From contig CP075493.1 of the NCBI GenBank assembly GCA_021613535.1, positions 13,578,001 through 13,642,000 on the forward strand: 64,000 nucleotides of DNA, written 5' to 3'. Positions 1 through 64,000 of the stretch are shown here, piece by piece (position 1 is the stretch's first letter; every line of letters starts with the position of its first letter). A program made the position numbers and the translations under genes. The DNA is from Adineta vaga (lineage: Eukaryota; Animalia; Rotifera). The notes under the pieces are model-generated. The model saw only the letters and a program-made list of their open reading frames with translations. It was not told where the DNA came from and searched no databases.

Positions 1-234
1 TCATCCAAATCATGATTCGGAGGATACAATCATGAAATATGAACTGAAATGAGTAATCTGTATCTCAACATCGATTACCATTGCGACACAGATTGTATTA
101 TAAATAATAACATAGTGCTCATGAATTTATTATTTATTGTAATTTTCAAACTATTAATTGACAGTTATCAAAGATCAAGAGATAATGTGATAGATTCATT
201 TTTTTGATAATTGATGCTGTTATATAGTCATTTG

Positions 235-1262
235 TCAAATTGTAGGCACTATGCGATTTGGTTTGAAGACAAAACAACATAGATGTCGTTTAACTTGTTG
301 ACGAAATCGATTTGAAACGATCAAAAATACGTAGAACGTACTCTTAGATCAAAATCAAATATTGTTATGAGATTCATAAAGGGAAACATATTCAACTTAC
401 TCCAGCTCCAAAAACATTGTTAAAATTGATAATATTGTTAACCAAATATTCAATGCTTCTCTGCTCTTGACTTTTCATCACAGAAGCTGATGCTAATGAA
501 TATGCATAAAAAATTGCATACGGCACAACATAACCAATGTTCAATGCGATTTCTCCACAAATCATATAAGTAAGTTGTCGATCAGCACTTTGTAATTGAC
601 GCATGTTTCCTAAGGCCTTCATATTTCGATATCCAAGTGTACCAAATATAATCATCATGGTAACTGGAAGTATTATGTAAAAACCCCAAAGGCCAACATA
701 AGCAAGATAAAGTTGCCAGAATTTATCATAGATGTTACATATATTCGAACTACATATAACCAAAAAAGAATGATCTACAATGGAATAGAATTTCAACGAA
801 CCGTAGATCAGCATAGAAGAGAAATGGTATGCTTTGAGCTATCCAGAAAATAGCTACACCACCAGCAATACAATAAGCGCCTTTAATGTTACTGAATCGA
901 CGTAGACGAGCAGAACGTGATGTCATGAAAAACTGATCAACAGTGGCTAACCATTGACATGTTAATGATATACCAGCAACAGCGAAAATAGTAGCATATT
1001 TAATTTTGCACCAAGCAACTGATTCACCACTAAGATCTCTGTCAAAACCCGTTGCAAGAATACGCATCAATGTCGCAAAAAACAAGTGAATACTGTGCAT
1101 AATTGCTGCTATGATTAGAAAGAATGTGCATGGTTTAGTACGATATGAACGATCAGCTGTAAATACAATGGTATTCATTATACAATCAAATAAACTCATG
1201 CAAAATAAAAGAGTGCCTGCATAGCACGCATACATTTGAGTGATGAATATCCATGTTGCCAT
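235..1262 (-). CDS. Orphan rhodopsin-like 7TM receptor (3 exons: 1262-802, 749-401, ~343-235)
   Basis: Two hydrophobic ORFs join in frame across a 52-nt GT-AG intron at 801-750 (ADLR|SNICNIY). A second intron starts at GTAAGT at 400 and leads to a last exon STFYVFLIVSNRFRQQVK...*. Motifs WCKIK and ATVDQF (DRY-equivalent). Confidence 0.8.
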
Positions 1263-2389
1263 TGTATGTACTCCGATGCTTCTATATGTGAATATAGTAG
1301 GGTTATAAAGATGTTCTTTCTACTTTCTCTAAAAATAAAGTGGAGAAAAGAACGATGCATTAAGTAAATAAAATGAAAAAAACTGTTATACTCAACAGAG
1401 AGACAATCTAACAAGAGACCATATGTGGATTTATCTAACGACACATAAGTCGATAAATTATTTTACATGATAGTTTATCAAATTCAAAGATTTTCTCCCG
1501 TCAACGGCGATTAAGAGAAAAATCCTTCTGACGAGCTCAACGTATGTTTAGTTCTCTATTCTCCTTTTGAAAACCTAACAATTTTGAATATATTTTGATC
1601 CAAGTCATGAAGAAGATGTTTCATTTTCTTTTGGATAAAAAAATTTTCACTTTACTATGTATATGTGAGAGATTAGAACTGAAAGGTATTAAGAAGAACA
1701 CCAGAATAAAAAAAATTATATCAGATAATTAAATATTATATTTCTAAAAAATTGTTATAACACAAACTTCAAACATTTGAGCTATTAAGCCGCTGTGATG
1801 ATTTTAAAGAGGAACATTAATGATAAAAACAAAAAAAAATTATGTCATGAAAATTCATTGTATAAACTTTTTTTAATATAACATATTTTATGTTATCAAT
1901 TGTTGATTCAATAACCTAGGACTTCTAGAAGTTTTATTACGTCAATATATCAAGCGAAAAGATGCGATTAATGTTGATACGTATCAATATGTCACGAATA
2001 CCTTAAAACAAGAATCTTTTGCTCATGGTATGAGAGACCTGTTCGACGTCCATGAATTCTGAAGTCTTCATGAATCCTTGGAATTCAAACGCTATAGAAT
2101 TGATTGCTCACACTGCAATGAAAACTGAAAGAATTTAAGGAATCTAATGGAGTCAACAAACGAGGAACGTCATATGATGTGCGGAAGATACTTTGCTTGA
2201 TACTAACTTTACTCTCATTTTACCGGCCATCGCGTATCCTAACCCACACCCACAAGATAAATATGAAACACAGCTTATAGATGTTTTGTGGGACATTTCT
2301 GTAATGATGAAGTATATTATTTCATACTCAATGTAGAATACAGAAAAAAGAGGAAATGTTCTTTTTTTATTCGTCAGTATTGTATTCAT

Positions 2390-3583
2390 TTATGATAATT
2401 TGAGTATATGTCTAATCCAAGGTAAGTAGTATTTGACACGTGCAAAGACTGCTGGAAGACCAGTTCCGACACCACAATCTTGAGCTCCATAGCTAACAAT
2501 GCCATTCAAATACCTGAAAAAAGAAAAAAAAGAACATGTGAACGACTTTAATCGTGTAAGAACTTACCATCTTCCTTCATATTCATACATCAATGGTCCA
2601 CCTGAATCTCCTTGACATGTATAACCAACACCATGTTTGCCAGCACAAATGTGTGTTTCTACGGAAAATTTGTCCGCACCGTATGTCAGACATTTATTAC
2701 CCATTGTTTCCATATACGTCTGCTTGAGAATGGTACTTGTAACACCATTGTGAGCTGTTCTTCCCCATCCAGCTAAACAAGACAAAAAAAAATCATTTTA
2801 TCATAAGAACATCTTTAAATGAGTAAGCAATCGTCAAAGGTTAAAGGGAGACTTACAAACCCAAACAGTATCATTGGCAGTCTTTGCTTCATGACCTGGA
2901 AGGCAAATAACATTAACTTTATCCGAGATTGTGATTGGTTTCGTAAGACGTATAATTGCTAGATCATTGTTAACTGTCTTTTCAGAATATTGTTCATGTA
3001 TCCAAATTTTGCTAACAGCTAATTCTTGTTCCATATACATTGGCTTATTTGTTTCATGGGCACCAATGTAGACTTTATAATTTTTTTCGTCAACTGGAGT
3101 TTTAATACAGTGTGCAGCTGTTAAGACATGACGTTCATCGATAAGAGCACCACCACACATACTACCAGCGCCACGTAAAAGAATTTGCCATGGCTAGAAA
3201 GTGAGAGAATCTTTGAATAAACAACAATTAGAAGATAATTAACTAACCCAACTGTTCGCTTGTGCATGAAGTCCTCCAATGATACGTTGTCTAAATGGTT
3301 GATAATGTTGTTTACCACATTCTTTTGGAAAATTTGATGGTGCTGTTGTTACTGCCATTCCTTGACAACAGAGACGTGCCTGACCATTTGCTTGTTCAAA
3401 TCCAACAGCACTTGTACATTCTTGTTGTGGTGTGTAGGACACAGAGAATTGTCCGTTAACTGGTTTTATCCATTCCGTACAAATTTTCCCATTGTCACGA
3501 ATATTCAATATATAGTTCTGGGAAGATACAATACCAACGGTGAGTAGAACAAAGGCTGTAACCTTGTAGAATAAAAGGAGCAT
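2390..3583 (-). CDS. Secreted S1A (chymotrypsin-fold) serine protease, 4 exons
   Basis: Signal peptide, zymogen activation site R-IIGG, catalytic motifs TAAHC, NNDLA and GDSGGP, and C-terminal GIVSYG...PAVFARV..YLPWI. Short GT-AG introns link ORFs 3239-3616, 2834-3160 and 2564-2785. Confidence 0.9.
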
Positions 3584-3935
3584 TCTTGCCTTTTCTTTAT
3601 CGTAGGATGAAACCACAAAGAAAATTTTCTCATATTTTTATATTCTTTTCGTTTTCAATTAAAAATAAAAACCTTGAAAGTATCGTCTTTCTCAGACTTT
3701 AATATCTAGTCTTTATATTGGTTTTCTTATTTTTCTATTAAGCAATTGAAAATAGAGATTGTTTTTCACGTTTTAAATCCTCTGTATTTCGAATTGTTTT
3801 TATGTCTTAAAAGTGAATTGTAAGATGCATTGTTTCTTTCGGGGAAATATTATGATCTTGCTGGTGTGGGTGGATACGAGAAACTACTACTTCATCATAT
3901 TTGTACAAATAAAGTCAAAAAAAATCCATAGAGAT

Positions 3936-5666
3936 TTATTCGATAATGGAAGATTTTTGTGCTTCTACGACGACGTTTGGTAATGTTTTTTCCGAAAGAA
4001 ATTGTACTGTATTCTTTCCATCTGATGATGACATACATGCTGAGATAATTTCAGCTGGTGAATGAACATAATCTTGTAATTGAGATATATCAATATCATT
4101 TTCTTCATTAAAAAAATTCAATAGAAATGATAATGTTAGTGGATCGTTAGGATTCGTCTTTTCATCACCTCAAATTCAAACACAAAAAATAAATAAATAA
4201 TGAACTTACAATTACACACATGTTGTTGCTATTCAACTAACCTAAGATACTTCTCAATGTTTGATTGGATAGGTTCTTTTTTCTTAGATCGATGTCATCG
4301 TCTTCAAGATGAAATATAATATTATCACCTTCAATTGATGTTACTATATCTGATTTTTCTGCGGACACAAATGTAGATGTAGATCGTTTTTTAATAATAT
4401 GTGACACTAATTAAAGAAGAAGATGAATTAATCATTCATTTTTCGACTAACTCACTACAATCGATGTCTTCAAAAACGATAATCTTGTGACTAAAATCCA
4501 AATCAGTCATATCGTAAGAATTCAAAAAGAAAGCTTGTCGAAGTTCACCACATGTTCGAACACATGATAGTGGAATTTCAACCAAATGACGTTTTGTATA
4601 TGAAGCAATGGCCTTGATTGTTGATGTTTTACCACATCTTATATGAATCCAAGGACAAATATACCCTCGAAATGAGAATAAACAAAACATACCAGGTGAC
4701 CCATAAAATAAAAGACCAAGCGAATGGGCTATACCACGTTTCTGATAAAAATTTGGATTTTTGAGAAAAAAATTCAATCGATCGATCAATTCTTGTTTTT
4801 CTTCGAAGAAAAGATTGTCAAATGATTTTGTTGTAGCAAAAAGTTGTTTGTTGAAGTTAATTGAAGAATTTGGATTTGATAACGTCGACATTGACATAAA
4901 TGTGAAATGATAAGAATTTCCTTATGAGAAAAAAAACCCAGAAATACTCGAATTACAAATTGTAATTTACAGAATAAAGTTCACCTTTATTTTTTCCTTT
5001 AATATAATCTAGATATTCCATTGTCCATTGATTTAGATTTTCTTTTAATTATTTTAATGTTAATTTATACGAATAGAGTATGATTTTATATTGTGGAACG
5101 TTACTATTTCGATATGAATATGAATAATCTTTTGAATCTGATTTTTTCTTTTTCTCAACATGAAGATAAATATTTGGTGCAATCAGAATATCTTGTTTGC
5201 CTGTTGATGTAATAAAATAATTGACTAAGTCATCAAGAGGATCTTCAGTTGTTTTTTTCTATATTTATTCATAAACGTAGGAATCAATTTAGCTGAACAT
5301 ACATTAATATTTGCTATATGAAGATAGTGAATAACACCCAAATATTCTTCAGGAACCTATAGAAAATTGTTCTTTTGTACAAAAACAAACTGATTACGTT
5401 CGTTATATATATATATTTACCTGCATTCGAGTTTCTGTAATATCATTTGAATTGGTCATAATATCTATTGCATATCGAGCTTTAAGTCGTCGCCAACTAA
5501 TCGATGAAATAAGCGATTGTAATTTCTCTATTACAGATGAACATAATTTACTAATACATGTTATACAAAAAACACTGATTATAATAATTAAACAATCATT
5601 CCAAATATTTCCTGACTTGATATTTGTAATCAAAGGTTGCATAACATAGTATGAAAGATCCACCAT
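3936..5666 (-). pseudogene. BCS1-like AAA ATPase, probably disrupted
   Basis: N-terminal TM segment, Walker A GSPG|CGKTS split by an in-frame intron, Walker B IIVFEDID. After TLSFLLN the expected DG...TTN...DPAL.RPGR block is absent, and a stop occurs near 4230. Confidence 0.65.
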
Positions 5667-5907
5667 GATTGATAATTTTCTCGTCTGAATAAAAGATATA
5701 ATCCATTCGGTGTCCTTTTATAGATGAACTTTAACATTGTTTTGAGAAATTAGAATCGATCACTCGGTCAACATATACTTCATCATCAATAAAAAAAACA
5801 AGATGGAAAAGTTCAACTAACATGACATTCTTTCGTCCAATCATACTATAATCATCTTGTTTATTATTTAAAAAAATTGATGTCAAAGTAATAGGTTGAG
5901 GACATGT

Positions 5908-6417
5908 CTACTGCACTCTCCAACGCACAAATGCCCATTCCATGGTATCGCCATTGGGAAGTATCATTGATGAATCTTCTCCGTCATGTTTAATCAAATT
6001 GACTCCAAGACCAGGTCGACCTATCGACAAGCTGTTACAAAATTTATGACCAACTTGTTTCTTCGCACCATCCAAGCTAATCTCATAGCCAATGTGCGGT
6101 TTCTGCTTACTTCCAGTTGGTGGAACATCGGCATCAATTGTAAACTTCAAACGCCATGTATCACCTACACAATTGACCGACGTACCTTGAACAATAGTTC
6201 CCGATAAAGAAAAGTCAACTTGAACGATTCTATCAGTTAAGTTTCTATGGAAATTTGTCAGATACGATGAGTTCAACACTTTTTCAATAATCGCTTTGGT
6301 AGCACCAGGTGGTACTGGAGCACGTACAGTTTTCATCTTTTCCAAATAATTTTGAAAGTCTTTCACTACCATCGTGTTTGCAGTAGCTAAATCTGGTGCA
6401 TCTTGATCAAAAGACAT
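5908..6417 (-). CDS. Hypothetical 169-aa protein
   Basis: Clean ATG-to-stop ORF with higher GC than its flanks. A plausible 5'UTR intron lies at 6543-6468 (GTAAGT...TTTTGTTCTAG). Confidence 0.65.
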   Translation of the reverse strand: MSFDQDAPDLATANTMVVKDFQNYLEKMKTVRAPVPPGATKAIIEKVLNSSYLTNFHRNLTDRIVQVDFSLSGTIVQGTSVNCVGDTWRLKFTIDADVPPTGSKQKPHIGYEISLDGAKKQVGHKFCNSLSIGRPGLGVNLIKHDGEDSSMILPNGDTMEWAFVRWRVQ

Positions 6418-7396
6418 TTGAGCAATCTATCGTTTAGTTTTCTCTGTGTGTGTATGTTCTGAATGATCTAGAACAAAAAAAAACAGACAATAAAAGGGAA
6501 AAATAACCATCACTGTAAAAAAAACTGGGAGTGAATCACTTACAGAAAAAAAATTGTAAAAAACCATGTGATGATTAACTACACATAAAGTAAAGAATAA
6601 GCAAAGAACTGAAGAGAAACTTCCAATTTTTCTTTTCTTCTGTATATTTTTGAGTCATTCGTTTCAATATTTTGCATATTGTTTTTCTCTATAGCATTCG
6701 TGTTTCAATCAGTGATCTGTACGAAAAACGAAACTGTTTTTCGAACTTCGAATGGTTACTATTAATTTTGTACTCACGCATAAATGGCTAAGATAAACAA
6801 CACAACACAATATTTTAGATGTCAGAAATACAAAAATTGTTTTTTCAATCACTACTCGAAAATGATCAATCAATCGATTTAACTCTTCAGTATTCTTACA
6901 TTTCTTCAAATCCGTTGAAATGAATTCCGCACTATATAAGCAAAGTGATTCGAAAAGAAACTAACGGTAATCTTCATTAGGTTTATGACTTTGTTGAAAT
7001 AAAAAAGATCTAATGAAAATATCTTGTCACTGAAAGAAAAATTATTTCAATTCAATAAAAAATAATCGAACTTTCATATACATCTTCAAGATAAAATATG
7101 TTTTCTATTCACACCTTTACTTTTTTTTTAATAAAAGTTGAATAATCCGAAGTCAAAATATAATCATTTCATTACATTCTGAATAAATCAATCTTTGAAT
7201 TTTACAATATTTATGAAACAAGAGTTCTTTTTTTGAGTTGTTTAATCAAAATTACCACAGATATCATTCGTTTTATATTGTTTCTTTCAATGTATTTCAT
7301 TATTGACTTTAACTCATTTCATTCTTATCTATATAAATATATTAACACGAGTTCGTTTCTTTTGTTTTCATTTTATAAAACTTCTTTTGATTTCAA

Positions 7397-8949
7397 ATGA
7401 CTACAGCAAATAATACTTCGCAATGTTCCAAATGCCAGATGCCTAAACAAATTACAATTTCTAATGAAGGTTGTTTAGAAGAATTTTGTCAAACAGATTT
7501 TAAAGAACATCGACAAATGTTAAATGAGGACTTAGATGTTATTATTAATGCTTATCATCAATTTGGACAAACGATCATGAAACATGTAGAAAATATACAA
7601 AAGCATGCATTAATGCAACAAATTGATCAGTGGGAAAGAAATGCAATTCAAAGAATTCAACAAACAGCTGAGAATTGTCGACAAACTGTTCTTGAAGAGG
7701 CAAAAATAGTTTTTCGAGAAATTGAGCATAAATTGAGTCAGTTTACTGAACAAATCAAAAACATACAAAAAGAAGCAGAATTTAATGAAAATGATTTGAA
7801 TGATTTGAGAAGTAAACTAAATAAAATGAATAACGAAATCAATAATCTATCAAATATTGCAATTCAAGAATATCGTCAAGAATTTATTAATGAAATTTCG
7901 ATTATTTCAACAAACAGTAAGTTAGAACTAACTTGAATTATTTTATTTGAAAGAAGAAAAAAAACCTTCAGTTCAATTATTGAATGAATAACAACTGAGT
8001 TATGGTTCATCGAACAAATCTTTTGCTTTTTCACCGTTGTTTAGAAACTAAATTCAAAGAACAACCAACGATTATAGCTGGAGGAAATGGACAAGGAAAT
8101 GGATTAAATCAACTTTACTGGCCTTATGGAATATTCGTTGATGAAAAGAAAACGATTTTTATTGCTGATTCTTCGAATCATCGTGTTGTTGAATGGAAGT
8201 GTAATGCAGAACAAGGTCATGTCATTGCGGATGGAAATGGAAAAGGAAAGAGAATGGATCAGTTATATCATCCATCGGATATGATTGTTGATCGAAAAAA
8301 TTATTCGATTATCATTGCTGATTGTGGTAATAGACGAGTGACACGACGATCATTCGATCAAAAACAAGAAATTCTTATTGGAAATATTGGCTGTCGAGGT
8401 TTGGCAATGGATCAATATGGATTTCTGTATGTCTCTGATTGTGAAAAGCATGAAGTGAGAAAATGGAAGTTAGAAAAGATCAATGAAGAACGGCACGGAA
8501 CGTTAGTTGCAGGTGGAAATAAAAAAGGAGACGAACTCAATCAACTTAATTCTCCGACTTACATTTTTGTTGATGAAACTCAATCTCTTTATGTTTCAGA
8601 TAGAGAAAATCATCGTGTGATGAAATGGAGAAAAGGTGCAAGCGAAGGAATTGTTGTAGCTGGTGGAAATAGTCAAGGAAACAACCTCAATCAACTGGAT
8701 GGTGCTGAAGGATTGTTTGTTCATCAATGGGGTCAAATTTATGTAGCAGATTGGGGGAATCATCGAATAATGCGATGGTGTGAAGGAGATAATAAAGGCG
8801 AGATTGTTCTTGGTGGAAATGGTCAAGGAAATGAGTTAAACCAATTGAGCTGTCCCATTGGTTTATCATTTGATTTCGAGGGAAATCTTTATGTTGCAGA
8901 TTGTGGAAACCATCGGATCGTTCGATTGGATCCATTTGATGAAAATTAA
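7397..8949 (+). CDS. B-box-like/coiled-coil + NHL-repeat protein (RING-less TRIM-NHL-like), copy 1; exons 7397-7916 and 8045-8949
   Basis: CxxC...C....C..D...H zinc motif and a coiled coil in exon 1. A phase-1 intron joins in frame to six NHL blades (GGNG.G...QL..P.G...D..NHR). Confidence 0.88.
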
Positions 8950-9117
8950 ATCTGAATGGAAAACGAAGAGATTGGTGACTAAAGAATGATGGTTTTCATT
9001 TGATTTTTGCGAAATAAAATAATCTAATGAAAATGTCTTATGATCGTGATCGAGAAAAAGAAGAACGACTGTTGTATTGGCGCGATTATTTTAATTTTAA
9101 TAGTATATAAAATTACA

Positions 9118-10724
9118 TTAAACGTTCTTCTCTGCTAGTGCGAGAACATTGGGTATTTCAGTATAAATGTAATCTCTATATTTATGAGTAAGTTTCATCC
9201 GGAGAAATGCTTTGAACGGAATTGTTTCTTTAAACCACAGAGTACCTGCTGTTGAAGTTGTGCTAACATGTTTTTCAACGGCCTTACGAACGATTGTCCA
9301 ACCCTTGTGCGAATAATGAAGATCCAATGCACGCACCAGTCGGTTCATTTGATTTTGAATGAGACAATGAAATACTTTGGTGTACACGTCCATTATATCA
9401 TCAGTAACGATGCATGAATTAGGGAACACATCCAGCTTAAATGGAGTGGTACTTTCAAACTGTTCTCTATGAATTCGAATACCACCAAAATCTCGTATAG
9501 CAAAACCAATTAATTGTCCCGTGCGTCTATCGAATCTGGCAAGTGTATTTTGTCCATGTGCTTCAAAACAAAATCCATACTTTATCATTGGTGGCAAGAA
9601 GGCAGCACAAGCAAGTTCAGCATATCGTGTAAGAAAATCGATACATTTTTGTTCGGTATCAAGATGAAAGATGGCTGAACAACAGGCATACTACCATCAG
9701 GTGTTTTCTCAACGAGACATTGTGCTACGATAATTGATTCATTAGGCATAATTATTTCAGGATCTTCACGTATAAGACATGCAATATGTTTGTTTATTGA
9801 TTCATCAGGATCATTTGATCCGATTGATGCTACTTCACCCAATACGACGAGACACTCAGGAGCAATGAATTTAGCAAGTGGACTAATACGAGGACCATTG
9901 TAAACCGAATAACAAGAAATAGTTCGCCATGCACCCGTCGTCAATATAGTTAGTGCCATTTTGACATGATAGCCTGGTAAATCCGAAGCAGGTACCGGTG
10001 CAATTGATCGAAGCGATGCTTGAGCGAAAGATCGTCGTTCCACGTTTGGATAAAGCGTTGCCGATGGAATCAGTGAAAGTACTTTGGACACTTGCAATTC
10101 ATGAACCGGTAAAATGAGAGTGTCAGGTGATAGTATCGGTGGAATATAATCTTTCATTATCGCCTTCCAATTCCCGTAAATGACCAACTTTGAACGAGGT
10201 ATCGAGATAAATTTGATACACGGAGCTAATAAGACAGATTCGAAACCATCAAAAGGCACTCGTGTACGATGCATTGGATGAGTTGGATGACCTTCAATGA
10301 TATAACGTTCCCACTCGATAGCCGGCGACAAGATAGATGGAAGTTTTGTAGGAAGATGATTATATATCCATTCTTGATTTCGAACTGAGCTCGTCAATTG
10401 TTTTTTTAAATCGACAGTACATTCCTTCCAAAAACGATCGGCAATTTCGACAGGACAAAGAAGCTCTTTACCATTAGCATCAAAAATATGGAATGGTACG
10501 ATGTCAGCAGGATCTAATGAATGTAGATAACCAAGTGGAACCGGATGAACCAGCGAAAGAGACAGTTTGTAATTTATATCATTATCATCGAGACACTCTA
10601 TAATAACAGTATAAGGTGCATTAGCATTGGCTTGAACAAAACATTCATTGACGAGGCATGCAATAAGACGCGAAGATGTAGCGAAGCGAGCCCGTTCAAG
10701 GGCAGTACGATTAAACGATGGCAT
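9118..10724 (-). CDS. IucA/IucC-family NRPS-independent siderophore (NIS) synthetase, rhizoferrin-synthetase-like; one 1-nt frameshift near 9678
   Basis: Motifs EGHPTHPMHR, PVHELQ, AQASLRS, VKMAL..LTTGAWRTIS, FEAHGQN and IRDFGG. Adding one base at about 9678 fuses both ORFs (MPVV-SAIFHLDTEQKCIDFLTRYAELACAAFLPPMIK) into about 535 aa. Intronless. Confidence 0.88.
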
Positions 10725-12160
10725 TTGTATCTAATTAAACTCTACAAAATCAAAAGAAATGATTAAAAAAAAATGATTCGTATTCATATTCAACAAGTTT
10801 AAAACGAAAATAGATTTCCAATATAACACTACAATAGACATGAAATGTTTCATACCAACTGCACTTGGAAAGATAAAAGAACGAACTGAATACTGATACG
10901 AAAATATGTGTCTGTATGTACTGTATAATATGTCCTTTTATTCGATTGTTCTGTATACAATATCTAACTTATAATGCCTACGTAAAATATTGAGAAAAGA
11001 AAAAGATATGAAGACGTGTGAATACCATAGTCATCATAGAAGGATATTTCATTATTTGTTTCTACTAGATGGAACAAACAACGATCGAAATAGCTTTTGT
11101 GATTAAATGAAATATTTAAACCAAAAATAAACAAAAATTGAACTTTATTTAATTGAACGAATTAATCATAGAAAATCAATATTATAGTTCATTTACTTGA
11201 TAATAAATTTCATTAAATCTCGATATTTTTTACTTTTCAAGATATCGACGAAATCAAAAGAATTTAATATCGTCACGTGTCACTTTAATCGGAATCGACC
11301 TTCAAAAGTTGCTATAAATGAGTTATGTTTCATATACAGACTATATTTTTTCGAAGGAGACAAAGAAAAGGATTTCTGTTTGTAATACTTCGAATTATTG
11401 ATCAGTCTAGAATCAATTGTTTTAAACAAACATTTTTAGAAACCAATAAAATCATTACGTTCATGATGGTCTTCATGGCTATATCAATCGCAGCCAAAGG
11501 TAAAAAAATTCCAGATGAAATTTTTCTTTTCGAAATTATGGATGAGAATCATTTCGATACTCATTTACAATAGAAAATTAAACAAAATATTTTTCAAAAT
11601 AATCATTATATTAATATGTGACAGAAATGAATGAAAGTTTTATTGTTTTTATTGACAAAAAGAACGAAACATTATGGAGGGAAGGATTCTCGCGTAAAGT
11701 GCTAAAATGTGTTATTGATCGGACGAGAATTTCATTTGATTTATTTTTCAGACAAAGTAAGTTTGTATGGATTTCAACTAGAATATATATATATATATAT
11801 CATTTATTTTTGTTCTCTAGTATAATAGCTGATGTTTGAATTCTTCAAGATATTACTGAATGTCATTTTAAATATGTTTTGTTGTCTTTTCTATAATTTA
11901 CTCTTCTGATATATAAAGAAGAATGTTCGTCTATTCGCTAAGCATTTCAGTGATTCTCTGAGTATGCCTAAATGTTTTTGGGGATGTCGAAGGACATACA
12001 TTTCACTCTTGTTAATGAATATTTTTATGTATTCTTCCTTTAGTGTTATGGCAACGTGTGATTCATAGCTCACATTTCATCACACAATCGAGAATGTTAT
12101 TTGAAGTATACAAGCACATTCACCGTCATTTCATTCTTCTATCAACTGCAATTCAAATAA

Positions 12161-13256
12161 ATGGCCATGATAAATGACACAATACAATGCTTGAAACTTT
12201 CGTTAACAGATCATTCGATGAAGTCATCAATTGAACAAAAAGGCAGATTTGTTTTTCATTTGAGTTTGAAAGAAATACAATAAAAGTACGAAAAGATTCG
12301 AGAAATAATAAGTTCTATTTCAGATTTTATCAAATTAGAAACGATTTCTTTTTTCAGAATTCAAATTTCAGCAATATGGAATCATTGTTGCGGGAGGAAA
12401 TCGGAAAGGAGCAGAATTGAATGAACTGTGTAGTCCGTGTGGACTCTTTGTTGATAAAAACAAAACGATTTTCATTGCTGATTGGAAAAATCATCGTATT
12501 TCTGAATGGAAATGTGATGACAAACAAGGACGAGTTATTGCAGGTCGAGAAGAAAAAGGAAACGGAATAGATGAATTAAATGAACCAATAGGTGTGGTTG
12601 TTGATCAACGAAATTATTCGATCATCATTGCTGATCGATGGAACAGCAGAGTAGTACGATGGTCATCTGATCAAAAACAAGAAATTCTCATTGAAAATAT
12701 TCATTGTTACGGTTTAGCGCTGGATCAATATGGGTTTCTTTATGTTTCTGATTCTTCGAAAAGTGAAGTGAGAAGATGGAAGTTAGAAACCATTAATGAA
12801 AACAAAGAAGGAACATTAGTTGCAGGTGGAAATGGAAAAGGAGACAAACTCAATCAACTCGACTATCCTACTTTCATTTTTGTTCATGAAGATCAATCTC
12901 TTTATGTTTCAGATTCAGATAATCATCGAGTGATGAAGTGGAGAAAAGGTGCGAAGGAAGGAATTGTTGTGGCTGGAGAGAATGGTAAAGGAGACAATTT
13001 CCATCAGTTAAATTGTCCTGAAGGATTGTTTGTTGATCAATGGCGCCAAATCTATGTTGCAGATTGTGAAAATCATGGAATAATGCGATGGTGTGAAGGA
13101 GACAAAGAAGGTTCGATTGTTGTTGGAGAAAATGGAATAGGAAGTGAATTAACTCAATTGAATCGTCCACGAGGTTTAACATTTGATTTGGATGGAAATC
13201 TTTACGTTGCTGATTGGGGAAACGGTGGAATCGTTCGATTTGATAAAATTTATTAA
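12161..13256 (+). pseudogene. B-box/CC-NHL copy 2: intact NHL exon (12358-13256), first exon reduced to a stub
   Basis: ATGGCCATGATAAATGACACAATACAATGC at 12161 matches the start of the paralogs, but the coiled-coil part is missing. The NHL exon is open. Confidence 0.7.
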
Positions 13257-13539
13257 AATGAACTTTGCAGAAAAAACCAAGAAATTCGAAGAGAAGATAT
13301 GAAAAAAATTCTCTTTTCTTGGTAAAACTATATTATTTCTATATTTAACATTGGCTTTCTTTCTATGTTCTCCAAACAATCAAACCGATGAAATCTTTTC
13401 TTATACTTATCAACGAAGGAAAGAATCATAAACAGGTTTATCGCTATTATTAGAACCACGTCAAATGTGGGATCAGAAAAGATTGGCTGTTTTCTTTTGT
13501 TTCACTTAAATAAATTACAAAACAAAATGAACACAAATT

Positions 13540-15116
13540 CATTTATGATGATGAACTGAATATTGAAGATATTTTTGATCGTATTGATTATTTAACTACA
13601 TCGATTCAAGAACAAATCGATATCTTCTTTTCCACTTGATGAACAAGCAAAACAAGATTTCTTTCTTTTTTTCTTCGTTTTATATCAAAAGAAAACGTCA
13701 AATTGATCGGTGAATTTGAAGAAAGTTATCAATCATCAAATGCTCTTCATTGGTATTTAAATCATTCATTTCTTCAAAAGATCATTTCTAAATCTTTACA
13801 CAATCAAATTGAACAAGTCGAAAATAAACGGTATGTTCGATTAACTTTAGTTAATGATGGAAAGATGATTATAAAGAAATATATTGATGATACGCGTCTA
13901 CAGATGGAAAATTTAAGTATTCGAATTCTTTTTGACAAATTAATGATTGATTCACAACAATGGGATCAATCATTGAAATATTTTCAATATTTAAAAAATG
14001 AAGTTCCATTGAATGAAGATTTATCATGGATTGAACATTCAATGGGTTGTAGTTTGTTTTATATCGTCAAGGAAAATATGAAGAAGCTCTCAATTATTTT
14101 CAACGAGCATTGAATATTCAACAAAAGCATTATCTGTCCGATCATATTGAAATTTCGTACAGTTTGTTGGATTGTATTGCAACTGTATTAGGAAAGAAGA
14201 AAAACTATGAGGATGCAATGAAATTGGATGAACAAAATATTTTTCATCAGGCCATTCTGCGATTATTGATACTTTGCTATCTATTGGCAATACTTTTTAT
14301 GATCAAGAAAAATATAATTAAGCTCTTGATTATTATCAACAAGCTTTACAAATGACAAAAATTGTTTTCCCCACTAATCAATTGAAAACTATTGGTCTTT
14401 TACGTAATATTGCCAATATTTTTCTTCGTAAAGAAAATTATAATCAAACACTTGATCTTCATTATGAAATCTTACGTATTATTGAGCAATTTTATCCAGC
14501 TGATCATATTGGTCAGAATTTTTATTTTTTAAAAAGATATGATGAAGCTCTTGAATTTTATAATCGTGCATTAATCATTCGAAAAAATCATTATCCAAAT
14601 GCTTATAAATTAATTATCACTACTTTTAAAGATTTAGGTTACATTTATTACCTTCAAAACAAATATGACGAATCAATTGAGCATTATTCTCAAGTGTTAA
14701 TTATATTGAAAGAATTTGAGCCAACTAATCATGATGAAATTGCTAACTATTTAGAGAAGGTATCAGAATGTTGGTTTCAAAATGAATTTTATGATCGATC
14801 AAGTGAATATATTAAACAAGCCTTAGAAATTAGAGAATCAAGTCTTCTTGAAGGATATTCATCTATAGTTAAGATTCTTGTGGGCCTGCGTACAGTTCAA
14901 GAGCGTCAACATCAATATGATTTAGCCCTAAACTATGCACTACAGTTGTATTCAATACTTGAACGAACCTTGTCACCAAATGATGTTCATATTGGCAAGA
15001 ATTTGTCATATATTGGTTTGTGCTATGCAAAATTGAATCAATTCAAAGTCGCCTTAGAATATAATCAACGAGCATTAAATGTTTGTGAGTATTTATTAAC
15101 AATAATTGAAGATTAA
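13540..15116 (+). pseudogene. Degraded ART-TPR (mono-ADP-ribosyltransferase + TPR) gene
   Basis: ALHWYLNHSFLQKII resembles the pre-ART helix of the 34.6-36.6 kb gene, but the ART core is absent. TPR repeats (YDEALEFYNRALIIR) are spread over three frames. Start is approximate. Confidence 0.7.
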
Positions 15117-15594
15117 ACCAACAAAAGAATCTAAACCTTTGCATTTTCCTGTAAAACATTTTTCAAATTGAAATATATGACTGACTTATTTCTTTTCTTA
15201 TTCTACAATATCGTTGAGAAAAAATAATCATAAAAATATTCTGATCCACATTAAACGTTTCATTGTGGAATTGTGATAAAATGGATGTTGTACCTCAAGA
15301 TTACCCTTATATTCCGATGGTCATTTTTTGCTATTTTATTCAATATTGATACTGGGTATTTTTCAGTATAAACTAATTTTTTTCTGCGTTGCCGATCTGA
15401 ATTATATCGGTTTACTAAAATATACGATTGCAATGTGGTCGTAGTATAAGCAATTTTCACTCATGAAATTGGATACATATTGTGATGTTTAATTTTTAGC
15501 ATTGTTTCTGTAGAATGGTTCAAATATTTCAGGTTCTACGAGCAATCAACTACACAAAATCCACCAAGAATTCATATTAGTGAAAAAACTACCC

Positions 15595-15760
15595 ATCGAG
15601 TGATGAAATGATCAACACCAAATGCAACTAACAGTATAGCCGTCGCAAGTCAAACGGATGTAGCAGGTAGAAGTAATTATCTGTTACGTTCACCTTTTGG
15701 AATTGCTCTCAATGAATCTGGTGGGTATCATCAAATGCTAATATGGTGGCAGTTGAAAAA
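15595..15760 (+). pseudogene. NHL-repeat remnant
   Basis: Translates as HRVMK*STPNATNSIAVA...LRSPFGIAL. Confidence 0.5.
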
Positions 15761-16488
15761 ATAGAAAAGGAACCGGTGATGATCAATTTAAATATTCATT
15801 AGTTCTCCGTATCTCGAAAGAAAAAGATGCACTCTATACAGTTGATGTACACTCCTCAAAAACAATTTAGCGATTGCATTAAGATTTAATATAACATTAT
15901 TATATGTATATTTAAAAAAAAAAAGAGAAATGATTTCAGGTTGTCAATATGTCAATCTGTCGTTGAATTAATTAGGTGTGCCTTGAATAAAACATATCAA
16001 ATGAGAAATATTGAAATTAATCCACAGACAATCAATAAACCAGAATAAAGTTCAATCAATATTGGGATTTCCTCTACAATCTCATAATTAACTTTATAAG
16101 AATAAATACAAACCCATACCATGTAAATAAGTTGACAATTTTAGACTAAGGTGAGATCTTCCTTCTGAAAGAAATAGTAAAGAAAAATTACAGATTTTCT
16201 TATAAGCACGCTATTTAATTAGAAGTTAACATTATCAACGTTATTTTACGGGGAAAAAACGTATAATTTCACATATTTACATTAGGATGGAAAGTTGTGA
16301 AATTATATGGGAGTGGGGTCCATCCCTACTCGGAGACCATGAGAGATAATACCTAGATTGTATGTGATCACTTTGGAGTATTTCATCATTTACATCCATA
16401 TATAGTTTTATCAAAAGACGTTGTTACTAGAAAAACTATAAAATGTACTTTATTCTTGTGTATTTCTACTTTTATTTTATTCGAATAA

Positions 16489-17352
16489 TCAATTTTGATG
16501 TTCTGGTACAATTCTTTTTTTCGGAAAAATAGCAATACGATTGCCAAGATCATTCAGAAATTGAAAACCGGATTTTTGATATAATTTCTTTGCAGATATT
16601 GCTCCACTACCTTCTTTAGCACATTTTAAACATAATGTACTATGATAATTTAGTTGTTGATCTGGAAGATTAGAAACAATTCCAACAAGATAATTGACAA
16701 TAATTCTTCCAAGTCCTTTGGATTGATGAGTACTATCAACAGCAATATCGGATAAGTATCCAAATATGTCATCCTTTGATTTTACTAAGAATAATCGTCC
16801 GAATGCACAAGGACAATTATTTATTTTATCTAAAACCATTGCATTATTCGTTGCTGAATTGATTCGATTGCACATTTCTTGAAAATCCCATTTTTTTGAC
16901 CAAAATGCTTCTCGATTCATTAATACGCGCACTTGTTCGGCATAACTAAATATCCGTTCTCGATCCGTTATTAATTCATATTGTTCTTGTCTATCTTGTA
17001 AATTATTTTCAGGATAATATTTCATATGATCCATAGTAACAGTCATAAAATCCGGTATGACATTACGATATTGCAATTTATCAAATGGAATTTGATTATC
17101 GAATGTTTTGGGAAAACGAATACATATCAGTGAATCATATAAACTCTCGATATAAGTAAAAACAGCAGAAAGAAATTGATCAATTTGTTGATAATTATCG
17201 GATGGTATTGTAATTTGATTGAAAATAATCAGTACAGTATGATCAGGAATATCCGCAGCAATATCTCCTTCAGCAATTAATATTGATTCTTGATCATCAT
17301 TTGTCTTTACTTGTATTTTGGTCCTATCTTCATTTAAACTGATAACAAACAT
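16489..17352 (-). CDS. GNAT-family N-acetyltransferase with N-terminal extension, bacterial-like, intronless
   Basis: AFW...CAFGRL...GYLSDIAVDSTHQSKGLGR (acetyl-CoA Q/R-x-x-G-x-G motif) and KKLYQKSGF. Confidence 0.8.
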   Translation of the reverse strand: MFVISLNEDRTKIQVKTNDDQESILIAEGDIAADIPDHTVLIIFNQITIPSDNYQQIDQFLSAVFTYIESLYDSLICIRFPKTFDNQIPFDKLQYRNVIPDFMTVTMDHMKYYPENNLQDRQEQYELITDRERIFSYAEQVRVLMNREAFWSKKWDFQEMCNRINSATNNAMVLDKINNCPCAFGRLFLVKSKDDIFGYLSDIAVDSTHQSKGLGRIIVNYLVGIVSNLPDQQLNYHSTLCLKCAKEGSGAISAKKLYQKSGFQFLNDLGNRIAIFPKKRIVPEHQN

Positions 17353-17959
17353 GCTTGGGTACTTATTTTGTTAAAGTGACGAAGGTCGAATGTTTTGTTT
17401 TATCTATCTTTTAAATTGTTTATTTCAGCAAACGACTTTTTCATGAGATCGTATTTCTAAAATGACTTTTGATATAATACATACAACTCATAAGAATTTA
17501 TTTATCATGTTTTTTTTCCATCTTATTCAAACAAAATATAATCAAACATTATTTTCAAGCTCATAGATGGCATTAGTAGATGGTGAATAAGACTATAGGT
17601 TTTGTCGTATATAACAAAAGATTTATAATCAAATCTAAAGTGTTCCATTGTTTGAGGCAAATCATATCATGAAAAACATATATTTTGTTATTTTTTTTTT
17701 TGTACTTTTCAGGTAAACATTCATGTCTTCGATTTTGTTCAATATGGAAAAAATAGTACGTGTACTTGTTTTCATATGACTGATGTTATTAATACTGCTT
17801 TTTTCTGGTTCAATTGTTCTCAGTTTGCACCATGTAATTCATCAAATAAATGTATGTAATCATTCTCCATCCTATGATTCTCTTGTATGTTAATTCGACT
17901 ATCATTTTATTCATCTATCTCAGTAACTATTTCTACTGAACAGCTAAGTAAGTTGAAAA

Positions 17960-18072
17960 TTGATCATCATGGTCAAATTTATATATCAGATTGTAGAAAT
18001 AATCGAGTGATGTGTTGGAGTGAGGACAAGCGAAAAGGTGAAATTCAAAATTTTGATTTGATTTATAAATAA
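17960..18072 (+). pseudogene. NHL-repeat remnant
   Basis: DHHGQIYISDCRNNRVMCWSEDKRKGE matches blade 5 of the NHL paralogs. Confidence 0.55.
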
Positions 18073-18510
18073 AAATCTAAACGTGAAACTATAAGAATTG
18101 ATCTGAAAAAGCTCAATATAATTCGTATAAAATGGATTTTTATGACCTTGGAAAAAAACCCATCAAATAACTTTCTCTATACCAATTTATATAGAACGAG
18201 CAGAAAAAGAGCACTTAAATATCAATAGTGTTCTTCCAATTCAAACAGAACAAACACGTTCTTTTCTGACAATTGCTAATCAAAGTTTTGAAACTTATCG
18301 ACTTCTTTTAAACTTTTTGCTTAAATATTCTCTTCATTTTAGTTATCAAGTTAAATATGTTTATAAAGCTTGTTTTCATGTGACAGATTATCATTCAACT
18401 GTTCAAAATTTATTAGCGAGAAAAAGATTCATAAGAATTTCATTCTCAGGATACGAATAAAACAAAACAAAAAATAGTTATTTATAAATCTACATTATCA
18501 TTACAAAGTT

Positions 18511-19620
18511 TCATTGTTGACATACTATACGTTCAGATTCGTAAATAGTATCAGCTAAGTGTATTGACATGGCTACAATGGTCAAAACAGGATTCCATGA
18601 TCCACCAGTTGGCCATAATGCGCCTCCAGTGATATAAACATTGTCTATACCATGGAGATGATAATCAAGTCCTACTGGTGCTTCAATGTCTTCATCATCA
18701 CCAATCGACATTGTTGAAGCATCATGAACAATCAAAGGTTTACGTATTTCGTCTGATAGAGGAATATCTTTTTCCCAAGTTTTATCAGTTTCATGCCAAT
18801 ATTGAAGATCATTATTGTCTGAATCGGATGAAATTTTGTTCATAACTGCAAATATTTTATTATCCATACAATCCCATAATGCTTTATCCTGTTCATTCAG
18901 GAGAACCTTTAACTGTCCGTTAGTAGTAAGGGATTGAGAATTATCGATCAAATCAAACTGTTTATTTGAATTCTTATAGTCCAGTTCTCCTAATGTTGAA
19001 CATGATACTACAATATAGCCCTTCAATGTATCGATACATTCTTTAAGTATTGAATTCGCTGAATATTTCTTGCAAATTTCATGAATATAGCTATCATTTG
19101 TATGTTGTGTATAATTTACTCCAGATAATTGAAGAGGATATTGCGCATCGCCTTTCATACCTTTAATATAAACTGCTTCCAACTCGACTTCAGACGCATT
19201 GACGGCTAATGATAGATGAGGCCGAAGTACGCGTACTATTACTGAACTGACAAAATGAGCTGTAAATCGCTTTCCAACATTTGAAAGAATTAAGTACGAG
19301 TGTCGTCGCAGGCAATGTACTCATTGCTAAGACCAGCTTACTATCATTGGGAAGTAAGATAATTCCTTGATTTGTTTGTAGTTCTGTCGCTCTTTGTCCA
19401 TTATGCAAAATTTGTTCCACTATGCAATCATGAATGATAATGACATTTTCCATAGATTCTAATGTTTCCACAGTGGAAAATTTGATCAATCTAAGAAAAT
19501 AAACATAGATTCTGTGAAAAGTTACAGAAAATTTCAAATCTAAACTTACTGATTGTTGCTCATAGCGAGAGGGGCATACATAACTTCATTAATTGATTCG
19601 ATGTTTGTAGCACTATCTAA
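18511..19620 (-). pseudogene. 5'-truncated GMC oxidoreductase
   Basis: C-terminal GMC motifs VHDASTM, NVYITGGALWPTGGSWNPVLTIVAM. Frameshift near 19285 (LNSF / NVGKRFTAHF). 59-nt intron at 19549-19491. No N-terminal GxGxxG present. Confidence 0.75.
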
Positions 19621-19646
19621 ACACTGCTTGGGGGGTGGGTGTGGGT

Positions 19647-19785
19647 GAGAATGCTTCCTATTCCGAAAAGTTACACATTCCGGAATTAATTTACCCAATA
19701 AAATGCCTATCATTCAATTCCGGAATTCCTCTTATTCAAATCCGGAACAGCTAGGATTTGGCAGGAATTCCTGCATTTCCTGCCT
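19647..19785. mobile_element. Solo terminal fragment of the TIR element family seen at 26529-27886
   Basis: GAGAATGCTTCCTATTCCGAAAAGTTACACATTCCGGAATT matches that element's terminal inverted repeat. Confidence 0.8.
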
Positions 19786-20399
19786 ATGTTTGTGTTATGG
19801 TCAATACAACCAGGACATCTATTTATCCTAAGTTAAAGTCTTTCGTGTTTTCCTTTCCTTTCTTGTTGATTGTTATATATGTTTCGTACAATAAAGATAA
19901 CAGTCATTTATGTTCTAACGGACTATATTCACTCACGTCTTTCTATCTCGATATAGCGAACATAACAGTACCAAAGAAAACAACCTTGATTCGAACAAGT
20001 ATTATGTATTAACAACGACGGGTTTTGTAATGGAAAAACGGTATTACAATAGTATAAAAACAACTCTATAAGTATCGATGAAAAAACGAAAAGATTGACT
20101 CCAGTTGGCAATAAAACAGAAGGTGGAAGATGAATCGTGTAAAAAGAGATTATGATATGTTCTTAATTCTCATCATTATCAATATAAATATTTCCTTTTG
20201 TTTAAAACAAATGAATATTCGCTGAGTTTCAAGTGTTTAATATACTTTAGTTTTTTTCTTTCGAGAACTTATGAAAAGAAGTGTTCCAACTGCAATGATC
20301 GATGCTAATATAGAAAATCATTACAAAAACTTACCCTTCCGGCCTTATTTTCTGTAGACTAATGTTACTTTTGTCAATTTTCGTGAGAATTAAATGTTG

Positions 20400-22700
20400 A
20401 ATAAAACAATGTATATGACGAGTTTATGATATTTAAAGTATTTCATTACATTTAATTAAGAAATAAACTTGTCTATAGTCTTATATCAATGAGATACTGA
20501 TAAGAAAATATATTCAAATGTATCTTTTAGTTCTAGGTAGAATTCAGTAAAACTGAAAACATTTCTAAAAGTTTTTATCAAAGTGAAGAATCTTTTCTTC
20601 ACATAAATCTGTAAATAATATGGATTCGAACCTTTATACACATGGCATTGATATGTCAAAATATGTATTTGAATGATATTCGGTAGTTGATCTCGTAAGA
20701 TCATTGACAATTTTATTTCTAAATATATTCTCCTATCATTTGTAATTGAATATCTTTCTATAGAATTCGATTATAATCAAGGTGAATGATTTCTTTTAGA
20801 ATTTATCGATATAATCAATACATCAAGAAAAAAGATCAAATCGTGTTCAACTCTATCCTTGTCTTCTTTCTTGCCACAGTGATCTGTCTGATCAAAATTG
20901 GTCATTCGATAAAAAGGATCTTTTTATTGTTGCTTTTGATGGTTCATACGAAGTGAATAATTATACGATGTTGGATGTTTTTATCTGAACATATTTTGAT
21001 ACAATCGAAGACTCTGTTGAAAAATATGAAATATGCTTAGAACTATTATTAAAACATGAAAATTATCTTTATTTCGATTTCCTTGTGAACCAAAAATAAT
21101 TGAGACACATTTGTAAATCAAAGTTGTTCATATTTATGGAATCAATGCCATTGAAATATAATCGAGTAAATTCATTCGTTTCAGATAAACTTTATGGAAA
21201 AACTTTCATCTAGACATACTTAATTGTTTTATGTCTTGTATTTATTGATTTTTGCGATGAAGATACACAATTATTATTTGATGTACTAAGATAGAATATA
21301 GTGAAGATTATCATTTCTTCTTATGAATTTCATTTATTTTGAAAAGATATTGATAATACTCGATCTTTTATCAAATAAGATTCAAAATCATATTGAAAAT
21401 TATTTGTATCATTTTATTTCGATATGAATCATTTTGACAATGAAAAGAAATTCATTATCTACTCGAATCTTCTAAAACAAAATACAAATCAATCAAAAAT
21501 TATTGAATTTATTCTATTTGATTTTTATTTAAATATTAATATTAATGAAATTGTTTATTGAAAAATCTTATTAATAGAATTTTTATGTCATTTATTTTAT
21601 TTCAATAAGGAAAATATTTATTTTCATACGTTTCTACATAATTCAATAAAGCGATTTCTTTCATTCATATAGATACGATTATTCACTGATACATTGTAAA
21701 ATAATTCTTAAAGATTAACTTTCTATTCCAATAAAAACAGATTCTCATTACATTTAGATCTTTAATACAATGATATCAATGATAAAGATACAAACTATTT
21801 AAGTGATGTCTGAAAAATTAACAGAATAAAATCAATTATTTTTTCGATAATAGTTTTATGAATATTATTCATCATTTAGACATTTAATCTTCAAAACAGT
21901 TATTTATATATCCTCGATATACGATTTAACATACGGTCAAATTGATCATTTAATGATTCCGAAATGAACTCTTTATCTTATGTGATATATTAACAATCAA
22001 TAAGGTACAAGAGAAGATTATAGATTAGATAAATATTTGAATAAATCAATACATAGATATTGTTGAACATCAATCAACAAACATAACATAATTATTGATA
22101 GTGTTATAGTCTTACTTTGATTTATCTTTTTTTAAAGAAACTAATAGTATAAGATGAAATATTTATTGATAATTTTATTTGATTGGATTTAGAAAGAAAT
22201 AATATCTTTCTCAGAAGTGGTACAACGTTTAACAAAAGTTCTACGTCGAATCACAATAAATAAACAATATTTCTTTTTCTATGGATTTGAATTTTAATCT
22301 ATTGTATAATCATATAGTTATTGAGTTAAATTTTTCAATGAAATGCTATTAGTAATGAGGAAATACAATATTTAATTAGTATAATTCAAACACTAATTGA
22401 ATTGAATCTGGAAGATAGTAGAATTGATAGGATAATTAGAAAATAATTAGTAAACACAGTACTACAAAATACAGGAAATTTATCTGAATTCTTTATATTC
22501 TTGAAATCTTCTGTAGAATTAAATTGTAATATGTATAGAAATGAATCATATTAAATCTATGAAAACAAACATTTCTAATGTTGAATTTGAAGAGTAACAA
22601 CATCATTGATGAAGAAGAACAATTTTCTATCAACGATTTTCAAATGAATTTTCATAAGAGACAAAAGAAAAATCTGCTATGTAATTGTTAATCATATGGA
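20400..22700 (+). pseudogene. Extremely AT-rich, heavily decayed coding remnants, possibly F-box/LRR
   Basis: Only short recognisable pieces remain, such as LIELNLEDSRID near 22390. No long ORF. Confidence 0.25.
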
Positions 22701-23475
22701 AATTATTTAGTGAAAATTCGTTATAAGATGAATTGATTTTCAGTGAAATTATAATGAATAAAAGAAATCAATAAAGAACACAAAGTATTGTTATTTAAAT
22801 AATGTTGTTATCCTTTCATTATCACAAATATTTTTAGCGAAAGTTATTTGAAACATTTCTTTTTCATCGAAAATTGAAAAGAGAAAATTATATAAAGAAT
22901 CTTAAGTAATGCATCCAACGTTTTAACTGAAAAATGGGCTTGTCAATATATAGAAATATTTAACGTATTCGAGAATTGATGAAAACAATTCCTGATAAAG
23001 ATTTAAATCATTCTGAACTTGATTGAAGTACAACACTTCATTCAATATCTTATCATGGAATTCGATTCGTTTCTTCCATTTCCATATAGAATGCCAGAGA
23101 ATCCTCATTTAGATCGAAAATACTTCTCGTTAATTGTGCTTTAATTCGAAACTATTTATTATAATTCAGAAACTCAAATTTAGTTCATTGATTTTCCAAT
23201 CGAAGAGAAAATTATTTTTTATTTCTTTTTCTTCCTTGTTCAAAACAAATTTTTATTTCATAATCGATCTTGTTGATTTATTTTATAAATATTCGAAACT
23301 TTTTCTTGAAAAGCTTATGATTTTACAAATCAATTTACAAACTATCTTCGTTTTTCAATCACTATTGATTTTTTCATCGCATTTCAAGTATTTTCCGTCA
23401 TGTTCACAGAAAATCCTTCGAACTCAAATCAGTGTTTGATCATTTTCAATCAAAATTCGATTCAAACAAACAATT

Positions 23476-25497
23476 TCAATGAATTTTATCAAATCGAACG
23501 ATTCGATTATTATCACAATCGGAAATATAAAGATTTTCTTCAAAATCAAATGATAAACCTTCAGGATATTTCAATTGATTTGATTCACTTCCTTCACCAT
23601 TTCCACCAACAACTATCTCCCCTTCTTCATCTCCTTCACACCATCGCATTATTCGATGATTCCCCCAATCTGCCACATAGATTTGATTCCATTCATCAAC
23701 AAACAATCCTTGAGGTTGATTCAATTGATTGAGACTGTTTCCTTCACCATTTCCTCCAGCCACAACAATTCCTTCATTCGCATCTTTTCTCCATTTCATC
23801 ACACGATGATTCTGTTCATCTGAAACATAAAGAGATTGCTCTTTATTAACAAAGATGAACAGAGGAGAGTTGAGTTGATTTGGTTGATTTCCTTTTCCAT
23901 TTCCACCTGCAACTAATGATCCTTCTTTGTTTTCACTCATGTTTTCTAACTTCCATTTTCTCACTTCATTCTTTTCCCAATCAGAAACATAAATAAATCC
24001 ATGTTGATCCATTGTTAAACCAAAACAAGAAATATTTTGAATGAGAATTTGTTGTTGTTGATCTCGTGACCATTGCATCACTCGTCTGTTCTCTCCATCA
24101 GCAATGATGATTGAATGATTTTTTTGATCAACAATCACATCTAATGGATTATTCAATTGATCTATTCTCTCTCCATGTCCATTTCCACCTGCAATGATTT
24201 GTCCTTGTTTTCCATCACATTTCCATTCAACAATACGATGATTCGCAAGATCAGCAATGAAAATGGTTTTGTTTTCATCAACAAAGATTCCTTGAGGATA
24301 GGAGAGTTGATTTAATTGCCTTCCATGTCCATTTCCTCCCGCAACAATTATTCCATTTTGTTGAAATTTCGTTTCTAAACAAAGAAAAAAATCAATAAAA
24401 AAACTAAAATCTTTTCATTTTTCTCACAATTTAAATAACTTTCCAATATTTTTGTTCATTTAGTGTTCTATAAAAGATTTGCATAACAATATGAATATGT
24501 AAGTGAACATTAACATATCTATTTTCTCTCTTTACTTAATTCTTCATTATCTTAAAAATGTCTAATTGAAGTAAAAGTCAGAAATGAAATGTTTATGATT
24601 GTAAATATGATAAAATAAAACAAAGAAGAAAAAGACATTTGATTATCTAAGAAACGAAATTGTGAAAAGAATGAAAGATTTATCTTAATTAAATTGATAA
24701 GGACAAATGTTAAAGGATTAGCAATTAGTTTTAAACATTGAATCAAACAAAAAAGACAAAATTAATCTTCTTAAAAAAGACGCTTCTCAGTTATTTATCT
24801 TCTATGATCACGCAGTATCGAAGTTTCTCTTAATCATTCGCATAAAGAACATAAAACTACATTGTATTAATTTCACTTGTCTTTTTGTTTTCTATTAGAA
24901 AATTGAAATCTTGAGACATGGGTTTAAAGTCAGTTTTTCATTTCAATCAAACAAGAATTCAAAACTTTCAGCTTACCCTTTCTTGAAATAACTGAAATTT
25001 CCTTAATAAATCCTTGACAATGTTCTCGGATTGAAATATTTGATGGATTATTTAGTTCTTCAGTCATTTGATTTAATTTTCTTTTTAAATCCTTCAAATC
25101 GATTTCGTTAAATTCATTTTCTCGTTGAATTTCTTTGATTTGTTCACTTACTTCACTTAACGTTTTTTAGATGTCTCTAAGAGATGTTTTCGAGTGTTCA
25201 ACAACACGTTGTCGACGTTTTTCCGCTGTTTGTTGAATAATTTGAATGGAATTTGTTTCCCATTGATTAATTCGTTTTATTAATGAATGATTTAGTGGAT
25301 TTTGTGTTTGATCGTTTATCGTATTTCTAAATTGATCATAATCATTGATGATAGAATTTAATTCTTCATTTAATGATTGTCGATGTTCATTGAAATCTGT
25401 TTGACAAAATTCTTTTGAACAACCTGTACACAGAGTTGTAATTTGTTTTATATTTCAAACATTTGAAACATTGTGTTGTGTTGTTTGCCATGGCCAT
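23476..25497 (-). CDS. B-box/CC-NHL copy 3; exons 25497-24977 and 24374-23476; +1 A near 25447
   Basis: Same two-exon, phase-1 structure as copy 1. A single extra base in an A run (TATAAAACAA) interrupts exon 1; the rest is open. Confidence 0.8.
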
Positions 25498-26528
25498 TTG
25501 TTTTGAATTGAAGCTGGTAAGAGAATGATATATCTATCGATGCATTTAAATATTCGAAGCAAATTTGACTCAAGGTAAACAAAAATATTTCGATTATGTT
25601 GGAAAAATTACCGACTGAACAGAGTTCATAATATAAAATCAAGCAAATTAAAATGGATTGATTAAATTTTTTGTCGAATAAACAAAGTTTTGAACATATT
25701 TGTCTTTTTGAACAAAAGAATAACTTTTTAAAGATATTGAATAGATGTCACTAATGTTATAATGTGTATAAAACAGCAGTAATCAGATTTCCTCTAAAAT
25801 AAATTTCAGAAACCTGGAGAAACAAATAGACTGCTCAGAAAGAATAAGCAACGTTAGAGAATCCGTCGAAATTTCTAAACCTATCCTTATCATACTATTC
25901 GACAGAACGAATACGACCAACAAAATAAACTTTCTGAATTTTCCTCGAAGAATACCAAAAATAATGTTTGTTTTTCGATGAGTGTCTAGTTTGTCTCTCT
26001 TTCCTCATAAATGTATAGTTATATACCTAATTATCACAATGATTAATTTCGGAATTCCGCACATCTTTCACTTTGATATATCAATTTCGTTTCATTTTAA
26101 TTGATTTTTATTCTTGTTCGAATCATCATCAAAGCTTTCACTGCTGAATTGATTATGTCTGGAAAACGTTATAAAACTTTATCCGGTTTTATAGCTAACG
26201 TATCACCACAGTTAAAGAAGGAAAGAAAGAACATAATTGAGGTGAAGGTATTGTCTTCAAACTGGAACAAACACTATGAAGAAAAGATGTTGTTTTTCTT
26301 TGAAAAAACAAAATTAACAAGTACTGTTTATGAAAATGTTCTTGAAGTATATAATGAAAAAAACAACAATTGGTGTTTCTGGGGTCTATCTGAAGATAAG
26401 GATGGCGAATTAAATTAAAATGAACAATGTGTTTTTTAGAGAAATGATATCTTTATGTCATTTGACTTACAATGAACTTTTAGAATTATTTATAAGCAGA
26501 ACGTATACACTACAAAATTATCATGAAG

Positions 26529-27886
26529 GAGCAGTCATCCTATTCCGAAAAGTTACACATTCCGGAATTGCTTAACTCACCAAAATGACTATGAATCAAT
26601 TCCGGAATTCCTGTCATCCCATTCCGGAATTTCTTATACTCGATTCCTACTGACGCAATCAAATTCCTAGCAACTACTGCCAATTCCGGAATTGCAAATT
26701 TATATGGTATACGCACATAACTATGCATTAGGAGTCCTGAAATATAAAAGTGGAATTCCGGAATTCGTGCACATCCGGATTTAGTAGGAAATGCAGGAAT
26801 TCCTGGTCATTCCTACACATTCCGGAATTGCAAATCTATACAGCATCACCACATAACCATGTGCTAGTAGCCATAAAACATAAAAGCGGAATTCCGGAAT
26901 TCGTGCACATCCGGATTTAGTAGGAAATGCAGGAATTCCTGGTCATTCCTACACATTCCGGAATTGCAAATCTATACAGCATCACCACATAACCATGTGC
27001 TAGTAGCCATAAAACATAAAAGCGGAATTCCGGAATTCGTGCACATCCGGATTTAGTAGGAAATGCAGGAATTCCTGGTCATTCCTACACATTCCGGAAT
27101 TGCAAATCTATACAGCATCACCACATAACCATGTGCTAGTAGCCATAAAACATAAAAGCGGAATTCCGGAATTCGTGCACATCCGGATTTAGTAGGAAAT
27201 GCAGGAATTCCTGGTCATTCCTACACATTCCGGAATTGCAAATCTATACAGCATCACCACATAACCATGTGCTAGTAGCCATAAAACATAAAAGCGGAAT
27301 TCCGGAATTCATGCACATCCGGAATAGGCAGGAATGTGCAGGAAATGCAGGAATTCCTGCCAAATCCCAGCTGTTCCGGATGTGCATGATTTCCGGAATT
27401 CCGCTTGGGAATTCGATCGATCGATGAGGATGGTCTTTAGTTAACTAACATTTATTAGCAATTCCGGAATAGGCAGGAAATGCAGGAATTCCTGCCAAGT
27501 CCCAGCTATTCCGGATGTGCACGAATTCCGGAATTCCGCTCGGGAATTCGATCGATCGATGAGGATGATCTTTTAGTCAACTAACATATCTTAGAGGTTC
27601 CGGAATTGGCAGGAAATGTAGGAATTCCTGTACATTCGGGAATTGCAAATTTATATGGTATAATCATATAACCATGCATTAGTAGCCATAAAACATAAAA
27701 GCGGAATTCCGGAATTCATGCACATCCGGAATAGGCAGGAATGTGCAGGAATTTGATAGCATTCGTAGAAATGGAACGCAAGGAGTTCCGGATTGAAATA
27801 AGAGGAATTCCGGAATTGAATTATGATTAGTTATGTAGGTTAAGCGATTCCGGAATGTGTAACTTTTGGGAATAGGAAGTATTCTC
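26529..27886. mobile_element. Non-autonomous DNA transposon (MULE/Foldback-like), 1358 bp
   Basis: Imperfect TIRs of about 150 bp beginning GAG...CCTATTCC(G/C)AAAAGTTACACATTCCGGAAT. Perfect 8-bp TSD TCATGAAG at 26521-26528 and 27887-27894. No transposase. Superfamily is inferred. Confidence 0.85.
26752..27310. repeat. Four essentially identical 136-bp tandem units inside the TIR element
   Basis: GAATTC(G/A)TGCACATCCGGA recurs at 26761, 26897, 27033, 27169 and 27305 (period 136). Confidence 0.95.
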
Positions 27887-28557
27887 TCATGAAGAGAAAA
27901 GATCATTTATTATAATATATTAATCATGAAAATCTGTCTATTTGATACAGGTAAACGATAGATTGTAATAAATAATTTTATTGAATCGCAGTCTTGATAT
28001 TATATGATTTATGTAAGTATTCAACATTTTGATGTTGAGAATATTTATTAAATAAACGTGAAGAACGATCAATTTTCATGATTGTTATGGTATTGTAGGT
28101 ACTTATCTCAGCTGTCGGCAATTCAATCGCAGCTGATGATATGGTAACAATTTTTGGAGAAGTTCTGAAATTAAGTCTATTAATTAATATACGTCAAACT
28201 TTCCCGTCAGTATTTTCAACAAAATCTACAACTCGTCCCAAAACACCGTTTGCTCAACCGTCTACAACATCAATATTCTTTGGAAATAAATGCAATGCTT
28301 CTGCGAATTGTGTTCTTTTTTCTTTAATATTTAATTCAATATATTCAAAATAGTCGCATCATAATCATAACATAGATGTATAAATATTTGATGATGGAAC
28401 TATGGACTACATTGATAAAAATCTTCAATAGCTATTATACCAATGTTTCCGAAACAAGTTGTATTTGATTGAATATCGATAATCTGTTCTAATCTAGCAT
28501 GAATATGAGTGTGAATAAAATTTTCATTCATACAATGAGTATTTATCTATTTTGAGT

Positions 28558-29050
28558 CTATCTTGTAAACGGAACAACAGTTCTTTGTGCTACTCTCCTC
28601 CGAAATATCAATGCACAAAGCTTTTGTTTTAATCGAAATAGAAACAAACAAATTGGCACAGGGTTAGAGAATTGCGAGAATGTAAGCCAATACTCTGATA
28701 GTTTATGTAATGATAATCTCATCGAAAACAGAAACTTCAAATCATGATGTAATGATGGAAATAATATAAGGCAGGTCAAAAGTAAGGTAAATGATTGAAA
28801 TTGGAAAAATGTAATTCACAAGTGATTCAAACCAACTAAATCGTTCGGGAGTTAAATTATAATGACAAGGAACATCACAAAAAAAGTATATGAAGGAGTC
28901 ATACATACGTTCACAAGGACAAACAAAAATCAAATAAAAATATGGCGTTCGATGGATATCCAAAACATAAAATGATAAAATAAAAATAAATAACAAGGAA
29001 TAGATAATAATTCAGCAGTTAATACAATTCCAAATAAATTTATTCGCCAT
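28558..29050 (-). pseudogene. Internally deleted tandem paralog of the 29376-30311 7TM receptor
   Basis: YPCERxYD, WFExxVNYI, ISIIYLxFDLP and C-terminal RTVVPFxR are shared with the neighbour. TM2-3 and other blocks are missing and there are frameshifts. Confidence 0.8.
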
Positions 29051-29375
29051 TGAGAAGAAAAATGATCTTCCAAGATACCGACATTATTCTCCCTTGATGT
29101 TCTAAGAGAATAAAATTATAAAATTTTCAAAGTCCTCAAATATAATTATAATGATAGTTAAATATGATTATTTCTGATATTCTGATTAAAATAGATTTAA
29201 AAGAAAAGCGACATTATGTTAGTTTGATGAATTATCAACACGTTTTTGAGGATGTGGGTGGGTGGGTGACGGTGATAGTGCACCAAAAAAGAAGTGATAT
29301 TAATCCACTTTCACCCTCAGCCTCATCTATTAAAGTAAATGAAATTACTGGGGTAAATGTGACTCAATTTGAAAT

Positions 29376-30311
29376 CTATCTTCTAAACGGAACGACAGTT
29401 CGCCGTGCTTGTTTTTTCCAAAACATTATTGCACGAAATTTCTGATTCAAGTGAGGTAGAACAAGTAGATTCGCATAAGGGATTAGAATTCCAGGAATGT
29501 ACGCAAGTATCAGGGAGTACTTTGAGAAAGTACTGCTGTTAAAAATATTAACTCCAAACCATGACATAATATTAGCGATAAAAAAAGGCAGATCAAAAGC
29601 AAGGTAGATGATTGAAACTAATATTAATTGAATAATCATTTTTCGTTGACGACGCCAACCGATTGCTTGTTTCAAACGACGTTTTTGTATAAGAACACGA
29701 ATAAATAAACTACAACTAAATATCGCGATCATTAGAACGGGCGAAATATAATTCACGATTAGCTCAAACCAAACGAACCATACAGGAAGATCATGACAAA
29801 GAATACTACACAGATATGAATATGGATCATATATCCGTTCACAAGGATAAAGAATAATCAAATAGAAATAAAGAACTGGTGCATAAAGTGAAACGAATCC
29901 AAATGGAATGTAATGAAATAAAATACGTTGACGTGTTGTTCGAAGAAGATTCAAATAAAAGATCAGAAGATGTCGTTCGATGGATATCCAACACATAATA
30001 TGAAGAGCGCCATACCAAAATCCAAAATCAACATACGCTTGTAGATAACAAAGAGGAATATAGAATAAAGCATAATATCCATGTCGATAGAAATCCAAGT
30101 ACATTGATAAATCAATTGTCACCTGAATAAAATTGTAAATTAACAACAGAATAATCGAATGATTTTGAAAATTTGTTCGTAAAGTTTTCTCACGAATAAA
30201 ATGATAAAATAAAAATAAATAACAAGGAACTGATAATACTTCACCAGTTAATAATATTCCAAATACAGCCATTCGCGATTGCGAAGAAGAAGCATCTTCT
30301 AACGTCGACAT
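29376..30311 (-). CDS. Orphan rhodopsin-like 7TM receptor, intronless
   Basis: Seven hydrophobic segments, WISIERH (DRY-equivalent), intact ORF. Confidence 0.85.
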   Translation of the reverse strand: MSTLEDASSSQSRMAVFGILLTGEVLSVPCYLFLFYHFIREKTLRTNFQNHSIILLLIYNFIQVTIDLSMYLDFYRHGYYALFYIPLCYLQAYVDFGFWYGALHIMCWISIERHLLIFYLNLLRTTRQRILFHYIPFGFVSLYAPVLYFYLIILYPCERIYDPYSYLCSILCHDLPVWFVWFELIVNYISPVLMIAIFSCSLFIRVLIQKRRLKQAIGWRRQRKMIIQLILVSIIYLAFDLPFFIANIMSWFGVNIFNSSTFSKYSLILAYIPGILIPYANLLVLPHLNQKFRAIMFWKKQARRTVVPFRR

Positions 30312-30689
30312 CACTCTTGCTTAATGATTTGTGAAGCTCCGTCTCTTGTTTTGTTAACAGAATAAAATAATAATTGCTTTAAAATTTTCTAAGTTTTTTT
30401 ATATGATTATAATTGATGACAAAGATGAGAGAAAACCGATATTATATTATTTTGATCAATTAACAGCACTTTTCCGCCTTTGATTTATTAACGCTTAAAT
30501 AAGCACTATATAGATTAAAAATGTAACTCATTTCCGAGGAACAAATCGGTTTATCAGGCTAACGATAATGCAACATTATTAATGTACTATAAATGAAGAA
30601 TATATGACAGCTTTTCCTAAGGGTTAGAATGTATTCATATCACGAATATCTAAGATTCTTTCTTAATAAAACTTTTTAACTATTCTAAC

Positions 30690-31230
30690 AACATGATTGA
30701 AAACAATCAATACAATATGATCAGGAATGTCCGTAGCAAGATCTCTTTCAACAGTTAATATTGATTCTTACTTGTACTTTTTAGTTTTATCTTGCTTTAA
30801 ACTGATAACAAACATGTCTAATGCATATCTTTTAAATTGTTTATTCTAGTAAACGATTTTGTCATGATATATTCAAACATTATTTGATTTCAAAATAAAA
30901 ATTAAAACGTGAACCTAAAAGAATTGATCTGAAAAAGTTCAATATGGTTCGTATAAAATGGATTTTTATGACCTTGGGAAAAAAACCAACAAATATAACC
31001 TTCCCTCTACCAATTTATATCAAATGAAGAGAAAAAGAGCACATAAACTGAACAAAGATTTTCTTTTCTAACAATTGCTGGTCAAAGTTTCGAAGCATAT
31101 CGAACAACATTTGGACTAAATCCAAGTTATTAAACGTTCTTTTGATTTAATTCCTTCTAAAATATTCTCTTCATTTTAATGATCAAGTTAAAAATACTTA
31201 TAAAGCTTGTTTTCATGTGACAAATCATAT
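30690..31230. repeat. Decayed duplicate of the 17.2-18.4 kb segment (GNAT 5' end and flank)
   Basis: 30715-30820 aligns with 17240-17355 (TTTAAACTGATAACAAACATG). 30900-31230 aligns with 18075-18390 (AAGAATTGATCTGAAAAAG..CAATAT...CGTATAAAATGGATTTTTATGACCTTGG). Confidence 0.8.
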
Positions 31231-31816
31231 TGGTAGTGAAGAAAGTCTTATTGCAGCAAAGAATGCAGCCGATACAAAAACAAGCTGAAGGACAAAAATA
31301 TTTCATTGAACAAGAAGCATTAGTACTTATACTAAACAATTAAGTATTTATTAGCGGGTAGGTGTGGGTGAATACAAGAGACCCACACCGTTCTTTTCAT
31401 CAACAAAGAATCTCTGAAGACGAGATAATTTCTTTTGTTCTTGTTAAACGGATTCATTGATCGTTTTTTTTTCTTTAAAACAAATTTTCATTTTAAAATC
31501 GATTGTTAATTTATTTTATAAATATTCGAAAGTTTTTCTCTGAAAATTAATGATTTCACAAATCAATTTACAAATTATCTTCGTTTTTCAATCAATATTG
31601 ATTTTTCCATCGCATTTCAAAGATTTCAATTATTTTTCATGATTTCCACAGAAAATCCTTTGAATTCAAATCAATATTGGATCATTTTTAATCGATATTC
31701 GATTAAAACTAATAATTTTAATGATCAAACAAATTCATTTTTCTTTTTCAAAATAAAAATAAAATCAACAAAGGCGATTTTTGTCAAATTTTTTCGTTTG
31801 AAGTGCAAAGTTTATT

Positions 31817-33368
31817 TCAATGAATTCTATCAAATCGAACGATTCGATTGTTGAAACAATCTGAAACATGAAGATTTCCTTCAAAACCAAATGATAAACC
31901 ACAGGGATGACTCAATTGATTTAATTGACTTCCTTGACCATTTCCACCAACAACAATCTCCCCTTCTTCATCTCCTTCACACCATCGCATTATTCGATGA
32001 TTATCCCAGTCTGCCACGGATATTTGATTCCATTCATCAACAATCAATCCTGCAGGACAGCTCAATTGATTGAGATTGTTTCCTTTACCATTTCCACCAG
32101 CCACAACAATTCCTTCCTTCGCATCTTTTCTCCATTTCATCACACGATGATTCTGTTCATCTGAAACATAAAGAGATTGCTCTTTATCAACAAAGATGAA
32201 CAGAGGAGAGTTGAGTTGATTTGGTTGATTTCCTTTTCCATTTCCACCTGCAACTAATATTCCTTCTTTGTTTTCATTCATGTTTTCTAACTTCCATTTT
32301 CTCACTTCGTTCTTCTCCTTGATCAGAAACATAGAGAAATCCATGTTGATCCATTGCTAAACCCCAACAAGCGATATTTTGAATGAGAATTTGTTGTTTT
32401 TGATCTCGTGACCATCGCATTACTCGTTTGTTCAAGTAATCCGCAATGATGAGTGAATGATTTTGTTGATCAACAATCATATCTGTTGGTCCATTCAATT
32501 GATCAATTCTCTTTCCTTGTCCATTTCCACCTGCAATGATTTGTCCTTGTCTTCCATCACATTTCCATTCAACAATACGATGATTCTTGAAATCATCAAT
32601 GAAAATGGTTTTGTTTTCATCAACAAAGATTCCATGAGGACGATTGAGCTGATTTAAATGCCCTCCTTGTCCCTTTCCTCCCGCAACAATTGTTCCATTT
32701 AGTTGAAATTTTGTTTCTAAACAAAGAAAAGAAAAAAGATTTGTGAAAAAGAAGCAAAGATTTATCTCAATTCGAAGGATAAAGACAAATGTTAAAAGAT
32801 TAAATTAATCTTTTTCAATAAAATAAGAATTCAAAACTTTCAACTTACTCATTCTTAAAACAATTGAAATTTCCTTAATAAATCCTTGACGATGTTCTCG
32901 GATTGAAATATCTGATGGATTGTTCAACTCTTCATTCATTTTTCTTAATTTTTCTCTGAGATCATTCAAATCAATTTCATTAAATTCATTTTCTCGTTGA
33001 ATTTCTTTGATTTGTTCACTTAATTCACTTAACTTTTGTCCGATCTCTCTAAGAGATGTTTTGGAATATTCAATAAGATTTTGTCGACATTTTTCAGCTG
33101 TTTGTTGAATTGTTCGAATTGAATTTGTTTCCCATTGATTAATTTGTTTGATCAATGAATGATTTAATGGGTTTTGTTTTTGATCGTTTATTGTATGTCT
33201 AAATTGATCATAATCATTGATGATAGAATTTAATTCTTCATTTAATAATTGTTGATGTTCATTTAAATCTGTTTGACAAAATTCTTTTGAACAACCTTGG
33301 CATTGAGTTATAAACTTTTTATATTTTTTACATTTGAAACATTGTTTTGAATTATTTGCCATAGCCAT
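31817..33368 (-). CDS. B-box/CC-NHL copy 4; exons 33368-32849 and 32716-31817; +1 base near 32318
   Basis: Same architecture as copy 1. GATCAAGGAGAAGAAC has one extra base relative to the paralogs (SD.EKNEVRKW). Confidence 0.82.
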
Positions 33369-34615
33369 TTGCAAGAAAGAGAAGTTTTAAAACTGAAAAT
33401 GAAAAGATTCATGTTGATGAAGATAAGAATAAAATGCGTTAAAGTCAATAATAATAAGATATAAAATATGTTGGAAAATAAATATGGATGTGTCATATTT
33501 TAATATTATCTGATTATCTTCCTTTTTATCGTGAAAACACATATTTACTGTTGAAAAATCATCTGAAACGAAAGAATGCATATTCGATCATTTTCGACAT
33601 ATGAATATTAGCGATTGGGGACAAGCTCTTGAAAAATCTCTTTGAATCATAAATATTCAATTACTAAGAAAGTTGCGTATACGTGGAAATTCATTTCTAT
33701 AAAATTCATTAGTTATTTCTGAAGTAAACTAAACGTTTTGTAATTATTGTCTTGAATAACCCGAGGATGTGGGTGTCTTTTTTCTGCCCTTACTTATATC
33801 CACTCTATAAAAAAATTCGGGAGACGGTCAATTGCTCGCAAAAATTAGGTAGACAAACAAGTAATACCAGGGAATATATGACCACGATAAAGAGCATGAA
33901 TTATGAATACTCGAAAACAAAACTTCTGGTTCAACTTTAAAGGTTCCGTCTACGAAGAAATCCTGCCAAAAATAAGGAATAGTTTATAAATACGTAGCAA
34001 AAAATTACCGTAGCATGGGTGGATGTGGGTTATATTCTTCTCTGCACCCATGGTCACACCCACGCCCACCCTCAAGATTACAAACAATAGGTCATCATGC
34101 ACAAGAACATACATCTTGAACTGCGGTGTTTGACGATGTTGATTAAACCAACCATTGTAGCGGCGACATAAAGAATATTATACTTGACTGTATAAGTATA
34201 TCTGTATTCGGTAAGAAGGCATTGCTCAAAATAAGCCGAATAGATAGCATATCTATAGCAGGTTTCAGTCATCCTATTTTTAAGAGAATCATTCAATGTT
34301 GTTGTCGTAATATAGAAAGGATTGTAATGATCATTGTAAAGTTGCTTCGACTACCAAGCAGCCAGTGAAAAGCATCTGAGCACATACGGATAGTGCCCTA
34401 GTATGGCAGTTGAGAGCACAGCGGTTTTATTTATTTTTTTGAAATCGTCGGGCTCTACCATTGACATTGCCACACAAACAGACAAATTGACAAACTTCTT
34501 TTTTTTTATATGATCCTTCCTGCAGTCGAGGGAATATGGACAAGTGTATTTATTTGTTTATAGAAATAGTCAAAAAATCATTTTAATTGTCTCCTATGTA
34601 AACAATGACATTCAT

Positions 34616-36620
34616 TTATTCCTCATTCGAATGGTGTTTTTCTTCAGGCAGATGAGGAGCTAGAACATTAATAGTTTGAGCTTGTTTTTGTTTTAGTCGT
34701 ATAATATCTTTTTCAATATTGATAATTTGAGGGTTAGTTAGAGGAAGGATTTCTAGATACAGTAAACGAAGCTTTTCAAGTGCAGTGGTTGCCTGTGAAT
34801 AATTTTCCATTTCTTCAAAAGTTCGAGCCATATTATGATATAATTGACGAAAATCAGGATGATCATGCGGAATTGAATCTTGATACAATTTCAATGCTTG
34901 ATCATAATATTCGATTACTTTTGTATGTTGACCGAGATCAGCATAAGCATTACAAATATTCATATAGGATAATGCAAGATCAGAATAATTATGCGGACAA
35001 AATTTACGTTGAATTTTAAGAGCGGTAGTAAAATTCTCGATAGCTTTTTCATATTCGTTCTGTTCTGCATAAAGATTTCCGATACTATTGAAACATCGAG
35101 CTATATCATCGGAGTAATATTTCAGATTTCGCAGACTTCTATATGTTTTTAAAGTTTTTTTAAAACAATGCAAAGCTAAATCGAAATTATTTAATTCTTC
35201 ATAAGCTATGCCCATATTATGAATAATTTGCACATATCCAACAATATCATCATCTTTGTCTGTATTCGCTAATGCTTTTTTAAAGTATTCAATACTTTCC
35301 TGATGGTGTCCTGAGTCTCCTGCACATTCCACGTTGATTATAATAACTCGATTATTCACTAGGTTTCAATTGATTTTTAATTCGTTGACAGTATCGATCT
35401 GCTTCCTTTGTTTGACCCATATTAAATAAAACATCACCAAGTGTTAACGAACCTTCGCATTGATCATTACATAAATGTGCATAAACATCTTGTAAATCAT
35501 GTTCATTCTCATTGCATAGAATTAATTGAATAATTATTTGTTGATTTTCATTTAAACCAACAGATCGTACTCGAAAGATATTATTAGCCATGAAAAGTAT
35601 TTCTTCTTCATCCGCGTAGGATGAAATTGAAGAAATATTAGCCAATGGTTTTGTATTAAGAAGATGACGATCGACTTCCATTTCAAATAGAACTCGTTCA
35701 CGATCATCGAACCGATTACTATCATCAAGAAACAACGATGCAACATTAGGATTTAAACTTGAAGAAAAAAATGAATTGATTGAAATGAGTTTATTAATTG
35801 AATTTTGAATTTGATTCCTTTCAGTTTTTGACATCCATTGATCACGATAAACTTTCATTATAGTTTTAGATTGTTGCTGCGACAAGGAACGAAGTTGTTC
35901 GTCCAAGTCTCGAATAAAAAATGCAAAAAGAAGAATTAATTCAATATTTCGTGTACGAAGTGCTCGATTCAATGTCATATAAATAAATGGTTCATCTGTA
36001 TACCTAAAACAATAAAGATATTAATAAAAAAATTATTATAATCATCTCTAATCTTACCATTTCAAAGGATTTTCTTTGTCATATGTTTCTTCAAATTGAT
36101 TGATTTTATTCATATTTATTTCATCTTCATAATATATTTGACGATAGTATTGAATCAATTCACTTTTGTCAGGTACTTTTGTTTCTTTTTGTAAAATAAC
36201 ATCAATAAAACGATGTAAATGAAGATAATCACCATCAATAGATCTCGATGTTTGTCCATCTGTATTCAATATATGAATACAGAGTGGTTCATTTAAACGT
36301 ATTCGATGTCGTAATTGAATTTGATCAAATTCAGATATTGTAACTCGAGGAAAACCTTTCAATAATTGTTCGAATTCTTCATTTCGATCGATATTATAAA
36401 TATAAATATGTACAATTGATTGTAGGTGATTGATTTGAAGAAGAAGATCTCGTACAAATTGTCCTTGAACAATTAATATCAGTTTTTTACCTGCCGAATT
36501 GGATAAAAACGCATAACAATCTTCTACAGTTTGAAATCTTTGACACTCTGGAACGAGTTGTTGCATAGATTCAGATGTTGTTTCATTAGCAAGCCAAACA
36601 ATAGTGAATGTTTCATCCAT
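34616..36620 (-). CDS. ART-TPR protein (R-S-E clade mono-ADP-ribosyltransferase + TPR); frameshift near 35350
   Basis: Intron 36057-36004 gives LKW|YTDEPFIYMTLNRAL. ART motifs VYRDQ, SFFSSS and EEEILF. The TPR array follows in another frame. Confidence 0.8.
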
Positions 36621-37225
36621 TTGAATAGATACGTAAAAATGATTTTAATGATAAATTCCAAGGTATTATATATCGTGTCTTGTTCTATGATGTCGACAAA
36701 ATATTTACCAACTTATCGCATAGAAGAGGAAAAAACACATCTGAGTAATAAAAGAGCATGCTTGTGATAATAGAGAAGTGTGCTATTAGACTTCAGATGG
36801 AGAGCGAACAAACCGAATCTTTTCTTAATATTCTGATTCACATGAATACTCTGACGTTTCAATTGCGTAATGATTTAAGAATATTTCCAAGTTTATATTC
36901 AATATATACCGACATTCTTCAACAATAAAATTCGCTTCAATTTGTCGCATCGATGAAATACGTCCAAAAGTAATCAGCTCCCGCAATATTGAGACATATT
37001 GACAATTTTCCGATTGTAAAACTTCTTTTTAGTTGAGATTTTGTTTTTATTTAGTAAACAAAACTGAAACTAAGAAAAAACGAATAAATTTTCTTTTTTA
37101 ATTTTACAATTCATAACTTCCAAATTTATCTTTCTTTTTCATATCCATCCTGTCTCTCCTCATGCGAACATATTACTTAATAACGTATGAAAAAATCTTC
37201 TCATTTGATAATTTCTTTTGTGCTA

Positions 37226-38251
37226 TTAAAATTTATTTCCTTGTATTTTAGTATTTGTTTGTCTAACAAATCTTCTTTCCATTTGAATTGATACAACTGC
37301 TGTTCGACGATAATTTCCACATTTCATCATTTTTTTTAAATTTGTTTTAAGATCTGGTATAGAAAATAAACAAACGAAAGGAAATAATAATGGAATAATA
37401 TAAATAGTGAAAACTAGAAAATCTAAAACTAAAGATATCCGTGAATTGGGAAAAACATAATCCAATATAAAACATATCAGATATGGTAAAGAAATTGATA
37501 AATATAGAGATGAAATAGAAATAAATTGAAAAATCATTGTACGATATTTTGCCCAATTCATTGATTGTCTTAGACGTGCTTTTGATCGATAAATTCGATA
37601 GAGAAGTGCACAATTAACAATGGTGACAATAAAGTTGGAAATATAAGATGAAAACCTGTTTCCCATATATCAGTAATTGGACTATCGAAGTAGCAAGGTA
37701 TGTTACAATAATTATATTCAAAATCTACCATATTTTCACATGGATAAATAAATATAGCATAAATATAAAATAAAGCAATATAAATAAGAATAATTATTGG
37801 TGGTATGTAATGAAAACAAAAATTTTTCCATTTGCGATTGAATAGATTGGAATTAAAAATAAGGAGATGTCGTTCAAACGAAGCCCAGGCAACTGTAAGA
37901 TGAACTGCACAAGGAAAAGGATATTCGATACATATCCAAGTTAGACAAAGTGCATTGGTGAATTTAATAGATCGATATGGTGAATACAAATCTAGATTAA
38001 GTGGAATATCAAATATCACTGTAATAAATGAAAGAAATAACATAATAAGAATGGTATAATTATTTGGGGCTGAACGAAGTGTTTTATTTGTAATTATACA
38101 AGCCAAAGTTAATAGATAAGTAGGAATAGATGGTATAATCAATGACAGCAATAAAATATATCTTGCCATATTAGAAAAGATCTGTTCATAACTGTCTATT
38201 TCATTAATCTCAGTAGTTGTATTCGTTGGTTCAGATAAATTGAAAATTCAT
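37226..38251 (-). CDS. Orphan rhodopsin-like 7TM receptor with two 1-nt indels (~38245, ~37632)
   Basis: WASFERH and YPCEN motifs as in the 29.4-30.3 kb receptor. Removing one T near the start (MNFNLSEPTN...) and adding one T at PT(F)IVT restores a single ORF. Confidence 0.8.
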
Positions 38252-39541
38252 AGTGAGTCTTTTTTTAAATTTGTCAGACTAACTCGTGCCAAATATATAC
38301 GACAGAAAAAGCTTTTTTTTAATATTATAATAGAAAGCATCTCTTATATAAATGTTTCTTTATTTACGGATGATTACCAATGAAGACAAGGATGTGTCTA
38401 GAATAATATGATAAAAACACTTGAAGGATATATATTAATAAAGAATTATGTATTTCCTTTACAGTAGGTCATTAAATGCATTCATTTTATATTCAGAAAC
38501 AAATTAAAAAGTAAGCAAGACTTCATTCATGACATTTTATTATAAAAGTACCTGATTTTAGAACAAAGACAAATACGCAGAAAGAACCATTTTGTTGAAA
38601 TCTGACATAGCGCTCTATCTGGTCAACAATTAATTAAGGTGAAAATGTCTTGTTCGGATGAAATCTTTAATTAACTCTCTTTCAATGAATGTTTGTTTTT
38701 TTCGATTTCGAATGAGTAATAGGAAGACAGTCTGGAGCAGTTGGACAGGTTTCTCCATATTCACTTGGTAAATGATCTGAATCAATATGGTGTCCAATCG
38801 CTCTATCGACTATATTCACGATGAGCTAGATGACAGTGTTATTTGCATAGAGTGCGAATGAACGACGAAAAGTGAACAATTTTAAAGAATAACAAATCAA
38901 TCAACTTTTCTAGTTGAAATGAATAAATTTGAAGTATTTTGATTGTTTGTAGATCAGTAGAATATATTTATATTATGATCTTTAGAATAAACAATTCGTT
39001 TTTCAACAATTTTGTCAATATTTATTTATTCTCGCACTATTATTTCAAGTATTTGGACGATGTTATTTTCAAGACAGTAGTTTAGTTGAATTGTTCATTG
39101 ACAAGATTTTGACACAACGAAGTTTGAAAGAAAAAGATTTTTATTGAGATAAAATCATTGAAATATATGGAAGAGTATTGAAATCGATCAATGAGTATAA
39201 CGATGAAGATATAAAAGACTTTTCTTTTATTCCTGTAAAAATGGCCAAGTTGCAGAATTTAATTTTCACTTATGCACAATCCTCTTCGTAATTGAATATT
39301 TATGATTCGAAGAGATTTTTCAAGACGTTGTCCCCCCATCTCTATATCTGTATGTCGAATGTGCATTCTTATCTTTCAGCTGATTTTTCAACAGTAGATG
39401 TATATGTTCTTAACCAAATAATATTAAAATATGATGCGTCCATCTTTATTTTCAAACATATTTCATTTCTTATCACTATTTAATTTGACGCATTTTATTC
39501 TTATCTGCATCAACATCAATCTTTCTTCTCATTATATTCAC

Positions 39542-41094
39542 ATGGCCACTGCAAATAACACAACACAATGTTCCAAGTGTCTCAAATATAAAAGAATTAC
39601 AGTTCTTTGTAAAGGTTGTTCAAAAGAATTTTGTCAAACCGACTGGAATGACCATCAACAATTATTAAATGAAGAATTAAATTCTATCATCAATGATTAT
39701 GATCAATTTAGACATAAGATAAACGATCAAAAACAAAATCCACTAAATCATTCATTGATCAAACAAATTGATCAATGGGAAAGAAAATCAAGTCGAACAA
39801 TTCAACAAACAGCTGAAAAATGTCGACAAAATGTTTTTGAACATTCCAGAAGATCTTTTAAAGATACCGAAAAAACGTTAAGCGAATTAAGTGAACAAAT
39901 CAAAGAAATTCAACGAGAAAATGAATTTAATGAAATTGATTTGAATGATTTACGAAGAAAATTAAATCAAATGAATGAAGAATTGAACAACCCATCGAAT
40001 CTTTCAATCCGAGAACATCGTCAAGGATTTATTAAGGAAATTTCAATTGTTTTTTTAAAGCGTAAGTGAAAATAAAATCATCGAATCTTTATGTTTTGAT
40101 AATTTATTAACAAAAAATTTTCTTTCAATTTCATTCTTTATTAGATAATTCACAATTATCGTCAACAAATCGTTTTAACAATTTAACAACGAAAAGTTCA
40201 TCAATTCAACAACATGGAACAGTTGTCGCAGGAGGAAATGGACAAGGAAGTCAATTAAATCAACTCAATGGTCTTCGAGGAATCTTTGTTGATGAAAATA
40301 AAACGATTTACATTGCTGATTATGATAATCATCGTATTGTTGAATGGAAATCCGGTGCGAAGGAAGGAAGAATTGTGACAAGTGGAAATGGAAGACGAGC
40401 GAGAATGGTTCAATTGAAGTTGCCAACAGATGTGATTGTTGATCAACAAAATCATTCAATCATCGTTGCTGATCAAGGGAAAAGACGAGTGATTCGATGG
40501 TCACGAGATCAAAAGCGGGAAATTCTCATTCAAAACATTCGTTGTCGAAGTTTAACAATGGATCAACATGGATTTCTTTATGTTTCTGATTTGGAGAAGA
40601 ATGAAGTGAGAAAATGGAAGTTAGAAAACATTAATGAAAACAAAGAAGGAATATTAGTTGCAGGTGGAAATGGAAAAGGAAATCAACCAAATCAACTCAA
40701 CTGTCCTGGTTTCATCTTTGTTGATAAAGATCAATCTCTTTATGTTTCAGATTGTTGGAATGATCGTGTGATGAAATGGAGAAAAGATGCAAAGGAAGGA
40801 ATTGTTGTGGCTGGTGGAAATGGTTGGGGAAACAATCTCAATCAATTGAATGGTCCTCACGGATTGTTTGTTGATGACTTGAATCAAATCTATGTGGCAG
40901 ATTCTTATAATCATCGAATAATGAGATGGTGTGAAAAAGATGGAAAAGGTTCGATTGTTGTTGGTGGAAATGGTCAAGGAAGTAAATCAAATCAATTGAA
41001 TTGTCCTGCTGGTTTATCATTTGATTTTGAAGGAAATTTGTATGTTTCAGATTCTGAAAATAATCGAATCGTTCGATTTGATAAAATTCATTGA
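39542..41094 (+). CDS. B-box/CC-NHL copy 5, intact; exons 39542-40061 and 40145-41094
   Basis: CSKC-x7-CKGC-x4-CQTD-x3-H, coiled coil, phase-1 intron and six NHL blades, all in frame. Confidence 0.88.
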
Positions 41095-41556
41095 AATGAA
41101 CTTTGCGTTTAAAACGAAAAGATTCAAGAAGAAAAGAGACTTCTTTTGATTGCATTTTGATTTTGAAAAATAAGAAAGATGAAAATGTTCTTTTTCATTT
41201 TACAGATTCTCGAAGTAAACAAATCTTATCAAAAAGAAAAAACAGTTTTCATATAGATCTCGTCTTATGTTTTCTTCACTTCAAAGACGATAAAAGATTT
41301 GAATTTGAAAGAAACTAGTAGATTGAATCTGTGCTATACTTAATGTGTGGTATTTAAAAAAAATAAAGAATCAGAAATCTGTTTCGAAAGAGAAAATCCT
41401 CTTGTACAGAAAATATAGTTCTCTGTATAGTTGCGAACAGTTGGATAACATTCCGATACAATGCTCACTATCAAGCTCTAATTTGATCTCGAAAACAAAT
41501 GATGAATTATGGAGAGTATCAAGAAAGCAACTGTATCGTTTACAACAAGGCTAAGA

Positions 41557-43006
41557 TTATATTTTTCTTTGAAATATTCGAAGTTCAATATTATCAATTA
41601 AACAGAATCCATTTTTATCAACAGAATAAGAATGAAGATTTAAATAAATGAAACGTGCCAATGCAGGAATTCGATCTTGTGTAGTAAGAATATTCGGTGT
41701 ATCTGTCGTTTTAATAGCTAAAAAGAAATATTCGAAACAAAAACAAATGAATAGATTAAATTCATTGAAAAATATTAACCTGCATGTTGTTGATGTGGAA
41801 TTGGATAATCCGAGAAAAAAGTTAATACTATCGAAATATTCGAATGACTTCCTTGTAAACATCCAATATATGCCGATAAATCATAGAAAGCAAGATCACT
41901 ATCAGTTAATGTTGAGAAAACTTGTAGATCGATCATTTGTACCAAAGATGCTTCAGTTTTAGATTGAGCAATAAAATAACAATTGCTTTTATTTATTGAT
42001 ATATTCATTGGTAAATCAACTTGTATTGCGGTGAGATTTCCATTAATGGTAAACTCTCACTTGATATCCATATGTTCTCACTTTTATTAGATTGACACTA
42101 TATACAGAAAGAAAATTTATTGTATTTTGTTCTCGACAATCAACTACGAATTAAAAACTTGCATGTTGTTGTGCTCGTCCATGAATAATTAGATTCGATG
42201 AATCGATCTTATAAAATGATCCATTTGGTAAACGTGCATTTAAAATAGTGATATTATTATCGATAAGATGTCCAGTTAAATCAATGCGATCATCATCAAA
42301 TGTTGCATAACAATTTATTAAATCTGTATCTGTGAAATCAATTGTTCCTGGTAAATAACCATTACTTATATAATGCATTTCACTTATATTTGATCCAGAA
42401 AAATTATTTCGATGAAAAAGAACATTATGCATTGTACTTTTTGGTGCACAGGTTTTCTTAAAACTTCAATTTGTAATAGCAACATTTGATAATGAAAGGA
42501 AAGGAATAGATGAATTATCAAAATTTGCATTTGTTAAATGACACCATTGAAAAATAAGATGTGTTGCTTTTATATTTGCAAGATATAAATAATTAAGTCG
42601 AAGTGGTACATCTGATCGTAATAAATGGGTTTCATAAAGAAATAAAATAATATGCGATTTTCTTATAGGATCAAGAAGAGATAACGTATCGAGAGTTTTC
42701 GTACGTATTTCAAGTGGACGATGAGAATGATTCGTTTGATTGAAAGTTTTTTTTAAATAAAATATTTGAAATATTGATATAATTTTGATAAATTAATCGA
42801 AGATTTTCTTCATGAATTTGTTCTTGATCTTGTTTTTGAATTAATTGTTGAAAATTATTTTGTTGTAATGTTAATATTATTGTTAAAATTCCAAAAATAA
42901 TTGATGGAAGTGCAATTAATATTAATTTACAAATGTGTATCCATTGAAATTTTTTCTTAATCAATTCTGTTCTCTTATTATCATTCATTTTTACTCTGTA
43001 GTTCAT
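41557..43006 (-). pseudogene. Degraded TM + pentapeptide-repeat-like gene
   Basis: N-terminal TM (IALPSIIFGILTIILTLQQ), then fragments such as LTNANF, NFSGSNI, DFTDTDLI and ILNARLPNGSF across several frames. Confidence 0.5.
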
Positions 43007-43299
43007 TTGAAAAATTAACTTGATTAATTGTTAACAGACGGTATTACATAACATAATAATCCACTCAATAAATATGTCATCGATAAAAATTTCTCTTATG
43101 ACGTTTATTAGTTTAATATTTATGAAATACTTCATTTCCTGTTTATCTAAATCTCATATGGACAGCACATTTTAATAAACTTCTTCAAAACGCACTCTCT
43201 ATCGAGAATGATACATAACCATAATAAATCATCTATCATGAAGTAGAGTTGAGTCAATAGAAAATGTATCGTGCCAATCGTGCTCATCAACATAATCTG

Positions 43300-44480
43300 C
43301 AACGTTGGTCAAATATCAGCAAATTTTCCAGAATGAAATATATGAGTTGTAACTTGTGCAGTCATTTACTTGAGTATGATCACAGTTTGATAAACTGGAG
43401 GAATATTTTTGTTGATATCGCTTGATAGGAGTATGAAATTCTTGTTTGTAAACTTTGGATGGTAGAACGAATATGACAAAAGTGAGTATCGATGGAATAA
43501 AGGAAACGAAATATCCTGCAAGAAATAACCAATAGAATTGATGTGATAATAAAATAATTATACTTTTGAAATTGTTTGATTAAGATTTGCTTCGAAATTC
43601 GATTAGGTTGTATGTTTTGCTCGCAAACGTGTGGTCTTGACAATAATAATCAAAACAGATACGAAAGAGATTCATTGCAGTATCGAGCACTTGAAAAAGT
43701 CGAAGAATAAGTAGCAATACACTAAATTCGTGATTAAACGTTGATGAATGGGATCCATAAGATTATTAGTAGTTGTCAAAATTAGTAGAACAATAACCAC
43801 GGACTTGGATGCTTTTCGGTTTTCCGCACGATTAAAATTAGCGTCTTTGACTGTAATGATCGCTGGTTCGAAATCGACAAAAATTAAGTAATAAGCATCG
43901 ATGAATAACTCAATGGAAATAATATGGAAGATATGCGGCCAGTCGTGTGCCACGAGATTTCCATTGAGGAGGATCTTTTGGAATATTTGATCTTTTCCGG
44001 ATGAATGATTGTCCTTTACTTCGATAGAATGAACTAGCATCGTTTCTGGTAAAACGAGTGTGTTCTGAAAGGCTATAATCATTTTGTTGGAGGGTATTTC
44101 ACAGCGTTTGCCAAAGAAATCTTTCATAAAAATGCACTCAAATTTCTTACTAGTTGCAACATGCTGATTGAAAGGTATGCATTGGCCATTATTTTGAGAG
44201 AACGCATTCGACTGTCATACATAATCATTTAGAAGACATCGAGAGCCCCATTTGTCAATCGGACAGACACATATCGATCGACCATCCTTCGTAACATAGA
44301 TAAAACTGTCTGTTATTGCGATCGTTGAAATATCGTACGTATCGTCCATGTAAGCATTTACCATCGTAACAGCTTTGATAACTATGATCGCCATATGAGA
44401 TGGAAAGTAAGTAGCGTCGCTATAACCGCTGAACCGGTAGGAAATCTTTACTATGCGAATCGTGGAGATCATCAAATCTC
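43300..44480 (-). pseudogene. Degraded EGF-repeat/7TM receptor gene fragment
   Basis: SICVCPIDKWGSRCL, FFGKRCE and NNLMDPIHQRLI pieces in different frames. Confidence 0.5.
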
Positions 44481-45039
44481 CTGAATGGGCTTTTTTTAAT
44501 GAAAAAAGAAACAAACAGAAACAAGTTTTAATTTCAGAAAGTAATGTGTGAATAACTATACAATCGTCGATCGTTTATACTATTTCAATTAAATTAGTTC
44601 AGATAATAGTTAGTGAGAAAAAGAAATCTATTATTCATGTTTTAACACACATGAATATAAAAAGTGCAAATATAATTATTCTTTGAGCAATAAGTTGTCA
44701 GAAAGTTTGATATTGAAAGCTGCATAACAGTCAACATAAATTTAGAAAATTTCTAATTTTTAATCGTTTTGAACTGATCGAGATTTCTATCTTGACATTT
44801 GATATCGTCAAAAAGATACTTTTTGGGATCGACTGATAAACTTAGAATATTCTTCTAATAGACACCTTTTTATTATGCAACAAAAGTAGGCATGAACGTA
44901 TTTTTTTCTTCTTCTTCTTCTTCGTCACACATCAGCTGGAGAGCGTATACAACAATGTTAGCAATGTTGAGTCTTATAATCAAGAGAAAGCACAGAATAG
45001 CAGTTGCATTTCAAAAAAACTTTCTCAAGTAAATTAAAC

Positions 45040-46233
45040 ATGATTTCCGTAGTTGTTTTTTTCTCGTTTTTTTCTCTTGTTCATCCGATTCAAGTTGGTA
45101 AAATCGAGAATTATATTTTGATCGATACAATAAGTTTTTCATTCGTAAATATTACTCAAAATGAATGTTTATGTAAATTAATAGAATCAATATCTAATTT
45201 TACATCGGCTATAAATTATTTTCCAATCCATCAAACCTGCCAATTATTTTATTTAAATCAAACTTCATTGGCAATTGAAATGAATTTAAATTCTTCTTTC
45301 CTATTTATCAATCAATCAATAATATCAATTACAGAAAGTAAATGAATTCTTAATGATATTTTGTATTTTTTTATATTCTGAAAATATTATTGATAGTACT
45401 TCAGTTAATTCTTTCTTTTGAAAACTGTTCATTTATTTTTGATGATATGTTATGTCGCTCAAATATGCGACGAAAAAAAGAACATCATAAGCAAATCATC
45501 TTTCAAAGTTCAGTGATCTTTCTTTTTCTTTCTCACAGCTTTTATACCAAACGATAAGAATATATTTCTAGAAATACATATTGTTTCCTCTCGTAGGATA
45601 AATAATATCGAAAAATATTCACGCCTCTTTAAATAATACGGATAAATATAGAAAAATGACATATAAAAATACAATATGAATTCTGTAATGTTTTTAATAT
45701 GAAAGATCACTCTTGAAAAAGGTGTACATATAGGAAATGAGTTTAGTAATCGATAGTACGAAACTATTTATTCACAAAATCATAGCTTTAGTTTCTTTTC
45801 TCTCTTAGTTGCCACTACTATTTCATCAAGTACCAGCACATCAACTAGTACTTCGTCCAGTTCGACACCATCAAGCACCAGCATATCGAGTATATACAAG
45901 TTGTTTTCTTCATTGCTGATTGCTTTGTTTCATTGTCTTTTAGTATATCAGATAATGAGCAATATACCAGAAAATACTCCAGTAACAATTCAATGTGGTT
46001 CGTCAACACAAAATATCATTATTATAAATGCTTATTATGGTGTTAAAAATTTTACAAGTTGTCCTTGTGCAACAAGTAATTGCACGAAAATGAATGTAAC
46101 TCAAACACTTATTTCATATTGTGCTAACAAGGATATTTCTTCAATCTGTACATTCTCTGTTTCTAATACCCTTTTCGGTGACACTTGTCATATGACTCCA
46201 AAAGCTTTTTGGTTAACATTTTTTTGTGCGTGA
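45040..46233 (+). CDS. Secreted PAN/Apple-like + Ser/Thr linker + SUEL (galactose/rhamnose-binding) lectin; exons 45040-45337, 45809-45889, 45944-46233
   Basis: Signal peptide; ECLC..AINYF...TCQLF module; S/T-rich exon; IQC....IIIINAYYG...C...CTFSVSNTLFGDTC..TPK....FFC matches the SUEL pattern. All junctions are phase 1 and in frame. Confidence 0.75.
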
Positions 46234-46956
46234 CTGTTGAATTTGTATTGCTACAAAGCGACAACTACAAATGTATACTCATATTCTTTTCTATCATGCA
46301 TGTTTCACATAACCAAAATAAAATGACCTTTCCTTCTTATTAATTGATGAAGCATTAGTGGAAATGAGCATATACGAATGGTTTCATATTCACTCAAGAA
46401 TGTATATATGAATATGAAGAGGGTCTTCATCAACACTTGCGTTCTAAATTCAAAAAATATAATTTAAATTCTATATTTATCAAAAGCTAGTTGACATTTT
46501 TGTGTCGTCATACTTCTCTTGATGTATTGTGTGATGGAAATATTTAGGTTATGAAAAAATGCTTTCAAAAAAAGATTGAAACGCTTTTTACGAATTCAAG
46601 TGCTTGGCACAGTGTACTCTCTGATCTAAGTTGTATTGAAAGAATAAATCCTTGATGCTTCATCTACGTAAAGAAAAAAGACCTGCCACCGATCAATTAC
46701 TTTTGTTCAACAATATGCTCAAAGTCGATTCATAATGGAATTATTTACCTTTTCTTTCATTCCTGTGCTAAATCTACATAAGAGTGACTGCTAAATACAA
46801 TCTGCTATCATGTTTTTACAAAACAAAACGGATATAAAACTCTCTGTTTTCTTTACTTATCAACGATCTCACTTCTCCTTTTATTAAAACAATTTTTTTC
46901 TTTTTTTTCATCACTTTCTGTCGATTTTGCATTATCCTAACATTCAACTAACGAAA

Positions 46957-48349
46957 ATGACGAATAACCAGACAAATACTAGCGATGTAATGTGTTTATA
47001 GGAAACAACAAACAAAACATCATTTTTTGTCTCTTTTAGTTTCAGTCAAGTGACAATGATTCATCACAAACAACAATGTATGTCGCATCCTGCCTAATCA
47101 CAATACTCACAAAAAATGATGTTCTATTTTATAGATATGCACAAGTTCGAAGAAGAAAACGAACATGGCTGATAGTTGCTATGGTCGCAGTGATTTTGAT
47201 AATCATAGCATTTACTACTACTCTTACAATCATCTTATTGAAGAGACAAAGGAGTACAGCGACAATAATAGACATAACAGCGGCACCATTATCACAAACA
47301 ACAATGAAAACAATAGAAAGTAAGGCTTTTTAAAGCAAAAACTGGAGCACAAAAGACTTATCCAGCCGATTTTTGTGCTTATTTTCTGACGATTTATCTT
47401 TCTCAATCGTCTGTAGCATCCGACTTAAGCAACAGTTATATTTATTTTAGTTAATGGTAATACTATATGGAAACAGCTAGGAGTTACCATTGCTGGAGGT
47501 AATGGACAAGGAAATGACTCTAATCAACTTTATTTCCCACGAGGCTTCGACATCGATGATAATTTCACAGTTTACATTGCTGAGAGCATGAATGATCGTA
47601 TTACTCGATGGAAACTGAATGCAATCGATGGTGAAATTATTGCAGGTGGAAAAGGACCCGGGGATGGAGAAGATCAATTGAGTTATCCATCAGATGTGCT
47701 TGTTGATAAAACGAGTTCTTCTATCATCATTTGTGATCACGGAAATTGGCGTCTTTTGAGATTGTTTCTGCATGATCCGATAGATCAACCAACAATCCTC
47801 TTGAAAACCAGTTGTTATAGTCTGGCAATGGATAACAATGGATATTTGTACATGTCAGACATTATCAAACAAGCAGTCAAACGATGGAAAGAAGGAGAAG
47901 CAGAAGCACAAATAATTGCTGGTGGGAACCGCATAGGTGATTCTTTTAAGCAGTTTAATTTTCCTTACTATTTCTTTACCGATGAAAAGTATTCCATTTA
48001 TGTATCGGACTCAAATAATCATCGTGTGATGAAGTGGTCAAAAGATGCAACGGAAGGTATTGTTGTTATCGGTGGAGAAGGAAAGGGTAGTAGTTCCTCA
48101 CAACTTGATAGCCCTAAAGGAATGTTCGTTGATCGTTCTGGTAATATCTATGTAGTTGATGGAGGAAATTATCGAATAATGCGCTTTTTGAAAGGATCTC
48201 GTGAAGGCGACGTTGTTGTTGGACACGGATTTGGATCAAGTCAGAATGGTTTCAGCGGTCCAGAAGATATATTATTTGATCGCGAAGGAAATCTTTATGT
48301 TGTTGATAGTTTGAATAGTCGAGTGCAAAAGTTTTTTGTGAATAATTAA
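46957..48349 (+). CDS. Type-II membrane protein with C-terminal NHL propeller; exons 46957-46986, 47040-47077, 47135-47319, 47451-48349
   Basis: Canonical splice sites keep the frame. RRRKR precedes a TM helix, then a Thr-rich stalk and six NHL blades. Confidence 0.8.
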
Positions 48350-48787
48350 AATCGTTATTTATTTTATGAAACTTTTTATGTTTAAAATGATTGAATAAAA
48401 GATGAATGAATCGATGAAAAGATTTGCAATTTTTTTGTTTATGTTCTAACACTTGCGCTTATTGATCTGAAGCTAGTACGACGGCTCATAGCAATACATC
48501 CGTAGTATACTAACAAGAATTCCTTAGTTACCAATAGGAAAGATTTTCAAAGAGAGAATTTGTCTTTTATTCATTAATTGAGTATTATATGTAACTTCCA
48601 GAATGACGTTTTATGATTCTGAATTTTTTTCATCGGTCCTTCTGTGATTAATAGGACTAGAATGAATTATCTAATATAAACTAAACCTTTAAAATATCCT
48701 ATTTTTCTTCGTAGAAATGTTAGACTTTTGAAGAATTATAATTATTCACTGTGAATAAAGTATTTTCTTCGACCAAATCTATCATTC

Positions 48788-49581
48788 ATGCATACACCAA
48801 TCCATTGTATACACCTATATTTTATTCTCATTCTATGTCTTATGCCAGTATCGTTTATTGCACTAAACGTTATAGTTATAAATAAGGTTTTCCCGAATCA
48901 TTTATCACAATCAATGTCTCAAAGTAACTTTTCAAACAAAATGACTTGTTCTGTAACTAGTATACTAACTCCAGCAGATAAATTGCGGGAAATTTTCGCC
49001 AAAGATAATTTACGGTCAGCTTGTTATGAGAACGATTACCTTTCGGTGATGTATTTAGCTGTTTTACATGAACCGATATAACAAAATAAACTTTTATTTG
49101 ACATTGGAGCGAACAAAGGTTATACTATTACTTCATGGTTATCTCTGTGGATGCCAGAAAAGAATGTCAATCCAAGAAGTCTATACAAATATCTGTCTCA
49201 GGTGTTAAAGATTAATGATTGTAGTGCGTGCGCAGATTGTAACAAACCATTACTGAATATTGTACAGACAAATCACAATATTGATACTATACTCGAAATA
49301 TGCATGTGTTCGAACCAATGGAAAGTACTTACCAGATTCTTCATGACGTACGTACTTGGATAAATATCTCTACATTTTATGTTCATGTATTATATATACG
49401 TCGTTTTCAAATAGTGAGCATATTTATAAATATAGATTTGTATTCATTTCTGGACAATTCAAATAGGCGATCGAAAATCATTACCATCGAAGCAAAACTT
49501 TGCTTTTTTTCTAAACGAAAAACTCAACAAGACGAATTAGTTGCAATATCATTTGATCAGTATTTTTCGAATATTTTTTAA
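48788..49581 (+). pseudogene. FkbM-family methyltransferase remnant
   Basis: LLFDIGANKGYT and MHVFEP motifs, an in-frame TAA at 49079 and a frameshift near 49300. Confidence 0.65.
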
Positions 49582-50483
49582 TGTGACAGTCAGGTATTCG
49601 TTTACTGAGCAAAAAAGGTATTGTTCGAGTAAGTTCATCGTACAAATACATTTGTTTATCAATGCATCTATGACATGCAGCATGAAACATATCTCATGTC
49701 TACCATTTATATTGATATAGGCAATTATCTTTCAGATGAAAACGTTTGAAAAAAAAGTAATTTTTCAATAGCATTAATAATGAATATATATATTTTATTT
49801 TTAGATTTGTCATTTCTCAATCAGCTAAACGAGCTGAATTGTTACTAAAAACAATTGTATCAATTTCAGTTATATATAATGACAAAAGCTCATCTCTTAA
49901 ACTTCAATATGGTGATAAATTTTAAAGTGTTCGTTAGGAAATTTTTGAAATATTGTTATTTAGTCACTGAAATCAAAGATAACGATTTAATTTATGTTGC
50001 ACTTGGTCTTGCTCATGTAAATTAACGAATATAGAATGCAAATTCACAAATGATTTGTTTGTTTTCATACTGTTTCTTCTTCAAAATTCTAATTATTGAA
50101 GATGCTGAAAATATCATCCATGATCGAACAAAAGAAACGTTTTTACCTAAACAAGCTATATCGAATTTACTTAATCTTTGCGATGTTCAAAGCATTAATG
50201 CAGCTCTTCTACGTTAAAGACGATTAGTCGTCGAATATAAATTTGATAAATTAATTTCAGAAAATGTTCGTCGATTATGTGTAAATATTGGTATTCATGG
50301 TAATGGCAATGATATTCAAGAACTTCTTAGTTTAACAGAAATGTGTGCGAGACAAACTGCTCAAGAACGAATGTTAACAAATGGTTTTGTCTCAACAACG
50401 AAAAACCGAGAAATATTAAGAAATAAAAACTTACAAGCAGATGCATTACATCATCTTTATTCTTAAGTTCTTCTGTAATTTGT

Positions 50484-51632
50484 TCATTTAGTTCTCACTT
50501 CAAACAAAGCAATAACAGGAAAATGATCAGAAGAATAGTTTCCCGATCGAATATCAATAACAGAAATAAATCGAGGTTCTAAAGATTTCCTTCCATCAAT
50601 GGAATTTTGATATAAAATCCAATCAACATGAAATCGATGAGAAGACCATAGTGATATCATATCTGATATGTTAATCATACGAAAATATGTAGTCAATTTT
50701 TTCATAACGTCAATGTATGATGAATAATTTTTTGGAATTCCATGTGGTAAAACAACACCTAAACCGTGATATGTGTATGCAATTGTTTGTAGAAATTGAA
50801 CAGCATATGTATTAAGAATTGAGCCAAGCCAATCATGAAATGTAGATGAAAATGTATTTGATATACAGGTCAAGGATGAGATTTTACACCTTGTCCAAGT
50901 ATCATAGAGAAACTTAGAAGATGTTAATGTTTTGTAGGTTGTTTGTTGTGGAATACTATTAAAATCTCCTAGTAATAGAACAACATCTGTAGGATATTTA
51001 TTTTGCCATTCATTGATTGTTGAACGAATAATCTTTGCTTGTTCTTGACGTGCTTGTTCACTTTTCGAATCTAAATGAGTATTAAAAACAAGAAGTGTCG
51101 TTGAATTCTTCTCATTATCATCTGACATGTATTGAAAACGTGCAATATTTAATGTTCGTATTGCATTACTATTCCAATCTTTACTTCCGACAATTCTCGG
51201 TGTTTTTGATAACCAAAGATAATCTTGTTCTAATAATTTTAATGTTTGATTATTGTATAAAATAGCTACTTGAAAATCAAGATCAGATGATGCTTGTGGA
51301 TAACCAATAGATTGATAATAATATGGTAAATAAGATTGCCATTGTCGCAATTGATCAGTCAATGGTTCTTGTATACAAAAAATAGTTGGTTGCCATTTTT
51401 CAATTGTTTCAGTTAGACGATAGATTCTCTTTGTAAAATTATTCTCTGGATTACGTTCGAGAATATCTACACGAATATTAAATGTCATAATAGATACGAG
51501 ATTTTGTTTGATTAACAGATATTTTTGTAACATGTTGTTGTCATCTTGTTCCGTATAACGTGGAAATGTAAATAGAAATGCGATAAAAACTGGAATTAAA
51601 ATTGAGAGAAAAATAAGTAATGTACGTTTCAT
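50484..51632 (-). CDS. Endonuclease/exonuclease/phosphatase (EEP) family protein with N-terminal anchor, intronless
   Basis: MTFNIR, IQE, WLSKTP...SKDW, NTHLD, GDFN, DWILY and SDHFPV motifs. Confidence 0.9.
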   Translation of the reverse strand: MKRTLLIFLSILIPVFIAFLFTFPRYTEQDDNNMLQKYLLIKQNLVSIMTFNIRVDILERNPENNFTKRIYRLTETIEKWQPTIFCIQEPLTDQLRQWQSYLPYYYQSIGYPQASSDLDFQVAILYNNQTLKLLEQDYLWLSKTPRIVGSKDWNSNAIRTLNIARFQYMSDDNEKNSTTLLVFNTHLDSKSEQARQEQAKIIRSTINEWQNKYPTDVVLLLGDFNSIPQQTTYKTLTSSKFLYDTWTRCKISSLTCISNTFSSTFHDWLGSILNTYAVQFLQTIAYTYHGLGVVLPHGIPKNYSSYIDVMKKLTTYFRMINISDMISLWSSHRFHVDWILYQNSIDGRKSLEPRFISVIDIRSGNYSSDHFPVIALFEVRTK

Positions 51633-51900
51633 TATAAAGTATCATTGAATCGAATATGAATATGTAGTATAAAAAATCGTGTCATTCCTTCGTGTGCCAT
51701 ATGTCTCAATTCTATTGGTTTCAGATTCACTCACTACCACGTATACTAGAGACCTCTAAAGACAATTTAATCTAACGCTTTTTTTTTGTTCTCCTAGAGA
51801 ATGATATAACATGGATATTACAACTGATAACGTTGTAACACATTGTATACAATGTCGTTTATAGACTCACATGTTACACATTTTTTAGATTATTAAAGTG

Positions 51901-52902
51901 ATGTCGAAAATAGAAAAAAAATCACCATATGATCCAGAGCTTGACCAATTTCTGCAGCAAATGGCACTTGTAGGGCAAACTGCTGATTCTTCGCTGGATT
52001 TTTTGTCCATGATGCGAAAGAATCTGAAGGCATTTCGACTCACTGATGAGCAGTTGCATCGAAATGGAACAATTCATAGTGAAGAGCGTAAAATACCAGG
52101 CCCTGATGGTGCACCTGAAATCTCCATTTTGATATGCCGCTCTACTGCATCAGCAGCAATCGTCTCCAATGAGCTATTACCTTGTATCTATTTTATACAT
52201 GGCGGTGGAATGGTAGCAGGAGATAATCGTTTTGCTCTAGATAGTTTGCTTGATTGGATTGTAGAATTCAATGTTGTTATTGTATCTGTTGAATATCGTC
52301 TTGCACCTGAACATCCGCATCCAGCTCCTACGGACGATTGTTATGCTGGATTACTATGGACTGTTGCACATGCACAAGAACTGGGCATTGATGTATCTCA
52401 ACTTAGTGTAGCAGGTGTTTCTGCAGGAGGTGGTCTTGCAGCTGCTATAACATTGATGGCACGTGATCGTGGCAAACCATCATTACAAGGTCAATTACTT
52501 TTCAGTCCTATGCTTGATGATCGTGATCAAACATGTTCGACTCATCAATTCGAAGCGATGGTTATTTGGGGTAGACAAGCGAATCTGCTTGGTTGGACAG
52601 CATTACTTAGTACTCAACGAGGTAGTCCAGATGTTTCTCCATATGCTGCCCCATCACGTGCACAAGATCTTAGTAATCTACCTCCAACTTTCATTGATGT
52701 TGGTTCTGCAGAAATATTTCGTGATGAAGATGTTGACTATGCTCAACGTATCTGGCAAGCTGGTGGCAGTGCAGAACTTCATGTGTGGTCTGGTGGTTTT
52801 CACGGTTTCGCCCTGGCAGTCCCAGACGCTGCAATATCGAAACAGGCGAATGAAACAAGTAAAACTTGGTACCGTCGACTTTTAGCTGCTCATAAGAAAT
52901 AG
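51901..52902 (+). CDS. Hormone-sensitive-lipase family alpha/beta hydrolase (Aes-like esterase), intronless
   Basis: HGGG oxyanion motif, EYRLAPEHP, GVSAGG nucleophile, EIFRDE and GGFHGF. Confidence 0.92.
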   Translation: MSKIEKKSPYDPELDQFLQQMALVGQTADSSLDFLSMMRKNLKAFRLTDEQLHRNGTIHSEERKIPGPDGAPEISILICRSTASAAIVSNELLPCIYFIHGGGMVAGDNRFALDSLLDWIVEFNVVIVSVEYRLAPEHPHPAPTDDCYAGLLWTVAHAQELGIDVSQLSVAGVSAGGGLAAAITLMARDRGKPSLQGQLLFSPMLDDRDQTCSTHQFEAMVIWGRQANLLGWTALLSTQRGSPDVSPYAAPSRAQDLSNLPPTFIDVGSAEIFRDEDVDYAQRIWQAGGSAELHVWSGGFHGFALAVPDAAISKQANETSKTWYRRLLAAHKK

Positions 52903-53139
52903 TTTTATATGACTGAATGTACTATGAGTTCTACCTATACGTAAACATTTCCAACAACGAACGTGTTTTTTATTACATTTTGAATTCTCTTATTCTTCTA
53001 TGTAACTCGTGATTATATTTTTGATAAATGCTCAGCAGCTTTTCCTTTTTATTCGATGTTTTAATGTTTAAAGTCTTTTTCCTCGTGGGAAATATGATAA
53101 AAATCATATGCAAATGTTCGCACTTATTGTCGTTCGTGT

Positions 53140-53734
53140 ACAGTCAGGAGTCGAAGTTCTTTCAGCTGCACTGGTCATTTATCGTTTTTGTCGTGAACTT
53201 TGAGACGATTTAACTTCAAATTTGATTCTAGAAAAGCGAGCTACGCTTGGTATCGGTGCGTTGTTTATTATTCTCATCCTAGGAACATGGGCAGCATCTA
53301 TTGTTGCTCTTGTAACACATGATGAACCTGATTCTTCGGAACCTTCTCTTATTGTCTCTGCTAGTTCACTCGTATGCATGATATTTGTTTAGTTACCGAA
53401 TTATGGATCGCTGCTGAACTCAATAGTTCTGTTATGCGAGGAGAAGCGGCCTGTTCATTGGCTTGTATCTATCTCACTATCGTTCTTGTTATAAGAAGTT
53501 TAACCTATAAACTACGGCAGAATGTAGGGTGGATCGATAGTGCTATCGCAATTCTTCTCGGCTCTTTCTTTTTCATCGAGGGTGGCAAATGATTTCAATG
53601 GTGGTCGTTGCAAGACTTGTTCTGTACCTTCTACCACTGTTCCTGACAGTATTACCAACCCTATGGCGTCCAATAACTGTAGTGGGACCTGTTGTGAAAC
53701 CGACTCTGAGCATGTGAATGTAAGTGCAATTTAA
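53140..53734 (+). pseudogene. Degraded cation-efflux (CDF/TMEM163-like) membrane protein fragment
   Basis: EKRATLGIGALFIIL, LNSSVMRGEAACSLAC and WIDSAIAILLG segments with frameshifts; Cys-rich tail. Confidence 0.5.
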
Positions 53735-53879
53735 ATAGAAATTGTATTATGACGATCACATTATGAAACTACACGTGTCAAATCCTTTCTTTCTGTTTGT
53801 TTTTATGCATACATATATATCTGTATTCCTTCCTTATTACATTATTTCTTACATGAAAAGACAAGTCGTTGTTCCCTTT

Positions 53880-54290
53880 CAATTTATCAAATGAATCTAT
53901 AACTTGTTTTGAAGATATTTTCAATGAAATTCTCTTTGATATTTTAGATTTCGTCGATTTTTGTCAAAATTTTGAATTGCTTTCCATGATTCGACTTTTT
54001 CGATGAAGATTCATCTTTCATTATAATCCAAATCATTGTATCTCTTAAATCATTTTATTAGTAATCATGCTTTTAAACCACTTTCGATTCTTTCAAAATT
54101 TACTCGACTGACATATTTTATTTTACACGAAGTTAAAACATACTGTCTGATAAATATTCTAAATGATTTACTTAATCTATCTTCATTAACACTAGAAACG
54201 ATTGACAATGTTGCACCGAAAACGACAATTTATCATGAAATCTTTCGTTTATCTTCATTCAAATATTGCAAATTATCATTCATTTAGTAA
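53880..54290 (+). pseudogene. F-box-like/LRR remnant
   Basis: SITCFEDIFNEILFDILDF start and IFRLSSFKYCKLS pieces; broken frames. Confidence 0.35.
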
Positions 54291-55449
54291 TCTCTTCATC
54301 CTTTCCTACGTCGTCGAGTGACTAAATTTAGTTAAATTGCAAATCTTATTATTACGCATATCTCTTAAAATTAGAGATACGGAATTTGTTCGATTTTAAT
54401 TTTTAACAAAAAAACTTTTTTATCATGGTCGAATTTTATACTCTTGAATCCCAACGAATAAGTTTGCTTATTTCGAAGAATACCAATGAAAAGAATGTAT
54501 AGACTTTGTCACAATATGAGTAGAACGCTCTCTAAAGATGCGAATCAATTCAATTCATCATTCTATGGTTTGATCGATAATGGTAGTTTCAATATCAAAT
54601 CACTTCAGTTCGTTCTCTGCCAGTTTTTCTTAAGGAAAATGGCTATCAATGGCACAACTTATTTTCCAAATGCTACTGAATTGAACCCTATTCTTCATGC
54701 TTTTCAGTGAATTGCTACACCAATTACTTATGAATTCATCACAATCATAGAACTATTACATTGTACACCCAAAGTTACTCGATTACAAATGGGAATGACA
54801 CCAATAATGAATATAAATAACAAATAATATTAAAGAATTGTTTATGAGTAAAAGTCCATTGGGAATAAAACAATGTCTACTTAATTCATATTTTCGATTA
54901 CAATATTTTACTGTTAATTATTTTCAAGATAGATTTGAAGTTTATCTCTGACGATAAATATTTTTGTTTTTTTCCTTATAAAACTCGAGAAAGTAAATGA
55001 AAAATAAAAAGATTCAGTAAACTGAAGACATCTATTATTCATGTAATAGAGAGAATAGAGTCGTGGACTGCATAATGTTAACAGCTTTGATAATACTACT
55101 GATAGAAGCAAAGATGACTATAAAGTAGATAAGGCACTTAGTTTTATGAGTTTTTTTCAACTTTATTATGAAGTATTTTTCATCACCTTAAAATTCATTT
55201 ATAACGGAATAAACGATTCAACAATATCAACATAAATAAGTACTACTCAACTATAGTCTACCTTATAAGAAAATATTGAGCTTAGACAAATAACGAAAAC
55301 CCACAGTGTATGGAATGCGTTTCATTCTTCGATAATTATTGTCATATTGATCATTTTAGTTAATATATCAATGCTCTAAATCATTCGTCGTCCCTGTACG
55401 TCTTTATCTTCGGTTGAACAAACACAACGTATATATGAAATTAAAAAAA

Positions 55450-58177
55450 ATGATCAGTGATGATAACTTTGAATATGTAAACGAAGCATCGATAAGTTCC
55501 GAACTAATATGTACGATTTGTCAAGATCCATTTACCGATCCACGAATTGCTGAATGTGAACATGTATTTTGTAATTTATGTATTACTGATTGGATGCAAA
55601 AAGGAAACAATTCCTGTCCAATCGATAGAACACCAATCTCGAAATTGACACATCTTAATAGACCATTCAGAAATCTGCTGAATGATCTTGAAGTGAAATG
55701 TAGAATGTGTGGACAAACAAGACTGAAACGTAGTGACTTTGATAATCATGTTAAGAATGTTTGTCCCAATACTGGTGTTGTTTGTCTAGCTGCTGATATT
55801 AAGTGTCAGTGGGTAGGATCCCGACAAGAGCTGAATAATCATATGCAAACATGTGATTATCAACGAATGAGACCTGTTCTTGATCAACTGATAATGGAAA
55901 ATGAACATCTCAAAATACGACTGGTAGACATCAATAGTGAACAAAATCAAAGTTTGGTAGATAATGCAGTAGAAATAAATCGACTACAAACAGAAAATAA
56001 TCGGCTTAACGAAGTAAACGAACTACTAAGAACAAACGCAACACAACAACAAAGTGAGTACGCACAGAATCAGCAGTTGTCTTCGTTCAAAATTTGTATG
56101 AAGTCTGAATTCAGTTAATGACAATATGGATGTTGGGCTTGACTTAATGCTGCTATGTTTCAGAAAGCGCACCTACTAGCTTCATCGATGAAAAAACTAG
56201 AATTTAGGCAAGAGCTCGAAAATCTTGAGATATGGCTAGGTATTTGATAGCATTTATTTTACTAGCAGATGAGGAATAAGTGATCCCGCTAGATTTCCAT
56301 GATCTATGCCACCATATAAAGATACTTTTTATTTAGTGAGAATTGCAATTAAAAATCAAAAAGAAATGTAATGTTATAAGATAATACAGTAAATTCGGAA
56401 AAAAATCATGGAAAAACATATCATTCGTTTTGACGATCCTCTGAATTGATATTTTTGAGAATATTTGTCATAAAACTGTCAACGGACACTGATGTTTAAT
56501 TCGTATGGGTTAGAAATCTTTTGAAATAGCCATGGTTCCCGGCGGAACTTGAAATGATCTCTAGCATACGGCATTTCTATCCTTTTTTACATGTAAATAT
56601 TTGTGTTCTTTAAGCAATTCGTACTGTGCAACAGCCAAATCCAAGGTATATATGTTAAAAAGATACTTCTAATTTCTTATAATCGATGAGGCATATTTTT
56701 CAGACAGATTCGATGGTATAATACACCCCGCTCGTGTGTGATTCATACAATGATTACCATCGCACTTCTAATAACAATGGTGGTACTTGCTATTCTTCTT
56801 GGCAAACAATCATCAAAACGCAATAATACTAAAATTGGTAAGTCGAAGTGAAACATCTGTCGAACAGATAATGTATATAACCATTAACTAAAATAAATGT
56901 GCATGAGTGAAAACGCGCAGATTCTATGTTAAAAATATACTTAACGTCATTAATACCTGTTCTCAAGATGATATTAAGTTAAATGCAATGCCAAAGAACA
57001 TATAAACTGATTTTAAATCACCCTTTTGAATTTGATTTCATGCGTATAAAAAATTGAAGTGCACCGATGTGATAAAGTAACTTAGTTTGATATGAGTTAG
57101 GCAATCAACTATTCATATGAGATTAGTTTAAAATTCTGCAAAGAAAAATCTTGTCTTGCATTTCTTATGTTCTATATAGGATGGACAATGACAGGAAACA
57201 TGATGGTTGATCGAGCGGATCATACGGCATCACTATTACCAGATGGTAATGTATTAATTACTGGTGGGTCCAGTAGGAGTTATGGTACTCTGAATAGCGT
57301 TGAACTATACGATCCAACAACAGGCGCTTGCAGAAGAATGAAAAACATGATAAATCGTCGAAGTGGTCATACAGCATCGGTATTATCAAACGGAAAGGTT
57401 TTAGTTACGGGAGGTAGTAATTCCAAGAGTGCTGAATTGTATGATTTCTCGACCGACATTTGGACAATGACAATAAACATGAATTATGCACGACAAGGTC
57501 ATACAGCTTCGTTATTACCAAATGGAAAAGTGTTAGTTGCTGGTGGCGATGGTCTCAAGACTGCTGAACTGTATGATCCGACAACAGGTATTTGGATAAG
57601 AACAGGAAACATGAGTGTTGCTCGAAAATATCATACGGCATCAATGTTACTTAATGGAAAAGTATTAGTGGCTGGTGGATATGATACTCGTGACCGTTTT
57701 GGAAGTGCTGAATTATATGATTCATTAACGGGTACTTGGGCAATGACAGGAAAAATGAACGTTGCACGAGAACGTCATACTGCGTCGATCTTGTCAAATG
57801 GAAAAGTATTAATTGCTGGTGGGATTAAAGATGGTGCTTATCTGAATAATTGTGAGTTATTTGATCCATTGGCAGATCGTTGGACAAATACAGGGAGTAT
57901 GCATACTGCACGAGCATATCATACGGCATCCGAATTATTTGATGGAACAGTATTAGTGACTGGTAGCTATAATCATTATAGTTCTCTCAATAGTAGCGAA
58001 TTGTATGATCCAGCAACAGGTAACTGGATAAAAGCAAGGAACATGAAAGTTATACGGCTATTGCATACGGCGTCGGTCTTATTAAATGGAACAGTTTTAG
58101 TTACTGGTGGTCTTGATTTTAGTAATATCGATGGTCTTAAAAGTGCTGAATTGTACGGATCAATGTCGTCAATATGA
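55450..58177 (+). CDS. RING + TRAF-type zinc finger + coiled coil + TM + 7 Kelch repeats (588 aa); exons 55450-56053, 56615-56645, 56704-56837, 57180-58177
   Basis: C3HC4 RING (CTICQ..CEHVFCNLC..CPIDR), zinc fingers, TM ITIALLITMVVLAILLG and seven RxxHTA..L.(N/D)G.VL..GG repeats. Canonical GT-AG sites join all four exons in frame. The exon1-exon2 link is predicted. Confidence 0.72.
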
Positions 58178-58875
58178 GACTATTTTTAAACTGGACGATG
58201 CATAAAATCGTATAAATAAAATATTTAATTTAGATAGAACTCGTTTATAACATATGCTTGACCAATCTCTCTGTAAATCATGTATAAATGGGTATGAATG
58301 AAAAGCATGAGTTACTCACATCATTCATAGTTTCTTTTTCTTTTGTTGTCGCGGTACTAATTAAATTTCGCCGTTTACCTGAAACCAGTATATTTATCGC
58401 TAGCAAAATGCATATTCCGTGATTGTTCGATAGATGAATGTGAATTGGGGTGCGGTGTGGGTATACATGAGGATGCTAATGTGATTTTTTCATAAAATTC
58501 ATGTCCACATCCTAGTGGTGGACATTTCACTACATTTATATCATAAAATATACATGTGATTGAAAGAAAAAATAATTCATTTTTCTTTCTTCTCTTGTTC
58601 TTTTTCATTCATAATTTAAGGGAAAAAATTAAATCATTTTTAGTCATGTCCACATATTAAAACAACAATAACAATATTTTTTCTCCTGCTCGCGGTAAGC
58701 AAAAAATGTGCTGTACACAAGATTCATCATTTCACTTTCTTGCATAATTTTTTTTTTCGAAATTTGTTTGGGAAAAATCAGAGATACGAAATCTATAAAT
58801 TATGCAGATTTGTGCTTATGCGAGCATCTTTTCTATTCACAAGACTTACTCAATTCACGTAGAACTACAGCTGCA

Positions 58876-59928
58876 ATGGCGTCTACTAAAAAAGTTATCT
58901 GGTTCTATCAGTCAAACTCTGATTTATCTGACGAAAATCAACAGAAACAATGGAAACGTTATTCGAATTTAGAAAACGATTGTGTAGAAGAAATGTTTCA
59001 ACAAGAACACAGAAAAATGCATTTGAACAATTATGTCATTGATTTTCGACGAAATTTGCAGTTCAAAGAAGATGATCTTCACGAACAGAGAGCAGTGAAA
59101 CGCGAAGAAGTTAACCTGAGTCAATATGTGAGAGAAGAAAGATTTTGTTTTCCAGAGAGAGTAACAAAACCTTTTGAAATGGGATTTGCAGATAATCGTC
59201 TTATTACTCAATGGATGCAGAACAATGAAGAATTAACAGAAGAAGATAATGAGAAATATGTTGATATCGCTGAGTTGGCTGCCGCCGGTATGACCTTTGT
59301 TTGTTTTCTATACTATAGATTACATTTCTTTGTAGAAATCATAGAAGGAAAGCTTTTAAACAAAGAACTCGATAGACAACAAATGGCTGCACAATTTCGT
59401 AGTTGTAAAAGTGAAAATGAAGTTTTAACTTGTGCTGTACGCCTCTACTCACTTAGTTCCTTTCTCTTCACATTGGTTAATACAACATTGCGTCATTATG
59501 ACTGGAGTAAGGTTGACACATTCGGACCATTCTGTTATTTATTATGGCAATATTTACTACACAACAATACACCTACACAGCAACTACTCTATCGTGGAAT
59601 GACTCTATCCGATGAAATGCTCAATGAATATAAACAAGCTATCGGAAATGAAATTGTATTACCAACGTTTACTTCTACATCGAAAGATAGAGGAGTCGCT
59701 GAACTTTTTAGTGGAAATACACTTTGTATTATTTCCATGAGAGGGGATAAACGTGGGCAAGTATATACTGATATTTCTTCAATTTCTAATTATCCGGATG
59801 AACAAGAAGTGTTACTCGATTCGGATCACTTTTTTATCATTGAAAAAGTAGAATACGATCAAACAAATGGAAAACATGTGATTTATTTGGAAGACTTCAA
59901 TTGGGAAACATCTCAAGTTCGTGGATAG
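58876..59928 (+). CDS. WWE domain + mono-ADP-ribosyltransferase; 48-nt in-frame intron 59288-59335
   Basis: WFYQ...WKRYS.LE...E..F...YVIDF...Q....R.VKR is a WWE pattern. ART motifs LYRG, FTSTS and EQEVLL. Confidence 0.85.
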   Translation: MASTKKVIWFYQSNSDLSDENQQKQWKRYSNLENDCVEEMFQQEHRKMHLNNYVIDFRRNLQFKEDDLHEQRAVKREEVNLSQYVREERFCFPERVTKPFEMGFADNRLITQWMQNNEELTEEDNEKYVDIAELAAAGMTFVCFLYYRLHFFVEIIEGKLLNKELDRQQMAAQFRSCKSENEVLTCAVRLYSLSSFLFTLVNTTLRHYDWSKVDTFGPFCYLLWQYLLHNNTPTQQLLYRGMTLSDEMLNEYKQAIGNEIVLPTFTSTSKDRGVAELFSGNTLCIISMRGDKRGQVYTDISSISNYPDEQEVLLDSDHFFIIEKVEYDQTNGKHVIYLEDFNWETSQVRG

Positions 59929-60063
59929 AATCTTATCTTCAATTGCATTCAGAATCCAAGTTATCAGCATTTTTATTCATATGTCAGTAGAAATGTATAC
60001 TATTCTTTTCTATTTATTGATTAAATAATATGAATGTTAAAACACAAAAATAAATTATTGAAT

Positions 60064-60303
60064 TCATCGAATAACGATTGCGAATGGTGATGAGTAGACT
60101 ACTTTGCGTGTTGGTTTAACGACACATGTCTTTATAATTGGACAGGCATCGATAGTAATTACTCTAACTGGTTCTTCGCATTTAGCAACTCTATAAACAC
60201 ACTTTGGAGTACGACGCACGCATTTAACTGGAGCAACATTGCAGGAAGGATCATCGGCGACAGCAAGTCGAACTGGACGGGCAGAATCGATAATAATACT
60301 CAT
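60064..60303 (-). CDS. Small Val/Cys/Pro/Arg-rich hypothetical protein (79 aa)
   Basis: Higher GC than its flanks, clean ATG and stop, and TATATAAA at 60378-60371 upstream. Confidence 0.5.
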   Translation of the reverse strand: MSIIIDSARPVRLAVADDPSCNVAPVKCVRRTPKCVYRVAKCEEPVRVITIDACPIIKTCVVKPTRKVVYSSPFAIVIR

Positions 60304-60809
60304 TATTGTTTAAAAAATTGTTTCGAATGAATGCTTACGGTTAAATGATCAAAATGTTTCGAAGTGTCTCTTTATATATTCAGACGCAGATGTACGTAAA
60401 GAGAAAACAGACAAACACGAGTCTTGTTTTTAGTGAAACCATATCTAGTATTCATGTAACATATGCACTATATCAAATATTAACTAATATGGTAAATTAT
60501 ACTACTGAGTCGTAAATAAAATGATGAAATGAATACCTATCACTTATAATATATTCACTGTAACAAAACAGTGCAAATAGAAAAAAAATATATTCGCCAT
60601 AAAATATACATGGAAAAAATAAGAGAACAAAACATAAATTAGTCATCTATGTATATATAATACTTTTTGGTAAAATTGCAATGCAAAAACAAATGTGAGA
60701 GAAAATATGTGTTGTAAACATAAATTTCCTCTCGTTTAGTTTTTTGCTTTAAAGTAAAAATATACTTTTAGATTAATAAATCGACGGCAAGCTAATCTAT
60801 TATAAACTA

Positions 60810-63202
60810 CAGTGAAACCTCTCTAACTGGGCACCTCTCTAACAAGGGCACCTCGCTTAAATGGGCGCTCGGTGGACCGCCCGATTAGTTTTCCATGAGA
60901 ATGAACCTCTCTTACAAGGGCACCTCGGAACTCTGGGCAGTGGGCACTGGTTTTGGTCCTCATAATACGTCTTAACCTCTCTTATATGGGCACATGTGAT
61001 TCGTGTTCCAATCAAAGCATAATTCTTTTATCACTTGCCGTCCTTTGTTGTTCCTTCAATGGGAATAAAATTTCCGTCCAAATCGAACATGAAAAGTTAT
61101 CGTCTATTCATACGAAAGTGTGAATTAAATTAAGAATACAGTATAAAGAGTGGTGTAGTGAGTTGTTCCTGGCTGACATAACATTCAAATGGCCTCTCAT
61201 AATCATCTATCTCTTGAAAAGAAGATCATGTTGATCAACGACTATGCTGATGGAGCTGGAGTCTCACAGCGCACGTTATGTGTTAGGTACCAAATATCGA
61301 AGGGTGCTGTTTACAACATTCTACAACGAAAAGACGAATATAAATCCGATTTTCAAATGAATGCAAACAAAGGTGTTAAACGAAAACTTCAAGACGAATC
61401 AGGACAAAAGATCAACGAAGAAGTATTCTCATGGTTTGTGAGACAACGATCAAAGAATATTCCAATATCTGGACCATTGATACAAGAAAAGGCACGAGAA
61501 GTTTCAGAATCGATTGGGATTTTGCCAGGGTAAGTGTGACATTTTGAAACTGTTTCGCTGTTATTCTCATTATTTATTTTAGAACCTTCAAAGCGTCGAA
61601 TGGATGGCTAGAGAAATTTAAAAATCGTCATGCGATAGTGTTTCGTGCACTATCTGGAGAAAGTGCAAGCGTCGATCCGGTTACCGTAGAGGAGTGGAAG
61701 AAAAGATTGCCCATTTTGCTCGATTCGTATTCAATGGACAATGTCTACAATGCTGACGAAACTGGCTTATTTTTCAAGTTGTTACCTGAACGATCTATGG
61801 TCTTGTCAAAAGATTCATGCAAGGGTGGGAAGCGTTCGAAAGAACGCTACACAGTACTTTTATGTTCTAATTGGTCAGGTACACATAAGTTGAAGCCATT
61901 AGTTATTGGTGAGTATGAATCTTTGATTATTATGAGTCATCATTTTTATTCCTTTCACAGGAAAGAGTCGTCAACCACGATGTTTCAAAAATGTTAACAT
62001 TAATAAATTATCTATCATTTGGAAATGGAATCGCACTGCATGGATGAATGCTTCTATCTTCACAGATTGGATCAATTCAATCAATACTCAAATGCAAAAA
62101 GAGAAACGGTATGTATAGCTTTCATAAAAACTATTTTAATCGTTGTCGTTTTTTATCAAATCAATAGTAAAATGTAAAATCCTTATTTACTCTTCATTTT
62201 AGAAAGATCTTGCTTTTTCTCGACAATGCTCCTGTGCATCCAGTTGATTTAAAACTATCCAATATTACAATGATATTCTTTCCTCCAAACACTACTAGTA
62301 AAGTACAGCCACTTGATCAAGGAATTATTCGTGCATTTAAAGTATATTACCGAAGTCGATTAGTGAAACATATTATCAGTAGCTGTACATTAGCATCTTC
62401 GCTTGATGAATTAGTGATTACCGCACTGGATGCTATTCACTGGATCGAGGCGGCTTGGAAAAATGTAACCGAGTCGACTATTCGTAATACATTTCACACG
62501 GCTGGTTTCAAACATCGTAATCTGTCTGATACAGTTGAAGATGTCGAAGAAGAAATTAGTGAAGTTAGCGACAATGAACTATTTAAGAAACTGGACACTC
62601 TTCTTTCGCATCTCGGAGTTGATGGTCCTCAATTATCGGCAACTCAATATGTGATGATTGATGATGAAATTCCTGTCTTTAATGAGTGGGAGGACAGTCC
62701 AGAAGTTTTCTCAATTACGGAAGACAATGAACAAGATCAAGAAGAAAATGAAGATGAAGCTATTCTAGAAGAACCGCCATCAATTGTGTATGCGCTTGAA
62801 ATGATTCGAAAACTACATTTACTTGTGTCTGTTCGTCAACCGGAGCTTCATGAACTAGTAAGCGAGTTAGAGTCGAAATTGACTGACACTTATATTGATT
62901 CAAAAAGCAGTAAACAAAGTTCTATTACAGATTTTTTTTCACGAGTTTGATTGTAAATACAGAAATTAATTTATTTGTTTAAATAAAGAAAAAATGACTT
63001 TGTATCGAAATTAGAATAAAGGGTAGTTTATGTAACCTAACAACATATCAACCATATTAGTTTTCTACTGATCTTTGTGTATATGTGTATACCAAACAAA
63101 TTTTCAACGCGTAGGAAGGTGAACCTCTCTAAACAGGGCACCTCCGTTAAGTGGGCAGTTTGGGACTGTCCCATTAGTGCCCATTTAAGGGAGGTTCTAC
63201 TG
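60810..63202 (+). mobile_element. Full-length pogo/Tigger-type DNA transposon
   Basis: TA TSD at 60808-60809 and 63203-63204. TIRs CAGTGAAACCTCTCTAACTGGGCAC and (reverse complement) CAGTAGAACCTCCCTTAAATGGGCAC. Subterminal AACCTCTCT-n5-GGGCAC repeats. Confidence 0.95.
61189..62950 (+). CDS. pogo/Tigger transposase (520 aa, DD30D); exons 61189-61529, 61583-61908, 61961-62108, 62203-62950
   Basis: HTH-psq and CENP-B HTH (PISGPLIQEKA, FKASNGWLEKFKNRH), NADETG, LDNA and QPLDQGII. Three introns restore one ORF of 1563 nt. Confidence 0.93.
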
Positions 63203-63204
63203 TA

Positions 63205-64000
63205 TTTGTTTATAGATTATTCTCAATCCGTTATAGATATTTCTAATTTTTATTGTTCGTGATTGAATATATTCTCCCCATCCTAGTTTAGTTCTAATTT
63301 CTATACCAAGATACTTAAAATGTGATACAAATTCTATTGGATTATTTTGAAAGTATATTTTGGGTTGACTAGGAGCTACCGCGCTATGAATCAGCATAGC
63401 TTTCGTTTTTTTTACATTCACAGGTAAGAGATAATTCTTTGAAAAAGATGAAAGTATCTCCATTGCTATTTTTGCTTGTTCTTCCAATTCTATTATATTT
63501 TGTGATAACTTTTTTTCTAATGAACCTTTGAGAAGCAGAGCAAGATCATCTGCAAATAAATGAGAGCAAAATTGAAAGAGATACTTAGGTAAAAAATGAA
63601 TGTGCAGTCTAAACAAGGTTGCTGCAAGTACTGAACCTTGTGGTGCTCCTACTTTTATATCTATTTTCTTCGATATTTTATCTCCATGATATACTGACAT
63701 TGTCCTATTCTGAAGCCAATGATAGATCCATTTTACGAGTGGCAAAGGCATATTAAGTTCGATTAGATTCCTTATTAACATAGGATACCACATTCTATCA
63801 AACGCTGAAAGAAAATCAATGAAAATTGCTAGTGCAGGACGGTTACATGCTGCAATGGTCAATCTTATGTCCTCACATAACAATAGAATTCTAGTTTGTA
63901 ATCTTCGGTTTGGTGTAAAACCTGACTGTTCATCAGTATAGATGTTATGCATTTGACACCAACTCTGTATTTGTTCATGAATACATCTTTCAAACCATTT
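63205..64000 (-). mobile_element. Non-LTR retrotransposon reverse transcriptase (partial; runs off the window and ends at the pogo element)
   Basis: EQSGF, FIDFLSAFD, GAPQGSVL, LFADD, VNVKKT and FKYLG motifs. Confidence 0.92.

Follow-up and report, generated by a model that had tools for sequence, protein, structure and literature searches.

The window analysed here is a 64,000-nt stretch of the Adineta vaga genome (contig CP075493.1, positions 13,578,001 to 13,642,000). On its minus strand, at positions 9118–10724, lies an intronless NRPS-independent siderophore (NIS) synthetase gene with an IucA/IucC part and a FhuF-like part, running from an ATG at 10724–10722 to a TAA at 9120–9118. Its 1607 nt (3n+2) amount to a 536-codon frame minus one base, and the gene is accordingly read as two ORFs. 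The ORF at 9585–10724 (minus strand, 379 aa) matched Pfam IucA_IucC (PF04183; window:9588-10724:-) with an E-value of 1.2e-23 and 84 bits at a cut-off of 25 bits, and the ORF at 9118–9597 (minus strand, 159 aa) matched the FhuF-like C-terminal domain (PF06276; window:9121-9597:-) with an E-value of 3e-14 and 54 bits at a cut-off of 25.2 bits. This predicted pair of domains is the standard architecture of NIS synthetases. The start codon agrees with the N-termini of the orthologues described below, and two ATTAAA hexamers 17–28 nt past the stop codon (9090–9101, minus strand) are possible polyadenylation signals. The motif GHPxHP, common to AsbB, AlcC, DfoC and IucA, is present as EGHPTHPMH (10269–10295, minus strand). 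FEAHGQN (9547–9567, minus strand), in which E, H, Q and N are invariant in the family, and RDFGG (9481–9495, minus strand), in which R and G are invariant and D nearly so, both lie in the second part of the gene. The motifs GHPxHP, SxR, K..RT, RE and EAHGQN could be aligned with AsbB, AlcC, DfoC and IucA. In a 50-sequence family alignment that takes in bacterial members, and in which the window protein was read through with an X at the break between the frames, 19 columns were invariant, and all of them were kept in the two frames. For database searches, the protein was entered solely as its two separate pieces. The sequence-only reading of the locus had been a full-length, intronless IucA/IucC gene with all main motifs, which both Pfam matches and the presence of EGHPTHPMH, FEAHGQN and RDFGG bear out.

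We compared the gene with the intact protein of A. steineri by tblastn, which matched frame -1 through ...GSMPVV and frame -3 from AIFHLDTEQK on. The part before the break (9678–10724, minus strand) comprises codons 1–349 with the N-terminal region and the IucA_IucC domain, and is 75% identical to the A. steineri protein P0002. The part after it (9118–9675, minus strand) comprises 185 codons and the stop codon with the FhuF-like C-terminal domain, contains no internal stop, and is 89% identical to A. steineri. Between the two, at 9676–9677 on the minus strand, only CA remains of a CGA codon for Arg-350, the middle G of which is missing outside any homopolymer; the window reads GTT C-A GCC, as against GTC/GTT CGA GCx/ATC in A. 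steineri (two loci) and A. ricciae. A single defect, a missing base near 9678, had been noticed beforehand; the break at 9677–9676 is only 1–2 nt away, and beyond it no further stops, indels, gaps or introns were found in the gene. An intron spanning the break was considered and rejected, since the sole GT...AG pair there is 20 nt long and would delete conserved residues, and since the orthologues align gap-free through the site. Because the frameshift precedes the EAHGQN/RDFGG catalytic core, a literal reading truncates the protein before that core, and 10 of the 19 invariant residues, those of EAHGQN and RDxG among them, are lost if the frameshift is translated.

The gene is situated 13.6 Mb into an 18.1-Mb contig. 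Tail-to-tail with it, across a spacer of 168 bp, lies a host-type NHL-repeat ORF (8002–8949, plus strand; Pfam NHL, 2.6e-30), which has a paralogue at 12417–13256; these two NHL ORFs flank the synthetase gene and are about 67% identical to each other. A stretch of 65 nt separates the NHL ORF from a B-box/coiled-coil ORF (7397–7936) upstream of it, so that the two probably belong to one TRIM-like NHL gene that has a short intron. Of the tail-to-tail, intron-containing NHL gene described earlier, the arrangement was thus confirmed, whereas the intron is likely only, given this upstream ORF. A TPR gene is also found among the flanking genes. GC3 is 0.27–0.29 in the synthetase gene, 0.21 in the neighbouring host NHL genes and 0.61 in the chytrid homologue, and this host-like codon composition, together with a position inside an 18-Mb chromosome, argues against contamination. 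No biosynthetic partner gene was found within about 6 kb of the gene or adjoining its orthologues in the sister species. At a distance of 6–9 kb there are a GNAT acetyltransferase ORF (16489–17352, minus strand, 287 aa) and an ORF for a GMC-oxidoreductase C-terminal part (18511–19182, minus strand, 223 aa), both of which may be other foreign genes. A cluster of the synthetase with these two ORFs was considered and set aside, since the GNAT does not belong to the IucB type and the sister species have neither of the two close to their orthologues.

A. steineri (L002:1027-2640) and A. ricciae (L003 and L004:8001-9620) each have an orthologue that is intact and free of introns, with 537 and 539 aa respectively, the A. 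ricciae gene being identical in its two assemblies. They are the closest proteins to the window gene (73–81% identity), and their neighbours are eukaryotic (7tm_1, RdRP, UQ_con and RPA_C). No synteny among the Adineta loci was detected by tblastx outside the gene itself. Public records name these proteins only automatically, for instance as 'Aerobactin siderophore biosynthesis IucA/IucC'. We then determined dN/dS by the Nei-Gojobori method, and obtained 0.155 for the window gene and A. steineri, 0.117 for the window gene and A. ricciae, and 0.125 for A. steineri and A. ricciae. Past the break, over 185 codons, the values were 0.06–0.08. When the three pairwise distances were split, the window lineage's own branch had an estimated dN of 0.057 and dS of 0.41, a ratio of about 0.14. 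A comparison of dN/dS across related species had been proposed along with the sequence-only reading, and its outcome, 0.12–0.16 overall among three Adineta species, shows that the gene is under purifying selection in Adineta. Conservation under such selection in sister species indicates a domesticated transfer and not contamination.

The Adineta-type sequences fall into two paralogue clades. Clade I contains a metagenomic fragment as well as the window gene and its intact counterparts in A. steineri and A. ricciae, and clade II contains P0004 and P0007, which are intact, a second A. steineri locus (L006:3447-5041) with one frameshift near codon 89, and a copy on a 502-kb metagenome contig (L005:5454-6957) that has lost 24 residues, is frameshifted and carries a GHATHP motif. 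A clade II copy was not found in the genome from which the window comes, nor was a second copy of the gene in this haploid assembly, where the only other find was a very distant IucA/IucC-like ORF about 747 kb upstream of the window (L010:679-1977). That ORF is intact, encodes 432 aa with an EAHGQN...HRDF core, and matched only FhuF in Pfam (8.4e-6). Over 140 residues its identity with the present family is 28%, and the EAHGQN..RDF core is all that it has in common with the present gene, by which it is classed as a separate, very distant family member and not as a spare copy. With intact copies in some lineages and broken or absent ones in others, the family has been kept here and lost there.

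Outside Adineta, an intact but more divergent homologue was found in Rotaria sp. Silwood2 (L007:3993-6333, CAJOBK010002213.1). Read exon by exon (L007:3993-4416, 4478-4572, 4631-5295, 5723-6176 and 6244-6333), its five exons give an open frame of 575 codons with 46–58% identity per exon. The four introns are of the GT-AG type and measure 61, 58, 427 and 67 nt, and one of them splits the motif as EGHPTHP|MH. The public model of this gene, P0114, skips exon 3, the largest, and is fused to a DnaJ gene. The Rotaria gene forms a GC-rich island (0.42–0.51) in a contig of 0.25–0.30 GC, and is about equally far from Adineta and from Geranomyces. Bdelloids may have acquired the gene once, long ago, or on two separate occasions; the contrast between an AT-adapted, intronless gene in Adineta and an intron-bearing gene in a GC-rich island in Rotaria may mean that the gene entered bdelloids more than once.

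The assembly in which the frame break is seen consists of six contigs, 100.8 Mb in all, and is haploid. The published A. vaga assembly is haploid with six chromosomes, and the heterozygosity of the species is about 1.7% (PMC8494291); the assembly appears to be a haploid collapse of a heterozygous genome. We consider it likely that the animal has an intact, working allele, and that the missing base either arose by error in the assembly or its consensus or is confined to one haplotype of the collapsed assembly. This agrees with the strong and continuing constraint on the gene, as seen in dN/dS and in the retention of the 19 invariant residues, with the 185 open codons after the break and their 89% identity to A. 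steineri, and with the apparent nature of the six-contig assembly as a haploid collapse. However, the loss of one base outside repeats is atypical as a residual error in a polished assembly, and neither an exact-pattern nor a protein-guided scan of metagenome contigs turned up independent DNA of this species across the break. A real and fixed frameshift, by which this species would just have lost the enzyme while its sister species keep a working gene, appears doubtful to us. In its favour, the missing base lies outside the homopolymers in which long-read errors concentrate, the genome has no other copy and already lacks the second paralogue clade, and other bdelloid copies are broken (L006, L005). 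Such a pseudogene would have to be very young, as no second defect is seen across 535 codons. The own-branch dN/dS of about 0.14 does not exceed that of the species whose genes are intact, so that the frameshift, if real, covers at most a few percent of the branch. This age limit is on the scale of the allelic divergence in the species (1.7%, PMC8494291), and with that heterozygosity in a collapsed haploid assembly the other haplotype may be intact. Should the break be real, A. vaga would be a natural knockout for comparison with A. ricciae or A. steineri.

To investigate the origin of the gene, a profile word search was employed, which yielded about 100 eukaryotic homologues, nearly all of them fungal; among animals only Adineta and one Rotaria were represented. 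The fungal homologues came from Agaricomycetes, Dacrymycetes, Mucorales (Rhizopus delemar, Mucor), Glomeromycota including Gigaspora, Kickxellales, Zoopagales, Entomophthorales/Basidiobolus, Blastocladiomycota, chytrids and a few Eurotiales, and Fonticula alba was found as well. On sequence grounds the window gene is a member of the fungal Rfs (type A') rhizoferrin synthetase family, to which the stand-alone rhizoferrin synthetase Rfs belongs (PMC10700112, PMC10500206). A phylogeny with fungal and bacterial NIS enzymes, also proposed with the sequence-only reading, placed the rotifers in a eukaryotic, mostly fungal clade apart from the bacterial enzymes; the clade that holds R. delemar Rfs and has the rotifers inside it received a support of 100 against a Glycomyces outgroup. 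The nearest relatives outside rotifers were Geranomyces variabilis and G. michiganensis, with 43–46% identity as against at most 41% for all others, and the string PxPASDLPGYH is common to rotifers and Geranomyces and absent from all other lineages compared. In a quick tree of 58 rows, the rotifer clade (100) was sister to Geranomyces (SH-aLRT 96) within a fungal clade (98). In a careful tree of 19 rows, rotifers, Geranomyces, Fonticula and the remaining fungi formed a polytomy. Hence the donor was probably a fungus of chytrid-like type, and the sister relation to chytrids is not statistically secure. A stand-alone fungal-type NIS synthetase in an animal chromosome had been read from the DNA at the outset, and it is supported by the placement in the Rfs family and by the host-type neighbours on an 18-Mb contig. 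The further proposal of a single fungal-like transferred gene stands as far as family, integration and conservation are concerned; the nearest relatives are chytrids and not Mucorales, in a sister relation that is itself insecure. In Geranomyces variabilis the homologue (L011:3001-4611) lies 220 bp upstream of a same-strand aconitase gene (L011:4832-7264), which may be a citrate-related pairing. Three further homologues of 505–514 aa from metagenome/Logan contigs (P0109, P0110 and P0111) form a clade that branches off close to Fonticula, basally within the eukaryotic family.

Could the gene have reached this position other than by transfer? It might be a gene of ancient opisthokont descent that has survived in bdelloids and fungi alone, or it might be contaminant fungal DNA joined to the contig by mistake. 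We regard both as very improbable. In favour of the former, a tree in which the rotifers branch outside all Holomycota was not rejected by an AU test (p 0.17). However, word-based profile searches found no homologue in other animals or holozoans, and it is mainly for this reason that vertical descent is unlikely; in addition, the best trees nest the rotifers with the chytrid, and the two share the PxPASDLPGYH signature. A contaminant or chimeric join is excluded as far as can be judged from the DNA itself, as GC3 is host-like (0.27, compared with 0.61 in the chytrid), the neighbours of the gene on the 18-Mb contig are NHL, TPR and B-box genes of host type, and the orthologues in three other Adineta assemblies lie in rotifer-type surroundings. 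Acquisition by transfer remains our preferred reading.

Compared with the members from Mucorales and Agaricomycetes, the rotifer proteins lack about 90 residues, owing to deletions of loops in the N-terminal domain and ahead of PVHELQ. A PDB search with a rotifer and fungal profile retrieved AsbB (6e-21), DfoC, AlcC, IucA, IucC, SbnC, DesD and AcsD. The fold itself was assessed on the A. steineri orthologue, which is 75–81% identical to the window protein. The AlphaFold model of that orthologue had a pLDDT of 94.4 and a pTM of 0.93; its full-length superposition gave TM scores of 0.70–0.78 to AsbB, AlcC, DesD, AcsD, IucA/C and SbnC, and Foldseek matched it to every solved NIS synthetase with E-values of 1e-21 to 2e-27. 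In this model, the three-domain NIS fold is complete despite the shorter chain.

Taken together, these findings suggest, with a probability that we put at about 0.7, that the window holds a gene of the Rfs (type A') family which was acquired horizontally, the donor being probably chytrid-like, and which has adapted to its host, is kept by selection, encodes an Rfs-like chelator enzyme and has one base missing in the assembly. The course of events would be as follows. The gene would have been acquired from a probably chytrid-like fungus, and during a long residence in Adineta it would have taken on host codon composition while purifying selection kept it. By analogy with Rfs, the enzyme would bind ATP and Mg, adenylate a carboxyl group of citrate and condense the activated citrate with an amine such as putrescine, and the product would be a rhizoferrin-like polycarboxylate chelator, made with no partner enzyme. 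The break in the frame would reflect a mistake in the assembly or its consensus, a null allele that one haplotype of the two carries, or a loss in very recent time. The model for this pathway is R. delemar, in which Rfs alone is described as sufficient for rhizoferrin synthesis (PMC10700112, citing Carroll 2017), the condensation with putrescine occurring twice and, according to the same account, requiring no other enzyme (PMC10700112). Since no characterised enzyme is closer to the rotifer proteins than about 35% identity, the product is assigned at the level of the family. Such a weak carboxylate chelator might serve to take up iron, to keep it away from microbes and fungal parasites, or to buffer metals.

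The presumed substrates, citrate, a diamine and ATP, are present in every animal. We know of no animal that makes NIS siderophores of the microbial type, and it is a tentative, rather speculative suggestion that bdelloids make their own rhizoferrin-like carboxylate siderophore by a chytrid-derived one-enzyme pathway; if so, this would be the first NIS siderophore of animal origin. The enzyme family is a known one, and so is the route, horizontal gene transfer into bdelloids; what is new is the kind of host. To our knowledge, most of the biosynthetic acquisitions described in bdelloids are bacterial, and this gene offers an example of transfer from a fungus to an animal. Across bdelloid species the family shows maintenance as well as decay. 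A single enzyme conserved by selection in Adineta makes it directly testable whether an animal can both make and use a fungal siderophore. Our literature search found nothing that links rotifers to IucA/IucC, NIS enzymes or rhizoferrin, and the supplements of bdelloid transcriptome papers contained no IucA or FhuF entry. The study of bdelloid NRPS/PKS clusters (PMC11258130), in which siderophores were set aside as a likely product class, does not mention IucA/IucC in its text or supplements.

In comparison with known systems, the bacterial NIS synthetases (AsbB, AlcC, DesD/DfoC, AcsD, IucA, IucC and SbnC) share the fold and the ATP and substrate motifs with the rotifer protein at 15–18% identity, and they act in multi-gene clusters with tailoring enzymes and transporters, whereas no such cluster is seen at the window locus. 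Rfs of Rhizopus delemar and Mucor lusitanicus has the same IucA_IucC and FhuF-like architecture, the same stand-alone arrangement and the same motifs (EGHxTHPMH, SLRS, K..RT, FEAHGQN and RDFGG), and falls with the rotifer protein into one eukaryotic clade well apart from the bacterial enzymes. In contrast, identity between the two is only 33–35%, the Adineta gene has no introns where Rfs has six exons (PMC10700112), and the host is an animal. The IucC-family proteins of Geranomyces resemble the rotifer protein in their short length (536 aa in G. variabilis) and intronless genes, but the Geranomyces gene is GC-rich (57%, GC3 0.61) and adjoins an aconitase gene. Within bdelloids, the NRPS/PKS clusters (PMC11258130) are likewise foreign secondary-metabolite enzymes that have been domesticated, and some of them have gained introns, as has the Rotaria copy; they differ from the present gene in their bacterial origin and in being NRPS/PKS enzymes.
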